A stretch of DNA of 64,000 bases from an uncultured Treponema sp. (lineage in GTDB: Bacteria > Spirochaetota > Spirochaetia > Treponematales > Treponemataceae). Shown here piece by piece: positions 1-64,000 of the stretch (within the stretch, counting starts at the first letter, position 1; each line of letters opens with the position of its first letter). Location: assembly GCA_964429975.1 (NCBI GenBank), contig CAYSEA010000001.1:52096-116095 (forward strand). Reading direction: 5' to 3'. The translations under genes were made by a program, and so were the position numbers. The notes beneath the pieces were generated by a model, which was given only the letters and a program-made list of their open reading frames with translations, did no database searches and was not told the DNA's origin.

Positions 1-95
1 AGAATGGCCAAACACACGATGGCGAACGCAGTGGCCGCGATAAAGACCGTCGCCATTATTTTTCCGTTGCGGTGACGCCGCGCGATGTCGTTCAT
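1..95 (-). CDS. pstA: Phosphate ABC permease PstA, N-terminus (runs off window)
   Basis: ATG at 95 overlaps the pstC stop (ATGA); reads MNDIARRHRNGKIMATVFIAATAFAIVCLAI with a TM segment; position after pstS-pstC. Confidence 0.75.
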   Translation of the reverse strand, partial: MNDIARRHRNGKIMATVFIAATAFAIVCLAI

Positions 96-1018
96 TCGTA
101 TACCTCCTGGTACTTTCTCACGAGATGATTTGACACAATGTTGAGCGCCAGGGTTATTACGAATAGCACAAGGCCGATCGCGAAGAGCGAGTTATAGTCG
201 ATTGAGTCGTACGAGAGGTCTCCGCCCGATATGCGTACGATGTGGCCGGTCATGGTTTCCGCCGCGCGGAACGGGTTGAGCGAGAGGTTCGGCCCCGCGC
301 CGGCCGCGAGCGCGACGATCATCGTCTCGCCGACGGCTCGCGAGAGACCGACTATGAACGCCGCCGATACGCCCGAGAAGGCGGCCGGCAGGACGATTTT
401 CAGGGATACTTCGAGTTTGGTCGCCCCAAGCGCGTAGGCGCCCTCGCGGAGCGAGCCGGGCACCGAGGAGAGGGCGTCCTCGCACATGGACGATATAAGC
501 GGCAGGATCAGCACGCCCATCACGAGACCCGCAGCAAGCGTGTTGTATACGTCGACGCGGTCCCTGCCAAACGCGTTCTGCAAAATGGGCGTGACCGTCT
601 GAAGGGCGAAGAACCCGTATACGACCGAGGGGATACCCGCGAGCACCTCAAGAATCGGCTTGAGCGCGTTGCGAACCGAGGGCCTTGCGTATTCGGAAAG
701 GTAGATTGCGGAAAACAATCCCGCGGGAAGGGCAACGGTCATCGCGACGATGCTTGTCACGAGCGTCGCGGTAAAGAGGGGCAGTATCCCGAACGATCCG
801 ATCTGGGGCTGCCACCTCGTTTCGAGAAAAAACTCCGCGAAGCTGACTTCGCGGAAGAAGGGCAGGGATTCCTTGCCGAGCGTCAGCACGATTCCGGCCG
901 TCGTGAGCACGGACACCGTAGCGGCGAAAAAGAGAAAACCCTGAATCGCGGCCTCGGCGGGCCGTTTCCCGCTCACGAGGTCTTTCGCGCCGAGCGTTTT
1001 GTTCACCCTGCCCTCCAT
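92..1018 (-). CDS. pstC: Phosphate ABC permease PstC
   Basis: LAGIPSVVYG, EGAYALGAT and SRAVGETM motifs; downstream of pstS. Confidence 0.95.
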   Translation of the reverse strand: MEGRVNKTLGAKDLVSGKRPAEAAIQGFLFFAATVSVLTTAGIVLTLGKESLPFFREVSFAEFFLETRWQPQIGSFGILPLFTATLVTSIVAMTVALPAGLFSAIYLSEYARPSVRNALKPILEVLAGIPSVVYGFFALQTVTPILQNAFGRDRVDVYNTLAAGLVMGVLILPLISSMCEDALSSVPGSLREGAYALGATKLEVSLKIVLPAAFSGVSAAFIVGLSRAVGETMIVALAAGAGPNLSLNPFRAAETMTGHIVRISGGDLSYDSIDYNSLFAIGLVLFVITLALNIVSNHLVRKYQEVYE

Positions 1019-1021
1019 ACC

Positions 1022-2017
1022 TTAGTACCTGCCGGCGATCGCCGCGAGGAAGGCTTTCTTCGCCGCGAGAAGATCAGCTTTTGGCGCGGGGAAGTATCCG
1101 ACCTTTTTGATAACGCGGTTTACGTTCGAAAGATAGAAGTCTACAAAGGCCGCGACCTGGGGCTTCGAGGCGAGAGTCGCGGGCGTAGTATAGATGAAGA
1201 GCGGTCGCGCGAGGGGATACGTGCTCTTGTCCACGCTTTCCTGGCTCGGTGCGATGCCTTTCAGGGAAACGGCGTTCAGCTTGGACTTGTTCTCAACGAA
1301 GTACGCATACCCGAAGAATCCGACCGCGTACTCGGAACCCTGAATGCCCTGTACGAGGACGTTGTCATCCTCGGACATTTGCAGGTTCTTGGCGAGAAGG
1401 AGCGGCTCTTTCTTCTTGGAATGAACGACCTCAGTGAAGAAGTCGAAGGTTCCGGAGTCGGTTCCCGGTGTGTAGCGCCTGATTTCCTTTTTGGGGAACG
1501 ATGCGCGAACGTCAGACCAGTACGTCGCATCGGAAAAGACCTTCGCGAGCTCTTCCATGGTAAGGTCGGTCGCGAACTTGTTCTTCTTGGAAACGCACAC
1601 CGCGATGGCGTCTGTGCCGACCCTGATCTCAATCGGCGCGCTTCCGTACGCGGCTGCGGCTTTTTCAGCTTCCGATTTCTTGATTCCGCGCGAGGCGTTC
1701 GCAATGTCGATTTCGCCCTTGCTGAAACGCTCGAAGCCGCCTCCTGAGCCGATCGAGTCGATGCTTACCTGTCCAGTGTAGCCTTCTTTTACGAAGAGTT
1801 CGGTTACCGCTTCGGAAAGCGGGAACACGGTCGAGGAGCCCGATGTAACGATCGATCCGGTTACCTTCGTCGGGTCGACGCCGGGGAGCATCTTGTCGGG
1901 GTCGTCGGATACCTTGTCGATCCATGCGTACTTAAGTTTCGCGTCCTCGGCCGCGACGTTCGTCGCGATGAGCGCTCCCGAGAGGGCGATGAGGGCGACT
2001 GCAGCGATTCGTTTCAT
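1022..2017 (-). CDS. pstS: Phosphate-binding protein, PstS family
   Basis: Signal peptide; GSSTVFP, GSGGG, ASR, DSGT and YPLARPLFIY motifs. Confidence 0.95.
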   Translation of the reverse strand: MKRIAAVALIALSGALIATNVAAEDAKLKYAWIDKVSDDPDKMLPGVDPTKVTGSIVTSGSSTVFPLSEAVTELFVKEGYTGQVSIDSIGSGGGFERFSKGEIDIANASRGIKKSEAEKAAAAYGSAPIEIRVGTDAIAVCVSKKNKFATDLTMEELAKVFSDATYWSDVRASFPKKEIRRYTPGTDSGTFDFFTEVVHSKKKEPLLLAKNLQMSEDDNVLVQGIQGSEYAVGFFGYAYFVENKSKLNAVSLKGIAPSQESVDKSTYPLARPLFIYTTPATLASKPQVAAFVDFYLSNVNRVIKKVGYFPAPKADLLAAKKAFLAAIAGRY

Positions 2018-2117
2018 TTCTACCTCCGTGCGTTCCGGGGGGATCTCCCATCCGGGAAACCCCTCTCCGTCACGATACGAAACATAGGCGCGCGCCGTCA
2101 GGATAGCGTGAATTGAT

Positions 2118-2134
2118 TGTTAGAATTTTGTTAG
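2118..2134 (-). promoter_or_regulatory. Pho-box-like direct repeat CTAACA-N5-CTAACA upstream of pstS
   Basis: 11-bp-period repeat 12 nt upstream of a TATCCT -10 (2105-2100); near-identical copy at 3560-3576. Confidence 0.6.
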
Positions 2135-2151
2135 GGTCGCGGAGCAACGTT

Positions 2152-2178
2152 AAAAAACGATGAGCGCTTCTCGCTCAT
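2152..2178 (-). terminator. Intrinsic terminator of the ankyrin gene
   Basis: ATGAGCG/CGCTCAT stem followed by a T6 run on the minus strand. Confidence 0.55.
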
Positions 2179-3473
2179 TTATTGGCGCCGGCCTTTCGCA
2201 GGATCGACTCGATTTCGGCGCTTTCGGACATGCGGGCGAACTCTATCGGGGTGAGTCCTCCCATGTCAAGTTCGGGCTGTGCCCCCGCCGCGAGCAGGAT
2301 TTTTACGAACGCTGGGCTCGGCATCATACAGGCAGCTATAAGAGGGGTTAGCCCGCCTTCGGTCGCGAGGTTCGGGTCGGCTCCTTTAGATAGAAGAAAT
2401 CGAGCGATGTCAGGCGATGCCTCTTGCGAAATCGATGAGATGAGCGGGGTAGTCTCAAGGATTACGAGGTTGGGGCTCATTCCCCCTGCGACGAGCTCTT
2501 TCACTCGCGCGAGGTTTCCTTCCATGCACGCGAGTACGAGCGGCATTCCCTCGTTTGATAGACCGCTCGATTCGAGGGCTTCACGTTCCTCGCGTTCCTC
2601 CCGCTCGGCCTCCGCCATTGCCTCTTCGACTATGCCCGCGAGAGTCCCCTTTTTCGCGCCGATTGACGTGAGGTATTCGACGACGGGTTCGTTCTCGCCT
2701 GAGATCGCCTCGTCGAGCGCGGTCGCGCCATATCCGGTCTCCGCCGAGACCCGTGCGCCGAGTTTGACGAGCGCTTTGACGGTATCGAGGCGCGCGACGT
2801 CCGCGACGAGCGCGAGCGGTCTGATTTGGAGCGGCTCCATCGGCGCGTCGATGTCGATGCCCGATTGTTTGAGGGCCTCGAGGGCCTCGGGGTTATCCAT
2901 ACTTGCCGCGAGATGAGCTACGTTCCATACGACATTCCAGGTAATGTCCTTCTGTTTCCCGTATCCGGCGGAGACGTAATGGCGGATCACTGCCGCCTTT
3001 TTTTTTCTGAGTTGGGAGTACTCGGGTCCGATATGTTCGCGGTCGAGCATGCACGCGGAGTGAAGGCTCGACGTTCCCGTAACCGTCGTTTTTCGGGGAT
3101 CGTGTCCCGATCGAACGAGGTATTTGACGCAATCGAGGGCTCCCCAATACGAGGCTATCATGAGAATCGTCTCTCCCGTCATGGGCTGTACGTACTTGAG
3201 GTCGGCGCCTTTCGCCTCAGCCGCGCGAAACGCGGAAAGATCGTCCTTCTTGACTGCCTCCACGAGCGTTATGCGAAGGTCCATTTTTAGACCTTCTTCT
3301 TCCATAACGGACGCGAACTCTCGAAGTGATTCCGTTGTCTCCTCTCCCTGCCGAATCAACGCGTCTCTGTCCGGTTTTCCGGGCATGCCCGATTGCCCGA
3401 AGGCCTGCGGCGTTATCAGCATACAAAGTGCCAGTATCGATAGGATTATCCGTAGCGTTTCGGTCAGCTTCAT
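2175..3473 (-). CDS. Exported ankyrin-repeat protein
   Basis: Signal peptide; repeats GETILMIA, GTSSLHSA, GATALDEA, TTPLISS, GLTPLIAA, GADPN. Confidence 0.85.
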   Translation of the reverse strand: MKLTETLRIILSILALCMLITPQAFGQSGMPGKPDRDALIRQGEETTESLREFASVMEEEGLKMDLRITLVEAVKKDDLSAFRAAEAKGADLKYVQPMTGETILMIASYWGALDCVKYLVRSGHDPRKTTVTGTSSLHSACMLDREHIGPEYSQLRKKKAAVIRHYVSAGYGKQKDITWNVVWNVAHLAASMDNPEALEALKQSGIDIDAPMEPLQIRPLALVADVARLDTVKALVKLGARVSAETGYGATALDEAISGENEPVVEYLTSIGAKKGTLAGIVEEAMAEAEREEREEREALESSGLSNEGMPLVLACMEGNLARVKELVAGGMSPNLVILETTPLISSISQEASPDIARFLLSKGADPNLATEGGLTPLIAACMMPSPAFVKILLAAGAQPELDMGGLTPIEFARMSESAEIESILRKAGANK

Positions 3474-3559
3474 TTGCTTTATCCTTTGTATATCGTTGTT
3501 AGTTCTTAGGTTGCCATGCTAAGAATAGCACGGTTTTTAGATGAAATCCGCGTGACGAT

Positions 3560-3576
3560 CTAACGAAATTCTAACA
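3560..3576 (+). promoter_or_regulatory. Second Pho-box-like repeat CTAACG-AAATT-CTAACA
   Basis: 16/17 identical to the pstS box; just upstream of TTGCTC-N17-TATCTT (3586-3614). Confidence 0.45.
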
Positions 3577-3656
3577 CACGAAGGATTGCTCCGCCCGGAA
3601 AATGAACGTATCTTTGTATATAGAAGAAAGGGCGTAAACCTAAAAGGAGGTGGAAT

Positions 3657-3968
3657 ATGTTTATAACCGTTCATGAGGGGCAACGGCTCGTGGAGGCCGT
3701 ATCCGATCCCGTTCGAGCGTTTATTCTTCGCGTTCTTTCGTGCGGCGAATATACCACCGATTCCTTGGCGCGCCGCGTACCCGCGGATATTTCTGAAACG
3801 GAAGGACACATACGGATCCTTCGCGCCGCGGGGCTCATTTCAGTTCGCGAGGATTTGGGATCGCGCTTTGTTTCCCTCGCTCCGGGAGCTGACGCGATTA
3901 TCCGCAATTACCTCGAGAATAACCGCATTCCGTACGATACCGCATTTTGCGCTCTTGTGGGAACGTGA
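3657..3968 (+). CDS. ArsR/SmtB-family transcriptional regulator
   Basis: Strong AGGAGGT RBS; AVSDPVRAFILRVL...HIRILRAAGLI winged-helix pattern. Confidence 0.75.
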   Translation: MFITVHEGQRLVEAVSDPVRAFILRVLSCGEYTTDSLARRVPADISETEGHIRILRAAGLISVREDLGSRFVSLAPGADAIIRNYLENNRIPYDTAFCALVGT

Positions 3969-3995
3969 CGTAATCACCGACAGACGCGCGCGCTA

Positions 3996-4019
3996 TCCGT
4001 ATACTTACCGGTATACGGA
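3996..4019. promoter_or_regulatory. Inverted repeat TCCGTATAC-N6-GTATACGGA over the -10 and RBS of the rhodanese gene
   Basis: Perfect 9-bp arms overlapping TATACT (4000-4005) and GGAGG (4017-4021). Confidence 0.5.
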
Positions 4020-4026
4020 GGCTGAT

Positions 4027-4404
4027 ATGAAACGAACCCTACTGGCCATCTCTTCGCTTACGCTTTCTCTTTTTGGAATTTTTGCGCGTTCTCCTGACGC
4101 GAAAGTGTCCCCGGCGGAGGCTCGCGAGCTTCTTGCGGCAAAGCCTCCCGCCATTCTCATAGACGTTCGGACGGAAGGCGAGTTTAAAGGAGGGAGAATC
4201 CCGGGTGCGCTTCTGCTTCCGTTTGACGAAATAACCCGCGAATCGGCGACAGCGATAATCCCCGCGAAAGACTCGAAGGTTATCGTGTATTGTCGGAGCG
4301 GGCGGCGCTCGTCGATAGCGGCGAAAACCTTGCGTGATCTCGGATATTCTAACGTACGCGATCTCGGGGCCATCAGCGATTGGCCTTATGGCTTTGAGCG
4401 GTAA
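4027..4404 (+). CDS. Exported rhodanese-domain protein
   Basis: GGAGG RBS; signal peptide; LIDVRT, GRIPGA and YCRSGRRS active-site loop. Confidence 0.9.
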   Translation: MKRTLLAISSLTLSLFGIFARSPDAKVSPAEARELLAAKPPAILIDVRTEGEFKGGRIPGALLLPFDEITRESATAIIPAKDSKVIVYCRSGRRSSIAAKTLRDLGYSNVRDLGAISDWPYGFER

Positions 4405-4476
4405 TAGCGCTTGAGAATCGTTCCGGTAAAGTGATACTATAACCTCGTCGTGCCTTGATGGCGCCGCGGGGTGAAT

Positions 4477-5694
4477 ATGGAACCGTTGAATTTCAGCCTT
4501 ACTGTCGCTATCGTTCTTGCCGGGGGGTGGTTTGCCGGGAAGCTTTTTTCCCGACTATGCCTGCCGTCAATCCTGGGAATGGTAATCTATGGTATCGCGT
4601 GCTCTCTATTTCTCAAGCCGCTCGCGTCTCCCGTACTTTGGGAGCTCAATCCTTTTTTAAAATCTTTCGCTCTTATAGTTATTTTACTCCGCGCGGGCCT
4701 TGGAATTAGCAGGTCTACCCTTAAGAGGGTTGGGCTTACGGCTTTTTTGATGTCGTGGGTTCCGTGCGTCATCGAAGGGATCGCGCTCGCGGTTCTCTTT
4801 TACGCTTTCTTCGACTTCGGATGGGCCGTTGCCGCCCTTACTTCGTTCATGCTTGCCGCCGTATCGCCTGCGGTTGTCGTGCCGTCGATGCTAGACCTCA
4901 AGTCCCGTCGGCGCGGCGAAAAAAACGACGTACCCACGATAATCATGGCCGGCGCGTCAATCGACGACGTATTCGCCATAACGCTTTTTTCCGTTTTCCT
5001 CGCCCTCGCGACCGGCGGACAGTCGAACGTTTTCGCGGCCGCGCTTTCCGTTCCCCTCTCGATCTCGATCGGCGTCGCGTCCGGCTTGGCCGCAGGTCTC
5101 GCGCTCTCGTTTTTTTTCGGACGGCACTATGCGTCTATCAGGGCTACCGAGAAGGCCCTGATTCTGCTCGTGTGCGGAATGCTACTCGTTGAAGTCGGGG
5201 ACAGCTTCCATTTCGCCGCCCTGCTCGGCCTCATGACCGCGGGGTTCGTGATTCTCGAGCGGCACGAGCGCGTCGCCCACGAGCTTTCGGCGAAGCTCGC
5301 GAAGATTTGGGTTTTCGCCGAGATCGTCCTTTTCGTAATGATCGGATTCTCGCTCGATCCCGCCGTCGCGCTTGGCGCGGGGGCGAAGGGCCTCGCCGTG
5401 GTCGCCTGCGGCCTTGTCTTTCGGTCGATCGGGGTTTTCGCGGCGACCGCATTCTCTCCCCTGACATTTCGCGAGCGCGCGTTTTGCGCCATCGCCTACC
5501 TCCCGAAGGCCACGGTGCAAGCCGCCCTCGGCGGAGTCGCCCTGAGCCATGGCGTCCCGGAGGGCAACGTGATTTTGGCGATCGCAGTCGTGGCCATACT
5601 CTTTACCGCACCGCTCGGCCTCCTCGGCATTCGCTTTTTCGGCAATCGTCTTCTTGAGGCATCGGGTGATCCTGTCGTAGATATGACGCAATAA
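4477..5694 (+). CDS. Cation:proton antiporter (NHA2/NhaP-like)
   Basis: About 12 TM helices; ILLRAGLG, AVSPAVVVP, ASIDD and PKATVQAA motifs. Confidence 0.9.
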   Translation: MEPLNFSLTVAIVLAGGWFAGKLFSRLCLPSILGMVIYGIACSLFLKPLASPVLWELNPFLKSFALIVILLRAGLGISRSTLKRVGLTAFLMSWVPCVIEGIALAVLFYAFFDFGWAVAALTSFMLAAVSPAVVVPSMLDLKSRRRGEKNDVPTIIMAGASIDDVFAITLFSVFLALATGGQSNVFAAALSVPLSISIGVASGLAAGLALSFFFGRHYASIRATEKALILLVCGMLLVEVGDSFHFAALLGLMTAGFVILERHERVAHELSAKLAKIWVFAEIVLFVMIGFSLDPAVALGAGAKGLAVVACGLVFRSIGVFAATAFSPLTFRERAFCAIAYLPKATVQAALGGVALSHGVPEGNVILAIAVVAILFTAPLGLLGIRFFGNRLLEASGDPVVDMTQ

Positions 5695-5751
5695 CGGGCA
5701 GTTTGGAAAGTGATTGCTTGAGTTTTCGCCTATCTGCTCTATACTTGAGGT

Positions 5752-6513
5752 ATGAAGAAGGCTTTTACAATATTCGTAGTACTTTGTTTCTCCTGCCTTG
5801 CTTCCGTACATGGGCAATCCGAGGGACCCAGTCCAGTCGTTACGATTTTCTTGGGCGAGCAGCCTCCGCTCATTTCGGAGAAGGACGGGATCGTTAACTT
5901 GGTGGCGGCTGAGGCGTTGAAGCGCGGCGGCTACACAGCCTCGTTCGAATTTCTGCCGATCGGCAGGATGCTCAAATTATTGGAGCTGGATTCTCTTGCC
6001 GTGTATATTACTCCGACGAACACCGCGGCACAGCATAACCCCCGCGTTCATCTTCTCGCGGCAAAAGGCGTATTCTTTTACCTGAAGGCAAACGCGCCGC
6101 GCGTGCCCGTTACCCGGCTTGAGGATTTGGCGGGAAAAAGAGTCGGCACGGTCACCAATTCCCCGCTTCGTTCTTCGTTCGAGAAAGCCGGCATCATCGT
6201 AGACGAAGGTCCTTTCGAAACGATGTTCCAGAAACTCGCGGCCGGCAGGGTGGACTTCGTATCCACCGCCGACGTGGGCGGCCTTTTGACCATTAACCGG
6301 TTCTTTCCGGGAAGAGAATCGGAGTTTGACTTTACGGATTTCTCCTACATGATGATCGGCGCGGGGCTCTATGCCAAGCCGGGACCTGAGGGAGAGGCTA
6401 TTCTTGAGGCGGCCCGACGCGGCTTTGACTCGATGAAGGCTGATGGCACGGTGACCAGAATGCTCAGGGAAGCGTTCGGAAAGGAATACTCTTCGCGCGT
6501 ATTCGTGTACTAG
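5752..6513 (+). CDS. Orphan periplasmic substrate-binding protein (family 3-like)
   Basis: Signal peptide; LEDLAGKRVG and KLAAGRVD motifs. Confidence 0.8.
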   Translation: MKKAFTIFVVLCFSCLASVHGQSEGPSPVVTIFLGEQPPLISEKDGIVNLVAAEALKRGGYTASFEFLPIGRMLKLLELDSLAVYITPTNTAAQHNPRVHLLAAKGVFFYLKANAPRVPVTRLEDLAGKRVGTVTNSPLRSSFEKAGIIVDEGPFETMFQKLAAGRVDFVSTADVGGLLTINRFFPGRESEFDFTDFSYMMIGAGLYAKPGPEGEAILEAARRGFDSMKADGTVTRMLREAFGKEYSSRVFVY

Positions 6514-6537
6514 AGAAACACAGACGAGGAGATTTCG

Positions 6538-7398
6538 ATGACCGCGCACAATGACGCATTGCTGGAAAGGATACTCGACGTCGCCCGGGATGACGAGGGG
6601 ATTCGCGCGCTCGCCCTTATCGGATCGAGCGTTGGCCCGGAAAGAATCAACGATGAGTACTCCGATATCGATCTCATTCTCGTGGCCGATTCCCCAGCAA
6701 GGTATCTTGAATCCGCATCGTGGGCCGAAGCGATCGGAGCAGTGTGGTTTTCCTTTGCCGAGTCGGTAGCGGCGGAAAACCATTACGAACGCCGTTTTCT
6801 TTTTGAGGGGGGCCTTGACGTCGATGTCGTGGTAATCGAGGCGAATCGCTTAAAATCCCAGCCCGCCTCGCTCGTCATCGCTCGCGAGATTTGCTCCCGG
6901 GGCATTCGCGTTATCCACGATAAGGATGCTCTCACTCCCGCGTTACAGGGACTCGTCGGCGAGATCCGCGCATTCACGTTTCCCACAGAATCGGAGTTCC
7001 GCAACCTCGCGCACGACTTATACTTCCACTATTTGTGGGCGATGAAAAAATGCCTTCGGGGCGAGTATTGGGTTGCCCTGCAATGCGTCGACGGATATCT
7101 CAAGAGAAAAACCCTCGCGATGCTCGAGTGGTACGAGCGCTCGATTCACGGCAAGGACTACGACACCCGCTATGAGGGCCGCTATCTCGAACGATGGCTC
7201 GACGACGATCTACGCGGAGACCTTGCGGGTATCTTTGCCCCGTATGACAAACATGAAATTCTTCGGGCCCTCGACGCGACACTCCGTTTTTTTACGAAGA
7301 TTGCGCGCCCGACCGCCGCGGCCCTTTCATTTCCCTTTCCGGAGGACGAGCTCGCCGAGCTTACGAAGTACGCGAGGGGGCTGGATCACCGAAAGTGA
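6538..7398 (+). CDS. Aminoglycoside 6-adenylyltransferase-like nucleotidyltransferase
   Basis: GS...DEYSDIDL motif; LFEGGLDVD, FPTESEF, LRGEYW and GRYLERWL motifs resemble the AadK/ANT(6) family. Confidence 0.7.
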   Translation: MTAHNDALLERILDVARDDEGIRALALIGSSVGPERINDEYSDIDLILVADSPARYLESASWAEAIGAVWFSFAESVAAENHYERRFLFEGGLDVDVVVIEANRLKSQPASLVIAREICSRGIRVIHDKDALTPALQGLVGEIRAFTFPTESEFRNLAHDLYFHYLWAMKKCLRGEYWVALQCVDGYLKRKTLAMLEWYERSIHGKDYDTRYEGRYLERWLDDDLRGDLAGIFAPYDKHEILRALDATLRFFTKIARPTAAALSFPFPEDELAELTKYARGLDHRK

Positions 7399-7435
7399 TC
7401 CTCCATATTTCTAAATCAATGATTGATATGGCTAA

Positions 7436-8623
7436 TTAGAAATACCAGCTGATTGATGCTGAAACGAGCGTGTTATCCCGGTAACGTCCGTACTGGCCAG
7501 AGGAATCTCCGAGAAAAATGTCCGCTCCCGCTTTCAGAATAACCCCGTCCTCTATTGTGTAGGAAACGGACGGACGGAGAAGCGCGTCATAGGGATCAAT
7601 TCCGATATACGTGAATAGCTCTAGAATAAGAGTGTCTCCCAAAAAAGTATCCCGTAAGCGGACGGAAGCCGTTTGTCGGTACTCCGGTTGCACAAGCGTT
7701 ACTGCATGATTGAAAATGTACTGTCCGGCATATTGCACGGAGACGTCGATTCCCCCCAAGCTCCAGTCAAGACCGATAAGGCTTACTAGTTCATTTTTTC
7801 GCGCAATCCCGAATTCCCCGACCAACGGCCGAGTGGTGAAAGAGCGGTCGAGATAGACTGCCGCTTCGGTTCTGGCAAGCACCGGACCAAGTGGCTTGCT
7901 GAAGCTTCCTCCAATCACGGTAAAACGCTCATAATGTGTTTCCGGTAATGGCAAGGACCCCTTAAGGACAGGCTGATCATCGTGGGCATACCCTGCCATA
8001 AGTTCCGCGTCGAATCCGCTTCCGATATACGCGATCTTGCAAAAAAACTCGCTATCCGAAAGGTTTTCCATATGAGCTTCGTATGGCGTAAATATGCTCA
8101 TTTCCGCCGTATGCCAGGGAGAATCAGGTTCCGGAAAAACAGTCGGTACGAAAAATGGTACCCAAACGGCATCGAACGAAACGTTGCCAAGATATTTTTG
8201 CGCGCGCATCGCAGGTATACCGACACGGATCTCAGAAAAATCCGCAAGAATGAAATAGCTGAGGTCTTGCGGACTGACGATATCGGTAATAAAAAAGCCC
8301 TCGGCCTTTCCCCATACTACCGCCTGTTTTCCGATCCGGATATCAGCAAGACTTGTGAATAGATCGATATACGCTTCTCGTATAACGAAGCGGGGTTCTC
8401 CGTCCACCGATACCGCGACGGCCGGTGAAACGTGAAACCCGCTTTTTTTCCCGTATCCGTCAAGAGACACGTGGAGCACTTGCTCGGCGAGAAGAAAATC
8501 TCCTGTGCTCGTCGCTACTGATAGATTGGTTCTCGTCATTCCGGTAAGCTTAATGTCTCCCGCGATTACTGGCAGCGCGACTATGCAAAAGACTGCAAGA
8601 AGCATGAATGTCTTTTTTCGCAT
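7436..8623 (-). CDS. Outer-membrane beta-barrel protein (DUF1302-like)
   Basis: Signal peptide; IREAYID...IRIGKQAVVWGKA; C-terminal WYF. Confidence 0.7.
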   Translation of the reverse strand: MRKKTFMLLAVFCIVALPVIAGDIKLTGMTRTNLSVATSTGDFLLAEQVLHVSLDGYGKKSGFHVSPAVAVSVDGEPRFVIREAYIDLFTSLADIRIGKQAVVWGKAEGFFITDIVSPQDLSYFILADFSEIRVGIPAMRAQKYLGNVSFDAVWVPFFVPTVFPEPDSPWHTAEMSIFTPYEAHMENLSDSEFFCKIAYIGSGFDAELMAGYAHDDQPVLKGSLPLPETHYERFTVIGGSFSKPLGPVLARTEAAVYLDRSFTTRPLVGEFGIARKNELVSLIGLDWSLGGIDVSVQYAGQYIFNHAVTLVQPEYRQTASVRLRDTFLGDTLILELFTYIGIDPYDALLRPSVSYTIEDGVILKAGADIFLGDSSGQYGRYRDNTLVSASISWYF

Positions 8624-8638
8624 ACTACTAACCTCCAG

Positions 8639-9415
8639 TTATCGGGGCTTGCCGATACGCATTTGACGATCAGAGAATACCGCCTCGCTCACGTCTATGT
8701 CAAAACGGACCGCATTCATGGTTATTTGCGTGAAACTGTTACGTTGCAGGTCCTTCATAGTCATGTCGGTAACGACCCAGAATCCGTCAATCTTGTCCCG
8801 TTTGTCTATTTCGAGCGTCTTTACCAGTTTGCCCGTAGCGTCGAAGTATTCCTTCCTGATTCCAACCCAACTGTCTTTATGGATGCGTGTTACCGTTTTA
8901 GCGAATGCCGAGTTCTTGACGACCGGTATCGATTCGACTATATAACAGGGGACATCATTGATCGTTTCCTCGCCGATGAGCGTATGGGTGTCCTCCGAAG
9001 GATGGCGATCACCGAGATCGTCATAAGTAAAGTCGGAGCCCATAAAAGAATCATTCTTTCCGTCGGAAGCGATGCGTTTTACTCGTTTGAGCGCGGGGAG
9101 ATATATCCACTGATCGTCATCCCTGCCGTCGTCCCATGACCAAGTCATAAAACTGGTATCGCGAACGTCCGCCGGACTTTCAAAGAACATAATTTTTTTC
9201 TCGCCCTCTGATGTATCAATGCTGTATTGCACGATTTCGCGCTCTCGCGTCGAACCTCGCGCGTTGGTAATCTGCATGCGTAACGTCGACTGCATCGTTT
9301 TTCCGGTTGGGCGGTTGTAGACATTCTCCATAATCGTTCGGCCGTCGATTTGCGCGCTAAGTACCGCGATACACATGATCATAGCCGCTGTTGTAAGTGC
9401 CTTTTTTCTTTTCAT
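8639..9415 (-). CDS. LolA-like outer-membrane lipoprotein-sorting protein
   Basis: FESPADVRDT, DDQWIYLPALKRVKRI and FMGSDFTYDD motifs. Confidence 0.9.
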   Translation of the reverse strand: MKRKKALTTAAMIMCIAVLSAQIDGRTIMENVYNRPTGKTMQSTLRMQITNARGSTREREIVQYSIDTSEGEKKIMFFESPADVRDTSFMTWSWDDGRDDDQWIYLPALKRVKRIASDGKNDSFMGSDFTYDDLGDRHPSEDTHTLIGEETINDVPCYIVESIPVVKNSAFAKTVTRIHKDSWVGIRKEYFDATGKLVKTLEIDKRDKIDGFWVVTDMTMKDLQRNSFTQITMNAVRFDIDVSEAVFSDRQMRIGKPR

Positions 9416-11733
9416 TTCGAACCCCCTTCGTATTTTTCTGTCACTATTTTTCCCTTCCGGTCAAATCTGGAAAGAACCACTACGAAAATTGTCAATGTTA
9501 CTAGTGCCGATGTTCCCATATTGAGCGCGATAAGCGCACCGACATGTCGGTTCGGCGGAAAAAGACTCGTAAGCAATACCGCGAATCCGCCGATAACCGC
9601 AAAAGCGTTATGGAGAATGGAACGACCGGTGTGCGCTACCGTTTTAGAAGCCGCCGACTCAACTGTCTCGCCGGCGGAACGTTCATGTACATACCGCTCG
9701 ATAAAGTGAATTGCGTAGTCAATCCCGATGCCGATGGCGATTCCTGAAATGATCGCGGTTGAGGAGCTGAGCGGAATACCGGTGAGGCCCATCGTTCCAA
9801 AATTGATAATTGCTGTAAAGGCGATCGGTATGGTGCCTGCAAGTCCGATAAACGCATTTTTGAACATGAGAGAAATGAGCAGGAACACAATCAGGAACGA
9901 AAGTGCGAGTCCGCTTATCTGGCCCTTGAGAAGAAGCCCGGAGAACACAAGCGACTTGTAACCGCTTCCGGCATACCGAATCGCAATTCCCTTTTTTTCA
10001 AATCCAGCAGCATAGGTCTCCACGTGATCCACAATTGTCTGCATTTTGGCGGAGCTGTCGCTTTTGAGCTGGAATGCCAGATTCGCTTCCCTATAGTCAT
10101 AATCGACTACTCGTTCTAAATTCTCGGGGTCGCCGGACATTTCATAAAGTAGAAGATACTGAGCGATCATTTCCCGATCATCTGGAATAACGTCGTATTC
10201 GGGCATGTCCTCGTGCATGACTCGATGCATGCGCTGTACATAGTCTGTCAGGGCAAAACTCTTTCCCACGAGAGAATCTTTTTCGATGTCTTTCTGTAGG
10301 GCTGAAACAAGGCGCAGGACTTCGGGATCCTTGAAAGTTTCCGCATCCTTCGCAGATAACACGACATTCAGGGTGGATGTCCCGCCGAAATTCTCGTTGA
10401 CGAAGGTGTCGGTACGAACGATATCGCTGTTCTTCTGGAAGTTCGCGAGAAAGCTCGTGTCGATCCAAACCTTGCTTGCGCCTATCGCGAAGAGTACCAG
10501 TATTACAAGTCCAGCCGCAACGATTACCGTTGCGCGTGTAAACAGAAGCGACGTAAACCGTGTTGCCCCCGTAGTCCAGCGAGAATCAGATTGGTCGGAT
10601 ACTGTTTTTTTCTGTTCCTTGAGTCGGGGAACCCCGAAAATCCGTATCGCCGCGGGAAAGAGAAAGAGCGCTCCCGCCATTTCAACTAGAACACCAAACG
10701 CGGTAAACAGGCCGAAATAACGGACTGGCAAGACCTCGCTAGTCATGAGAGAAAGGAAGCCAACCGCCGTCGTTAACGACGTCATGATAACCGGTCGGGT
10801 CATGTCTTTCATGGTTCGGGCAATGAGCGTCTCACGATCTATTTTCGGTTCTTTTCGTACGAACGACTGAATCGTATTATGAAGATGTATACCGTCCGCG
10901 ACGCCGACGGCTATGAGCATGACCGGAATCATGGTACTCACGGTATAGACCGGAACGCCGAGCCACGCCATGCCCCCGAAAGCTGCCAGAGTACCAATGG
11001 TAACGATGCCCATATTGATAACAGTACTCCGGACGGATCGCATGATGACGAGCAGTAGCACGATCATTATGCCGAACACGAGCGGTGCCATTCGGGCCAT
11101 GTCTTTCGGACCGAGACGTGTCATCTCGCCTTCCACAACGGGGCGTCCCGCGACGTGAATGGTTTCCGGTCCGCTTTGTTCCCCGGCGAACGCTTGCAAT
11201 CGGCGGTAAAAATCTGGAGTAAACGCATCGTCGACAATTTCCGCAATGATGAGGGACGAACGGCCGTCATCGCTTACTAGTTTGCCTTGAATCATGCGAT
11301 TGCCTGACACAGCGCGCTTAAGATCGCTCAATTCCTCTGGAGACTGCGGAACCTCATCGTAAAAAGACGCAACCGTTAAGCCCCATTCATCCGAGGAGAT
11401 GTTTTCTGCAGTGTACAGAGATGTTATTGAGTCTTCTTCGATTTCGGGAAACTGCTCGGCCAGAGATCGAGTGATATCTTTTATCTTTCCGAGTGTTCCC
11501 GGGTTGTATAACGTTTCTGGGTGCTCAATCGCGATCAGAACCGCATCCTGTATACCGAAGAGCGTTTCCGCTTGATCGCTGTATACAAACGCAGGATGGT
11601 CTGAGGGCATGTATTCGTCAAGATCAGTTTCCAGTCTGACACGGGATTTGATCCCTGCAATGAAAAACACGGCGAATGCCACAAATGCGAACACGACGAG
11701 TGCTGCTTTCCGCTTATTCCAGTTTTCCTTCAT
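9412..11733 (-). CDS. MMPL/RND-family transporter
   Basis: AAGGAG RBS before ATG 11733; two repeats with IAVGVADGIH and GIGIDYAIH; TSLTTAVGF. Confidence 0.92.
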   Translation of the reverse strand: MKENWNKRKAALVVFAFVAFAVFFIAGIKSRVRLETDLDEYMPSDHPAFVYSDQAETLFGIQDAVLIAIEHPETLYNPGTLGKIKDITRSLAEQFPEIEEDSITSLYTAENISSDEWGLTVASFYDEVPQSPEELSDLKRAVSGNRMIQGKLVSDDGRSSLIIAEIVDDAFTPDFYRRLQAFAGEQSGPETIHVAGRPVVEGEMTRLGPKDMARMAPLVFGIMIVLLLVIMRSVRSTVINMGIVTIGTLAAFGGMAWLGVPVYTVSTMIPVMLIAVGVADGIHLHNTIQSFVRKEPKIDRETLIARTMKDMTRPVIMTSLTTAVGFLSLMTSEVLPVRYFGLFTAFGVLVEMAGALFLFPAAIRIFGVPRLKEQKKTVSDQSDSRWTTGATRFTSLLFTRATVIVAAGLVILVLFAIGASKVWIDTSFLANFQKNSDIVRTDTFVNENFGGTSTLNVVLSAKDAETFKDPEVLRLVSALQKDIEKDSLVGKSFALTDYVQRMHRVMHEDMPEYDVIPDDREMIAQYLLLYEMSGDPENLERVVDYDYREANLAFQLKSDSSAKMQTIVDHVETYAAGFEKKGIAIRYAGSGYKSLVFSGLLLKGQISGLALSFLIVFLLISLMFKNAFIGLAGTIPIAFTAIINFGTMGLTGIPLSSSTAIISGIAIGIGIDYAIHFIERYVHERSAGETVESAASKTVAHTGRSILHNAFAVIGGFAVLLTSLFPPNRHVGALIALNMGTSALVTLTIFVVVLSRFDRKGKIVTEKYEGGSK

Positions 11734-11782
11734 TAGCCACTCCTTGAAGTAGTTATCGATCACTATCTTTATGGTAAAAAAA

Positions 11783-12358
11783 TTATCTTTTGAGTAAAAT
11801 AGTTAACATATCCGACACTCGTCCTTTTTCGTCAACGAGATGAACCTTGCCGTTACTGAGACTGCAACGGGTTATTGTTACGCGGATGCAGCCCATAACC
11901 AGTAGAGAAAGGTCCTCCGCTTCAATGTCATTGCGTATTGCGCCTCTATTTTGCTGTGCGGCTAATCCCCGAGCAAGCATTTTGGCATTGGATGTAATCA
12001 TTTTATAAACACGGGTTTTCAGCGCAGGTTCTGCATGAAATGCTTCTTCGGAGAATAAGAGCGGAGCAATCGTCTCCCTTCTACTGAGCGCTTCAAACAA
12101 GTCCGCAATAAAGTCCTTCAGAGGATTTGACCCACCCATGGTTTCCAGTTTTACAAAAAGAGAAACGATCGCTTGCTGAAAATCATCTAAAAGACATTCA
12201 AGGATTGCCAGTTTGCTGGGAAAGTGCCGGTATAACGCTGGTTCCGAAACGCCCACCATCTCGGCGACACGGCGTACTGTTAAGGCACTGAACCCATGCG
12301 CCCCAATGATGCGTACTGCCGCATCAAGAATTTCCTGCTGGCGACTTGTCCGTTCCAT
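11783..12358 (-). CDS. TetR/AcrR-family regulator
   Basis: GFSALTVRRVAEMVGVSEPALYRHFPSK HTH. Confidence 0.95.
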   Translation of the reverse strand: MERTSRQQEILDAAVRIIGAHGFSALTVRRVAEMVGVSEPALYRHFPSKLAILECLLDDFQQAIVSLFVKLETMGGSNPLKDFIADLFEALSRRETIAPLLFSEEAFHAEPALKTRVYKMITSNAKMLARGLAAQQNRGAIRNDIEAEDLSLLVMGCIRVTITRCSLSNGKVHLVDEKGRVSDMLTILLKR

Positions 12359-12381
12359 TGCATTCTCCCGAGATGATACGT

Positions 12382-12403
12382 AGTTAGTTATCTATTACTA
12401 ACT
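12382..12403. promoter_or_regulatory. Putative TetR operator AGTTAGT-N8-ACTAACT
   Basis: Perfect 7-bp inverted repeat just upstream of tetR, with outer GATAC/GTATC arms. Confidence 0.65.
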
Positions 12404-12509
12404 TACTGTATCAGAATCGAGATGTCAATAGATATCACTCTCTATATCGCTCCCCTGTCCCCATTGGGTCGTAATGGTGTACAATTAGGCGTTCTGGGGG
12501 TGGGTGTTT

Positions 12510-14018
12510 ATGGAAACGCGGATTCAGTCCGTTGCGCATTTGGTCGTTTCCCTGTATGCGATGTTTCTCTTTCTCGAAGGCATCAGACGGCGACGGGACA
12601 TTGAACGTTTTAATTACGTCTCGCTCGTCAATGCGGGAATCGGTGCCTGGAACTTCCTTCTATTTCTGTATTACGGAATGGACACACCAGATGCCGTCTA
12701 TAAGATTTCCCAGTGGGGATTCGTCAGCGTCAACGTGACTATCTTCGGGCTTTTCTTCTTTTCCTGGCGGCTTTCGTTTGGTCGCGCGCGGGACCGTTTG
12801 TTGCCGCTATTCGCCGCGGTTCCCGTCGCAACGTGCTTGCTTTCGGTCACGTCTTCGTTTCAACCGCTGTTTTTAGCGGGCCATAGCGGTTTTAGTTACT
12901 TGCCTATGAGAGAACTTGAGATTCTACACGGACCTTGGTTCGTCGTTCATTCGGTCTCCAGCTATCTTCTTATTACCGTCTCATTGGTCTTGCTTGTCAT
13001 TCAGTATTTCAAGTCGCGACGAAATACTCGGGCAGCGATGCTCTTGTTCGTGGCATCCAGCGTGATCTTCTCGATATTTCTCTTTTTATCCAACTTCACG
13101 AACCTCAAAGGCACGATTCAACCATACGCCTTCCTTGGCCATCTCTTTTGCGTGAGCGTGTTCTACTGGGCGACGTTTTTGGACGAAGACGAATCCGTGG
13201 TGTACTTTGGCAAGAATCGATTCTACGACAGCGTCGGCTTGCCCGTCTTGATGTTCAATGCAGCCGGAGAACTCTTGCACCTCAACGACGAGGCCCAGCG
13301 GTATTTCGAAGAGTTCGGATTTTTGCCCGCAAAACACGCGATGTATGATCGTCTTTTCGACAAATCTCTTTTTTCCCGAATCGATATCGGCTCCGGACCA
13401 GAGGGCGACCCCTCGTTTTTCGTTCAGAACGTGAAGACCGCGCAAACCCTGTACGTGGGCCAGCGGGATATCCTCAACGTCCGCCGAAAGCGTATCGGGT
13501 ATTCTCTGTCGCTCTATGACCTTTCGACGATAGACTCCTTCGTAAAAGATTTGGAAAAGCGTGCCTATATCGATACGCTATGCCGATGTCAGAACCGGAC
13601 CTGCTTTGATCAACGGCGGGGGAAGATACTTGAGAGCGCCCCTCGTCCTCTCGTCCTTTTTGTCGCAGACGTCGATAATCTTAAGGCGGTTAACGATCAA
13701 TACGGTCATGCGGCCGGCGACGAGTACATCCGCGCGTGCGCAGACATTTTAAGGAAAGTAACGCGTTCGACCGATTCCCTGTTTCGCATCGGTGGAGACG
13801 AGTTTGTTTTCTTTCTTTCGGGTCTCGACGAGGCAGGCCTTTTTCGCGTGCAAAATTCGCTCGCCGCCGAAATATCGGCGCTTGCCACGGAGTATCCCCG
13901 CGGACTCTCCCTCGGATACTCGGTGCTCGGCGAAGGCGACTATGATTTCGACAAGCATTTCAAGATCGCCGACGAAAAAATGTACTGCCAAAAAAGACTA
14001 AAGAAAGAAACGCCCTAA
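12510..14018 (+). CDS. Diguanylate cyclase with N-terminal 7TM sensor (HisKA-7TM-like)
   Basis: About 7 TM helices; DVDNLKAVNDQYGHAAGD; RSTD I-site; intact GGDEF. Confidence 0.92.
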   Translation: METRIQSVAHLVVSLYAMFLFLEGIRRRRDIERFNYVSLVNAGIGAWNFLLFLYYGMDTPDAVYKISQWGFVSVNVTIFGLFFFSWRLSFGRARDRLLPLFAAVPVATCLLSVTSSFQPLFLAGHSGFSYLPMRELEILHGPWFVVHSVSSYLLITVSLVLLVIQYFKSRRNTRAAMLLFVASSVIFSIFLFLSNFTNLKGTIQPYAFLGHLFCVSVFYWATFLDEDESVVYFGKNRFYDSVGLPVLMFNAAGELLHLNDEAQRYFEEFGFLPAKHAMYDRLFDKSLFSRIDIGSGPEGDPSFFVQNVKTAQTLYVGQRDILNVRRKRIGYSLSLYDLSTIDSFVKDLEKRAYIDTLCRCQNRTCFDQRRGKILESAPRPLVLFVADVDNLKAVNDQYGHAAGDEYIRACADILRKVTRSTDSLFRIGGDEFVFFLSGLDEAGLFRVQNSLAAEISALATEYPRGLSLGYSVLGEGDYDFDKHFKIADEKMYCQKRLKKETP

Positions 14019-14087
14019 GGCGAAAGGCCGACCGACGCGCGAAAAGGTACGGCGAAAACGCCGTTTACATGGTACAGTGTGCGAACT

Positions 14088-14906
14088 ATGACAGATTATT
14101 CTATCGTTGACCTCGAGACGCGGGACGTTCCCTCGCTCGATTGTATTAAGCCCGATACGTGGTCCGGCATAACCGCAATTCACGAGCACTATCTGAAATG
14201 CGGGAATTGCGCGTGCGTGAAAGCCGTAAGCCCGACGGGAGCCCTTCTCGGAATCGGCACGGCTATCGAGTTCGGAACTACCTCATGGCTTGCCCATATC
14301 ATCGTTTCAGGCGCTCACCAGAGAAAGGGTATCGGCTCCCTCATCGTCGATCGGCTTGTCGGGTATTTACGGGACGAACGCGGCTGTCGGACCATTACCT
14401 TGACGGCCACCGATCAAGGATATCCCGTGTATAGAAGGGCCGGGTTCGCCGAAGAAAGTATGTATGCGATTTTGGAAAGGCCGGAGGGTTCGGAGATTCT
14501 TCGTACGGAAAATTCCCTTATTCGCGCGATCGATAAAGAAGAATATGACGAGGCGTTGAGGATTGATCTTGAAGCGTCAGGCGAAGACCGCTCCGTCTTT
14601 TTGCGTCCGGTTTTGAAGGATGCCCTCGTCTACGCGGAAGGCGATACGGTGCTCGGTTTTTACATTCCCGGCTTCGGCGACGGCGGCGTTTCGGCTTTGA
14701 CCGAAAAAGCGGGGCATGCCCTGTTGGGCGAGAGGACGATGGACGGCCGTAAAATATTCCTTCCCGTGGAAAACCGGAGTGGATACGATTATCTCGTTTC
14801 TTTGGGCTATTCGGAAGTCAAGCGGATTCATCGCATGATACTCGGGGAACCCTTTCCCCGAAAGCCCGAGTTCTGCTATTCGCGTATCGGCGGATTCGCG
14901 GGGTAA
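14088..14906 (+). CDS. GNAT-family N-acetyltransferase
   Basis: HQRKGIGS acetyl-CoA motif; LTATDQGYPVYRRAGF. Confidence 0.9.
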   Translation: MTDYSIVDLETRDVPSLDCIKPDTWSGITAIHEHYLKCGNCACVKAVSPTGALLGIGTAIEFGTTSWLAHIIVSGAHQRKGIGSLIVDRLVGYLRDERGCRTITLTATDQGYPVYRRAGFAEESMYAILERPEGSEILRTENSLIRAIDKEEYDEALRIDLEASGEDRSVFLRPVLKDALVYAEGDTVLGFYIPGFGDGGVSALTEKAGHALLGERTMDGRKIFLPVENRSGYDYLVSLGYSEVKRIHRMILGEPFPRKPEFCYSRIGGFAG

Positions 14907-15006
14907 ACGGATTACGGCATCGCTTTTTTTCCGGAAGAAGACTTGCCCTACAGGCCTCGGCCTCGTGCCTCGGTCTTCCGGGACGCCTTGTGGCCTGTCG
15001 GGCGCG

Positions 15007-15157
15007 TACGTCCCTTCGGGCCGTTTGTCTAGTGGAAGAGGATTGACAGCCACTTCTCGCTACGCTGCGAAGCGGCTGGGCATACGTCCCATGGGCCGTT
15101 TGCCTAATGGAAATTTATTGATTACCGCTTCTCGCTTCGCTGTGAAGCGGCTGGGCA
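15007..15157. repeat. Imperfect 76/75-bp tandem repeat inside the distal module
   Basis: TACGTCCC...GGGCCGTTTG...GAAGCGGCTGGGCA at 15007-15082 and 15083-15157. Confidence 0.9.
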
Positions 15158-15175
15158 TCAAGTCTTCTTCAGATT

Positions 15176-15214
15176 AAAAAAAGAGGACCACCTGAAGGTG
15201 ATCCTCTTTTTTTT
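15176..15214. terminator. Bidirectional terminator, duplicated copy
   Basis: A7-GAGGACCACCT-G-AAGGTGATCCTC-T8. Confidence 0.85.
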
Positions 15215-15355
15215 CCCCGGAAGAAGACTTGCTCTACAGACCTCGGCCTCGTGCCTCGGTCTTCCGGGACGCCTACGGAACCTGTCGCGGCCCTCCCTGG
15301 CCGCTACTCCTCGCATTCGCTCGGCGGTTCCTCCGGTTCAAGTCTTCTTCAGAAT

Positions 15356-15393
15356 AAAAAAAGAGGACCACCTAAAGGTGATCCTCTTTTTTT
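15356..15393. terminator. Bidirectional terminator directly after tRNA-Leu
   Basis: A7-GAGGACCACCT-A-AAGGTGATCCTC-T7. Confidence 0.85.
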
Positions 15394-15477
15394 CCCCGGA
15401 AGAAGACTTGAACTTCCATGCCCGTGAAGGCGCTAGTACCTGAAACTAGTGTGTCTACCAATTCCACCATCCGGGGA
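15392..15477 (-). tRNA. tRNA-Leu(CAG)
   Basis: TCCCCGG/CCGGGGA acceptor stem; TGGTGGAATTGGTAGACAC D-arm; CTAGT-TTCAGGT-ACTAG anticodon arm; long variable arm; GTTCAAGTC T-loop; CCA not encoded. Confidence 0.96.
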
Positions 15478-15547
15478 TGCGCAACGAAGCGCATGTCGAA
15501 TGTACCGGAAAGGGCAGTGCGCTGTCAAGGCGACCGGCGCTTTTGCG

Positions 15548-17014
15548 TTAAACCGTATAGGTACGCGACGTTGTATTTCCGCCGTGACCGGTCCAGTCCG
15601 TATGGAAGAACTCCCCCCGCGGCCGGTCGGTTCGCTCGTAGGTATGGGCACCGAAGTAATCGCGTTGTGCCTGCAGGAGATTTGCCGGGAGCCGCGCGCT
15701 CCGGTAGCCGTCGAACCAGGATAGGGCCGAGGAAAGCGCCGGAACGGGGAGGGCGCGCGACACCGCGTCGGAGACGACCCGCCGCCAGCCGGCTTGATCT
15801 GCCGCGAGCGCTTTTGCGAAATCCCCCGAAAGCGCGAGATTCGGAATAGACGGGTCGGACTCGAAGGCCGCGGCGATCCGGTCAAGAAAGGCCGAGCGGA
15901 TGATGCAACCGCCGCGCCAGATTTTCGCGATAGACGCGAGATCGAGTTTCCATTCATTCGCATCTGAAGCCGCGCGAATGAGCTCGAAGCCCTGTGCGTA
16001 CGACACTATTTTCGCCGCATAGAGTGCGCTTTCAAGATCGGCGAGAACGCCCGTTCGGTCGCCGGTAGGGGCTAACGTCGCGGCGTGTCGCGAACGCGAG
16101 TCCGCAAGGATCTCGCTTGCGCGAACGCGATCGTCCTTTTGCGCCGAAAGGGCGCGCGCGAATACCGACTCCACGATGAGCGTGAGGGGAACGCCCTCGT
16201 CGAGCGCGGCCATCCCCGTCCATTTTCCCGTACCCTTCTGGCCCGCGGCGTCGAGGATCTTTTCCACGAGCGGGCTTCCGTCCGCGTCGCGAAACGCGAG
16301 AATCTCCGAGGTGATCTCCACGAGGTAGGATTCGAGCTTTCCCCGGTTCCACGACGCGAAGACGTCCGCCATCTCGTCGTACGTAAGCGCGAGAGACTCC
16401 TTCATGATCCAGTAAATCTCGGAGATGATCTGCATGTCGCCGTACTCGATGCCGTTGTGGACCATCTTCACGAAATGCCCGGCGCCGCCGGGACCTATCC
16501 ATTCGCAGCAGGGACTCCCGTCGGGAGCCTTCGCGGCGATCGCCTGAAAAATCGGCTTGAGTCCGCTCCATGCCGCCTCGTCGCCTCCCGGCATGATCGA
16601 CGGCCCGTTGAGCGCTCCTTCCTCGCCGCCCGACACTCCCGTCCCGACGAAATGCATGCCGCGAGACGCGAGGTAGTCGACCCTGCGAGCCGTATCGGCC
16701 CAATTTGAGTTTCCGCCGTCAATGATCGTGTCCCCTTTCTCGAGGAAGGGAAGCAGTTGTTCAATAACCGAATCGACGGGAGGGCCCGCCTTTATCATCA
16801 TCATGATTTTTCGCGGGGCCGCGACCGCCTCGACGAGTTCCCGGAGCGATTCCGCCCGGACGAACTTGAGTCCGCGTCCCCTCCCGGCGAGAAACGCGTC
16901 CAACACGGCGGTCGTTTTGTTGTGAACCGCGACCGTGAAGCCGTTTCGCTCCATGTTGAGCGCGAGATTCTCTCCCATCACCGCGAGCCCGATAAAACCG
17001 ATATCTGCCTTCAT
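15548..17014 (-). CDS. gnd: 6-phosphogluconate dehydrogenase, decarboxylating
   Basis: IGLAVMGENLALN, KMVHNGIEYGDMQ and QAQRDYFGAHTY motifs. Confidence 0.98.
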   Translation of the reverse strand: MKADIGFIGLAVMGENLALNMERNGFTVAVHNKTTAVLDAFLAGRGRGLKFVRAESLRELVEAVAAPRKIMMMIKAGPPVDSVIEQLLPFLEKGDTIIDGGNSNWADTARRVDYLASRGMHFVGTGVSGGEEGALNGPSIMPGGDEAAWSGLKPIFQAIAAKAPDGSPCCEWIGPGGAGHFVKMVHNGIEYGDMQIISEIYWIMKESLALTYDEMADVFASWNRGKLESYLVEITSEILAFRDADGSPLVEKILDAAGQKGTGKWTGMAALDEGVPLTLIVESVFARALSAQKDDRVRASEILADSRSRHAATLAPTGDRTGVLADLESALYAAKIVSYAQGFELIRAASDANEWKLDLASIAKIWRGGCIIRSAFLDRIAAAFESDPSIPNLALSGDFAKALAADQAGWRRVVSDAVSRALPVPALSSALSWFDGYRSARLPANLLQAQRDYFGAHTYERTDRPRGEFFHTDWTGHGGNTTSRTYTV

Positions 17015-17091
17015 CGCGCGTACTCCTCGTACTAAGTATAGCCAAAAAAGCGGTGGATGGGGAAAATTTTCGAAGAGACGGACGGCGTGCG

Positions 17092-17313
17092 CTATTCGCT
17101 TATGATTATTTCCGCCGTTTCCGACGGGAGCGTCGCGCCTCTAATGGCGTCGGGCGTCGTTGAGGCGCGATGCGCCATGACGCCGGTGAGGGCCGCGATA
17201 CACGCGACCGCGAAAAGAAACACGATTACCGCCACGACGCGTTTGCGGGGCAGGGATACGGGACGCCGGCGTTTCGGCGAAAGGTCTATCTCGGTTGGTT
17301 GTAGTTCGGTCAT
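17092..17313 (-). CDS. Small single-TM hypothetical protein
   Basis: ATGA overlap with deoD stop; basic stretch followed by a hydrophobic helix. Confidence 0.5.
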
Positions 17314-18023
17314 TTCGCCCCTTCTTTCGTTGCCGCGTCAAGGGCGATCTCCATCATCGAGCGGAACGTCGTTTGCCGCTCTTCGGCGGTGGTCGCGGTG
17401 CCTTCGGCGATGTGGTCCGAGATCGTCAGTATGGCGAGCGCCTCCCTGCCGAACTTCGCGGCGAGGGTATACAGTTCGGCCGCTTCCATCTCGATCGCGA
17501 GCGCTCCGTATTCCGCCCAGAGCTTCCAGGTCGCTCCGTCGTCATAGAAGGTATCGGAGGAAGCGACGGGGCCGACCGCGGGCGTAATGCCGCGCGATTG
17601 TGCCGCGTCCCAGGCTGCCTGTAGGAGTCTGAAGCTTGCCGTCGGGGCGTAGTGACGGCCGCCGAATCGGTAGGTATTGAGGGCAGAATCCGTCGAGGCG
17701 CTCATCGCAAGGACGATGTCGCGAAGCTTCGTTTCCTTTTGAATGCCGCCGGCGGTTCCTACCCGGATTGCCGCCTGTACCCCATAAAAACGAAAGAGTT
17801 CGTTGACGTAGATCGAAAGGGACGGTTGTCCCATACCAGTTCCTTGAACGGAAACTTTCTTTCCTTTCCAGGTGCCCGTAAATCCGAGCATTCCGCGTAT
17901 TTCGTTATAGCATATAGGATTTTCTAAATAGGTTTCTGCAATGAACTTCGCTCTGAGCGGATCCCCGGGTAGAAGTACCGTTTCGGCAATCTCGCCCGGC
18001 TTCGCTCCGATATGTGTGCTCAT
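17310..18023 (-). CDS. deoD: Purine-nucleoside phosphorylase
   Basis: [28 protein letters not shown] and EMEAA motifs. Confidence 0.97.
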
Positions 18024-18161
18024 GTAACTCTCCTGCTATCGCTTCCGGCCGAAAGTGCCGGTTGCGACGTAAACGTAGTATGGCGCATTACCAAAACCGC
18101 CAATGTAGGGCGATAGTAACAGGTAATTGCCGTTTATGCAAATTTGCCCCATACTGCTTGT

Positions 18162-20390
18162 ATGAGCCAAATCGAAATTGTACCGTCCGATCGGTTCGGA
18201 CTGGGCTTCGTGGACCCGAAATTCCTGAAACCGGGCGAGGACGAATATACGCTTCGGAACGTCCAAAGCGACGCGGCGCGCCGGCAGTGGCGACCGTTAA
18301 GCGTCGATGAGATAGCCCTACTGGAGAAAAACGGAAACACCTGCGCCGATTGGGGAACCTTCCTCGTCGAGGACCCGTTCAATCCCGCATTGTTAAAAAA
18401 CAGCCTTTTTGCGGGACTCGTCCGAGTCGGCGCGCTCACGGCCGAATACCTCAGGTTTCACGATTTTACCGTGCCGGCCGGCATTACCAATAGTAGAGTC
18501 ATTTCCTGCGATATCGGCGCCGACTGCGCCATTCATGATTGCGCGTATTTGTCGCATTACGTTATCGGAAACCGGGTCATCATGAGCCGCATCGACGAGA
18601 TGTCCTGCACCGATCACGCGAAGTTCGGCGAGGGCGTCGTGAAGGAGGGGGAAGACGAGTCGGTGAGGATTTGGCTTGACCCGATGAACGAGGCGGGCGG
18701 GAGATCGGTCCTTGCCTTTGCCGGCATGACCTGCGCCGACGCCTGGCTTTGGGCGACGTATCGCGACGACGCGCCGCTCATGGCGCGTCTCAAGGAACTC
18801 ACGCAAAACGGCGTCGACCTGCGGCGCGGATGGTACGGCACGGTCGGCGACCACTCGATAATCAAAAGCTGTCAGGTCATAAAGGACACGAAGTTCGGGC
18901 CGTCCTCATACGTCAAGGGAGCGAACAAGCTCAAGAATCTCACGATTCACTCGGCGGACGACGAGCCCACGCAAATCGGCGAGGGCGTCGAGCTCGTGAA
19001 CGGGATCATCGGCTACGGGTGCCGCGTCTTTTACGGCGTCAAGGCGGTTCGCTTCGTGCTCGGCAACAACTCGAGCCTCAAGTACGGCGCGCGGCTCATC
19101 CATTCCATACTCGGCGACAACTCGACGGTGTCGTGCTGCGAGGTGCTCAACAACCTCGTGTTTCCCGGGCACGAACAGCATCATAACAATTCCTTCCTTA
19201 TCGCAACGCTTATCATGGGACAGTCGAACATGGCCGCGGGCGCGACCGTCGGCTCGAACCATAACAGCCGCGGCAACGACGGCGAGATCGTCGCCGGGCG
19301 CGGCTTTTGGCCGGGGCTCTCGAGCACGCTCAAGCACAACTGCCGCTTCGCGAGCTATACCCTCCTTACCAAGGGCAGTTATCCCGCAGAGCTCAATATC
19401 ATGTTTCCCTTCTCGATGGTCTACGAGGACCGCAAGAACGACGTCCTGTGCGTGATGCCCGCGTATTACTGGCTCTATAACATGTACGCCCTCGAGCGGA
19501 ACAGCTGGAAATACCGCACGCGCGACCGCCGCGTCCGCGTGACCCAGCGCATCGAGACGGACCATCTCGCGCCTGACACCGCCTTCGAGATGATCGCCTC
19601 GCTCAGGCTTCTCGAGCGGTGGACGGGCAAGGCGTGGTTCGCCCAGCAGGCGGGCGTCGGCGCGCTCGCCTCCGAGGGAACGATTCGCGACGTCTCGTCG
19701 CTCGACGAGGCGACGCTCGAGGCGAAGGGACGCGAGCTCATCGTCAATAACCCCGACGTGGTCAACGGTCTTTCCGTCCGCGGCGAGATGATGGAACGCT
19801 TCACGCGCGAAGTGAGGATCATGAAGGTCGTCAAGGCATGGAACGCGTACCGGCAGATGCTCTTGTACTACGGCGTGCGCACGGTGGCCGAGTATCTCGT
19901 GACGTACGGCATTCACTACGACTACTTTTCCGCGCAAGTCCCCGCCCAGCCGAGCCTCGCGTGGGTAAACATGGGCGGTCAGCTCGTTTCCGAAACCCGC
20001 GTCGACGGACTTCGCGCGGGCATTCGCTCAGGGCTCTTCGGCTCCTGGGACGACATACACGCGCAGTACGAACAGTGGTGGGCGTCGTATCCCCGCGACA
20101 AAGCCGAGAACGCCTACGAGTGCCTGAAGATCGTCGAGGACGCGGATCGCATCCCCGGCGAGCGATGGAACGAGCTGCTTTCTCGCGCGGTCGATATCCG
20201 CGACTATATCGAGAATCAGGTGTACGTCACCAAGAAAAAAGACTACTCGAACGCGTACCGCGGAATCACCTATCGAAACTCGGCCGAGCGCGACGCCGTG
20301 CTCGGGACGGTCGAGGACAACTCTTTCGTGAAGACCGCGCGCGCGGAAACCGCGAAAATCCGCGAGACGTTCGAAAAGGCGAGGGCCTAA
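18162..20390 (+). CDS. DUF4954-like protein with left-handed beta-helix repeats
   Basis: Hexapeptide-like stretches (QIGEGVELVNGIIG, ILGDNSTVSCCEVLNNL, AAGATVGSNHNSR); MPAYYWLYNMYALERNSWK. Confidence 0.75.
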   Translation: MSQIEIVPSDRFGLGFVDPKFLKPGEDEYTLRNVQSDAARRQWRPLSVDEIALLEKNGNTCADWGTFLVEDPFNPALLKNSLFAGLVRVGALTAEYLRFHDFTVPAGITNSRVISCDIGADCAIHDCAYLSHYVIGNRVIMSRIDEMSCTDHAKFGEGVVKEGEDESVRIWLDPMNEAGGRSVLAFAGMTCADAWLWATYRDDAPLMARLKELTQNGVDLRRGWYGTVGDHSIIKSCQVIKDTKFGPSSYVKGANKLKNLTIHSADDEPTQIGEGVELVNGIIGYGCRVFYGVKAVRFVLGNNSSLKYGARLIHSILGDNSTVSCCEVLNNLVFPGHEQHHNNSFLIATLIMGQSNMAAGATVGSNHNSRGNDGEIVAGRGFWPGLSSTLKHNCRFASYTLLTKGSYPAELNIMFPFSMVYEDRKNDVLCVMPAYYWLYNMYALERNSWKYRTRDRRVRVTQRIETDHLAPDTAFEMIASLRLLERWTGKAWFAQQAGVGALASEGTIRDVSSLDEATLEAKGRELIVNNPDVVNGLSVRGEMMERFTREVRIMKVVKAWNAYRQMLLYYGVRTVAEYLVTYGIHYDYFSAQVPAQPSLAWVNMGGQLVSETRVDGLRAGIRSGLFGSWDDIHAQYEQWWASYPRDKAENAYECLKIVEDADRIPGERWNELLSRAVDIRDYIENQVYVTKKKDYSNAYRGITYRNSAERDAVLGTVEDNSFVKTARAETAKIRETFEKARA

Positions 20391-20392
20391 CC

Positions 20393-21331
20393 ATGGCGTA
20401 TGACCTCTCCTCGGGTGACATCGCGCTCACGGTCGAGCGGGCGGGCGAGCGATATCGCTGGTGCCGCTTCGACTGGAACGGGCTTGTTTCGTCGCTCAAG
20501 TTCCGGGGCATCGAGCTTCTCGGGCAAGAGCGCCCGTTGTTATCGAGAAACGACCGGAAGTTCGGACGAGGCCTCCATAACGAGTTTGGAATAAAAAACT
20601 GCGTCGGGTACGACGACTGCGCCGTCGGGGAATGGTTTCCCAAGATCGGCGTCGGTTGGCTTCGGCGCGACGAGAAGCCCTATTTCTTCTTTACCGAGTA
20701 CGAGCGCGAGCCGGTGTCGTTCGACTCCGAGCGCTCGGCCGACGGGACGACGGCGACATTCGTCTGCGAGTCGGAAAACCGGAATGGCTACGCTTATCGC
20801 TATGAAAAGCAAATACGCGCCTCCGAGTCGGAACTCACGGTACGATACCGGCTCGAGAACTCAGGCGAGAAGACGATCGAGACCGATGAGTATACGCACA
20901 ACTTCCTCCGATTCGGCGGTCGCAGGATGGACCGGGGCTATGAGCTTTCGTTTCCCCGGAACCTCGAGCCCGCGCGATTTACGGAGACGGTTAATCCCGA
21001 CGGGATCCTTTTCGTACGGGAAAACCGCGTCGTTATCGCGGGAAAGACGCGCAAGCAATTTTATCTCGGCGGTATTTCTGCGGGCACGGGCGACGCCGTT
21101 CGCGGCGTCGACCGCGACGGCGCGCGCGGCGAATGGACGCTCTCTCACGCGGGTCTCGGGGTCAGCCTCACGGAGCGCGATTCGTTCGCTCCATCCGCGG
21201 TTCATCTTTGGGGATGGAAGGATGTCATAAGCCCTGAGGTTTTTTTTCCGATCCGCGCGGAAAGCGGCGCTGTCGTCGTGTGGGAGCGGTCGTACGAGGC
21301 CGCGTCGCTTCGCGATCGCGCGGATTCGTGA
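20393..21331 (+). CDS. Hypothetical protein, galactose-mutarotase/aldose-epimerase-like fold
   Basis: Starts 2 nt after the upstream stop; RFDWNG and YRLENSGEKTIETDEYTHNF motifs; beta-rich. Confidence 0.6.
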   Translation: MAYDLSSGDIALTVERAGERYRWCRFDWNGLVSSLKFRGIELLGQERPLLSRNDRKFGRGLHNEFGIKNCVGYDDCAVGEWFPKIGVGWLRRDEKPYFFFTEYEREPVSFDSERSADGTTATFVCESENRNGYAYRYEKQIRASESELTVRYRLENSGEKTIETDEYTHNFLRFGGRRMDRGYELSFPRNLEPARFTETVNPDGILFVRENRVVIAGKTRKQFYLGGISAGTGDAVRGVDRDGARGEWTLSHAGLGVSLTERDSFAPSAVHLWGWKDVISPEVFFPIRAESGAVVVWERSYEAASLRDRADS

Positions 21332-21346
21332 TCGCGGGTTTGTCCG

Positions 21347-22102
21347 TTAGAATTTAACATCGAGCGTGAGCGCGTTCTCGATACCCCATCGGTCACGCGC
21401 GAGAGTCGTGTACTGCAAAAGATACCGTAGCTTGAAGCGGTTGGTAATCGTCGCCTGCGCCTTTACCCCCGCCGCCCAGAGCCACTCGTCCCCGTAGGAA
21501 TATTGTTCCAGCGTTCCGATTCCGATCGCCGAGAGAACGAAACGCTTTGACGCCGCGAAGTCGTTTGTCAGCTCGAGAGAGTGAGAGCGAAAATCGTCGG
21601 TGTTATATCCGAAGAAATATTTCGCCCTGAGAGCGTACACGTCCGTGAACTTCCGCTTGAACGATACGTCCGGGATGGCGTAAAAGAGCCCGCTCTCGTG
21701 AAGATAGCCTGCCTTGAATCGCGCACTTGCCGTCGTTTCGTCCGTTTCGCGGGTAATCTCGGCGAAGCCCTCTTGTCCGATTTCCGCGTCTCCGTTCGCC
21801 GACACGCCATAGGAAACGTCGGCGTATACCCCTTCGCGAAAGACCCACACAAAACCCGGTTGAACGAGAAGGCGGCTTTCGTCATTGTTCGTCGTCGCCG
21901 TGAGTCGGAAGGTCGGCAATAGTTTTGGCGAGCGGTTCCAGATGAGCACGTTTTCCGCCCGGACGTAGTACTCGTCTGACCCCGTTACGATTGCGTCAAT
22001 TTCGAAGATATTTCGAAATTGCGCGTCCTCAGCGACTGCGAAAGCATTAACCGCGAGCGTCATCACGATCGCGATGTATAGTGCTTTATTTCTTTTTGCC
22101 AT
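21347..22102 (-). CDS. Outer-membrane beta-barrel protein (YaiO-like)
   Basis: Signal peptide; alternating amphipathic strands; C-terminal Phe; overlaps the GT2 stop. Confidence 0.65.
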   Translation of the reverse strand: MAKRNKALYIAIVMTLAVNAFAVAEDAQFRNIFEIDAIVTGSDEYYVRAENVLIWNRSPKLLPTFRLTATTNNDESRLLVQPGFVWVFREGVYADVSYGVSANGDAEIGQEGFAEITRETDETTASARFKAGYLHESGLFYAIPDVSFKRKFTDVYALRAKYFFGYNTDDFRSHSLELTNDFAASKRFVLSAIGIGTLEQYSYGDEWLWAAGVKAQATITNRFKLRYLLQYTTLARDRWGIENALTLDVKF

Positions 22103-24869
22103 GAGAGTCTCCCTTCGGCGCTTTTTTGAATCCGCGCCGCGTCATCGTTCCCCATCCCGTTTTTCCCCGAAGCATGCCAATGTATCCCGATACCCTAAAA
22201 AACGAAACCAATTGATGAAAGCCCGCCTGTTCCCCGATCGCCGCTACCAGGAGGCCGATGCGGTCGAAGAACGGGAATACGCGTCCGTTCCGTTCGTTTA
22301 TCGCAATCGCGAGAGCGGAAAGCGCGATACCGTAGCCGAGATTTACCCCGACGATGAAGCGAAAGACCGAAGGATTGATCGCACCAGTCGCTATCGCGGA
22401 GATGAAGACGAGAAAGCCGATAAGCTCGAACCAAGGACCGGCGACCTCGAAGATCAGATAGTACGGAAAGCCGACGAGACCGTATGTTCCGTATTGCGGG
22501 TTTCCGATCATCTTCTTATGGAACGAAAGAATCTCGAGGAGGCCCCGCTGCCAGCGTTCCCGCTGTCGCTGAAGGACGGCAAGCGTTGACGGGACCTCGG
22601 TCCAGCAATTTGCCATGCAGTTATACGTGATGCGGTGCGGCCGCCCGGTCTCGCGCATGTTCCGCTCGATTCTGATCACGAGTTCCATGTCCTCGCCGAC
22701 CGTGTCTTTTTCGTATTTTTCCCGACTCGTCAAATACCCGTTAATCGCGAGTACTTCTTCGCGCCTGAATACGCCGAAGGCGCCGGAGATGATCATGAGG
22801 GTTCCGAGCCGGGACCAGCCGAGCCTGCCGGTCATGAACGCGCGAAGGTACTCGATCGTCTGGAACGCGGCCAGCGGGCGCTTTGGGGTTCTCTTCTCGA
22901 CGAGCTGGCCCCGATCGATGACGCAGCCGTTCGCCGGCATGATGTTCCCGCCGGACGCGACCACGGTTTCGTTCGAGTCGAGAAATGCCGCGGTGAGCGC
23001 GAGCAGGGAATCGCGCTCGAGGACGCTGTCCGAGTCGATGGCGAGTATGTATTCGCCCGACGCGGCGTTGATTCCGACGTTGAGCGAGTCGGCCTTTCCC
23101 CCGTTTACCTTATCGATCACGGTAAGCTCCGGAAGGCGCGGGTTTCTGTAAAGTCCCCTCACCGGCTGGGTCTTGAGCTTCTCGTTATAATCGCCGTCCG
23201 TCTTTTCGAGCTGGAACCGGTCGATGAGTATGGCGAGCGTGTCGTCGCGCGAGCCGTCGTTTACCACGACGATCTCGAAGTCTGGGTAGTTTACGTTAAG
23301 GAGAGACTCGACGCTCTCGATGATGCCGACGGCCTCGTTGTACGCGGGAGCGATGATCGAAATCGCCGGGAGCATGTTGCGGTGAAAGAGGAGAGACGTG
23401 TCCTTAATCGCGTATTGCTTGCCCTGCCGTATCGACTCGAGCGACGCCAGGACCGCGAGCGTCAGTCCGATCGCGAGCGTACAGAACGTATACCACCCGA
23501 ACGCTGACAGATACGCGTTCGTCGCGGAGCGAAGCGTCTGCGCGAACGGTTGTCCCTGTGGGGCGAACAGCCGAAAAGCGAGCGCGGTCGCGGGGTATGA
23601 CGCGAGAACGGGAACGAGGAGCGCGACAAAGGGCCAGCGCACAGTGGTTTTTTTCGCGTCGTCGATCCTTCGGTTCGGCACGGGAAGCCGCGAAAGGCCA
23701 AGTTTTTGCAGGATTGCGGGACTAAGATACATTCTGAGCTCGTCGAGGCCTCGCGTGAATGCGGCGATCCCGCCTCGAAGCGCGCGTATGAGTCGGTCTT
23801 CCACCGCTCGATCGCGATTTTTGTTGAGAAACGAAATGAGGTCGCTGACTCTTCCGCGCGAGAGCGCGTTTGCGACGATGCGTCCCGTCACGGCGACGTG
23901 AACGGGATCGTCCTTCAGCAGGAAGTATTCTATTCTGCCCGAGAGAACGTCGCACAGCGTCTCCGCGTCGGGACCGTCGAGGTTCTCTCTCAATACGGCG
24001 ACAAGATACCGGAACACGCGCGGGGATTTTGCTACCATTCGAGAAAGTCCCACGATCGCGTTTGCCCGATCCCGCTCCGCGCCCTCTCTCGCGACCGAAA
24101 GGAGAATGCGCGCGTTCGCCGTGCCCGCCCTATCGCCGAGCGCGAGGCAGGCCCGCCTCGCGATTTCTTCGTCTTTATTGGTAAGGTGATCGGCCGGGTT
24201 AAGGGCGAACGGATACGATTCGACGATGCAATCGAATGCCTTTCTGCGTATTCGATTATCCGTTCCCTCTTCCCGGAAGAGCGCGAGAAGGTATGGATAG
24301 AAGGATTTCGTCGGCGCGATTCGCGAATACTCCACGAGCAGTTCGATAATCTCCCGCTCGCGCCTCGTTTCCAGTTCCGGGAACAGCGCGATGAAGGAGG
24401 ACTGAAAATCGAGGAGAAGTCCCGCGACGCGCATGATGAACGGAATCGATCTCCCGCGGAGGCGATCGATGACGTCGGGCAGGGCCGCCGGCTCCTCAAG
24501 GTTCGCGAGTGCGCGAACGAGAAAGAGCATCACCGGCTCGTCGGTTTCCTGCCGGAGCGCGAGCGCGATCGCGCGCGACGAGCGTTCCGTCGCGATATAG
24601 CCGAGATAGCGCGCGGCGCGACAGCGATCATAGGCTTTGCGCGACGAAAGCTTTCTGATAAAGGGGACGTCCGCGCGGAGGCTTGTCAGAAGCGATGAGA
24701 CGCGCTCCCGCTCTTCCGCTTCCGGCCTCATCGACTGGTTGAGGTCTATCCACGCGTCGATGAAGGCCGTGAGTCCCTTGCCGCGCCTCGGCGTATCGCG
24801 CGCTTCATTCGTCCCCGCCATCGCGGCCAGTAGCTGGCGGTTCGCGCGTCGCATGGTCGATTCTCTCAT
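22086..24869 (-). CDS. HEAT-repeat/processive glycosyltransferase family 2 fusion
   Basis: N-terminal HEAT-like repeats; PAYNE, NDGS, GGKADSLN, DSD, GEDMEL and QRERW motifs; flanking TM helices. Confidence 0.92.
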   Translation of the reverse strand: MRESTMRRANRQLLAAMAGTNEARDTPRRGKGLTAFIDAWIDLNQSMRPEAEERERVSSLLTSLRADVPFIRKLSSRKAYDRCRAARYLGYIATERSSRAIALALRQETDEPVMLFLVRALANLEEPAALPDVIDRLRGRSIPFIMRVAGLLLDFQSSFIALFPELETRREREIIELLVEYSRIAPTKSFYPYLLALFREEGTDNRIRRKAFDCIVESYPFALNPADHLTNKDEEIARRACLALGDRAGTANARILLSVAREGAERDRANAIVGLSRMVAKSPRVFRYLVAVLRENLDGPDAETLCDVLSGRIEYFLLKDDPVHVAVTGRIVANALSRGRVSDLISFLNKNRDRAVEDRLIRALRGGIAAFTRGLDELRMYLSPAILQKLGLSRLPVPNRRIDDAKKTTVRWPFVALLVPVLASYPATALAFRLFAPQGQPFAQTLRSATNAYLSAFGWYTFCTLAIGLTLAVLASLESIRQGKQYAIKDTSLLFHRNMLPAISIIAPAYNEAVGIIESVESLLNVNYPDFEIVVVNDGSRDDTLAILIDRFQLEKTDGDYNEKLKTQPVRGLYRNPRLPELTVIDKVNGGKADSLNVGINAASGEYILAIDSDSVLERDSLLALTAAFLDSNETVVASGGNIMPANGCVIDRGQLVEKRTPKRPLAAFQTIEYLRAFMTGRLGWSRLGTLMIISGAFGVFRREEVLAINGYLTSREKYEKDTVGEDMELVIRIERNMRETGRPHRITYNCMANCWTEVPSTLAVLQRQRERWQRGLLEILSFHKKMIGNPQYGTYGLVGFPYYLIFEVAGPWFELIGFLVFISAIATGAINPSVFRFIVGVNLGYGIALSALAIAINERNGRVFPFFDRIGLLVAAIGEQAGFHQLVSFFRVSGYIGMLRGKTGWGTMTRRGFKKAPKGDSHGKKK

Positions 24870-26653
24870 TCCGACGTCCCGAGGAGGTTGTCGACGAGCC
24901 CGAGTAACTCGGTTTTAGAAAAGGGTTTTTTGAGGAAATGCACGATGCCGAGATCGACCGCGCGCCTGATAAACGATTCGTCCTTTCGCCTCGATACGAG
25001 AATGAACGGAATGTCCCGGCCGTCTCCCGACGCGATCATGCGCTCGCGAAGGTCGAAGCCGCTGACTTTCGGGGCCATCGCCTCGGCGATGATGAGGTCA
25101 GGCGCGCTCTTTCCGTCGAGCGAGAGCGCGTCTCCGCCGTCGTGCGTAGTCATGAGGAAGTATCCGCGTTGCTCGAAGAAAGGCGCGAGAAATCGCACGT
25201 ACGCGTCGTCCGGCTCGATGAGTAAAATTTTCTTGCGCAGGTAGAGGTCCTCTTCCTCGCTTTTTACGCGGTCGCATATTCCTCCGGCTCCTGATTTTTT
25301 CGCCCGGAATAGGCGCGCGAGAAGCGCTTTGTCGACGCTCTCGATCGTCTCGCCGCCGCCCGGCGCGAGTTCGGTGCCATAGAGAATCGCGACTGAAACC
25401 GTCAGTTGCTCTTCTGCGTACACAGAGGCAGCGGCGTGGTTTCTCACCCGCTCGGCCATGGCGCGCGCCTCGGCGGGCGAGAGGTTCTCCGTCACGCACG
25501 CGATGTACGGTCGATCGAGCTTGTAAAACGACCATGAGTCGCCCTCGTGCGCGCTGTTTCTGATGATGTACGTAAGCGCCGCAAGGGCTTCGTCTCCCGC
25601 GACCCTACCGTGAAGCTGGTTGATTTCCTCGAGGTTGTCGACGGAAAAATACAACGCGCCGAATCGTTCTGGCGCAGTATCCGACAGGATCTCGGCGAGA
25701 CGGCCGCGAAAGGCGTCGGCGGAAAGAAGGCCCGTCTTCGTTTCTATCGTTTCTTGCTTCGAAGGCACTTCCGCGGAACGTTCCGCGAGATTCGCGTCCG
25801 GGACGTCGCGGGCGGTTCCTTGCGCGAGTCCTTGCGCGGGAGCGCGCGTCGGCGCGCGCGACGAAAGCGCCTTTGGCACAGTGTCCTCGCCGATCGAGTC
25901 GATGAACGTCCCGCACTCGAGCTCGCGCAGCGTCTGTATGCGCTTTCTTATGTCGTCGACGATGACGCATCCGTGCTGGGGCGCGATGATCGCGATGTCG
26001 AGGGGGATAATGGAATCCATGACCGGCGCGAGCGCCTCATGCGAGGGCATGTAGTGCTCGTGAAACGCCCGCATCCCCGCGTCGTATCCCGGCTCCGCGA
26101 AAAGATCGGGCGAGTTGAGGATGGAACCGAAGATATCGCCCGAAAAGAGCGTATGGCTCGTCGCGTCCCACGTCATGATGCAGCCCGCGCAATGGCAGTA
26201 GGGAGCCGGCATAAAGCGGAGTATCCTTCCCGATCGGAATCGCCATTCCCAGCCGCGCTCGTTTACGATATAGAACTCGTTCGGCGCGCCGTAGTGACGC
26301 GCGAGGAGCGACGCGCGCCAATGCATGGCGACCGGCGCGGTTATGCCGGCCTGGGCGAACAAGGGCAAAGACGCGCAAATGTCCGGGTCTTGATGGTGTG
26401 CGACGATGAGCGAAATCGCTTCCGGCGGAACCAGCGACACAACCGCGCGATACACGCGATCGAAATCTAGAACCGAGCCGGGATCAAGAAGCACCGCCTC
26501 GTTACCGTCGACGATCAGGTACGGGTTGCAGTCCATCGGTACGTCGGGCGCTTCGGGCGTCGTTCCGTCGGTAAAGCGATGGCCGACCCAATAGACGCCT
26601 TCGGCAAGTCGAACGGGAGCCTGAGCGCTGGATAGAGCTCGTTTTTGGTTCAT
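24866..26653 (-). CDS. ODP-like di-iron MBL-fold domain fused to degenerate GGDEF and pseudo-receiver domains
   Basis: HHQDPD, PYCH, SGDIFG and APQHG ligands; GGDEF fold with LDRPY in place of the signature; REC domain with Glu at the acceptor site (LIIAE) and KPF. Confidence 0.85.
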   Translation of the reverse strand: MNQKRALSSAQAPVRLAEGVYWVGHRFTDGTTPEAPDVPMDCNPYLIVDGNEAVLLDPGSVLDFDRVYRAVVSLVPPEAISLIVAHHQDPDICASLPLFAQAGITAPVAMHWRASLLARHYGAPNEFYIVNERGWEWRFRSGRILRFMPAPYCHCAGCIMTWDATSHTLFSGDIFGSILNSPDLFAEPGYDAGMRAFHEHYMPSHEALAPVMDSIIPLDIAIIAPQHGCVIVDDIRKRIQTLRELECGTFIDSIGEDTVPKALSSRAPTRAPAQGLAQGTARDVPDANLAERSAEVPSKQETIETKTGLLSADAFRGRLAEILSDTAPERFGALYFSVDNLEEINQLHGRVAGDEALAALTYIIRNSAHEGDSWSFYKLDRPYIACVTENLSPAEARAMAERVRNHAAASVYAEEQLTVSVAILYGTELAPGGGETIESVDKALLARLFRAKKSGAGGICDRVKSEEEDLYLRKKILLIEPDDAYVRFLAPFFEQRGYFLMTTHDGGDALSLDGKSAPDLIIAEAMAPKVSGFDLRERMIASGDGRDIPFILVSRRKDESFIRRAVDLGIVHFLKKPFSKTELLGLVDNLLGTSE

Positions 26654-26660
26654 TACCCTA

Positions 26661-26689
26661 ATGATAACCCCGCCGGAGCGGAATTGCAA
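26661..26689 (-). promoter_or_regulatory. Sigma70-type promoter of the ODP-GT2 operon (leaderless)
   Basis: TTGCAA-N17-TATCAT-N7-ATG. Confidence 0.65.
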
Positions 26690-26695
26690 AGGCGA

Positions 26696-27817
26696 CTATT
26701 CGCCGACGTATACCCTCGGCACGCGCTTGTTGACGTTGCAGGTTATCTCGTAGGGAATCGTCCCGACGAGCGAAGCGACGTCCGCGGCGCTCATGGGCGC
26801 GGGTGCGGGGCCGAAGACGGTAACGCGGTCCCACCGTCGCGCACGGCTGTCGGGGCCGAGGTCCACCATGCATTGGTCCATGCATATTCGTCCGACGACT
26901 GGGTAGGCCGCGCCTTCTATGCCGACAAAGAGTCCCGGAGACGCGCGGCGCGGTAGACCGTCGCCGTACCCGATGGGAATCGTCGCGATAACCGTGTCGC
27001 GCTCGGCCGTCCAGGTTCGTCCGTACGAGACGGTCGTTCCCGCCAGAACCGGTTTGATCGCCGCTATCGCGGTTTCGAGTTCCATCACCGGCTTAAGATC
27101 GATGAGTCGCGCGAGCGCGGGGTCGGGAAGGTATCCATACGTGATGATTCCGGGACGGGCGAGGTCGAGATGCGATGACGGATGCTGCAGGATGCCGCCC
27201 GAGTTCGCCGCGTGCACGATTCCCGGATCTATGCCTGCCTTTTTAATCGATTCGACCGCGTCGAGGAAGCGGCCGATCTGACGCTCGGTGAAGCGCAAGT
27301 CGCCTTCGGCGCGGGAGTCAGCGACGGGCAGGTGAGTCGCGACTCCGGCGAGGATGAGACCCGTCGTTCCGGATATCTTCGCCGCGAGAAGAGCTGCTTC
27401 TTCGCACGAGCAGCCGATGCGTCCCATGCCGCTGTCGATCTTGAGGTGAACGGAAAGCGTCCTTCCCGCGTCGCGCGCGGCGCGCGCGAGGATGTCCGCG
27501 TATTCGCCGTCGGTCACGAAGGCTTCAAGCGAGGCCGCCGCGAGCTCGGAGAGTTCGTCGGGGTGGGGTATGCCGAGAAGGAGGATCGGCGCGCCGATTC
27601 CCGCCTCTCGAAGTTCCGTTCCCTCGCCGACCGTGGCGACCGCGAGGTGTGTCGCGCCGCGCGAAAGCGCGGTTCGCGCGATGGGGACTGCCCCGTGCCC
27701 GTAGGCATCTGCCTTGACCGGTACGCACAGCGCGGTATTCGCCGGGAGCATTCCCGCAATGCTGGAAAGATTATACGCAAGATTCTCAAGATGAACGATT
27801 GCCCTTGTCGCGCGCAT
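26696..27817 (-). CDS. alr: Alanine racemase
   Basis: VKADAYGHG, HLKIDSGMGRIG, SYGRTW, GYGDG and GRICMDQ motifs. Confidence 0.98.
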   Translation of the reverse strand: MRATRAIVHLENLAYNLSSIAGMLPANTALCVPVKADAYGHGAVPIARTALSRGATHLAVATVGEGTELREAGIGAPILLLGIPHPDELSELAAASLEAFVTDGEYADILARAARDAGRTLSVHLKIDSGMGRIGCSCEEAALLAAKISGTTGLILAGVATHLPVADSRAEGDLRFTERQIGRFLDAVESIKKAGIDPGIVHAANSGGILQHPSSHLDLARPGIITYGYLPDPALARLIDLKPVMELETAIAAIKPVLAGTTVSYGRTWTAERDTVIATIPIGYGDGLPRRASPGLFVGIEGAAYPVVGRICMDQCMVDLGPDSRARRWDRVTVFGPAPAPMSAADVASLVGTIPYEITCNVNKRVPRVYVGE

Positions 27818-27925
27818 GCGGTATTGTATCCCCCTGATAAGTTCCGCGCAAGGCGTGAAACCTGCTGGAAATCAAGTTGTTTCCATGCTATTATGGAGCC
27901 AACAAAAAGTCACGAGGTAATCACA

Positions 27926-29131
27926 ATGAATTGTCGTCTTCCCCTGTGCGCGGGTCTTGTATCCTGTTGCGTTTTATTTGTTTCTTGCGCGGGCTCCCCC
28001 GCGAGCGGTGATGTTTCTTCCATGAACTACGCGGGAGCCCTGAGCGTTTCTCGCTTCTCCGGTTCTTCCGAGCCCGAGACCTCCTCCGACGCCGACAAGG
28101 CCGCCGCCCCAACCTCGATAAAAAAGCTTAAATCAAGCGAGGCCCTCGCGCGGGCCGCCGTATTTGAAGAAGATATGGAAGCCGCGATCGCCTCCGGCGA
28201 CTATGCTTCCGCGTTTATCGCGTATAACGAGGCCTCCTCCCTTCTTTCGGGGCTTTCTTCCTCATCCTCGCGGCTTGCGGGCCTTCGGAAAAACGTGTCT
28301 GCCGCCCTCGATACCCTGAAATTCACTTCGACGACCGCGCCGCGAGAAACGGTTGCGGGAACCGCGTTTAAGACGCCCTTTGCCGTCACTGTCACCGTCG
28401 TGACCCCGACGGGCGCGAAGCCCGCCGCGGGCTTCCCCTGCCTCGTCTCCTATCCCGCCGTCGATGAAGCGGGATCCCCGTATATTCTCTCCGAGACGCG
28501 GAAGGCCGACCAGAACGGCGTCGTTTCCTTCGTCGCTCCGGTGCCGACCCGCGCGGGTAAGGGCGCCGTCGTCGTGACGCCGGACTTTCTTGCGGCGGAC
28601 GAATTCCTTAAAGGCGAGTTGCGCGCGAGAAATGCCCGCGGCGAGCTATCCGCGTCCCTGCCGCACCTCGTGCATACCTCGGCCAAGCGCGTACCGACGA
28701 CGATTTCCATTCTCGATTTCAACAAGAACGGCACGGCGATCGTATCCGCAAACGCTTCGGCTACGGCCTTGCTGAAGCCGCTCGTACAGAAAGGATTTGG
28801 CCGCATCGGTATGGCCGATTTCCCCAATCAGCTCGCCTCCGGCGACGAAGCCGCGCTTCTCCGCGCCGCGCGCGCTCAGTTCGGCTCCGGCGTACAGCGA
28901 TTTATCTTCGGCACGACTAAGGTCGACTCCCTTGCGCTCGGAGAGGATGGTCTCTGGTCCTGCTCGCTTGCGGTTTCCGTCTCGGTGTGGGATTTCACGC
29001 AAGAAAAAAAGACCATGACGGTCGATTTCCAGCACGTTTCGACGGGCAAAACCGAGGCCCTCGCCCTTGACGCCGCGCGCAAAGAGGCAGCGGGCATCTT
29101 ACTCGTCGAAGAACTCCTCTACAGACTGTAG
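27926..29131 (+). CDS. Hypothetical lipoprotein
   Basis: GAGGT RBS; lipobox VLFVSC; Ser-rich tether; Ig-like central region. Confidence 0.75.
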   Translation: MNCRLPLCAGLVSCCVLFVSCAGSPASGDVSSMNYAGALSVSRFSGSSEPETSSDADKAAAPTSIKKLKSSEALARAAVFEEDMEAAIASGDYASAFIAYNEASSLLSGLSSSSSRLAGLRKNVSAALDTLKFTSTTAPRETVAGTAFKTPFAVTVTVVTPTGAKPAAGFPCLVSYPAVDEAGSPYILSETRKADQNGVVSFVAPVPTRAGKGAVVVTPDFLAADEFLKGELRARNARGELSASLPHLVHTSAKRVPTTISILDFNKNGTAIVSANASATALLKPLVQKGFGRIGMADFPNQLASGDEAALLRAARAQFGSGVQRFIFGTTKVDSLALGEDGLWSCSLAVSVSVWDFTQEKKTMTVDFQHVSTGKTEALALDAARKEAAGILLVEELLYRL

Positions 29132-29203
29132 TTTTCCAGTTTCGCGTCCGCGTGTTTTGGTATATACTGAGACGTCCAATTACGCGAACGCGAGGAGTCC
29201 GGT

Positions 29204-30664
29204 ATGTACAGTCTCGTCCTGTTGCTCGTTTTTCTCTTTGTAATGGTAGCCGTCGGCGTCTGGGGAATGAAAAAAACCACGACGTTGAACGATTTTTTTC
29301 TCGGCGGGCGCTCGCTCGGTCCCTGGATTTCGGCTTTCGCGTACGGAACCACGTACTTTTCGGCGGTCATTTTCATCGGCTTCGCGGGACGGCAGGGCTG
29401 GCAGTTCGGCTTTAGCGCCATCCTGATCGGCGTCGGAAACGCTTTTTTGGGCGCGATGCTCGCTTGGCTCGTGCTCGGAAAGCGGACGCGGGTGATGACG
29501 CAACGCTTGGGCGTTATGACGATGCCCGAGTTTCTGGAAGCGCGCTATGGGTCAAACCACCTCAAGATGGTCTCGGCCGTCCTTGTTTTCGTCTTTCTTC
29601 TCCCATATTCTGCCTCCGTCTTTAAGGGACTCGGTCACCTTTTCGAGAGCACTTTCGGCATCTCGTACGACTTCGCGCTCATCGTGCTCGTCGGCATCAC
29701 CGGGCTCTATCTCATTCTCGGCGGGTACTTCGCCGTCACCATGACAGATTTTATCCAGGGTTTTATCATGATCGCGGGCGCCATTCTTATGGTCGGCATC
29801 ATGGTATCGAAGGCCGGCGGCATCGGCGAGGCGATTACGGCCGTATCGAGTCGGTACCCTGAGCACATTCCCGCGGGCGCGCGGCCTTCCTGGCTCACGA
29901 TCGGCTCGCTCATTTTCATGACGAGCTTCGGGACCTGGGGACTTCCCCAGATGGTTCAAAAGTTCTACTCGATCAAGGATGAAAAGATGATCGGCAAGGC
30001 CGCGGTCATTACGACGGTATTCGCGCTCGTCATCGGCGTCGCGGCGTACTCGACGGGCGTTCTCGGCCACGTATTTTTCGACGGCGAAACCGTCCCGCGC
30101 CTCGCCTCGGGCGGCGTGAATTACGACCTCATCATACCGACCCTGCTCACGGCGCACTTGCCTGAGCTTTTGCTCGCGGTTATCATGCTGCTCGTGCTCT
30201 CGGCGTCGATGTCGACGCTGTCGTCGATGATTCTCGTGTCTTCGTCGGCCATCACGATCGATCTCTATAAGGGCTACCTCCATCCCGAAGTCACCGAGAA
30301 GCAGTCGCTGCTCATGATCCGCGTGCTGTCGGGCGTTTTTATCATTTGCTCGTACGTAATATCCCGGATGCAGGTCGGCTTCATCGTGACCCTCATGTCC
30401 CTCTCGTGGGGCGTGCTTTCCGGGGCGTTCATGGCCCCGTATATCCTCGGCATTTTCTGGAAGCGCGTGACGAAGGCGGGCGCCTACGCGGGCTTCTTCG
30501 CGGGATCGGGCACGGCCATCACGCTCTTCTTCGTTCTCGGGCCCGCTAACTCGCCGCTCGCGTCGAGCATCGCGATGGTGGTGCCCTTTATCGTCGTTCC
30601 GCTGGTGAGCCTCTTGAGCCCGCGGCTCGACGAAAAAATCGTAACCGAGGCCTTCGGGGCCTAG
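29204..30664 (+). CDS. Sodium:solute symporter
   Basis: DFFLGGRSLGPW, TMPEFLEARY, TDFIQG and SASMST motifs; about 13 TM helices. Confidence 0.95.
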   Translation: MYSLVLLLVFLFVMVAVGVWGMKKTTTLNDFFLGGRSLGPWISAFAYGTTYFSAVIFIGFAGRQGWQFGFSAILIGVGNAFLGAMLAWLVLGKRTRVMTQRLGVMTMPEFLEARYGSNHLKMVSAVLVFVFLLPYSASVFKGLGHLFESTFGISYDFALIVLVGITGLYLILGGYFAVTMTDFIQGFIMIAGAILMVGIMVSKAGGIGEAITAVSSRYPEHIPAGARPSWLTIGSLIFMTSFGTWGLPQMVQKFYSIKDEKMIGKAAVITTVFALVIGVAAYSTGVLGHVFFDGETVPRLASGGVNYDLIIPTLLTAHLPELLLAVIMLLVLSASMSTLSSMILVSSSAITIDLYKGYLHPEVTEKQSLLMIRVLSGVFIICSYVISRMQVGFIVTLMSLSWGVLSGAFMAPYILGIFWKRVTKAGAYAGFFAGSGTAITLFFVLGPANSPLASSIAMVVPFIVVPLVSLLSPRLDEKIVTEAFGA

Positions 30665-30720
30665 TCAATCTATAATCCCCGCGCGCCCCACGCGGCGTGC
30701 GGGAATCCGGAGTTAATCTG

Positions 30721-32430
30721 ATGAAGGAACATGTACTTCTTGGCGACGAGGCGCTTGCCCTGGGCGCGCTTCACGCCGGCGTTTCGGGCTGTTTCGGCTA
30801 TCCCGGCACGCCCTCGACGGAAATTCTCGAGTATCTCGTGGACAATCACGAGACGAAGGGCGGCCCGGTCGCCCAATGGTGCGCGAACGAAAAGACCGCG
30901 TATGAGTCGGCCCTCGGCGTCTCGTTCGCCGGCAAGCGCGCCATCGTGACGATGAAGCACGTCGGGCTTAACGTCGCCGCCGACCCGTTTATGAACTCGT
31001 CGCTCTGCCAGATCAACGGCGGGCTCGTGTGCGTGGTCGCCGACGATCCCTCGATGCACTCGAGCCAGGGCGAGCAGGATACCCGCTTCTACGCGGACTT
31101 CGCGATGGTTCCCCTCTTCGAGCCGACCAATCAGCAAGAGGCGTACGAGATGGCCATTGAGGCCTTCGATATTTCCGAGCGCTTCCGCGTGCCGGTCATC
31201 ATGCGGATGGTCACGCGCCTCGCTCACTCGCGCGCCGTCGTGCGCGTCGCCGACTCAGCCCGCGCGCAAAATGCGCTTAAAAAAGGCGTGCCGTCAGACT
31301 GGATGCTCTTGCCCGCGCTCGCGCGCAAGAACTACGCCAAGATGATCGAAAAGCAAACTTCGCTCGGCGAGTGGTCGGACTCTTACGCGAGAAACGTCTA
31401 TTCGCCCAATCCCGCGCGGACGGATATCGCGATTATCACGAGCGGGCTCGGCCGAAACTACTACGAGGAGAACCTCGCTGACCTCGCGGTCGCGTGCGGA
31501 TCCGCGGGTCTTCCGACGGTTTTGCACGTATCGGTCATGCCGCTTCCCGTCGCGCTCATCAAACGCGCGTGCGAGTCGGCCCGAACGGTTCTCGTGATAG
31601 AGGAGGGCATGCCCTTCCTCGAAAAGCAGCTTCGCGGCCTCGTTCCGAAGGCGGGAGCGGTTATCGGGAAGTTCACCGGCCATTTGCCGCGCGCGGGCGA
31701 GCTTACCCCCGACAACGTACGCGCGGGGCTTTCTCGCGCGCTTTCGGAACTCAACTCAGGCACGCTTGCCCCGCGCCCGACCGCGCTCGATGCCTTCGTG
31801 CCGCCCGAGCTTCCCGCGCGGCCGCCTCAGCTGTGCCAAGGCTGTCCGCACCATGACTCCTACTCGTCGCTTAACCTCGCCTGCGCGCGGCTGAACGAGC
31901 GCGAGGGCGCGGTCAGCACCGTCGTCGCCGCGGATATCGGCTGTTACGCGCTCGGAGCCGTCGCGCCCCTCAAGGCGGTCGAGACGATCGTCTGCATGGG
32001 CGCGTCTATCGGCATGGCGCGCGGATCGGCCGAGGCCGGCTACAAGTACGCCTTCGGCGTCATCGGCGACTCGACGTTCCTCCATTCGGGAATTACCGGT
32101 CTCGTGGACGCGGTGTCGACAAAAACTCCCGTCACCATCTTGATCCTCGACAACTCGATCGTCGCGATGACCGGCTGTCAGCCGACGATGCTTCCTTCGA
32201 ACCAGCTCGAAAAAATAGTCCTCGGCGTCGGCGTCGACCCCGCTCACGTGCGGGTCATCGAGGCGAAGCCGAACATGGTCGAAGAAAACGCGCGGATCAT
32301 GATGGAGGAGGCCGAGTATCGCGGGGTTTCCGTCATCATCATGGTACGCGAATGTCTCGAGGCTTTCCGCCTGCGCAAAAAAAAGGATTCCATCCTAAAG
32401 GCTTCCGGCGAAAAGGCATCCAATGCCTGA
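30721..32430 (+). CDS. iorA: Indolepyruvate:ferredoxin oxidoreductase alpha subunit
   Basis: GYPGTPSTEI, NEKTA, MKHVGLNVAADP, RPPQLCQGCPH, DIGCY and GDSTFLHSG motifs. Confidence 0.95.
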   Translation: MKEHVLLGDEALALGALHAGVSGCFGYPGTPSTEILEYLVDNHETKGGPVAQWCANEKTAYESALGVSFAGKRAIVTMKHVGLNVAADPFMNSSLCQINGGLVCVVADDPSMHSSQGEQDTRFYADFAMVPLFEPTNQQEAYEMAIEAFDISERFRVPVIMRMVTRLAHSRAVVRVADSARAQNALKKGVPSDWMLLPALARKNYAKMIEKQTSLGEWSDSYARNVYSPNPARTDIAIITSGLGRNYYEENLADLAVACGSAGLPTVLHVSVMPLPVALIKRACESARTVLVIEEGMPFLEKQLRGLVPKAGAVIGKFTGHLPRAGELTPDNVRAGLSRALSELNSGTLAPRPTALDAFVPPELPARPPQLCQGCPHHDSYSSLNLACARLNEREGAVSTVVAADIGCYALGAVAPLKAVETIVCMGASIGMARGSAEAGYKYAFGVIGDSTFLHSGITGLVDAVSTKTPVTILILDNSIVAMTGCQPTMLPSNQLEKIVLGVGVDPAHVRVIEAKPNMVEENARIMMEEAEYRGVSVIIMVRECLEAFRLRKKKDSILKASGEKASNA

Positions 32431-34318
32431 GGTCAAGAAAGACGATGTGAAAAAAAGCGACGCGCCGCGCTGGAAGCTCGATTCCGTGTACCCGGGTTTC
32501 GACTCGAAGGAATTCCTCGCGGCGAAGGCGGAACTCGCGGGTCTTTCGGAACGCGAGTTGGCGCACGTCGCGGCGGCCCCTCTTGCGGCAAGCGGTGACG
32601 CCGGCGACGCCGGTACCGACGGTACCGCCGGCCGTACCCTTGCAGCCGTTCGCGAATGGCTCGTCGAGATGATCGCCCTGTTTAATCGGTCGGATTCGCT
32701 CTCCGAGACGCTTCTTTCCTATTGCTATGCGCGGTATTCCTCGGATACCACGGCGAAGGAGGCGATGGCCGAGCTCAACGCGGTCGAGGAACTCTGCGTG
32801 CCCTTCAGCAAAATTCGCTCGCTCTACCTCGACGCGCTCGCCGCGAACGCGGATGAGGTCCGCGCGCTCGCCGTCGCCGACGCCTCTCTCGAGCCCTATC
32901 GCTGGTCGCTCGAAGACGACCTTTTTTGGCAGACGAGGCAGATGAGCGCGGCCGAGGAAGACCTCGCGGCGGACCTCGCGCGCTCGGGTGCCTCCGCGTG
33001 GGGCCGCCTCCAGGAGCAGATGACCTCGACGGCCGATTGCCTTTGGGACGAAGCGACCGGGGAGAGAAAGACCCTCGTCGAGCTTCGCTCCCTCGCGCAT
33101 TCGCCCGATCGGGCCATCCGCGAGAAAGCCTTTCGCCTCGAGCTTGAGGTATGTCGGTCAATTTGCATTCCGGTCGCCGCCGCGCTCAACGGCGTAAAGG
33201 GAACGTCGATCGCCCTCAACGAACGGCGCCGATGGGAAGGCTCGGCGGCGACCGCGGCGATCGGGAAGTCGGTGAGGCAAGGCCTTCTCAGCGAGAAAGC
33301 CCTCGACGCGCTCATCGGCGTGATGGAGGAGACGCTGCCCCATTGGCGGCGCTATCTCAAGGCGAAGGCCCGCCTCATCGGCGCGCCGACCTGCGCGTTC
33401 TACGATCTTTTCGCGCCAGTCGGCCAAGATTCGGGGACGCGTTCGTTCGCGCAGGCGAGGGAGACGGTCGTCGAGACGTTCTCGCAGTTTTCCCCGCGCC
33501 TCGGCTCGTTCGCGGCCAAAGCCTTCGACGGCGGCTGGATCGACGCCGAGCCGAGGCCGGGAAAGATCGGCGGCGCCTATTTTACCTATATGCCCGAGGT
33601 CCGCGAGGGCCGCGTGCTCTGCAATTTCGAAGGGTCCTTCAGCTCGGTTTTGACGCTCGCCCACGAGCTCGGGCACGCGTACCATTCCGAGACGCTCAAG
33701 GACGAGCCGGCCCTCTTGCGCTCGTACCCAATGACGCTCGCCGAGACCGCTTCCATATTCGCGGAGACGGTCGTGTTCGAATCGGAATCCGCCCGCGCGA
33801 AGGACGACGAACGACTGACCTTCCTCGAGCTCAGGCTGCAGGACGGGTGCCAAATACTGGTCGATATCCTTTCGCGCTATTACTTCGAACGCGCGGTCTT
33901 CGAGGAAAGAAAGCAAGGAGAGCTATCGCCCGCGGATTTTTGCCGGCTCATGGAAGACGCGCAGAAAAAAACCTACGGCGACGCTCTCGCGTCGGATCAG
34001 TATCATCCCTACATGTGGCTGGTAAAGACCCACTACTATTCGAGCGATCTCGCGTTTTACAATTTTCCCTACGCCTTCGGCCAGCTCTTCGCGCTCGGCC
34101 TCTATGACCGCTTTCGCGCGGAAGGTCCTTCGTTCGCGGACGCGTACGACCGGATACTCGTGGATACCGGGCGGATGGACGCGACGCGCGTCACCGCGCG
34201 CGCGGGCTTCGATATAGAGACGGCCGACTTTTGGCGGCGGGGCGTCGCGCTGTTCATCGAGCAGATTGACGAATTTGAGCGACTGGTATCCGCGCGCGAC
34301 GCGGGCGCCGGTCGATGA
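32423..34318 (+). CDS. M3-family oligoendopeptidase (PepF-like)
   Basis: RWKLDSVYP, WIDAEPRPGK, HELGH zinc motif, AETAS and FYNFPYAFG motifs. Confidence 0.95.
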   Translation: MPEVKKDDVKKSDAPRWKLDSVYPGFDSKEFLAAKAELAGLSERELAHVAAAPLAASGDAGDAGTDGTAGRTLAAVREWLVEMIALFNRSDSLSETLLSYCYARYSSDTTAKEAMAELNAVEELCVPFSKIRSLYLDALAANADEVRALAVADASLEPYRWSLEDDLFWQTRQMSAAEEDLAADLARSGASAWGRLQEQMTSTADCLWDEATGERKTLVELRSLAHSPDRAIREKAFRLELEVCRSICIPVAAALNGVKGTSIALNERRRWEGSAATAAIGKSVRQGLLSEKALDALIGVMEETLPHWRRYLKAKARLIGAPTCAFYDLFAPVGQDSGTRSFAQARETVVETFSQFSPRLGSFAAKAFDGGWIDAEPRPGKIGGAYFTYMPEVREGRVLCNFEGSFSSVLTLAHELGHAYHSETLKDEPALLRSYPMTLAETASIFAETVVFESESARAKDDERLTFLELRLQDGCQILVDILSRYYFERAVFEERKQGELSPADFCRLMEDAQKKTYGDALASDQYHPYMWLVKTHYYSSDLAFYNFPYAFGQLFALGLYDRFRAEGPSFADAYDRILVDTGRMDATRVTARAGFDIETADFWRRGVALFIEQIDEFERLVSARDAGAGR

Positions 34319-34330
34319 GGAGTTTGAAAT

Positions 34331-34903
34331 ATGACGTATGACATCATTCTTGCGGGCGTCGGGGGACAGGGCGTCCTTTCCCTCGCGACCATAATCGCGC
34401 GCGCCGCGATGATCGACGGGCTTTCGGTTCGGCAGTCCGAGGTTCACGGGATGAGCCAGCGCGGCGGCGGCGTCCAGGCGCATATGCGCATATCGGACGG
34501 GCCGATCGCCTCCGACCTCGTGCCGACGGGCGGCGCCGACATGATCCTCGCCATGGAACCCGTCGAGAGCCTTCGGTACCTTTCTTACTTGAAGCCCGAC
34601 GGCATCCTCGTGACGGCCGCCGAGCCGTTCGTGAACATATCCGACTATCCCGACCTCGACGGGATTCACGCGGCGATCCGCGCGTTGCCGAGGAGCCGCA
34701 TCGTGCGCGCCTCGGAACTCGCCAAGGAAGCGGGAAGCGCGAAGGCCGAGAACATGGTGCTTATCGGGGCCGCCGCGCGCGACCTGCCGATCAGCGAATC
34801 TTCGCTCGCGAAGAGCGTTCACGACACCTTCGCCCGAAAGGACCCGCGTCTCGTGGATATCAACATGAAGGCCCTCAAATCGGGGGAGGAGGCGACGGCA
34901 TGA
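34331..34903 (+). CDS. iorB: Indolepyruvate oxidoreductase beta subunit
   Basis: GVGGQG, SEVHGMSQRGG and NMVLIGA motifs. Confidence 0.96.
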   Translation: MTYDIILAGVGGQGVLSLATIIARAAMIDGLSVRQSEVHGMSQRGGGVQAHMRISDGPIASDLVPTGGADMILAMEPVESLRYLSYLKPDGILVTAAEPFVNISDYPDLDGIHAAIRALPRSRIVRASELAKEAGSAKAENMVLIGAAARDLPISESSLAKSVHDTFARKDPRLVDINMKALKSGEEATA

Positions 34904-36222
34904 CGAAGGCGGAAATCCCGTTCCGGGACATCGCGATCGAGACGGCGTCGCGCGAGACGATCGCGCGCATACAGCTTGAGGGCCTGAAGCGGCAGGTCGA
35001 GCAGGGCCTCAAGACCGACTTGTACCGGAAGCTGTTTGCCGAACGCGGAATTTCCTCGCCCGACGACATCAAGACGCTCGACGATATCCGCAAGCTTCCC
35101 TTCACGACGAAGGGAGGCCTCCGCGACGCGTACCCGTTCGGCCTCCTTGCCGTGCCGAAAAGCGAGGTCGTGCGCATTCACGCCTCGAGCGGCACGACGG
35201 GGACGCCTACGGTCATCTACCTGACGCAAAAGGACCTTGACGCCGCGAGCGACACGATGGCGAGAAGCCTCATGGCCGCCGGCGGGACCAAGGACGACGT
35301 CATCCAGAACATGATGACGTACGGTCTTTTCACCGGGGGTCTTTGCTTCCATTACGGCGCCGAGCTCATGGGCGCGATGGTTATCCCGACGAGCGCGGGC
35401 AACACGATCCGTCAGCTGAAATTTATGAAGGACTTCGGTACCACGATGATTCACGCGACGCCGAGCTATCTTCTGCACCTCCACGCGGCGATCGAGGAGT
35501 CGACCGAGCTCGCGCGCGGGGACCTCAAGCTGCGCAAGGCGATCACCGGGGCAGAGCCTCACTCCGAGGAACTGAGGCGAAAGATCGAGCAAAAACTCGG
35601 CATTGAGGTGTACAACTGCTACGGGATGAGCGAGATGAACGGACCGGGCCTCGCCTTCGAGTGCGTTTTCCGCGCCGGCATGCACGTATGGGAAGATCGC
35701 TTTATAGCCGAGATCCTCGACCCCGACACGCTCGAGCCCGTGGCCGAAGGGGAAACGGGCGAACTCGTCCTGACGATCCTCTGCCGCGACGCGATGCCGC
35801 TCATACGGTATCGCACGCGCGACCTTACGCGGTTCATAGTCGGGCCGTGTGAGTGCGGGCGGACGCACCGTCGTCTCGCGCGCTTTACCGGGCGGACCGA
35901 CGACATGCTCATCATCAACGGCGTCAACGTCTTTCCGAGCCAGATCGAGGAAGTCCTGCTCCGGATGAAGGGCGTCGGCGCGAACTACTTCATCATCGTC
36001 GAGAAGGAAGGCGTCCTCGACCGATTGACCGTGCAGGTCGAGATTACGCCCGAGACCTTCGCCGACGACGCGCGCGTGATTAACGCCCTTCGCGACCGCC
36101 TCAAGGCGGAGATGAGCGCCCTCATCACGATAAACCCCGCGATCGAGATTCGCGAGCCGGGAAGCCTTCCTGTTTCCGAGGGTAAGGCGAAGCGCGTCGA
36201 CGACCGGCGGCCCAAGGAGTAG
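34900..36222 (+). CDS. paaK: Phenylacetate-CoA ligase family protein, copy 1
   Basis: [42 protein letters not shown] and GKAKRV motifs. Confidence 0.92.
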   Translation: MTKAEIPFRDIAIETASRETIARIQLEGLKRQVEQGLKTDLYRKLFAERGISSPDDIKTLDDIRKLPFTTKGGLRDAYPFGLLAVPKSEVVRIHASSGTTGTPTVIYLTQKDLDAASDTMARSLMAAGGTKDDVIQNMMTYGLFTGGLCFHYGAELMGAMVIPTSAGNTIRQLKFMKDFGTTMIHATPSYLLHLHAAIEESTELARGDLKLRKAITGAEPHSEELRRKIEQKLGIEVYNCYGMSEMNGPGLAFECVFRAGMHVWEDRFIAEILDPDTLEPVAEGETGELVLTILCRDAMPLIRYRTRDLTRFIVGPCECGRTHRRLARFTGRTDDMLIINGVNVFPSQIEEVLLRMKGVGANYFIIVEKEGVLDRLTVQVEITPETFADDARVINALRDRLKAEMSALITINPAIEIREPGSLPVSEGKAKRVDDRRPKE

Positions 36223-36267
36223 TCGCTTATTTGACAATCGCCGGTCGATTATCGAAACTTCTATATA

Positions 36268-37002
36268 ATGGGTAATCGACTAACGGCCTTGGCACTGGCG
36301 TTCTTTTTTTCTAGCATCCTCGTTTCGGCGGAGTCCGAGAACTTCAGATCAATTGTGATCGGATCGGCCGGAGGTGATCTGCCTCCGACCATCGTCGCGA
36401 GCGCGATCCTCGCCGAAGCGTATGAAAAAGCGGGATATCGCGCGGAATTCATCGTATATCCACCCAACCGCATGCTCGCCTCGCTTAAAATGGGAACGAT
36501 CGACGCGATCGTGTTGGCCGAGGCCAGTCTCGAGCGCGAAATTCAAGGTGTGGTACGCGTCGATCCCCCGGTGTGGATCGACGAAATCGCCGTTTTTTCC
36601 AAGGAGTCGCGCTCAATCCGGTCCTGGGACGACTTGAAGGGTCTTCGAGTTGGGTACCTGACGGCGATGATTATCATAGAGCGCGGCCTTCCGGAAGGAG
36701 CGACGCGATTTCCCGCGCAAACAATCGAACGGCTGTTCAGGATGCTAGACGCCGATAGAACCGACGTAGTCGTAACCTCCCGTAGTATCGCGAAACTCAT
36801 GATTAGGGAATTGGGTCTCATGAATATTCGATACTCGGGTGAAACGCTCGCGACCGTGCGGAATTACCACTTTGTCTCGAGCCGGAACGAGGATGTTGCT
36901 CTCAGAGTTTCTGAAGCGCTCGCGGATATGGAGCGGTCGGGACGTATCGCGGAAATAACGAAGGTGACGCTCGAGAAGCTCTTTGAAGAGTCCGCGCGCT
37001 GA
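36268..37002 (+). CDS. Orphan periplasmic substrate-binding protein (family 3-like)
   Basis: Signal peptide; [18 protein letters not shown] and MERSGRI motifs. Confidence 0.8.
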
Positions 37003-37094
37003 GCCGCTTCCCGAGACAACGGGCCGCGAGTGTATCTATCGGTACGAGTATTTTATGGCGTACGCGGCGAATTCGGTGTATAATAGACTCCATT

Positions 37095-38399
37095 ATGATC
37101 TGGAACCCCGAACACGAATGTATGGAAACCGCGGCGCTGCAAACCCTGCAGTTCGCCCGGCTTAAAAACCTGGTGGAACGCTGTTATACCAACGTTCCGT
37201 TTTACAAAAAAAAGCTCGACGCCGCCGGCGTACGGCCGTCCGATATCAAAACCCTGTCGGATATCGCCAAGCTCCCCTTTACCGCAAAGGACGATCTTCG
37301 CGAAACCTATCCCTACGGACTGCTCGCCGTTCCCCAGTCGGAGATCGTCGAGATTCACATGTCGAGCGGAACGACCGGCGTGCCCGTCGTAGACGCTTAT
37401 ACGAAGCGCGACATGGACGATTGGGCCGAGGGCATGGCGCGGACTCTTTCGGGCGCGGGCGCTACCCGTAACGACACGGTTCAGAACGCCTACGGGTACG
37501 GCCTCTTTACCGGCGGACTCGGCACCCATTACGGATCGCAGCGGATCGGCGCCACCATCATTCCGATCTCTTCGGGCAACACGCAAAAACAGCTCATGCT
37601 CATGCGCGACTTCAAGTCAACGCTCTTTACCTGCACGCCCTCCTACGCCCTCTATATGGCCGAGCAAGCCCATGAGATGGGAATCGACCCGAAGTCGCTC
37701 GGCATCCGCGCGGGATGCTTCGGGGCCGAGCCTTGGAGCGAGAACATGCGCAAGGAGATCGAGAAGGCCTGGGGGATCAAGGCGTACGATATTTACGGCC
37801 TCACCGAAATCACCGGCCCCGGCGTCGCGTTCGAGTGCGAGGGCCAGTACGGCATGCATGTCAACGAGGACCTGTGGTACCCCGAGATCATCGATCCCGT
37901 GAGCGGCATGCCCCTTCCCGACGGCGAAAAAGGCGAGCTCGTCATCACCACGATTACCAAAGAAGGCACGCCCCTCATTCGGTATCGCACACGCGACATT
38001 ACTTTCATCATAAAGGAGAAATGCGGCTGCGGGCGCACCACGAGGCGCATCCACCGGCTCTTCGGCCGAACGGACGATCTCCTCATCATCAGGGGCGTCA
38101 ACGTCTTCCCGAGCCAGATCGAGCACGCGCTCATCGAGATACAGGGCGTCGACCCGAACTACCTCATCATCGTCGACCGAAGCGCGCAGACGCATCTCGA
38201 CGACGTCGAGCTGCACGTCGAGGTCAACCCGGCCGCGTTCTCCGATGAGACGAAGGACATGGAGGCCTTGCGGAACCGCATAGAGGCGACGATGAAGAGC
38301 AAGCTTGGCATTGCGTTGAAGGTCAAGCTCGTCGAGCCGAAGAGCATCGAGCGCTCGATCGGCAAGGCGAAGCGCGTTATCGACAAACGGCAAATCTAG
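37095..38399 (+). CDS. paaK: Phenylacetate-CoA ligase family protein, copy 2
   Basis: [28 protein letters not shown] and [20 protein letters not shown] motifs. Confidence 0.93.
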
Positions 38400-38413
38400 A
38401 AGGAGCGCGAAGC

Positions 38414-38830
38414 ATGAAGATCAAGCAAATCTCGATATTCCTTGAAAACGCGGCGGGCAGGCTCGCCGAAGTCACTCGGGTACTTCGCGAGGGCGGAGTC
38501 AATCTTCGCGCCATCATGATCGCGGACACCGCCGATTTCGGAATCCTCAGGGTTATCGTGGACGATCCCGATAAGGCCATCTCGATCCTGAACGGCGCGA
38601 AGTTCACCACGAAGACAACTGACGTACTTGCCGTTACCATATCCGACAAGGTCGGAAGCCTCGCCGACGCGCTCCAGCTCTTTGAGAAGAACGGCGTGAA
38701 CATCGAGTACCTGTACGCCGCCCTCGACAAGGCCGGCGAAACAGCCGTTATCATCTTCAAAGTCGAGGATATCGAAAAGGGCATGAAGATGGTCGAGGCG
38801 AACGGCCTGAGTACGACCGATCGCTTCTAG
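38414..38830 (+). CDS. Tandem ACT-domain protein
   Basis: IKQISIFLEN, ADTADFGILR and VNIEYLYA motifs; usual paaK neighbour. Confidence 0.92.
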   Translation: MKIKQISIFLENAAGRLAEVTRVLREGGVNLRAIMIADTADFGILRVIVDDPDKAISILNGAKFTTKTTDVLAVTISDKVGSLADALQLFEKNGVNIEYLYAALDKAGETAVIIFKVEDIEKGMKMVEANGLSTTDRF

Positions 38831-38840
38831 GACGGTGCCC

Positions 38841-39845
38841 ATGGCGGTTTCGATTCATGACGTCGCGCGGGAGGCTTCCCTCTCGTGCGAGACGATCCTT
38901 GAAGGGCTTATCAGTCCGTCGGCCCTCGAGCCCGAGGTCGTTCGCTTCGTTATGGAAACGATCCGCAAGACGGGCTATCTCGAGACGTTCGCGCAGTGGA
39001 AAACCGGAAAGCAAAACACCGCCATCGCGGTGCTTACCTTCGGATTCGATTCCGCCTCGGACGCCGAGGCCTTTAAGGGCGTCGACCGGGTGCTCTCCGC
39101 GCTTGGCCTCGACGCTACGACCGTCATTTTCCCGACGAGGCACTCGTCCGCCCTGCGGGAGGAACTGCTTTCGACGTTGCTTCGCTTTAACATGGTTTCG
39201 GCCGTCATCACGATGAACCTTTCGCCCTCGCGCGAGGTCGTCGAGAAATACGCGCGGCTCGGCAAGCCGCTCGTGCTCATGCAGACGAGCGTACCGGGCG
39301 CCCAGTCGGTACTTCTCGAAAACCAGCGGGGAATGTCCATCGCGGTGAACTATCTTTTTCAGCGGGGATACCGACGCATCGCCCTTCTCAACGGGCCGAC
39401 GAGCGGGCGCGACAAGGCTGCCGTTCCGGCCGAGCGGTTTCTCGGATACGTCAACGCGATTCAGCGCATCGGCCTCGAGCTCGACGAGTCGCTCGTGTTT
39501 GAGGCCGCGGACTTCGATACCGAGGACGGCATCGCGGGCTTCAAACATTTCGCCTCGCTGGGCGCGCTTCCCGACGCCATTCTCTGCGCGACCGGCGACA
39601 TGAGCGCCATCGGCCTCATTAACGCCGCGCGCGAGGCGGGCGTTCGCGTCCCCGAAGATCTCGCGGTCATGGGCTATGACGACCTGCCCGTCGCGCGCCT
39701 CGTTCAGCCCGGGCTGACGACGATACGCCAGCGGCTAATGATAGCCGGCGCGGGCGCGCTCGTGCTCGCCCTCGAATCGGCGGTAAACGGCAAGGGGCAG
39801 GATCTCGTCATTATGCCGGAGCTCGTGGAGCGCGGAAGCGCCTGA
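38841..39845 (+). CDS. LacI-family regulator with atypical HTH
   Basis: SIHDVARE, GYRRIA, ERFLGY, VPEDLAVMGYDD, LTTIRQ and PELVERGS motifs. Confidence 0.9.
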   Translation: MAVSIHDVAREASLSCETILEGLISPSALEPEVVRFVMETIRKTGYLETFAQWKTGKQNTAIAVLTFGFDSASDAEAFKGVDRVLSALGLDATTVIFPTRHSSALREELLSTLLRFNMVSAVITMNLSPSREVVEKYARLGKPLVLMQTSVPGAQSVLLENQRGMSIAVNYLFQRGYRRIALLNGPTSGRDKAAVPAERFLGYVNAIQRIGLELDESLVFEAADFDTEDGIAGFKHFASLGALPDAILCATGDMSAIGLINAAREAGVRVPEDLAVMGYDDLPVARLVQPGLTTIRQRLMIAGAGALVLALESAVNGKGQDLVIMPELVERGSA

Positions 39846-39882
39846 TTGCGTATGCGTGCGCTTGATTGCGCCTGAGCCCGCG

Positions 39883-41259
39883 TTACGTCAGGCGCGCTTG
39901 GGGAAGCGAGATGGTGAATCTCGCGAGATTGCCGGAATTTTCGGCGGCGATCCCGCCTCCGTGCAAGTCGACGATCGCCTTCGCGATCGAAAGGCCGAGG
40001 CCGAAGCCACCTTCCGGCCGCGAGTCGTTTCCGCGATACATGCGATCGAACATCCGCTCGATATCCGCTTCGGGAATATGTCCCGTATTCTCGACCGCGA
40101 CGCGAACGTCGCTGAATTCCGTTACGAGCGTTACGCGTATGGTCCCGCCGCGCGCGGTGTGCTGAAGCGCGTTTTGCGCGATATTCGACACGCACCGCTG
40201 CATGAGCAGCTCGTCCATCAATACGACGACGTCTTCTCCCGAGCATTCAAGGGCGATACCCGCTTGCTCGCACAGGAAAAGAAAGCGCTCGCGGATGTCG
40301 TCGAGGAAGTCCATGGAACCGATGGGCGCGCGCTTGATCGACATCTCGGGCGACTCATAGCGGCTGAGTTCCTGGAGATTGCGCACGAGCGCCTCGACGT
40401 GATTGAGTTCCGACAGGAGCCGCTCCAGCCGCTTCGCGCTCGTTTCGAGAACGCCGTCGACCATCGCCTCGAATTGGCTTTTGATCGCCGCGATCGGGGT
40501 CCTGAGGTCGTGCGAGATGTCCTGCATCCACTGCCGCCTGAGCCGCTCTTCTCGTTCGAGCCTCCGCTGGAGCGTTTCCGCGGAGCGCGCGATGCTCGTC
40601 AGCTCGCTCGTTCCCGATTTCGGGAACGATACGTCGCGCTCTCCGTCGCTGATCGCGACGATACCCGCCGCAAGCGCCTTGGTCTGGTTCGAGAACGAGG
40701 TTGAGAAGACGATGGACACGGCGAGCGTGAGCCCGACGGCGATGAGGATTCCCACCGTGATCGCGCCCCGCATCGTGTCGACGAACTGGCGGTTCGCCTT
40801 GTACGCGAGGAAGTCCGCGCTGTCGACGGAGAGATACGATATTACCCGTGATCCGTCCTTGATCGCGAGCGGCGGGTTTCGGTTGAGCAATGACTGCGGA
40901 GCGCGGCCCTCGTCGCGGAGGTCCTGCACGCTCACGCGCCTGCCTTGCTCGATGAGAAGGACGGGCTGTTTCTTTTCGTCGAACACGTACACGAAGAGGG
41001 AGTCGGTCATGTAGGGAAGAAGCGCGGCCTCGAGGGCAGTTTCGGTGAATCCGCCGTTGAGCCGGTGCGCCTTCGCGATCATCGGCACGAGTATCGTCTC
41101 GAGGTCTTCTTTTTTCTCTCTGTTCCAGTTCATGATTGAAGCTTTTATGGCGAAGCCCGTCATGAGCGACATGACGACGAGAACGACGAGCGACGACGCG
41201 AGAAGCCCTGAGAAAATTTTCGCGAATATGCTTTCCGGCAGAAGGGTCTTACGTCGCAT
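39883..41259 (-). CDS. HAMP sensor histidine kinase
   Basis: Two TM helices; ISHDLRTP H-box; NIAQNA N-box; GFGLGLSI G2-box. Confidence 0.96.
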   Translation of the reverse strand: MRRKTLLPESIFAKIFSGLLASSLVVLVVMSLMTGFAIKASIMNWNREKKEDLETILVPMIAKAHRLNGGFTETALEAALLPYMTDSLFVYVFDEKKQPVLLIEQGRRVSVQDLRDEGRAPQSLLNRNPPLAIKDGSRVISYLSVDSADFLAYKANRQFVDTMRGAITVGILIAVGLTLAVSIVFSTSFSNQTKALAAGIVAISDGERDVSFPKSGTSELTSIARSAETLQRRLEREERLRRQWMQDISHDLRTPIAAIKSQFEAMVDGVLETSAKRLERLLSELNHVEALVRNLQELSRYESPEMSIKRAPIGSMDFLDDIRERFLFLCEQAGIALECSGEDVVVLMDELLMQRCVSNIAQNALQHTARGGTIRVTLVTEFSDVRVAVENTGHIPEADIERMFDRMYRGNDSRPEGGFGLGLSIAKAIVDLHGGGIAAENSGNLARFTISLPQARLT

Positions 41260-41953
41260 CTGAGCGGTTCCGCGCGCCGGCGAAGCGATATCCGTATCCG
41301 CGCACTGTCTCGATCCAGACGGAAGCGCCGAGCTTACTGCGCAGGTTTGCGATATGCGTGTCTATCGTGCGCTCTGATCCTTCGAAGAAATAATTAAGGC
41401 ATTCCGACAGAAGCCTCTCGCGCGAGACCACGAGCCCTTCCTGCCCCGCAAGGTATTCAAGTATTTTCCATTCGGCGCCGGTGAGATACAGTTCTTCCGA
41501 ATTGACGGAAAGCCGATGCGAGGCGGCATCGAGCTCGAGCGTATTTCCGTCGAGCGTCCAGGAACAGGCGTCGCCTCCCTGTTTGGATGTTTGCGAATAG
41601 CGCTTGAGCAGGGCCTGGACCCTGAGCGCGAGTTCCTTCGGCGAAAACGGCTTTACGACGTAGTCGTCGGCCCCGAGCTCGAAACCGAGAATGCGGTCCG
41701 ATTCCGAGGATTTCGCCGTAAGGAAGATAAGCGGGATGTCCGCGATTTCCTTGATCGCCTTCGCGAGATTGAATCCGTTTCCGTCGGGAAGCATGATATC
41801 GAGTATGGCGAGGTCGACGACTCCCCGCCGGACCGTTTCCACGACGTCCTTGACGCAATCGAATTCCAGTATTTTGTGCCCGTCGAGCTGGAGATAGCCG
41901 GCGGCCGCTTCCCTGATAAACGCATTATCTTCAACGAGCACTATGCATGCCAT
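41249..41953 (-). CDS. OmpR-family response regulator
   Basis: VED, LDIMLPDGNG, GADDYVVKPFS and IETVRGYGYRF motifs. Confidence 0.97.
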   Translation of the reverse strand: MACIVLVEDNAFIREAAAGYLQLDGHKILEFDCVKDVVETVRRGVVDLAILDIMLPDGNGFNLAKAIKEIADIPLIFLTAKSSESDRILGFELGADDYVVKPFSPKELALRVQALLKRYSQTSKQGGDACSWTLDGNTLELDAASHRLSVNSEELYLTGAEWKILEYLAGQEGLVVSRERLLSECLNYFFEGSERTIDTHIANLRSKLGASVWIETVRGYGYRFAGARNRSDAT

Positions 41954-41962
41954 TCGTAAACC

Positions 41963-42844
41963 TCATTCCGCGTAGATATATTCCCTGAACACGAAGCTCC
42001 CGCCCGTCTCATGCCTGCTGACCCAATTTCCCGCCTCGTCATACTGATAGTCCGTTCGCGAGCGAATCGATCCGTCGGCGCCAAAGACCGTTTCCTCGAT
42101 CACGCGCCCGTCGCTGCCGCTTACCCGCTTGATCCGCCGCTTGAGCGCTCCGTTCGGCGCGAAAGTCTTGCTCGCGGCGAGGTACCCGTTCGTGCCGTAC
42201 GCGTATTCCTCGCGCTCATAGAGTCCGTTCGCGTCATATCGCTCTTCGACGGTCGCGCGCCCGAGCGTGTCGTAAAAATACATGACGCGCTTGAGGAGCT
42301 TTCCGTCGGAATAGAGCGTGAGTCGCGCGACGAGTCGGGATTTCTCGTCGTATTGAAAGGTGTCCTGAAGGCTCACGTTGCCGGCCTTATCGTATCTCGT
42401 CTTTCCCGAGAGTCGCCCCTTTGCGTCGTGCGCGTATACCACGCGGCCCTCGAGGCCTCCCGTCGAGTCAAACGCGGACTCGGTGTTTTGCCTTCCTTTG
42501 TCGTCGTAGCCGTACGCGTATCGCCACGTGACGCTTCCGGACGCGTCCGTTCCCTTGATCTCCGCGAGCTGCCCGCCCTTCGCGTACGCGAATCGCGTTT
42601 CGCCGGTCAGGTCGCCTGTGGCCCCGTAGTTTCTTTCGGCAACGGGCTTGCCGTCGCGGCCGAAGACGACGCTGCGCTTCAGCACGAGAAGCGAGCGCTG
42701 ATCGCGCTCGAATTCCATAAACTGCGAAACCTTTCCGCGCACCCCGCCCGAGACGCTCTCGGGAAGCGGTGACTCAAACGAATCCGCGAACGCCGCCTGC
42801 TGAAGAAGAAGAAGTGCTACAATAAAAACCGTTACGCGACACAT
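41963..42844 (-). CDS. Exported YD/RHS-repeat protein
   Basis: Signal peptide; about 24-aa repeats YGYDDKGR, YAHDAKGR, FQYDEKSR, YFYDTLGR, YQYDEAGN. Confidence 0.85.
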   Translation of the reverse strand: MCRVTVFIVALLLLQQAAFADSFESPLPESVSGGVRGKVSQFMEFERDQRSLLVLKRSVVFGRDGKPVAERNYGATGDLTGETRFAYAKGGQLAEIKGTDASGSVTWRYAYGYDDKGRQNTESAFDSTGGLEGRVVYAHDAKGRLSGKTRYDKAGNVSLQDTFQYDEKSRLVARLTLYSDGKLLKRVMYFYDTLGRATVEERYDANGLYEREEYAYGTNGYLAASKTFAPNGALKRRIKRVSGSDGRVIEETVFGADGSIRSRTDYQYDEAGNWVSRHETGGSFVFREYIYAE

Positions 42845-43137
42845 CGGTATCAGTGTACATCTTTCGAGCTTAATTTCTAGCCGTTTTGCGATAGATGCGC
42901 CATCGGCCTCGCGACGCAAGAGATGATTCTTTGCAAAATCTTGACAATCCCGGGAAGTTTCGTTGACATAACGAGTCTACACTCATGCATGACGGCGGCG
43001 AAGCGGCGCGTTCGGGCAGACCCCGAGCGAGGATCGATTCGCCAGAATCTCCAATAACGCGAGTATGTCTCGCGCTGGAACATTCGCCGTCCGCCGGCGT
43101 CGCCGGTTTCGGAGTACATGAAACTTGGGGTGTGTAT

Positions 43138-44739
43138 ATGAATAAGCGATCGAACGTGAGATCCCGCGCATGGTTCGCCATGGTCGCGTGCATTGCGGCG
43201 TTTGCCCTGCAGTCCTGTTCCACGGTAGACCCGGATCGGGTCAAGCAGGAAGACGGGTACGTGTATGGGTACGGAAAAGGAGGATCGCCCGAGGAGGCCG
43301 AGTTGGAGGCAAAGCGCGACTTGATCGCGAATGCCCTCGAGTCGTCCATGCGAAAGCGCTCGGGCGAATCGCGCCGCGTCGTCGTGACCACGGAGGCCGC
43401 GCGCGGGATCTCTCTCGAGACCAAGAAAGTCGCGGAGCTTAAGGGCGATGAATCCACGAGCGTCACCCTCCGCGTGCGCGAAGAAGACTGGGAAAAGTAT
43501 GAGGCGAGCCGCGAGGCTTCCCTGAGAAAGGAGTTATCTTCCTCTCTTTCCCGCGCGTCCGATTCCCGCCCGATGGCGGAACGCGTCGCTTCGGCGATTG
43601 AAACGCTCGCTAAGCTCGAAGCCGCGGGCGTCGACGGACTTCTGACGGTCGAAGAGGGCGGGGATACGCTTCTTTCCGACGCGATCGTCGAGTCGCTCGG
43701 AAAACAGGCGACGAACCTGACCGTTTCCCTCGCACCCTCGAGCGGGATTATCGAGGCGGGAGCGGTCGTAACCGCGAGTCTCGCCGACGTGTCGGGCGCC
43801 GCGCTTAACGGCGTTCCCCTCGCGGCAATTTGGTCGCGCGACGGTACGGCCGTAAGCGAGACTCCCTCGATCGAGCGCGCAGACGCGCGCGGAGTCGTGA
43901 CCTTTCGCGTTCCCGCAAGCGAGGAAGGCGCGTCTCCGTCGATCACCCTTCGCGTAACGACCGCTTTCGCGTCAAGCGCGATAGCTTCCGCGCGACGCTC
44001 CGCCGGTCGGCTTTCCGCCATCGACGGGCAGATAGCGGCCGAGGCAACGTTCGTAATCGGAGACTCCCTTGCGGAGCGCTTCGGGCCGTTCGTGCGCGTC
44101 GAAGCGGGTTCCTTCGTCATGGGCGCCGCGCCTGGCGACAAGCGCGCGTCGAAGCGCGAGGCGTCGCGAAACGCGGAAACCGGCGCGTATCAGATCGCTG
44201 CGCGTCCGGTGACGAACGCTCAGTACAAGATGTTCCTCGACGCGACGGGATACGCCGCGGTTCCGGATTTTTTCGATAACCCGGAGTATACTCAGGCGGA
44301 TCAGCCGGTGGTCGGCGTGACGCGCGCGGATGCGGACGCTTTCGCGTCTTGGCTCTCGGGCGTTCTCGGTTCCGCCGTCAGGCTTCCGAGCGAAGCCGAG
44401 TGGGAAAAGGCCGCCAAGGCCGGACGAAATGTCCTGTTCCCGTGGGGAGACGAAAGTCCCACCGAAGGCGAACGCGCGAATTATCGCGGCAACGCGAGAT
44501 TCAAGCGACCCTCTCCGGTCGGATCGTTCCCCAACGGCGCGAATCCCTGGGGACTCCATGACATGGCCGGTAACGTATGGGAAATCGTCTCTTCGCCCGC
44601 GGGTGAACCGCAGACGGCAAAGGGAGGCTCTTGGATGGAAGGATCGAACGACGTGAGAATATCTAATAAGCGGGAAATCGATCCCGCAAAGACGTACGCG
44701 GACGTCGGATTCCGCATCGTGATGGAGGTAGCTCGATGA
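43138..44739 (+). CDS. Lipoprotein with C-terminal FGE-sulfatase (SUMF1/CLec-fold) domain
   Basis: Lipobox ALQSC; PVTNAQY, RLPSEAEWEKAA, NPWGLHDMAGNVWE, KGGSW and VGFR motifs. Confidence 0.9.
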   Translation: MNKRSNVRSRAWFAMVACIAAFALQSCSTVDPDRVKQEDGYVYGYGKGGSPEEAELEAKRDLIANALESSMRKRSGESRRVVVTTEAARGISLETKKVAELKGDESTSVTLRVREEDWEKYEASREASLRKELSSSLSRASDSRPMAERVASAIETLAKLEAAGVDGLLTVEEGGDTLLSDAIVESLGKQATNLTVSLAPSSGIIEAGAVVTASLADVSGAALNGVPLAAIWSRDGTAVSETPSIERADARGVVTFRVPASEEGASPSITLRVTTAFASSAIASARRSAGRLSAIDGQIAAEATFVIGDSLAERFGPFVRVEAGSFVMGAAPGDKRASKREASRNAETGAYQIAARPVTNAQYKMFLDATGYAAVPDFFDNPEYTQADQPVVGVTRADADAFASWLSGVLGSAVRLPSEAEWEKAAKAGRNVLFPWGDESPTEGERANYRGNARFKRPSPVGSFPNGANPWGLHDMAGNVWEIVSSPAGEPQTAKGGSWMEGSNDVRISNKREIDPAKTYADVGFRIVMEVAR

Positions 44740-46199
44740 AGGCACAGAGAAACAGCATAGGACTGACGATTGTTATCGCCCTCGCGGTCGCGCTCTCGTC
44801 TTGCGTGACGACCGGTTCGGGGGTCGGAAGCCCGGACGAGAAAAACATAGAGAAGGGAATCGAGGCGTGGAATAAGCGGAATCCGGAAGCGGCGCGGGGA
44901 TACTGGGCCGATATCGAGGAGCCGAAGGCGCGCAAGAAACACCTTGACTATATCGATTCGTACAAAACGGGCGACGCCGCCCTCTCGGGCGCGATGGACG
45001 GAGAGAAACAATCCGAGGCGAAGCTTCTTGCCGCGTGCGAGAAGGCGCTCGCCGCGTTCTCGTCGCTTGACGACCGGCTTACCTTGCCGGGCGCCACAAA
45101 GAAGGACGGCGCGGCACTTTCAGAGGGGCGCATGCGCGCCCTGCTCGCCGCGGGTAGCGCCGTGCGCGCGCGCGATATCGGCAGAAAATCGGTGAAGGCC
45201 TACGGGGAGACCGAGGGTCTTGCGATTCTTCTTAAGGAAGCGGAAGTGGTAAGCGCGTCGCGCGCCCGGGCCGCCAAGGCGGAGGCCTTCGCGCAAGAAG
45301 GCCGTGCGGCCGAGGATTTCGCTTCGAAGCTCGCGGCGTTCGACTCGTCGCTTGAGGCCTACAAAAAGGCCGAGGCAACGCTTGCATCTGAAGCGTCTTC
45401 CGCGGGAATCGCGCAGGGCGCGGGCGTGGCGGCGGAGCGAAAGCTCCTCAGGCGCGAAACGCAAAACGTCTCCGTCGAGCGCGACGGCGCGATTCGCGCC
45501 CAAGCATACCATTATAAGGACAGAAGCGGCGAGGAATTCGCCCGCGTTCCCGAGAAGGGCAAGGAAGGGGGCATGAGCCTCGAAGAATTGCTCGCGCACC
45601 AGGAATCCGTCAAGGCGAACATCGATTCGGTCCATCAGGAAATGATCGCCTTCGCGGGAAACTATCCCGAGAGTATCGGGAAGGACGTGCTCGACGACGT
45701 CGACGGCCAGAAGCGCGACTTGGATCTCAAGATCGCCCAGATAAACAACGAAATCAGGACCGCGAAGGAAATCGCGAGCCGCGGCAAGGTCGTCATGCCC
45801 GTCATGATCGGACTCTTTAATTCCGCGCCCTCGACGGGCGACGAAGGGAAGAAGAGCCGGCCGGCGGTGTTCTCGGCCAAGAAGGCGAAGAAAGACGAAT
45901 ACTGGTGGGGGATGGTCTCGATTCCCCGCGGCGAGATGAACGATCTCGTCATCACCATGAAAGACTCTCGCACGGTTCGCGTCTTCGGGGAAAACACCAA
46001 ATCGGGAAAGCTCATCGAGAAAAACAAGATGAGCGATTTGGTGAATCGCACCTACAAGGTCGGTAACTCCTGGCCCGTGCTCAACGCGGGCGGGCAGCTT
46101 CCGACGAACAAGTATTTCTTCGAGATACAGCCGGGAAAGACGGCGGAATACGAAGGCGAAGCCGTCGTATATAGCTCGTTTATCATGAGGATGAGGTAA
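44736..46199 (+). CDS. Hypothetical lipoprotein, helical/coiled-coil with a beta-rich C-terminal domain
   Basis: GGAGG RBS; lipobox LSSC; ATGA overlap with the upstream gene. Confidence 0.8.
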   Translation: MKAQRNSIGLTIVIALAVALSSCVTTGSGVGSPDEKNIEKGIEAWNKRNPEAARGYWADIEEPKARKKHLDYIDSYKTGDAALSGAMDGEKQSEAKLLAACEKALAAFSSLDDRLTLPGATKKDGAALSEGRMRALLAAGSAVRARDIGRKSVKAYGETEGLAILLKEAEVVSASRARAAKAEAFAQEGRAAEDFASKLAAFDSSLEAYKKAEATLASEASSAGIAQGAGVAAERKLLRRETQNVSVERDGAIRAQAYHYKDRSGEEFARVPEKGKEGGMSLEELLAHQESVKANIDSVHQEMIAFAGNYPESIGKDVLDDVDGQKRDLDLKIAQINNEIRTAKEIASRGKVVMPVMIGLFNSAPSTGDEGKKSRPAVFSAKKAKKDEYWWGMVSIPRGEMNDLVITMKDSRTVRVFGENTKSGKLIEKNKMSDLVNRTYKVGNSWPVLNAGGQLPTNKYFFEIQPGKTAEYEGEAVVYSSFIMRMR

Positions 46200-46200
46200 T

Positions 46201-47811
46201 ATGATCGACCGAAAGAATTTGCTTACGAAAAAAAACGCCGTCGTCGGGGCGGTCGTGCTCGCCGTCGTTTTGGGATCTGTCGCGGCGCTCGTCATATGGA
46301 GAGGTCAGCCTCGGGGCATCGTCGTCGCGACTTCGACCCTGCCTGACTCGCTTAATCCTGTTCTCGAGCAGAACGTGTCGGGCATGAACGCTTCCGAGCT
46401 CGTGTTCGACGGGCTCGTGAACTTCGAGGTCGACGCGGAATCGGGGTCTCTGTATCCCGAGCTCGCGCTCGCCGAAAGCATCGAGCAGGACCCGAAGGAC
46501 AAGAAGACCTACACGGTCCTTATCCGTCAGGCGTTTTGGCACGACGGCAATCCGGTCGTAGCCGAGGACGTCGCGTATTCCTTCGACGCGTATATGGACG
46601 AGAAGAACGCTTCTCCGAAGAAGGCGTATCTCGAGTCGTTCATCCGCGACGTTCGCGCCGTTAATTCGAGCACGGTCGAGATCGAGTTCGTGAACCCGAT
46701 TCCGGAATTCCGCGCGTATCCCGTGCTGACGTTCAAGATCATTCCGTCGACGTATCGCGGGCGGGCGATGAACGTGAGCATGCGCTCGGGCGAGAACGAG
46801 CGTAATTTCGCCGTCGAGCCGATCGGCACCGGCCCCTACCGCCTTTCCGAGTGGGAAATCGGCAAGTGGGTCGGCTTCGAGGTCAACGGCGCCTATTTCA
46901 AGGGCGTTCCGAAGGCGACGGGCCTCGTGATCAAGAAAATGATCGATCCGGTCATCCGCATGAACGAGCTGAGGAAGGGTCGCATCAATCTCGTGCTGGA
47001 AACTTCCCCCATGGATCGCTCCAAGGTGGCGAAGATGAGCGAGGTGGATATCAACTCGTACCTTCCTTATGCGTTCTATCAGGTCGCCATCAATCTGAAG
47101 TCATTCCCGAATGTGGACGCGAGAAAGGCGCTCGCGCTGTCGCTCGACCGACCTTCCCTCGTCCCGTCGATTACGGATCAGGAAGTCGGCGTCGTGCTGA
47201 ACCCGGGCCCATTCCCCGCCGACATCTTTATGAGGAATATTCCCGAATACGTAAACGAGAAAATCCCGAACCTTCTCGCGCACGATCCCGATGAGGCCCG
47301 CCGCCTTTCGAAGTCGGGCGGTATCGCGGGTCAGACCGCGATACTTCTGTATCCCGACTCGATGGGCGAGTTCGGCACGAGGATGGCCGAGGGTATCGTC
47401 CGGCAGATGGCGTCCATCGGGCTCGAGGTCGAGGCGAAGCGGACGGGAGACCAGGTTTTCAAGCGCATGGTCTTCGACGAAAAGTCGTATGAGCTCGCGC
47501 TCATTTATTGCGACGGCTTTGATAACCTGTATTCGGACATGGGCCGCTGGTATCGGAGCAAGGGTGACCTGAACGTCACGGGCGTGGCGGACAAGGAACT
47601 CGATTCCCTCTTTGACCGCTGGGACCGCGAGGTCGTGACCGCGAAATGGGTTGACCTGACGCTTTCGCTCAACGAGCGCATCTCCGCCATGGCGCCCGCC
47701 ATGTATTTGTGCTCCCTCGAGAAGGACGTCTACACGCGGGGCCTCGGCAACGTGGCGATCGCGACGGACAATCCTTTCCTTTCGGTAGAGAACTGGACGC
47801 TAAGGAACTAG
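46201..47811 (+). CDS. ABC substrate-binding protein, family 5 (Opp/Dpp/Nik-like)
   Basis: SLNP, LVFDGLV, PELALAES, WHDGNPVVAEDVAYS and PIGTGPY motifs; N-terminal TM anchor. Confidence 0.92.
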   Translation: MIDRKNLLTKKNAVVGAVVLAVVLGSVAALVIWRGQPRGIVVATSTLPDSLNPVLEQNVSGMNASELVFDGLVNFEVDAESGSLYPELALAESIEQDPKDKKTYTVLIRQAFWHDGNPVVAEDVAYSFDAYMDEKNASPKKAYLESFIRDVRAVNSSTVEIEFVNPIPEFRAYPVLTFKIIPSTYRGRAMNVSMRSGENERNFAVEPIGTGPYRLSEWEIGKWVGFEVNGAYFKGVPKATGLVIKKMIDPVIRMNELRKGRINLVLETSPMDRSKVAKMSEVDINSYLPYAFYQVAINLKSFPNVDARKALALSLDRPSLVPSITDQEVGVVLNPGPFPADIFMRNIPEYVNEKIPNLLAHDPDEARRLSKSGGIAGQTAILLYPDSMGEFGTRMAEGIVRQMASIGLEVEAKRTGDQVFKRMVFDEKSYELALIYCDGFDNLYSDMGRWYRSKGDLNVTGVADKELDSLFDRWDREVVTAKWVDLTLSLNERISAMAPAMYLCSLEKDVYTRGLGNVAIATDNPFLSVENWTLRN

Positions 47812-47815
47812 CCGC

Positions 47816-48700
47816 ATGAGACTACTGCGTTTTTTCGCCCGCGAGTTTTTCGTTCACGGTATCGTGTTCGCCCTCGTGGGTACCTGCGCGCTCGCGCTTC
47901 TCTACCTCGCGTCGATCGGCGCGCCGCCCGAGAGCTACGCGGAATCGGCCCGGTCGTTTCTGCAGCTCGTGACCGGGTCGGAGGATTTCTCGACGGCGCA
48001 CCCCGGCTTCAGCGCCGCCCGCATAATCGCGAGCGGCGCGGCCGTGACCTTACCGCTCGCCTTGGTATCTCTCGCGTTTCTTACCGTCATTTCGCTTTCC
48101 CTGGCGGCGGCCTCGAGCGCGTCGCGGTACCTCGCGAACCGCCACGGCTCGCGGGGAGCGGCGGGCCTCTACGCGGCGCTCGACATGATCGTCTCCGCGC
48201 TCGCCGCTTGCCCGCTGTTCGTCGGCTTCTGGGCGCTCGCTCAGGCGTTCGGCAGCGAGACGCCGTTCGTGTTCATCGCGGTCGTCACGGTTCTGCTCGG
48301 CGGCCTTTCTTGGGACGCGGCGCGCTTTCTGGGCGCCGACATGCTCGCGCAAGCGGACACGACGCACGCGATCGTGTTCGGCACGCTCGGCAATCCCCTC
48401 GGCTCGGCCTTTCCGCTCCCGGGAACTTGGTCGGGGTATCTTTTTGCCTCGAGCCTTCCGAGGTTCCTTCCGTATCTCGCGGGAAAGGTTCCCGCCATCG
48501 TCGGCGCAGTCACGATCGCGGAGATCGTCTTTTCCTTTCCGGGACTCGGAAGCACCTTGCTGGACGCGCTCCTCGCCACGAACACGGACCTTCTCGTGGC
48601 GTCGGTCTTCATCCTGTTGTGCCTTAACGCGGTCGTCACCTTCGCGGTGAAGACGGTCCTGTTTCTCGTCTATCCGAGGTGGTATGAAAAATCGGTTTAA
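47816..48700 (+). CDS. Divergent OppB/DppB-like permease
   Basis: About 6 TM helices; AEIVFSFPGLG; ends LVYPR. Confidence 0.8.
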   Translation: MRLLRFFAREFFVHGIVFALVGTCALALLYLASIGAPPESYAESARSFLQLVTGSEDFSTAHPGFSAARIIASGAAVTLPLALVSLAFLTVISLSLAAASSASRYLANRHGSRGAAGLYAALDMIVSALAACPLFVGFWALAQAFGSETPFVFIAVVTVLLGGLSWDAARFLGADMLAQADTTHAIVFGTLGNPLGSAFPLPGTWSGYLFASSLPRFLPYLAGKVPAIVGAVTIAEIVFSFPGLGSTLLDALLATNTDLLVASVFILLCLNAVVTFAVKTVLFLVYPRWYEKSV

Positions 48701-49493
48701 TCCCGCGCGATACCTCGCTATCGCGCTCTTCGTCTCTCCCCTTGCCCTTTCGTGGGCGCCGATCGACCCGTCGGTCCTGTATGGCCTGCTCGGTTCGCGG
48801 GAGCCTTCCTTCGCGCGGGCCGTGTTCGCCTCGTTCCGGGAATTGTCGGTAACGCTCGGCGCGACGCTCGTCGTGGCAATGGCGCTTTCCGTCGGCCTCG
48901 CGTACTTCAGCGTCCTTTCGATGAGGTTTGGCCGCGCAGCTAAGAGCGTGTTCTCGATGGTCGAGTCGGTTCCGTCGATCCTCGTCGCCTTGTTCTTTTA
49001 CGCGCCGGTTTCCGGATACCTCGCGCGGCACGGGAGCGAGGCTTCGGCCATCGCGTCTCTCGCGGTATTCATCGTGGCGGCGACGGTGACCTCCCTTCCG
49101 GAGGCCGTACGCGGCATCGCGATCCCGCTGACCGACCTTTATTACCGGAAGTACAGCGTGTCGTTCCGGTCGTACGGCTTTACCAAGGGGCGCATACTCG
49201 CGATCCTGACGGGCAGCCGCGCGATACGCGGCTCGATCTCGCGCGTCGCGGCAACCGTGCTCATGAAGACGCTCGTGCTCGACTGCTCGTTCGGCTTTGT
49301 CATCCAGCTCGGGTTCGGCAGTTACGGAACTCCGGCGCACCTGAGCCCGGGAGCCCTTATCGCCGCGAACCGCGACGCGCTCTTCGAGGGCGGAAACCCC
49401 GCCCTGTTCTGGCTACCCTCGCTCGCGCTCGTCGCGATCACGGGCGCCTTTATACTCGCGCTCCTAGACGGACGCGGAGAGGAGGGCCTATGA
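48684..49493 (+). CDS. Divergent OppC/DppC-like permease
   Basis: TM helices; ESVPSIL; SPGALI; WLPSLAL; operon position. Confidence 0.75.
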   Translation: MKNRFNPARYLAIALFVSPLALSWAPIDPSVLYGLLGSREPSFARAVFASFRELSVTLGATLVVAMALSVGLAYFSVLSMRFGRAAKSVFSMVESVPSILVALFFYAPVSGYLARHGSEASAIASLAVFIVAATVTSLPEAVRGIAIPLTDLYYRKYSVSFRSYGFTKGRILAILTGSRAIRGSISRVAATVLMKTLVLDCSFGFVIQLGFGSYGTPAHLSPGALIAANRDALFEGGNPALFWLPSLALVAITGAFILALLDGRGEEGL

Positions 49494-50947
49494 CGCCCAT
49501 TTCCCTCAGGGGTTTTTCCATCGAGCTCGGCGGCAGGACGCTTCTGGCCGCGAGCGATTTCGAGCCCGTCGTCGGCGGCTCCACCGTGATTATCGGTCCC
49601 ACCGGAACGGGTAAGTCCGTCTTTCTCAAGGCCATCGCCGGCATCCTTCCGAACGGAACGTTCCGGTTCAAGGGCTCGATGCGCGTCAACGGAATCGACG
49701 CGTACCGATCGGGCGAAAAAACAAGCCATGCCTATTGGGAGCTCATCATGCGCTCCGGCCTCGTGTTCGTGCCGGCGGAAAGCGCGCAGGCGATGAATCC
49801 CGCCCTGACGCTCGAGCAGAACATTAACCTCATCGCGCCGGGCATGATGCCCGTCGTATCGCGGAGGCTCGAGCAGTATTTCAACCTGAACCTCGAGGCC
49901 TTCGCCCGGCTCTATCCCGACGAGGTTTCGGGCGGCGAGCTTCAGCGCGTCACGATCATGACGCTCTTCTCGCGGCCGGGGCAGCTGATCCTCCTCGACG
50001 AGCCGACGGTGAACCTTGACCGAAACCTGAGGAAGCGCTTCGCCGACTTCCTTAATTCGGAGATTTTGACCGACCGCGAAAAGACCGTGCTCATGGCGAG
50101 TCACGATCTCGACTTTATCCGCGCGCTCCGCATGGACGAAGCCTGGGCGCTCGGCGGCGGCAGGCTCTCGAAGATCGAGTCAATACCGGAATCCGAAGGA
50201 TACGAAAAGCCCGCGCGCTCTGGCGGGGGAGGCGAGTCGCTCGATCTTTCGCGCGTGTCGCAAAAATACTTCAAGCGCGGTATCTTCGGCGAGCGGCCCT
50301 TCGTCGCCTTCTCGGGCCTCAACGTGAAATTCGAGCAGTCCGTCGTGTACGGGATTACCGGACCTTCGGGTTGCGGCAAGTCGAGCATGATCAAGGCGAT
50401 CCTCCGGCTCATGGACGGCACGAAGGGCAAGATCGTCCTCGAGGGCACCGACCTCGTCGCATTGAAGCCCGACGAGCGGGGCTGGGACCCCGCGCCGTTC
50501 CGGCCGTTCAGGCGCAAGATCGCCGTCGTACAGCAGGATTCCCGCTACTCGTTCTTTCCCGACCTGAAAATCGCCGATTCCTTTCGGCATATCTCGCCTG
50601 AGGCCCGCGACGCGTCGGGGCTTCCCGACGGCCTTGCGGATAACCTCGCCCGCGTCGGGCTTACCCGGGCGCACCTTGAGGCTTACCCTCGCTCGCTTTC
50701 GTCGGGCGAGATGAAGCGGATGGACATCGCCCGCGCGCTGACCGCGCGACCGGAGGTGCTGCTCCTCGACGAGCCGTTCGCGCACATCGATTTCGAGACG
50801 AGAACCCGGGTCATGCGCGCCCTTTCGGCGTATCTCGCGACTCATGAGACCATTCTCATCGTCGTGACCCACGAAGATTTCGACTTGCGGTATTTCGTGG
50901 ACGTAAACCACGATTTCCCCGACATCGTCGCGAAAGCGGGGGCCTAA
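49490..50947 (+). CDS. ABC ATPase with two nucleotide-binding domains
   Basis: GPTGTGKS/VSGGE/LLDEP and GPSGCGKS/LSSGE/LLDEP. Confidence 0.95.
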   Translation: MTPISLRGFSIELGGRTLLAASDFEPVVGGSTVIIGPTGTGKSVFLKAIAGILPNGTFRFKGSMRVNGIDAYRSGEKTSHAYWELIMRSGLVFVPAESAQAMNPALTLEQNINLIAPGMMPVVSRRLEQYFNLNLEAFARLYPDEVSGGELQRVTIMTLFSRPGQLILLDEPTVNLDRNLRKRFADFLNSEILTDREKTVLMASHDLDFIRALRMDEAWALGGGRLSKIESIPESEGYEKPARSGGGGESLDLSRVSQKYFKRGIFGERPFVAFSGLNVKFEQSVVYGITGPSGCGKSSMIKAILRLMDGTKGKIVLEGTDLVALKPDERGWDPAPFRPFRRKIAVVQQDSRYSFFPDLKIADSFRHISPEARDASGLPDGLADNLARVGLTRAHLEAYPRSLSSGEMKRMDIARALTARPEVLLLDEPFAHIDFETRTRVMRALSAYLATHETILIVVTHEDFDLRYFVDVNHDFPDIVAKAGA

Positions 50948-50977
50948 GTCCGACCGCTTGCCACAAGGTTTTTCCGT

Positions 50978-51031
50978 GCCGGTTCGCGCGCGCCCGACCC
51001 CTTACGGTCGCGTTCGGACCGGCTTTTTTTT
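50978..51031 (+). terminator. Intrinsic terminator of the ABC operon
   Basis: GCCGGTTCG...CGGACCGGC long stem followed by T8. Confidence 0.65.
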
Positions 51032-51050
51032 GCCGCAGCCGCTGCCCTCA

Positions 51051-51079
51051 TTGTCCCAAACGCGCTAAAACGCTATACT
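51051..51079 (+). promoter_or_regulatory. Sigma70-type promoter of lysS (leaderless)
   Basis: TTGTCC-N17-TATACT-N8-ATG; no Shine-Dalgarno. Confidence 0.65.
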
Positions 51080-51087
51080 TCGTCCCT

Positions 51088-52674
51088 ATGGCAAACGAAA
51101 ACCTTTCGCATTGGGCGGACCAAACCGCCGAGAAGATCATACGCGAGCGGGGCGACCTTGACGTCTATACGTGCGCGTCGGGAATCACCCCGTCCGGCAC
51201 GGTTCATATCGGAAATTTCCGCGAGATCATTTCCGTCGATCTCGTCGTCCGGGCCCTTCGCGAGCGCGGCAAAAAAGTCCGCTTCATTTACTCGTGGGAC
51301 GACTACGACGTCTTTCGCAAAGTACCGGCGAATATGCCGAACCCGGAACTGCTCGAACAGCATCTCCGATTCCCCATCACCATGGTCCCCGATCCGTTCG
51401 GTCGCGACGCGAGCTATGCCCGCCATCACGAAGTCGACGTCGAGTCGATCCTCCCCGCGGTCGGCATCTCCCCGGAATTCCTCTATCAGAGCGAGCGGTA
51501 TCGCGCGCACACGTACGACGAGGGAATGAAGATCGCCCTCGACAACCGCGCGCGCATCAAGGACTGTCTCAATCGCTATCGCGACGACGACCACAAAATT
51601 TCCGAAGACGAGGATTACTGGCCCGTGTCGGTATTCTGCGACGCGTGCAACAAGGACACCACGACCATCGGCGGATGGGACGGCGACTGGGGCCTTTCGT
51701 ATTCTTGCGAATGCGGATTCGCCGACACCGTCGATATTCGCAAGGCGAAGGGCGTCAAGCTCGGCTGGCGCGTCGACTGGCCGATGCGATGGAACCACGA
51801 GCACACGGTCTTCGAGCCCGCCGGAAAGGATCATCATTCGCAAGGAGGCTCCTTCGATACCGCCAAGCTCGTCTCAAAGGAAATTTTCGGCTGGGAGCCG
51901 CCGATTACTTTCCGGTACGACTTCATCGGCATCAAGGGCACGCCCGGCAAGATGTCCTCGTCCAAGGGAAAGGTCGTCGATCTGTACGATATCCTCAGGG
52001 TCTATCAGCCGGAAATCGCGCGGTATCTTTTCGCGGGTACGCGGCCGAATACCGAGTTCGTCATCAGCTTCGACCTCGACGTCATCAAGATTTACGAGGA
52101 TTACGACAAGACCGAGCGGATCGCCTGGGGCGTCGAGACGGCGAAGAACGATGAGATATTCAAGAAGGAACGCCGCATTTGGGAGCTTTCGCAGGTCGGC
52201 GAGCTTCCTTCCGAAATATCCTATCAAATTCCCTTCCGCCACCTCTGCAATCTCCTGCAGACGAACGACGGCGACGTCGAGGCGGTAATCGCCGCGCTTC
52301 CCGACGTCAAGGAATCCCAGCTCGGTCGTCTTCGCGCGCGCGCCGCCTGTGCCTGGTACTGGATTACCGAATGCGCACCGGAGGATTTCCGCTTCGCCCT
52401 TCGCAAGGACGGCTCAAAGGCCGATCTTTCCGGCCCCGCGCTCGAGGCGATCAAGGCTATCCGCGACGAGGTCGTGCCGCAGATGGACGGCGTTGACGAA
52501 AAGGGGCTCTCCGAGCTTGTGTACGCGGTCGCGACGAAATGCGGACTAGAGCCGAAGGCTCTCTTTACCGCGACCTATCAAGCCCTCATCGGCAAGGATC
52601 AGGGTCCTCGTCTCGCCAATTTCATGAAAATCATCGGTATGAAACGGCTCAGTTCCATTCTTGCCGCCTATTAA
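51088..52674 (+). CDS. lysS: Class I lysyl-tRNA synthetase
   Basis: HWAD, SGITPSGTVHIGNFRE, WRVDWPMRW, KMSSSKG and GPRL motifs. Confidence 0.98.
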   Translation: MANENLSHWADQTAEKIIRERGDLDVYTCASGITPSGTVHIGNFREIISVDLVVRALRERGKKVRFIYSWDDYDVFRKVPANMPNPELLEQHLRFPITMVPDPFGRDASYARHHEVDVESILPAVGISPEFLYQSERYRAHTYDEGMKIALDNRARIKDCLNRYRDDDHKISEDEDYWPVSVFCDACNKDTTTIGGWDGDWGLSYSCECGFADTVDIRKAKGVKLGWRVDWPMRWNHEHTVFEPAGKDHHSQGGSFDTAKLVSKEIFGWEPPITFRYDFIGIKGTPGKMSSSKGKVVDLYDILRVYQPEIARYLFAGTRPNTEFVISFDLDVIKIYEDYDKTERIAWGVETAKNDEIFKKERRIWELSQVGELPSEISYQIPFRHLCNLLQTNDGDVEAVIAALPDVKESQLGRLRARAACAWYWITECAPEDFRFALRKDGSKADLSGPALEAIKAIRDEVVPQMDGVDEKGLSELVYAVATKCGLEPKALFTATYQALIGKDQGPRLANFMKIIGMKRLSSILAAY

Positions 52675-52770
52675 GTGTTTTTCTGAGCTCTTCAATCGGT
52701 GTAAAGCCTTATGGCGCGCGGCGCGGTAAGGCACTATACTGAACGTATATCATTCACTTGGGAGATGCCA

Positions 52771-53733
52771 ATGCTTGAGAAAAAGCCGATCGTAACGCAC
52801 ATGTATACCGCCGATCCATCCGCGAACGTTTTCAACGGAAAGCTGTATATCTATCCGTCGCATGACCGCGATATCGAGATGGAGTCCAACGATAACGGCG
52901 ACCAATACGACATGAACAATTACCATGTCTTCGAAATGGACGACATGACCCAGAGTCCGAAGGATCTCGGGCTCGCGCTTCATTTGGACGACGTGCCGTG
53001 GGCCTCGAAGCAACTGTGGGCCCCCGACGCCGCGACCAAGAACGGAAAATTTTATTTCTATTTTCCCGGTCGCGACAAGGACGGCATCTTCCGCATCGGC
53101 GTTGCCGTGGGAGCGAACCCCGGCGGCCCGTTCAAGGCCCAGAAGGATTATATCAAGGGCAGCTTCAGCATCGATCCGTGCGTCTTTACCGACGATGACG
53201 GTTCGACCTACATGGGCTTCGGCGGCATCTGGGGCGGACAGCTCGACAAGTGGGTTTCGGGTTCCTTCGACCCCAACGGCAAAGAGCCCGAGGGAAACGT
53301 TCCCGCCGTGTGCCCGAAGATTGCCAAGCTTTCCGACGACATGCTCGAGTTCGCCGAGAAGCCGCGCGATCTCGTGATCGTCGACGAAGCAGGCAAGCCG
53401 CTCCAGGCGAATGACCACGATCGCCGCTATTTTGAGGGCCCTTGGCTTCATAAATACAAGGGAACCTACTATTTCTCGTATTCGACGGGCGACACGCACC
53501 GGCTCGTGTACGCGACTTCGAAAACCATCTATGGGCCCTATACCTACCGCGGGATGTTCCTTCCGCCGGTGCTTGGTTGGACGACCCATCACTCGATCGT
53601 CGAGTACAAGGGTCAGTGGTATCTTTTCTATCACGATTGCGAACTTTCAAAGGGGATTAATCATAAGCGGTGCGTAAAGTTCTGCAAGCTTTCGTACAAC
53701 GCGGACGGATCGATCGTCCCGATGACGCCCTGA
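52771..53733 (+). CDS. GH43 beta-xylosidase/arabinofuranosidase (cytoplasmic)
   Basis: YTADPSA, YPSHD, WAPD, SIDP, FEGPW and GWTTHHSIV motifs; no signal peptide. Confidence 0.95.
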   Translation: MLEKKPIVTHMYTADPSANVFNGKLYIYPSHDRDIEMESNDNGDQYDMNNYHVFEMDDMTQSPKDLGLALHLDDVPWASKQLWAPDAATKNGKFYFYFPGRDKDGIFRIGVAVGANPGGPFKAQKDYIKGSFSIDPCVFTDDDGSTYMGFGGIWGGQLDKWVSGSFDPNGKEPEGNVPAVCPKIAKLSDDMLEFAEKPRDLVIVDEAGKPLQANDHDRRYFEGPWLHKYKGTYYFSYSTGDTHRLVYATSKTIYGPYTYRGMFLPPVLGWTTHHSIVEYKGQWYLFYHDCELSKGINHKRCVKFCKLSYNADGSIVPMTP

Positions 53734-53774
53734 AAAATAAACCGGCGGACTTTTTGGTCCGTCGGTTTTTTTTT
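53733..53774. terminator. Bidirectional terminator between convergent genes
   Basis: AAACCGGCGGAC/GTCCGTCGGTTT stem with flanking A and T runs. Confidence 0.85.
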
Positions 53775-53786
53775 GAGTGCCGGCCG

Positions 53787-54707
53787 TCATGGATGACGGT
53801 GGGCTTCCGAAACGGCCTCGAGATCGAGCCGCTTGAGTTTTTTCCTGAAGTTAACCGAATCGTCTTCCATTATTTCGGTCAGGTAGTCGATCTGTCGCTC
53901 GATCGAGTCCATGTACAGGTTGCGATGGACGCCGTAGCGCGACGCGAAGTGATGAAGGGCCATGACGGCCGCGTTCCCGAGGGTGATAAAGAGGCGCTTG
54001 CGCGTCATCTCATAAAAGCCGAGCGTCTTTTTCAGGATGTCGAACTCGGTGTCGTAGCCGGGGAATCCCGCTTCCTTAAATTCATAATAGAGAAAGAGCA
54101 GTTTTTCGAGGTAGGTTCTGTCGGCCATTTGGCCGAGAAGATCGGCCGACGCGAGCAGTTGGCCGGCGAATCGCTCGGCCGTACCTTCGTAGGGGATGCC
54201 CTCGAAATCCACCGAAAGGTCGGTGCCTTGAATGAGGCGGCCCACCCGCGCCGCGGTTTCGGCGCTCAGGCCAAAGGCCTCCCGCTCGCGTTCCGCGAAG
54301 GCGATGCTGCGCGATACGTGCGTTTTCGTGTGTTTCGCGCCGGTTCCCGAGTCGTCTCCCGCTTCCTGGATGTAGCCCGCGTCATGGAGCATCGCGGCGA
54401 CGACGATGTCCCGGTAAAGCCCCGCGTCGATCTTCATTCCCTGAGAGAGGGCGCCGTCGCACATGCGGATCGTGGCGCACAGAACGTCGCACGTATGGGC
54501 GAAATCGTGATACTCGGTGTTACACGCCTTGTAGCCGGGATACTCCCCTCGATAGAGCTCGGACGTGAGCTGCCATTGCCGCGCCAAAAGGGCAGCCATA
54601 TCCTCGCCGAGCGACATGCCCGCCATGGCAAGGCATTCCCCGATGACGGTATTCCGCTGCGCGGGATTGAAAAGGCGAGTGAGGTGCGTTTCGACGGTAT
54701 CTGCCAT
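53787..54707 (-). CDS. HD-domain phosphohydrolase
   Basis: YHDFAH, LHDAG, HVSRS and ASADL motifs; GAAGGGAG RBS. Confidence 0.85.
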   Translation of the reverse strand: MADTVETHLTRLFNPAQRNTVIGECLAMAGMSLGEDMAALLARQWQLTSELYRGEYPGYKACNTEYHDFAHTCDVLCATIRMCDGALSQGMKIDAGLYRDIVVAAMLHDAGYIQEAGDDSGTGAKHTKTHVSRSIAFAEREREAFGLSAETAARVGRLIQGTDLSVDFEGIPYEGTAERFAGQLLASADLLGQMADRTYLEKLLFLYYEFKEAGFPGYDTEFDILKKTLGFYEMTRKRLFITLGNAAVMALHHFASRYGVHRNLYMDSIERQIDYLTEIMEDDSVNFRKKLKRLDLEAVSEAHRHP

Positions 54708-54808
54708 GATCTCCCTTCGGCGGCCATTTGGAAAAAAAAGCGCGTTCACATAAAAGTCTAGCGCGTGATTTCCGGGATTTCAGGAACCGGCGGTAAAAAA
54801 GAGCGTTT

Positions 54809-55672
54809 TTATTCGATACGGGTACGCGCACGTGCACGCGCACCCGACCGTACCCGCGGTCGCGACGGGATAAGGGCAAACACGAGGAGCGAGAGCGCGT
54901 AGGGAAGACCGAGGATGACGGTGCCCGGGATCGCGCTTCCTTGCAGGGCGTTTGTCGCGTATTCCGCGATCGTGAAGACGAACACGGCCCCAAGGCACGG
55001 GATGGGACGCCGGTATCCGAGGTAGCAGGCGGCAAGCGCGGTCCAGCCGCGGCCCGCCGAGAGGTTCGGGACGAAGGCCCCGAGCCTGAAGGCGAGCGAG
55101 GCTCCCGCGAGCGAGGCGAAGAAAGCGGCGACGCACCATGACGCTATCCGATAACGCGCCGGCGAGCGACCCCGGGATTCAAGCGCGGGACCCGAGACGC
55201 CGGACACCGAAAGGCGCATTCCCCAGCTCGTCGAGCGGAAAACAAACGCGAGGAGCGGCGCGAGGGACACGGCAAGAAGCGCGATCGGCGTTTCGGGGTA
55301 GGAAACGAGAATGCCCCGTTCGGCGAGATCGACCACGCCGCGCGTTCCGAAAAGCGAAGCCGAAAGCCACGAGGTAAGCCCGACCGAAAGAAGGTTGACG
55401 GAAAGCCCGGTTAAGAAAGGATTCGCCCGCGTTCGCTCGGTAAACACGGCGACGGCGAAGAGAAGTCCGACTGTGGCGAGGCACGCGGCGAGAAGTCCCG
55501 CGAGGGCGCTTCCCGTCGCGAGCGTGACGCCGATCGCGATGCAGCCTGAGAGGGTGATGGCCCCGTCCATGAAGACGGCCAGAACGCCCGCGCGTTCGGA
55601 AACGAGCGCGCCGAGCGTCGCGAGGATGAGCGGTACGGACATGTAAAGGATCGTGAATAAAACTTCGCTCAT
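54809..55672 (-). CDS. ABC permease (nucleoside/simple-sugar type)
   Basis: PLILATLGALVSERAGV and AGRGWTALA motifs. Confidence 0.9.
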   Translation of the reverse strand: MSEVLFTILYMSVPLILATLGALVSERAGVLAVFMDGAITLSGCIAIGVTLATGSALAGLLAACLATVGLLFAVAVFTERTRANPFLTGLSVNLLSVGLTSWLSASLFGTRGVVDLAERGILVSYPETPIALLAVSLAPLLAFVFRSTSWGMRLSVSGVSGPALESRGRSPARYRIASWCVAAFFASLAGASLAFRLGAFVPNLSAGRGWTALAACYLGYRRPIPCLGAVFVFTIAEYATNALQGSAIPGTVILGLPYALSLLVFALIPSRPRVRSGARARARTRIE

Positions 55673-56754
55673 CGATCCCCCTCCGTGCCGGACAAGTGCC
55701 CGCGTGTTCGCGGTAGCCGGGTTCGCGGTAGCCGGGTGCGCGGTAGCCGGGTGCTCATAAATTTCGCCGAGATCATGAGCAGTAAAATCGCCTGCACGAT
55801 CGAGGTGGAGTCAAAGCTGAAGCGCGTGGAAAGAAGGGCGCTGTCGGACGCGGTTTCGAGCCATGAGAACACGAGCGACGCGGGGATGATCGCGTACGGA
55901 TTCCCGCCGGCCATGAGCGCGCAGGCGAGCGCGCTCCATCCCATGCCGCCCGAGTGCCCCTGATGGCAGACGTACCAGGTTCCGGTAACCGAGAAGAAGC
56001 CCGCGAGTCCGTGGAGGGCGCCCGAGGCCGTGAGAGAGCCGGCCGCGATGCGCGCGGTGGGAAAGCCCGAGAAGCGTGCGAACTCAGGCGCGATGCCGGT
56101 GACGCCGAGGCGGAATCCCGCCTTCGTCTTTATCAGGAAAAGGGCCACGCCGAACGCGATGGCGAGGGCCGCGAAAAACGAGGCGTTAAAGAGCGACGGA
56201 TCGAGAAGGGGCGGGAGTCGCACGGCCTTTGCGATCGCGGGCGTCGCGAGAAGATTCTTCGATTGGTCTCGAAGCGGCCCGGCAACGAGGTAGTCGAGCA
56301 CCGGAAGCGTCGCCGCCGAAAAGAGGAACGACGAGAGAAGCTCGCTGACCCCGCGCTTCGCGCGGAGGAGCGCCGGAAGAGCGGCGAGCGCGGCGCCCGC
56401 GAGCATCGCGGCGAACGCGGCGAGCGCGAAAAAAAGAATCGCCGCGGGAGAGGTATGGTCCGCGGGCAGTCGCTGCGAGGCGAGGATGAGCGCGGTTATC
56501 AGGGCCGGGGCGTATATTTGCGCCTCTCCGCCGAGGTTCATCGCGCCCGCGCGAAGGGCGAGCGCCGAACCCGTCGAGGCGATCATGAGGAGGGCGGCCA
56601 TATTGAGGAGATTCCCGAAGTGCCACCAAGACGAGAACGGGCGCGAGAAGAAAAGCGCGAGCGTACCGGCGGGGGACTCTCCCGAAAAGGCGAGAAAAAG
56701 CGAGATACCCGCGATGGCGGCGACGAGGGCGACGACCGGGGAAAGGCGTCTCAT
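55669..56754 (-). CDS. ABC permease (nucleoside/simple-sugar type)
   Basis: RAGAMNLGGEAQ, GVSELLSS and FARFSG motifs; ATGA overlaps on both sides. Confidence 0.9.
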   Translation of the reverse strand: MRRLSPVVALVAAIAGISLFLAFSGESPAGTLALFFSRPFSSWWHFGNLLNMAALLMIASTGSALALRAGAMNLGGEAQIYAPALITALILASQRLPADHTSPAAILFFALAAFAAMLAGAALAALPALLRAKRGVSELLSSFLFSAATLPVLDYLVAGPLRDQSKNLLATPAIAKAVRLPPLLDPSLFNASFFAALAIAFGVALFLIKTKAGFRLGVTGIAPEFARFSGFPTARIAAGSLTASGALHGLAGFFSVTGTWYVCHQGHSGGMGWSALACALMAGGNPYAIIPASLVFSWLETASDSALLSTRFSFDSTSIVQAILLLMISAKFMSTRLPRTRLPRTRLPRTRGHLSGTEGDR

Positions 56755-58286
56755 GCGAGCCTCCCTTCCCTCAGCGAGATCGTTCGGGAATAAAAGTTCG
56801 CGATCGTCATCGTTTCGGGCGTGTCGGTCAGCACGAGGACCGCGATGCCCGATCTCGCCGCGTCCCGAAGGCGTTCGCGAAGCCGCGCGACGCTCGAAAT
56901 GTCGAGACCCCATTCTGGTTCGGCGAGTATGAGCGCGCGGGGCGCGTCCTTTCCCCCGAGCTCGCGCGCGAGTATGAGGCGTTGCAGCTGTCCTCCGGAA
57001 AGCGTTCCCGCGAGCCGGTCAGGCGGGACGGGTATTCCTTCCGCTTCGAGTATCGCGTTTGCGAACGCATTCGCTTCTTTCCGCGAGCCCGTCGGCGCGT
57101 CGGGCCGTCCCGCGATGAGAACGTCGCGCACGGCTATGTCGGGATGCGACCCGCGAAAGGCCCGGTTCGACGGCACGAGGGCTACCCCGTTCGCGCGAAG
57201 CCACGCGGGGGTGAGTAAGCGAGCCTGAATCGTTCGCGCGCCTTCCGGCGATACGAGCGTGATCTCCCCCTCGCTTGCCTTGTCCATTCCGCAAAGCGCG
57301 TCCTCGAGCGTATCGATGCCGCTTCCGGGGTGGCCGACTATGCCGGTGATCTCTCCCGGCCGCGCCGTAAACGAAATGTCGATGACGTGATTTCGGTTAT
57401 AGGGGCGAGCGGTCAGTCCCCGTACCTCGAACGCCGCGCCGCGGGCGATTATCGCCGAACCGGCAGCGCTGATTGCAAAGGCGCCCGCACTGATTGCCGC
57501 GTCGCCAGCGCTGATTGCCACGTCGCCGTCGGGCGATAGCGCGGAGGAAAGCCAGCGCGCGCCCTGATCGCGGCCGCCGGGAATGCCGTCGACGGGGAGG
57601 GAATGCGCGATCCTTCCCTTGCGGAGCACGGTCACGCGATCAGCCCACGTCAGGACGTCGTCGATTTTATGGGTAACGAGAATGACGCCGAGCGGCTCGT
57701 TCCTCGCGGAGTTTCGCGCCGCGGACATGAAGCGCTCGCGTTCGTCGGGATCGAGGACGGCCGTCGGCTCGTCGAGGATGAGGAACGAAGGGTCGGAATA
57801 CAAGGCCCCGAGCAGGGCCGCCCTGAGCCGGTCCGCGGGCGAAAATTCGCCGACCGCGCGCGCGGTATCGATAGAAATATTCCAGCGAGCGGCCAAGTCG
57901 TCGAGCGCGCGCGCCGCCTTTCGGCGGTCGAGAAAAAAAGAGGACTCGCCGAGGAGCGCGTTGTCGATCGTCGAAAGCCCGTCGGCGAGTCGCGGCCGCT
58001 GATGCACCATCGCGATGCCCCGCGCGAGCGCGTCCGCGCTTGAACGAAAGCGCGCGCGTTCGCCGTCCGCGAGGATGGAGCCGTCCGTCGGGGAAATGAG
58101 GCCGGACAGAACGTGCATGAGCGTTGATTTCCCGGCTCCGTTTTCGCCGAGTATGGCGTGAACCTCGCCCCGGGCGAAGGAAAGCGAGACGCCGTTAAGC
58201 GCGCGGAATTCCGGGGCGGTTCCGTCGATCGATGGGGGAAAAACCATGGTGATGCCGTCAAGCTCGACTTTGGAAACCGCGCGCAT
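56751..58286 (-). CDS. ABC ATPase, CUT2/NupA type
   Basis: GENGAGKST, ILDEPTAVL and LSGGQLQR motifs. Confidence 0.93.
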   Translation of the reverse strand: MRAVSKVELDGITMVFPPSIDGTAPEFRALNGVSLSFARGEVHAILGENGAGKSTLMHVLSGLISPTDGSILADGERARFRSSADALARGIAMVHQRPRLADGLSTIDNALLGESSFFLDRRKAARALDDLAARWNISIDTARAVGEFSPADRLRAALLGALYSDPSFLILDEPTAVLDPDERERFMSAARNSARNEPLGVILVTHKIDDVLTWADRVTVLRKGRIAHSLPVDGIPGGRDQGARWLSSALSPDGDVAISAGDAAISAGAFAISAAGSAIIARGAAFEVRGLTARPYNRNHVIDISFTARPGEITGIVGHPGSGIDTLEDALCGMDKASEGEITLVSPEGARTIQARLLTPAWLRANGVALVPSNRAFRGSHPDIAVRDVLIAGRPDAPTGSRKEANAFANAILEAEGIPVPPDRLAGTLSGGQLQRLILARELGGKDAPRALILAEPEWGLDISSVARLRERLRDAARSGIAVLVLTDTPETMTIANFYSRTISLREGRLA

Positions 58287-58299
58287 TCGTGCGGGGGCC

Positions 58300-59370
58300 T
58301 TATTCTACCGGAAGGGAAAGAGCGCCCGAGGAAATTCGCGAGACGAGTTCTTCCATGCGCGCGCGTAGCTCGGGCGGTACCGTCGCCATGTAGCCCGCGT
58401 CGTCCGAAACGAAGGAGACGTACCCGTCGCGAAGGCCGACCGTCGAGGGCACGCCTTTCGCGAGCGTGCCAAGTATCCACGCCGAGGTTTTCTCTCGCGC
58501 GAGGCGCTCCTGCGCCATGACCGCGCTCGACACGACGAGGCCCGGCGCCTTCGCGTAGCCGTTGTCGTCGAACCAGGCGAGATAGAAGAGGGCGTCCTTC
58601 GCCGCTGAGACGACTCCCTGGTTCGCGCCGCCCGAGATCGGCATAATGACGTCGCATCCGGTCCGTTTCATCGAGCGGGCGAGATCGGCGGCCTTGGCCG
58701 CGTCGTACCAGTTGCCGACCACGCGGAAGTCCGCGCGAAACGCCGGATCGACGGCGCGCGCGCCCTCGAGGTAGGCGGGCAGTATAATGCCGGTCATCGC
58801 GGGATATTCCTGCCCCGCGATGAGGCCGATGACCTTTTCTTTATTAGCGTGCGCGAGGGAGCTCTGACTGACGAGCGCCGCCATGTAGCCCGAGATATAC
58901 GCCTGCTCGCGCTGATTATATCTGAACGTCGTGATCTTTTGGTTTCCGGAATGCCATGCGTCGAAAATGAGGAATTCCTGATTCGGAAACCGCTCCGCTA
59001 TCGGCTCGACGATCTCGGGCATCGCGGGGTTCGAGGTGACGATGAGCGCGTGCTTTCCTTCCGCCGCGAGGGCCATCATCCGCGTTCCCCAGTCAGCCTG
59101 TCGCGGTCCCGCCTCTATCACCGAGAGGCTCACTTGCTCCCCGCGGGCTTTCGCCTCGTTGACCGCGTTCGTAACGCCCGCGACGAGCATTTCGTACACG
59201 GGGCTTCCCGACACGATGCCGGGAACGAAAACGGCGATCGATCGCTCGGCCGGTCGCTCGCGAGAGCTGGCCGGTCGCTCGCGCGATCCGGACGCGTGGG
59301 CAAGCGGGGCAAGAGATGGTAACAAAAGCGCGATAACAACCAATACGCGCGCGATTCGTCGTGTGTTCAT
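58300..59370 (-). CDS. BMP-family ABC substrate-binding protein
   Basis: AGGAGG RBS; signal peptide; EQAYISGYMAA, YLEGARAVDP and GNWYDAAKA motifs. Confidence 0.9.
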   Translation of the reverse strand: MNTRRIARVLVVIALLLPSLAPLAHASGSRERPASSRERPAERSIAVFVPGIVSGSPVYEMLVAGVTNAVNEAKARGEQVSLSVIEAGPRQADWGTRMMALAAEGKHALIVTSNPAMPEIVEPIAERFPNQEFLIFDAWHSGNQKITTFRYNQREQAYISGYMAALVSQSSLAHANKEKVIGLIAGQEYPAMTGIILPAYLEGARAVDPAFRADFRVVGNWYDAAKAADLARSMKRTGCDVIMPISGGANQGVVSAAKDALFYLAWFDDNGYAKAPGLVVSSAVMAQERLAREKTSAWILGTLAKGVPSTVGLRDGYVSFVSDDAGYMATVPPELRARMEELVSRISSGALSLPVE

Positions 59371-59432
59371 CCGATCCTCCTGCAAGCAGAATAAATATAG
59401 TAAAAATGGCCGGGTTATGCTACTCTAAACCC

Positions 59433-60218
59433 ATGATAGGTTTTTTCGTCAAAAAAGCCCTGTACGACGGATGGGATTCCCTGCTGTCGATACTTGCCCT
59501 TAACCTGTTGTTTCTTGCGGTCGCCTTCGGCGGATTCTTTCTCGTCGATATGCTCGTTCGCGTTCCGCCCGTCGCCGTCGCCGCGGGTATACTCACGGTG
59601 TCCGCGCTCGGAGTGTTCGCGCTCGGCCTTTCGCTTTCCTTCGCGCGAGTGGCGGCCTTTAAGAGTTTCTCCTGGAAGGACGTGCCCCGTGACCTTCTCG
59701 CGGCCATTCCGCACGGAATCGCCCTCGCGCTCTCGGCGTGCGTCCTCGCCGTTGTGTTTTCCGTCGCGCTTCCGTACTATCACGCGATCGGCGGCCGCAT
59801 CGGGTTCGCGCTCTTCGCGCTTATGGTCTGGATAGCGCTCATCGTGCTTTTGTCGCTTCAGTGGTTTTTGCCGATCAGGTCTCAGCTCGACCGGCGCTTT
59901 CTCAAGTGCGTCAAGAAAAGCTTCGTAATCTTTTTCGACAATCCCGGGATTTCCCTCTTTTTATTCGGCTATTCGATCGCCCTCGGCATTATCTCGCTGG
60001 CGACGTTCTTCATGATACCCGGCGTGTTTGGCGTCGTTCTCGCGCAAAACGAGGCGTTTCGCCTGCTCATGCACAAATACGATTGGATCGAGAAGCATCC
60101 CGAGCTCGAGTATCGCGTCGCGCGAAAAGCGGTTCCGTGGGCCGAATTAATCGCCGACGAGCGCGAGACCCTCGGCGATCGCAGTTTCCGCCACTTCATC
60201 TTTCCCTGGAAGGACTGA
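59433..60218 (+). CDS. Hypothetical integral membrane protein
   Basis: About 6 TM helices; ends FIFPWKD. Confidence 0.75.
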   Translation: MIGFFVKKALYDGWDSLLSILALNLLFLAVAFGGFFLVDMLVRVPPVAVAAGILTVSALGVFALGLSLSFARVAAFKSFSWKDVPRDLLAAIPHGIALALSACVLAVVFSVALPYYHAIGGRIGFALFALMVWIALIVLLSLQWFLPIRSQLDRRFLKCVKKSFVIFFDNPGISLFLFGYSIALGIISLATFFMIPGVFGVVLAQNEAFRLLMHKYDWIEKHPELEYRVARKAVPWAELIADERETLGDRSFRHFIFPWKD

Positions 60219-60226
60219 CCGGGCGA

Positions 60227-61132
60227 TTATCCCCGCTTCGGCTTTCCCTTGCCCGCGCCGCTTCCGTCGGGAATAAACTTGCTCCCGTTCGCGTAACGGC
60301 CCGCGCGCCTGATCGGCGTGAGTCCCTCGGCGATCGCGTCCCCTTTCGAGTCTTTCCGATCGGCCTTTCTTGCGCCGGCGCTTTTTTTGGGGGCCATCGG
60401 TTTTTTCGGAACCGCGCTTTTTTTGGCGTCCTTCTTTTTCAGCGCCTTCGCGAAGCTTGCCGGTTCCGGGATTTCGAAGCGCATCTCCTGCCCGGTAAAG
60501 GGATGAAGAAACGCGAGAGCCCGCGCGTGGAGCGCGAGTCGGTCGATTATGGCCCCGTCGGCCAGGCCTGAGCCATATACCTCGTCGCCCGCCACCGGAT
60601 GGCCAAGGTGCGCCATGTGCACCCTGATCTGGTTCTTACGGCCCGTTTCGAGGTCGCACTCGACGAGGTCGCACGTCGCACCGCGCTCGAGTACGCGGTA
60701 TCTGGTTACCGCCCGCTCGCTCACCTTGATGGAATCCTCGTCCTTGCCCGTCGGTACGAAACCGACGTCGTGCTTATTGTACGAGATGGGCAGGTCGATC
60801 GTCCCTTCGTCGTCGAGTTTTTCCGCGCCGGGCGCGCGAACGCACACGCAGCGGTAGCGACGCTCCTGTACCATTTCTTGCCATTCGTCCATGATTTTTC
60901 CCGCGGCCGCCGCCGAGCAGGCGAACATCATGACGCCCGACGTCTCGCGGTCGAGTCGGTGGACGGCCGTGATGCGCCGCTTCCCGCGGCTTCGGTAGCG
61001 CTCCTCGAGCGCGTCGAGGGCCGTCTGCCCCCGAAAGCCCGGATAGCCGACCGAAAGCATTCCCTCCGGCTTGTTGACGACGATAATCCACTCGTCCTCG
61101 TGCAGTATCCCGAGTCCTCCCGCCTTTTCCAT
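60227..61132 (-). CDS. RluA-family pseudouridine synthase
   Basis: NKPEG, HRLDRETSG, TGRKNQIRVH, GDEVYG and LALHA motifs; Lys-rich tail. Confidence 0.96.
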   Translation of the reverse strand: MEKAGGLGILHEDEWIIVVNKPEGMLSVGYPGFRGQTALDALEERYRSRGKRRITAVHRLDRETSGVMMFACSAAAAGKIMDEWQEMVQERRYRCVCVRAPGAEKLDDEGTIDLPISYNKHDVGFVPTGKDEDSIKVSERAVTRYRVLERGATCDLVECDLETGRKNQIRVHMAHLGHPVAGDEVYGSGLADGAIIDRLALHARALAFLHPFTGQEMRFEIPEPASFAKALKKKDAKKSAVPKKPMAPKKSAGARKADRKDSKGDAIAEGLTPIRRAGRYANGSKFIPDGSGAGKGKPKRG

Positions 61133-61133
61133 G

Positions 61134-62804
61134 CTAACGCCTCCGGTATCGTTCGACGATTTCAGACAGAATCGGCATCAGCTGTTTTTTGCGCGACACG
61201 ACGTCCCTGAGGACGTAGACCGATTCTTCCATGCGCGGCAGACCGATGGTTTGCTCGAACGCCTTCTCGGCCGAGACGACGAGGAGGCTCGAAAGCTCGG
61301 TGATGTCGGTGACGAGGACCGCGCAAAAAAGGTGACCGCCGCGCTCGCGCTGCGCGTCGAGGGCCTCGAGAAACTCGCCCTTGCGCTCGAGAAGCCCGTG
61401 CGGCTCCTCGACCTCGATCTGACTGACGGTAAAGGTCAGTCCGTCTTCCTCGTATCGCTTCATGTCCTGCATGACGAGATCCGGGACGGGTCGCGCGGAC
61501 ACGTTGCTCGCCGCGGAAAGGAGGTCGCGGCCGAGGGAGGCGACGTCGATGTTCGTGATGCTTGCGAGGTATTCCGCCGTCATGCGGTCCTCTTCCGTCG
61601 TCGTCGCCGACTGAAGGACGAGCGTGTCCGCGAGGATTCCCGAAAGGAGTATCGACGCGATCTCGGGGCTCATCGGCACGTGCTGCTCGCGGAAGAGCCC
61701 GGCGACGATCGTGCTCGTCGCCCCGACGGGCTTATTGATGAAGGTGATCGGCTGGCGCGTCGCGAGGGGCCCGAGCCGGTGGTGGTCGATGATCTCGAGC
61801 ACGCGATAGTGCTCGGCGCCTTCGATCGCCTGCGAGGGCTCATTGTGGTCGACGAGTATCAGCTCGACGTTCGGCTCGCGGTAGAGGTCTCCCTCGGAGA
61901 CGACGCCGACGACGATGCCCTCGTCGTCCACGACCGGAAGGCTCTTGCCGGGGGCTGTCGCGAGGAGCGGCGCGATTTTCCGCGTAGTGTCGTTTCGGTT
62001 TACGGGCTTCACGAGCGCGTTCGAGACGCAGGCTACCGGCATCGAATAGATGATGAGAAGGGACGTCGACGCGGTGTCGTAGGGGCTGATGAGTACCGAT
62101 ACTCCGTTCTTCTCGGCCTCCTCGCGAAGCTCGCGGGCGATCGGCGTTCCGCTCGTGATGATGAGCGCGCGCACCTTTCGCTCGATCGCGTGCCGCTGTA
62201 CGTCGACCCGGTTTCCCACGATCACGATCGTGCTTTCGGGTATGTGCGCCGCGAGGTGCTCGGTAAACGTCCCGTACTCGGCGGCCGCGATGATGACGGG
62301 GCTTTTCCTGACGAGCTCGGCGTCGCGCACGACGAGGGCCTGCGTGTGCAGGGCCGACGCCAAAAGGGAGATGCTCGTCTCTATGATCGTCTTTTGCCTC
62401 GGGTTGATCATTCGGAGCACCTTCTGCGCGAAGGAGCTGTAATGGAGGAGGGAGTGGTACTTGCCGACGGAGTCGGTGACGGGAAGGACGCGAACCTCGC
62501 TTTTTTCGAGGATTTCCATCGCCTCCCAGAGGGACGTTTCGTCCGTGATGGTCCGCACGTCGGGGTTAAAGAAATACTCGATTTTCGGCACGAGGTCGGG
62601 CAAGAACTCGGGAAGCGGCACGCCGAAACGCGTGAATATGTATTCCGTCTGCGGGGTCGGTTTTCCCGCGCGCGCCGCTACGTAGTGCTCCGCGCCGCCC
62701 GCGCGCTTGAGAGCGGCGTAGGCAGCGGCCGAGACGACTGAGTCAGTGTCGGGATTTCGGTGTCCGATCACGTACACCTTTTTGGTTTTTGCGTTGGTTT
62801 CCAT
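61134..62804 (-). CDS. ppaC: Mn-dependent inorganic pyrophosphatase with CBS/DRTGG insert
   Basis: GHRNPDTDS, LVDHNE, IDHH and VVSRKKQ motifs; CBS pair. Confidence 0.96.
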   Translation of the reverse strand: METNAKTKKVYVIGHRNPDTDSVVSAAAYAALKRAGGAEHYVAARAGKPTPQTEYIFTRFGVPLPEFLPDLVPKIEYFFNPDVRTITDETSLWEAMEILEKSEVRVLPVTDSVGKYHSLLHYSSFAQKVLRMINPRQKTIIETSISLLASALHTQALVVRDAELVRKSPVIIAAAEYGTFTEHLAAHIPESTIVIVGNRVDVQRHAIERKVRALIITSGTPIARELREEAEKNGVSVLISPYDTASTSLLIIYSMPVACVSNALVKPVNRNDTTRKIAPLLATAPGKSLPVVDDEGIVVGVVSEGDLYREPNVELILVDHNEPSQAIEGAEHYRVLEIIDHHRLGPLATRQPITFINKPVGATSTIVAGLFREQHVPMSPEIASILLSGILADTLVLQSATTTEEDRMTAEYLASITNIDVASLGRDLLSAASNVSARPVPDLVMQDMKRYEEDGLTFTVSQIEVEEPHGLLERKGEFLEALDAQRERGGHLFCAVLVTDITELSSLLVVSAEKAFEQTIGLPRMEESVYVLRDVVSRKKQLMPILSEIVERYRRR

Positions 62805-62861
62805 AGATGGTACTCAAAAGTATACACTATTTGGCGGCTTTCGGGTACAATGGCGCCCATC

Positions 62862-63491
62862 ATGATTTCGCTTGTCGCTTTTCTCGGCAATCACGGTAAA
62901 AAATACGAGGGAAACCGCCACAACGTCGCCTGGCTCTTCGCCGACTCCCTTTCCCTCGCGTCGACGCTTTCCTGGCAGTCGAAGTTTCGGGGATCGTACG
63001 CGCCGTTTCAGGTAGCCGCCGCCGGTACTTCAGCCGCCGACCCTTCGGCGGTCGGTAGTCGCCGCATCGTGCATTTTATAAAACCCGAAACCTACATGAA
63101 TCTCTCGGGCGAGAGCATGGCGGAAGTAGCCTCATTTTATCGCGTCAAACCCGAGGAAATCCTCGTCGTGCACGACGAGCTCGAGCTTCCGTGCGGCACG
63201 GTGAGCCTCAAGTGGTCGGGCGGATTGGGCGGACACAACGGCCTCCGGTCGGCGAAAGCCTCTCTCGGTACGGCTGATTTTTGGCGTCTTCGCTTCGGCA
63301 TCGGCCGACCCGACCACGCGGACGTCGCCGCATACGTGCTGTCGAATTTTTCCGGCGACGAGCGGATCGGCCTCTCGCTTGCCTTTGACGCGGCCGAATC
63401 CCTCTTCGCGGGGATTCTCCGGGACGGCCCCGAATCCTATCTTAAGGAATGGGCTAAAAAGGCCGTGACAGACTGCACTAAAGGACGGTAA
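62862..63491 (+). CDS. pth: Peptidyl-tRNA hydrolase
   Basis: LGN, RHNV, KPETYMNLSG, HDELEL, GGHNGLRS and RFGIGRP motifs. Confidence 0.97.
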   Translation: MISLVAFLGNHGKKYEGNRHNVAWLFADSLSLASTLSWQSKFRGSYAPFQVAAAGTSAADPSAVGSRRIVHFIKPETYMNLSGESMAEVASFYRVKPEEILVVHDELELPCGTVSLKWSGGLGGHNGLRSAKASLGTADFWRLRFGIGRPDHADVAAYVLSNFSGDERIGLSLAFDAAESLFAGILRDGPESYLKEWAKKAVTDCTKGR

Positions 63492-63495
63492 TCGA

Positions 63496-64000
63496 ATGGA
63501 TACGCGCGAAACGGACAAGATATTGGGAGATGCGGCCCCGCCCGAGGCGCTGGAGGCCTTCGGCCGTCTCTATCGGACGATCAGGCGACTGCGGAGCCCG
63601 GGCGGTTGTCCCTGGGACATCGAGCAAACGCCCCTTTCGCTCAGGGAAACCCTCATTGAGGAATCGTACGAGACGGTGGAGGCCATTACCGAGGGCGACG
63701 ACGCGCATGTGTGCGAGGAGCTCGGGGACGTCTTTCTTAACGCGACGATGCTTTCGTATATGTACGAACAGGCCGGAACCTTTTCGGTCACTGACGCGCT
63801 TTCGACCGTCTCGGATAAATTGATCAGGCGGCATCCGCACGTGTTCGGCCAGACGGAAGGCTTCGCCGGGCCCGGTTCCGACGGCCGTACCGACACCGCC
63901 GACAAGGTGCTCGCGCAATGGGACCTTATCAAGCGCGGCGTCGAGGGGCGGTCGGCGGATTCGATCCTTGACGAGGTGTCCCGCGGAATGCCCGCCCTCG
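63496..64000 (+). CDS. mazG: Nucleoside triphosphate pyrophosphohydrolase MazG (runs off window)
   Basis: Manual translation: LRSPGGCPWDIEQT...LIEESYE...EELGD...KLIRRHPHVFG. Confidence 0.95.
   Translation, partial: MDTRETDKILGDAAPPEALEAFGRLYRTIRRLRSPGGCPWDIEQTPLSLRETLIEESYETVEAITEGDDAHVCEELGDVFLNATMLSYMYEQAGTFSVTDALSTVSDKLIRRHPHVFGQTEGFAGPGSDGRTDTADKVLAQWDLIKRGVEGRSADSILDEVSRGMPAL

Follow-up and report, generated by a model that had tools for sequence, protein, structure and literature searches.

A Treponema operon predicted to couple an ODP-type di-iron sensor to a HEAT-GT2 polysaccharide synthase

The window, a stretch of 64,000 nt from an uncultured Treponema sp., carries a three-gene operon for which O2/Fe-dependent allosteric control of a predicted GlcNAc-type polymer synthase is proposed, with a probability of about one half. 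With a dead GGDEF domain and a Glu receiver in the sensor, protein contact is the simplest output, which favours the contact mechanism suggested in an earlier note on this DNA. Judging from the sequences, the sensor likely controls the synthase by direct contact and not through a second messenger.

Operon layout and promoter

Three open reading frames and one promoter were located on the minus strand:

26661..26689, minus strand: sigma-70-type promoter TTGCAA-N17-TATCAT, 7 nt before the ATG, arranged alike in 5/5 relatives inspected
24866..26653, minus strand: sensor of 595 aa, with the ODP domain at ∼12-250, a linker at 249-301, a degenerate GGDEF domain at 306-455 and a receiver at 476-586
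22086..24869, minus strand: HEAT region and membrane GT2, 927 aa, with D, DxD, GED and QRERW motifs and about five hydrophobic segments
21347..22102, minus strand: predicted barrel protein of 251 aa, with 14 beta-strands and an N-terminal helix, without plug or TPR domain

The coupling described in the earlier note was confirmed at the same coordinates: the first two genes share an ATGA overlap (24866-24869) and the last two overlap by 17 bp (22086-22102). Contigs from a separate DNA run (X6) span both junctions, and the three-gene operon is real. The sensor gene is flanked by alr on one side and by the HEAT-GT2 gene on the other. Among the contigs of one metatranscriptome, the operon is represented by five short pieces and alr by one, which does not amount to a demonstration of transcription.

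The operon had also been credited with its own promoter. The TTGCAA-N17-TATCAT site at 26689-26661 was upheld and is echoed in the relatives, where a −35/−10 pair was found 6-7 nt before the ATG in all five inspected (four good and one weak, judged by eye); the whole scan, which found 6 promoter sites against 3.0 ± 1.6 expected, is by itself barely above chance. Position 26689, the upper end of the range given earlier, belongs to the −35 box, and the gene starts at the ATG at 26653. The transcript is likely leaderless.

The di-iron sensor and its output domains

The first gene had been read as an MBL-fold protein with HQDPD/H/D/H ligands, and all ligand motifs were found intact (H87-Q88-D89-x-D91, H154, D173, Q226-H227 and C247). 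The domain matched Pfam ODP (PF19583) with 192 bits against a cut-off of 27.2, a PDB search gave E-values of 2e-27 and 9e-21 for ODP versus 1e-7 for FprA, and Foldseek ranks 1-9 were ODP structures. Flavodiiron proteins and hydrolases, the groups named beforehand as the refuting assignment, scored below ODP, with which the domain groups. The solved ODPs of Treponema denticola (TDE2498) and Thermotoga maritima (6R9N, 6QNM, 6QRQ, 6QWO) have the same fold, with TM-scores to the target of 0.78-0.84, and have the HQDPD / H / D / QHG / CG motifs in common with the window's domain. By analogy with the T. denticola ODP, the site would bind Fe2/O2 and read O2/Fe(II).

ODP is described in PMC7666581 as an oxygen sensor whose action on its partner involves no evident covalent link. 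Known ODPs stand alone and are genetically coupled to a cytoplasmic chemoreceptor, whereas this one is fused to a pseudo-GGDEF and a pseudo-receiver and coupled to a glycan synthase. No chemotaxis-type coupling to a sensor-less cytoplasmic chemoreceptor was found at the window's locus. A single MCP (L079) was noted among the neighbour genes scanned across the relatives' loci. Other ODPs are joined to an intact GGEEF, a cyclase or a REC output, which fits the expectation for a mobile sensor.

That the MBL-fold domain is a pathway enzyme (an O2/NO scavenger or a hydrolase) and not a sensor is very unlikely. It is homologous to flavodiiron proteins, but it has no flavodoxin domain, and its HQDPD motif, which like its His, Asp and QH motifs follows the solved ODPs, lacks the Glu and the second His of flavodiiron proteins. 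The domain is also cytoplasmic and joined to signalling folds, many loci do without it, and the 90% complete host genome encodes a separate class A flavodiiron protein. A superoxide-reductase-type domain was found in the same genome as well; a search of this 90% complete assembly for cytochrome bd found none.

The gene also encodes a degenerate GGDEF domain and an Asp-to-Glu receiver, both left out of the first account. The GGDEF position of the window's protein reads KLDRPY and not the diguanylate cyclase motif GG(D/E)EF, and neither that motif nor, before the degenerate motif, the RxxD I-site of PelD/PssE-type receptors was found in any of the 86 family domains. In the receiver, the phospho-Asp at the end of beta-3 is replaced by Glu524; the residue is Glu in 82/90 loci with a fused HEAT-GT2 and Asp in 9/10 loci with separate genes. 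At the sequence level, the cyclase and c-di-GMP I-site motifs have been lost and the receiver has gone from Asp to Glu.

The degenerate GGDEF might nevertheless be a nucleotide receptor (for c-di-GMP or GTP; compare PelD, PssE and YdaK), with a synthase mainly controlled by c-di-GMP and an ODP that modulates the receptor. The host genome has 26 GGDEF matches over the cut-off, cyclases or HD-domain genes lie near some loci, cyclase and I-site are both intact in a putative ancestor, and the window's protein keeps the guanine-binding Asn and Asp positions of GGDEF. However, most Bacillota members have not kept these positions, RxxD is missing throughout the family and the GT2 has no PilZ domain, and we regard this reading as improbable.

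In the proposed contact mechanism, the Glu receiver would be the part that docks, as suggested by the receivers that lie in front of HEAT and GT2 throughout the wider family. Glu would free the receiver from kinases, the metal/O2 state of the ODP would mask or release it, and the released receiver would dock on the cytoplasmic HEAT region. The full sensor model (pTM 0.48) leaves the arrangement of the domains open, and the linker at 249-301 is disordered. Complex prediction limited to the HEAT region (30-405) and the receiver (466-595), both as 62-row alignments and without folded controls, scored 0.00 both times and weighs neither way on binding. A search of proteins of more than 1042 aa, which is a weak test, gave no sensor-synthase fusion; in the one apparent REC-GT2 fusion (P0190) the reading frame of the receiver breaks off midway, and it was rejected as a likely frameshift artefact.

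Between ODP and degenerate GGDEF, 70 of 83 sensors have a helical domain of ∼90 aa and a coiled coil, which are absent from the window's sensor; this linker domain of the long sensors had no match in Pfam or the PDB. Against a same-genus genome, dN/dS was 0.09 for the ODP, 0.56 for the linker, 0.17 for the GGDEF and 0.14 for the receiver. The ODP value is the lowest in the operon and indicates the strongest purifying selection.

Ligand states were scored in spirochaete loci found via GT2 alone (n = 30), a sample unbiased for ODP. All ligands were kept in 8 and changed in 14 (in one of these only H87D/Q88E); one ODP was frameshifted, 4 loci had no ODP and 3 were cut by contig ends, so the ligand set is complete in 8/27 scorable loci. 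About half of the spirochaete loci collected without regard to ODP thus have decayed ligands, and the synthase is often retained where the di-iron input is not. The ODP-anchored set, 59/61 intact, is biased because the search patterns contained the ligands.

The degenerate GGDEF and Glu receiver could, then, serve the synthase as a constitutive activator or as an assembly subunit, with the ODP as a passenger or minor tuner. Ligands are changed, split or absent in 19/27 scorable loci on several separate branches, Glu is able to mimic phospho-Asp, and the coupling helix is lacking in the window's sensor. Yet the ODP is the most constrained part of the operon, and ligands were intact in 3/3 fully visible non-centre clostridial loci found via GT2. 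An upstream STAS and/or PP2C-HATPase module in 8 decayed or split loci, all in one branch, also looks like the replacement of one input by another. This reading is judged rather unlikely.

The HEAT-GT2 synthase and the barrel

The second gene proved to be, as described earlier, a membrane GT2 with the full processive motif set (D538, D612-x-D614, GED727 and QRERW 769-773) and an N-terminal HEAT region (HEAT_2, E-value 1.9e-7), with dN/dS of 0.15 for HEAT and 0.11 for GT2. It combines the D, DxD, D and QxxRW motifs with several membrane segments, as is characteristic of synthase-dependent polysaccharide systems, and the outer-membrane beta-barrel found in the clusters of diderms has its counterpart in the predicted barrel. 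The best named family match was PgaC/IcaA (TIGR03937), at 111 bits well below the equivalog cut-off of 422; hhalign gave 99.7% with 34% identity over 229 columns. The product would be a beta-linked HexNAc polymer, leaving through the barrel in this spirochaete. Exposure to O2 would activate the synthase, a slight lean taken purely from ecology, and the polymer would serve as a protective or adhesive matrix.

The absence of PilZ, co-polymerase and deacetylase noted earlier was borne out: Pfam gave no PilZ domain in the GT2, and no PgaD, PgaB or modifying enzyme was found in the operon. A periplasmic TPR protein and modifying or hydrolysing enzymes, which some relatives have, are likewise missing from the window's operon; two deacetylase-domain genes lie elsewhere in the host genome.

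The signal-peptide barrel ending in Phe was also recovered, as a 14-strand model (pLDDT 95) with a C-terminal Phe and an N-terminal helix that is likely a signal peptide. The fold is of OmpG/FadL type (Z 19.9-21.8), homologues number 108, and dN/dS is 0.11. From the model, the barrel is likely an outer-membrane exit pore. YaiO (PF19413) was rejected as its identity, with no match for the barrel itself, weak matches in 3/91 homologues (best E-value 0.022) and hhalign probabilities of 0.1-2.6%; an Atlas feature lead pointed to YaiO (0.95 at rank 20), and remote kinship may exist.

The three genes had been presented as one system. All three are present in the window's operon, but by its own profile the barrel occurs in only 15/90 fused loci; it is lineage-specific and not a constant part of the system. 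In 43/90 fused loci, diderm spirochaetes included, a membrane-anchored glycoside-hydrolase-like gene is present without this barrel. This hydrolase-like partner had no PDB match and nothing meaningful in NCBIfam, and the leads were GH72 (one protein, E-value 2e-5) and, in Atlas, GH5/beta-galactosidase. Several relatives' loci consist of the two core genes only.

These loci, and a small barrel without TPRs that is closer to OmpG/FadL than to PgaA or PelB, would also suit a short glycan or glycolipid, or one retained in the wall or periplasm, with another cargo for the barrel. Such a product is compatible with the proposed regulation and is judged rather unlikely. Against it, the GT2 accompanies the barrel family in 9/10 genomes, the barrel copy of the tenth being broken, and relatives have TPR or TPR-YaiO barrels in the barrel's position, the usual signature of synthase-dependent export.

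Distribution, origin and known systems

The adjacency of sensor and synthase was conserved, as the earlier note had asked of its proposal, in 69/69 scorable loci from Spirochaetota, Bacillota and Fibrobacterota (80 loci fetched, scorable with at least 300 bases downstream), and a gene of the degenerate GGDEF/REC type precedes every fused GT2 with upstream sequence. The fused HEAT-GT2s form one clade (91/91, FastTree 0.889; 32/32, SH-aLRT 100), nested in a wider family in which a receiver precedes HEAT and GT2 and keeps Asp (9/10). Since Glu replaces this Asp in the fused clade, the di-iron input appears to have taken the place of a phosphorylation input. A plausible ancestor, Hpt-REC-GGDEF(intact, RxxD)-REC(Asp) followed by HEAT and GT2, was seen in 1/10 separate-gene clostridial loci inspected. 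Two trees disagree on whether the ODP-less loci are ancestral or secondary.

The anticipated REC-HEAT-GT2-YaiO clusters were found in seven genera: Mesorhizobium, Erythrobacter, Emticicia, Bacteroides, Deinococcus, Planococcus and Haloarcula, some with TPR-YaiO. Their GT2s belong to the same subfamily (34-41% identity), with a HEAT gene beside the GT2 and an upstream receiver in 4/7 records; in contrast to the window's system, HEAT and GT2 are separate, the receiver is stand-alone, mostly Asp and often beside kinases, and there is no ODP. No functional study of these clusters was found. More tentatively, oxygen itself might gate the matrix synthases of anaerobes of several phyla, if a di-iron peroxo sensor took over from the phosphorelay and cyclase that once fed an ancestral REC/HEAT/GT2 system. 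The phosphomimetic receiver on HEAT would then switch the synthase allosterically without second messenger, kinase or transcription step, and HEAT would be a general receiver socket across a large GT2 family, from proteobacteria to haloarchaea.

PgaC/IcaA (pgaABCD, icaADBC) resembles the synthase in its NxGK, QxxEY, SG, (T/G)ED and QRxRW motifs and in the outer-membrane barrel of the operon, but here there are a HEAT fusion and a dedicated sensor, and no PgaD, PgaB or TPR partner. PgaCD is directly activated by c-di-GMP. PelD, Listeria PssE and Bacillus YdaK are likewise catalytically dead GGDEF proteins encoded next to a synthase and are not known to carry a receiver or a di-iron domain; the RxxD I-site with which PelD and PssE bind c-di-GMP is absent here. 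Oxygen sensing is also tied to polysaccharide output in E. coli DosC/DosP, Komagataeibacter AxPDEA1 and Vibrio hemerythrin-DGC; these are active enzymes with a diffusible messenger and heme or hemerythrin sensors, whereas here a dead enzyme ties the sensor to one synthase. Xanthomonas xag and zetaproteobacterial sfz were set apart as known identities by description: according to PMC8250860 and PMC4643136, the N-terminus of Sfz2 is EpsE-like and its partner BcsB-like, which does not fit the window's system. No description of an ODP-coupled HEAT-GT2 synthase was found in a literature search that did not cover the original 2019 ODP paper.

If the proposal is true, ODP has a role beyond chemotaxis, and a processive synthase has a messenger-free switching route; the system would also draw attention to a widespread family of HEAT-GT2 synthases. 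Where oxic and anoxic zones meet in digesters, sediments and compost, anaerobes live in flocs, granules and biofilms, and the link from oxygen exposure to matrix production in them is poorly known. The two core genes are a candidate for this link in cultured, non-pathogenic organisms: carriers among isolates are Acetobacterium malicum, A. fimetarium, Clostridium grantii, Anaerobium acetethylicum and Fusibacter ferrireducens, all of them anaerobes.

Domains of the sensor and structure of the operon

The operon (21347-26689, minus strand) contains three open reading frames with two overlaps, all as claimed in an earlier note and confirmed in the sequence, and both gene junctions were spanned by contigs of an independent study's DNA run (X6). 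Pfam analysis of gene 1 identified an ODP domain (E 1e-56), a GGDEF domain (2e-9) and a receiver (6e-14). The proposed identity of the MBL-fold domain as an ODP held, given that its best PDB matches in both sequence and fold were the ODPs of T. maritima and T. denticola, with flavodiiron proteins and beta-lactamases ranking below them. Residues H87, Q88, D89, D91, H154, D173, Q226, H227 and C247 aligned with the motifs of solved ODPs, and a subset of them presumably binds iron. Since the catalytic GGDEF motif and the RxxD motif were each absent from 86 of 86 degenerate GGDEF (GGDEF*) domains of the family, and the phospho-site of the window receiver was occupied by Glu (Glu524), the protein has a sensor and neither an enzymatic nor a phosphorelay output.

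In the AlphaFold model of gene 1, the three domains were well folded, residues 249-301 were disordered and the relative arrangement of the domains was undefined (pTM 0.48). In 70 of 83 sensors, ODP and GGDEF* were separated by a conserved helical domain of ∼90 aa, usually with a coiled coil after it, the window sensor being among the 13 that lack it; this segment (for example, L084:8685-9095) had no Pfam or PDB match. The receiver surface residues K557, R564, E582 and G585, shared by at least 90% of 62 sensors, would fit an interface, the partner of which could be the sensor itself.

The promoter claimed upstream of gene 1 was present, but its motif match was weak by itself (6 sites vs 3.0 ± 1.6 expected). 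A TTG-type -35 and a TAnnnT -10, 6-7 nt 5' of the ATG, were seen by eye in all five relatives inspected (one -10 was weak), and because this placement was kept although the spacers had diverged, the promoter is probably real; the mRNA of gene 1 would be leaderless, starting at 26653. Relative to a same-genus genome, dN/dS was 0.09-0.17 across the operon regions, consistent with purifying selection, except in the sensor linker (0.56). The host genome (90% complete) carries genes for a desulfoferrodoxin-family protein and for a flavodiiron protein of class A; cytochrome bd was not found in it. With the possible source run left out, at least half of the words were found in six runs (five studies), with bioreactor, wastewater, manure, freshwater sediment and compost as the sources. 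The following neighbours are convergent with the barrel gene; the stops lie 15 bp apart, and no clear terminator was found in that gap:

18144-21331, plus strand: DUF4954 gene and a 312-aa gene of no assigned family

The conserved gene pair and its variable third gene

A scan with the sensor alignment yielded 533 ODP-like stretches, of which the best 80 were examined. In the neighbourhood survey that the earlier note had proposed, a HEAT(-GT2) gene lay directly 3' of the sensor in 69 of 69 loci with at least 300 bases downstream, the other 11 being cut by contig ends; this count applies to the ODP-GGDEF*-REC architecture of the best 80 rather than to ODP in general. The hosts among these 80 were Spirochaetota, many Bacillota lineages, Fibrobacterota, Margulisbacteria and a Patescibacteria-labelled MAG, and the named loci closest to the window operon were spirochaete MAGs. 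The regulatory arrangement is real and conserved. In Clostridium grantii (L091:7974-17905), the sensor-synthase pair was tandemly duplicated, and the second ODP had changed ligands.

Gene 2 encodes HEAT repeats, two hydrophobic segments, the GT2 domain and about three further segments, and the full processive motif set attributed to the GT2 was present. An N-terminal membrane anchor, found in 79 of 88 relatives, was absent from the window protein. The nearest named family was PgaC/IcaA (111 bits, far under the cut-off), followed by NodC (58) and CelA (40); this ranking, together with the shared motifs, suggests a beta-linked HexNAc polymer as the product. That the product is not exported is a separate question, which can hold beside allosteric control, and we consider it rather unlikely.

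Gene 3 had no Pfam or NCBIfam match. Its model, built with 91 homologues, was a 14-stranded barrel (pLDDT 95) whose predicted fold resembled FadL (Z 21.8) and OmpG (Z 19.9) more than PgaA (Z 14.7). A YaiO identity was tested and was not borne out. Among 61 related genomes, nine of the ten with the barrel family also carried the GT2, the tenth having a broken barrel copy, and the barrel was absent from 11 of 20 GT2-bearing genomes. A barrel homologue with an internal stop (G017:C16:21054-21575), whose genome yielded no GT2, is likely a remnant of a lost operon.

At 90 fused loci (HEAT and GT2 in one gene), the spirochaete barrel profile was matched at 15 and a membrane-anchored glycoside-hydrolase-like gene was found at 43; none had both, and the 32 with neither include YaiO or TPR barrels, incomplete loci and two-gene loci. 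Because the third gene varies in this way, the core of the system is the sensor and HEAT-GT2 gene pair. The hydrolase-like gene, the usual GT2 partner in monoderms and some spirochaetes, was not found in the window's genome; its product probably belongs to the clan GH-A-type glycoside hydrolases or transglycosidases:

L060:13038-15143, L084:13027-16194, also L164-L172 and L134: unannotated membrane-anchored hydrolase-like gene, 700-1100 aa, with GRELEP and VAEFG motifs

Two further loci (L138:1219-4382 and L139:1347-4528) had a TPR-barrel gene upstream and, downstream of the GT2, a 455-aa gene of no assigned family and a weak polysaccharide-deacetylase-like gene.

Origin of the regulator

The claim that REC-HEAT-GT2 clusters exist elsewhere was borne out, since HEAT and a GT2 of this subfamily are encoded by separate genes in alphaproteobacteria, Bacteroidota, Deinococcus, Bacillales, haloarchaea, other spirochaetes and clostridia. 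The receiver residue was Asp in 9 of 10 separate-gene cases, whereas it was Glu in 82 of 90 fused loci, a contrast that counts as one event and not as 90 tests, since kin share these labels. The fused GT2s were monophyletic (91/91, support 0.889), also in a 48-sequence subset (32/32, SH-aLRT 100). One of ten inspected clostridial separate-gene loci encoded a plausible ancestral regulator, with intact GGDEF, RxxD and Asp, which could be aligned (99.9% probability) with GGDEF*-REC:

L163:6205-7887: Hpt-REC-GGDEF-REC gene, preceded by a kinase-like gene and followed by HEAT and GT2 as separate genes

In the simplest history, HEAT and GT2 would have been preceded by a phosphorelay cyclase-receiver that lost catalysis and phosphorylation; HEAT would have fused to GT2 and ODP would have become the input, in whichever order.

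PelD, PssE, YdaK, DosCP, AxPDEA1 and hemerythrin-DGC were the systems used for comparison. The literature searched, which excludes most subscription papers, yielded no description of ODP next to a glycosyltransferase or of REC/HEAT/GT2 clusters. ODP is described as an O2 sensor coupled to TDE2496 (PMC7666581), and xag/sfz clusters are treated in other papers (PMC4643136, PMC8250860, PMC3609779, PMC3826837); PMC9364112 and bioRxiv 10.1101/2025.10.08.681124 had no bearing on the system. The arrangement is apparently undescribed and set on a known kind of system.

Ligand decay and proposed control of the synthase

Loci picked through the GT2 alone escape ligand bias. Thirty such spirochaete loci were obtained, 19 from 60 relatives and 11 from 400 genomes of the phylum, a count that adds one intact locus with a split GT2 to the 29 scored by script. 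All ligands were kept in 8 and changed in 14; one ODP was frameshifted, four loci were without ODP and three were cut by contig ends. In the tree, the decay fell on several branches, one of which included eight loci with an upstream STAS and/or PP2C-HATPase module:

L043:2706-4276, L044:3607-5507, L047:3664-5630 and L039:11819-13824: STAS and PP2C-HATPase partner-switching module, directly upstream of ligand-decayed sensors

In the class of G450 (Clostridia), 34 of 399 genomes had the GT2 family and five had its fused form; besides the centre genome, the ODP was intact in three fused loci, which duplicate loci counted before, and one locus was incomplete.

The di-iron input is thus retained in many lineages, and others dispense with it, a pattern that suits a regulator more than it suits an essential enzyme. 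An enzymatic role of the MBL-fold domain is very improbable. The same dispensability keeps alive the reading of GGDEF*-REC(Glu) as a constitutive subunit of the synthase with ODP as a passenger, which we nevertheless regard as unlikely; GGDEF* as a nucleotide receptor seems less likely still. We favour allosteric control, at a probability of about 0.5: the metal/O2 state of ODP would mask or release the Glu receiver, which, once released, would dock on the HEAT region and gate the synthase. More tentatively, a di-iron O2 sensor may have replaced a phosphorelay/cyclase input and come to gate matrix synthases directly across phyla.

A related ODP domain was fused to an intact GGEEF cyclase in six proteins, and others were found on a nucleotide cyclase and on REC-only proteins. 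The fusions to GGEEF cyclases with RxxD and to an adenylate/guanylate cyclase domain (proteins P0062-P0068, one ODP-GGEEF member being named from Magnetococcales) are candidate O2-regulated second-messenger enzymes.
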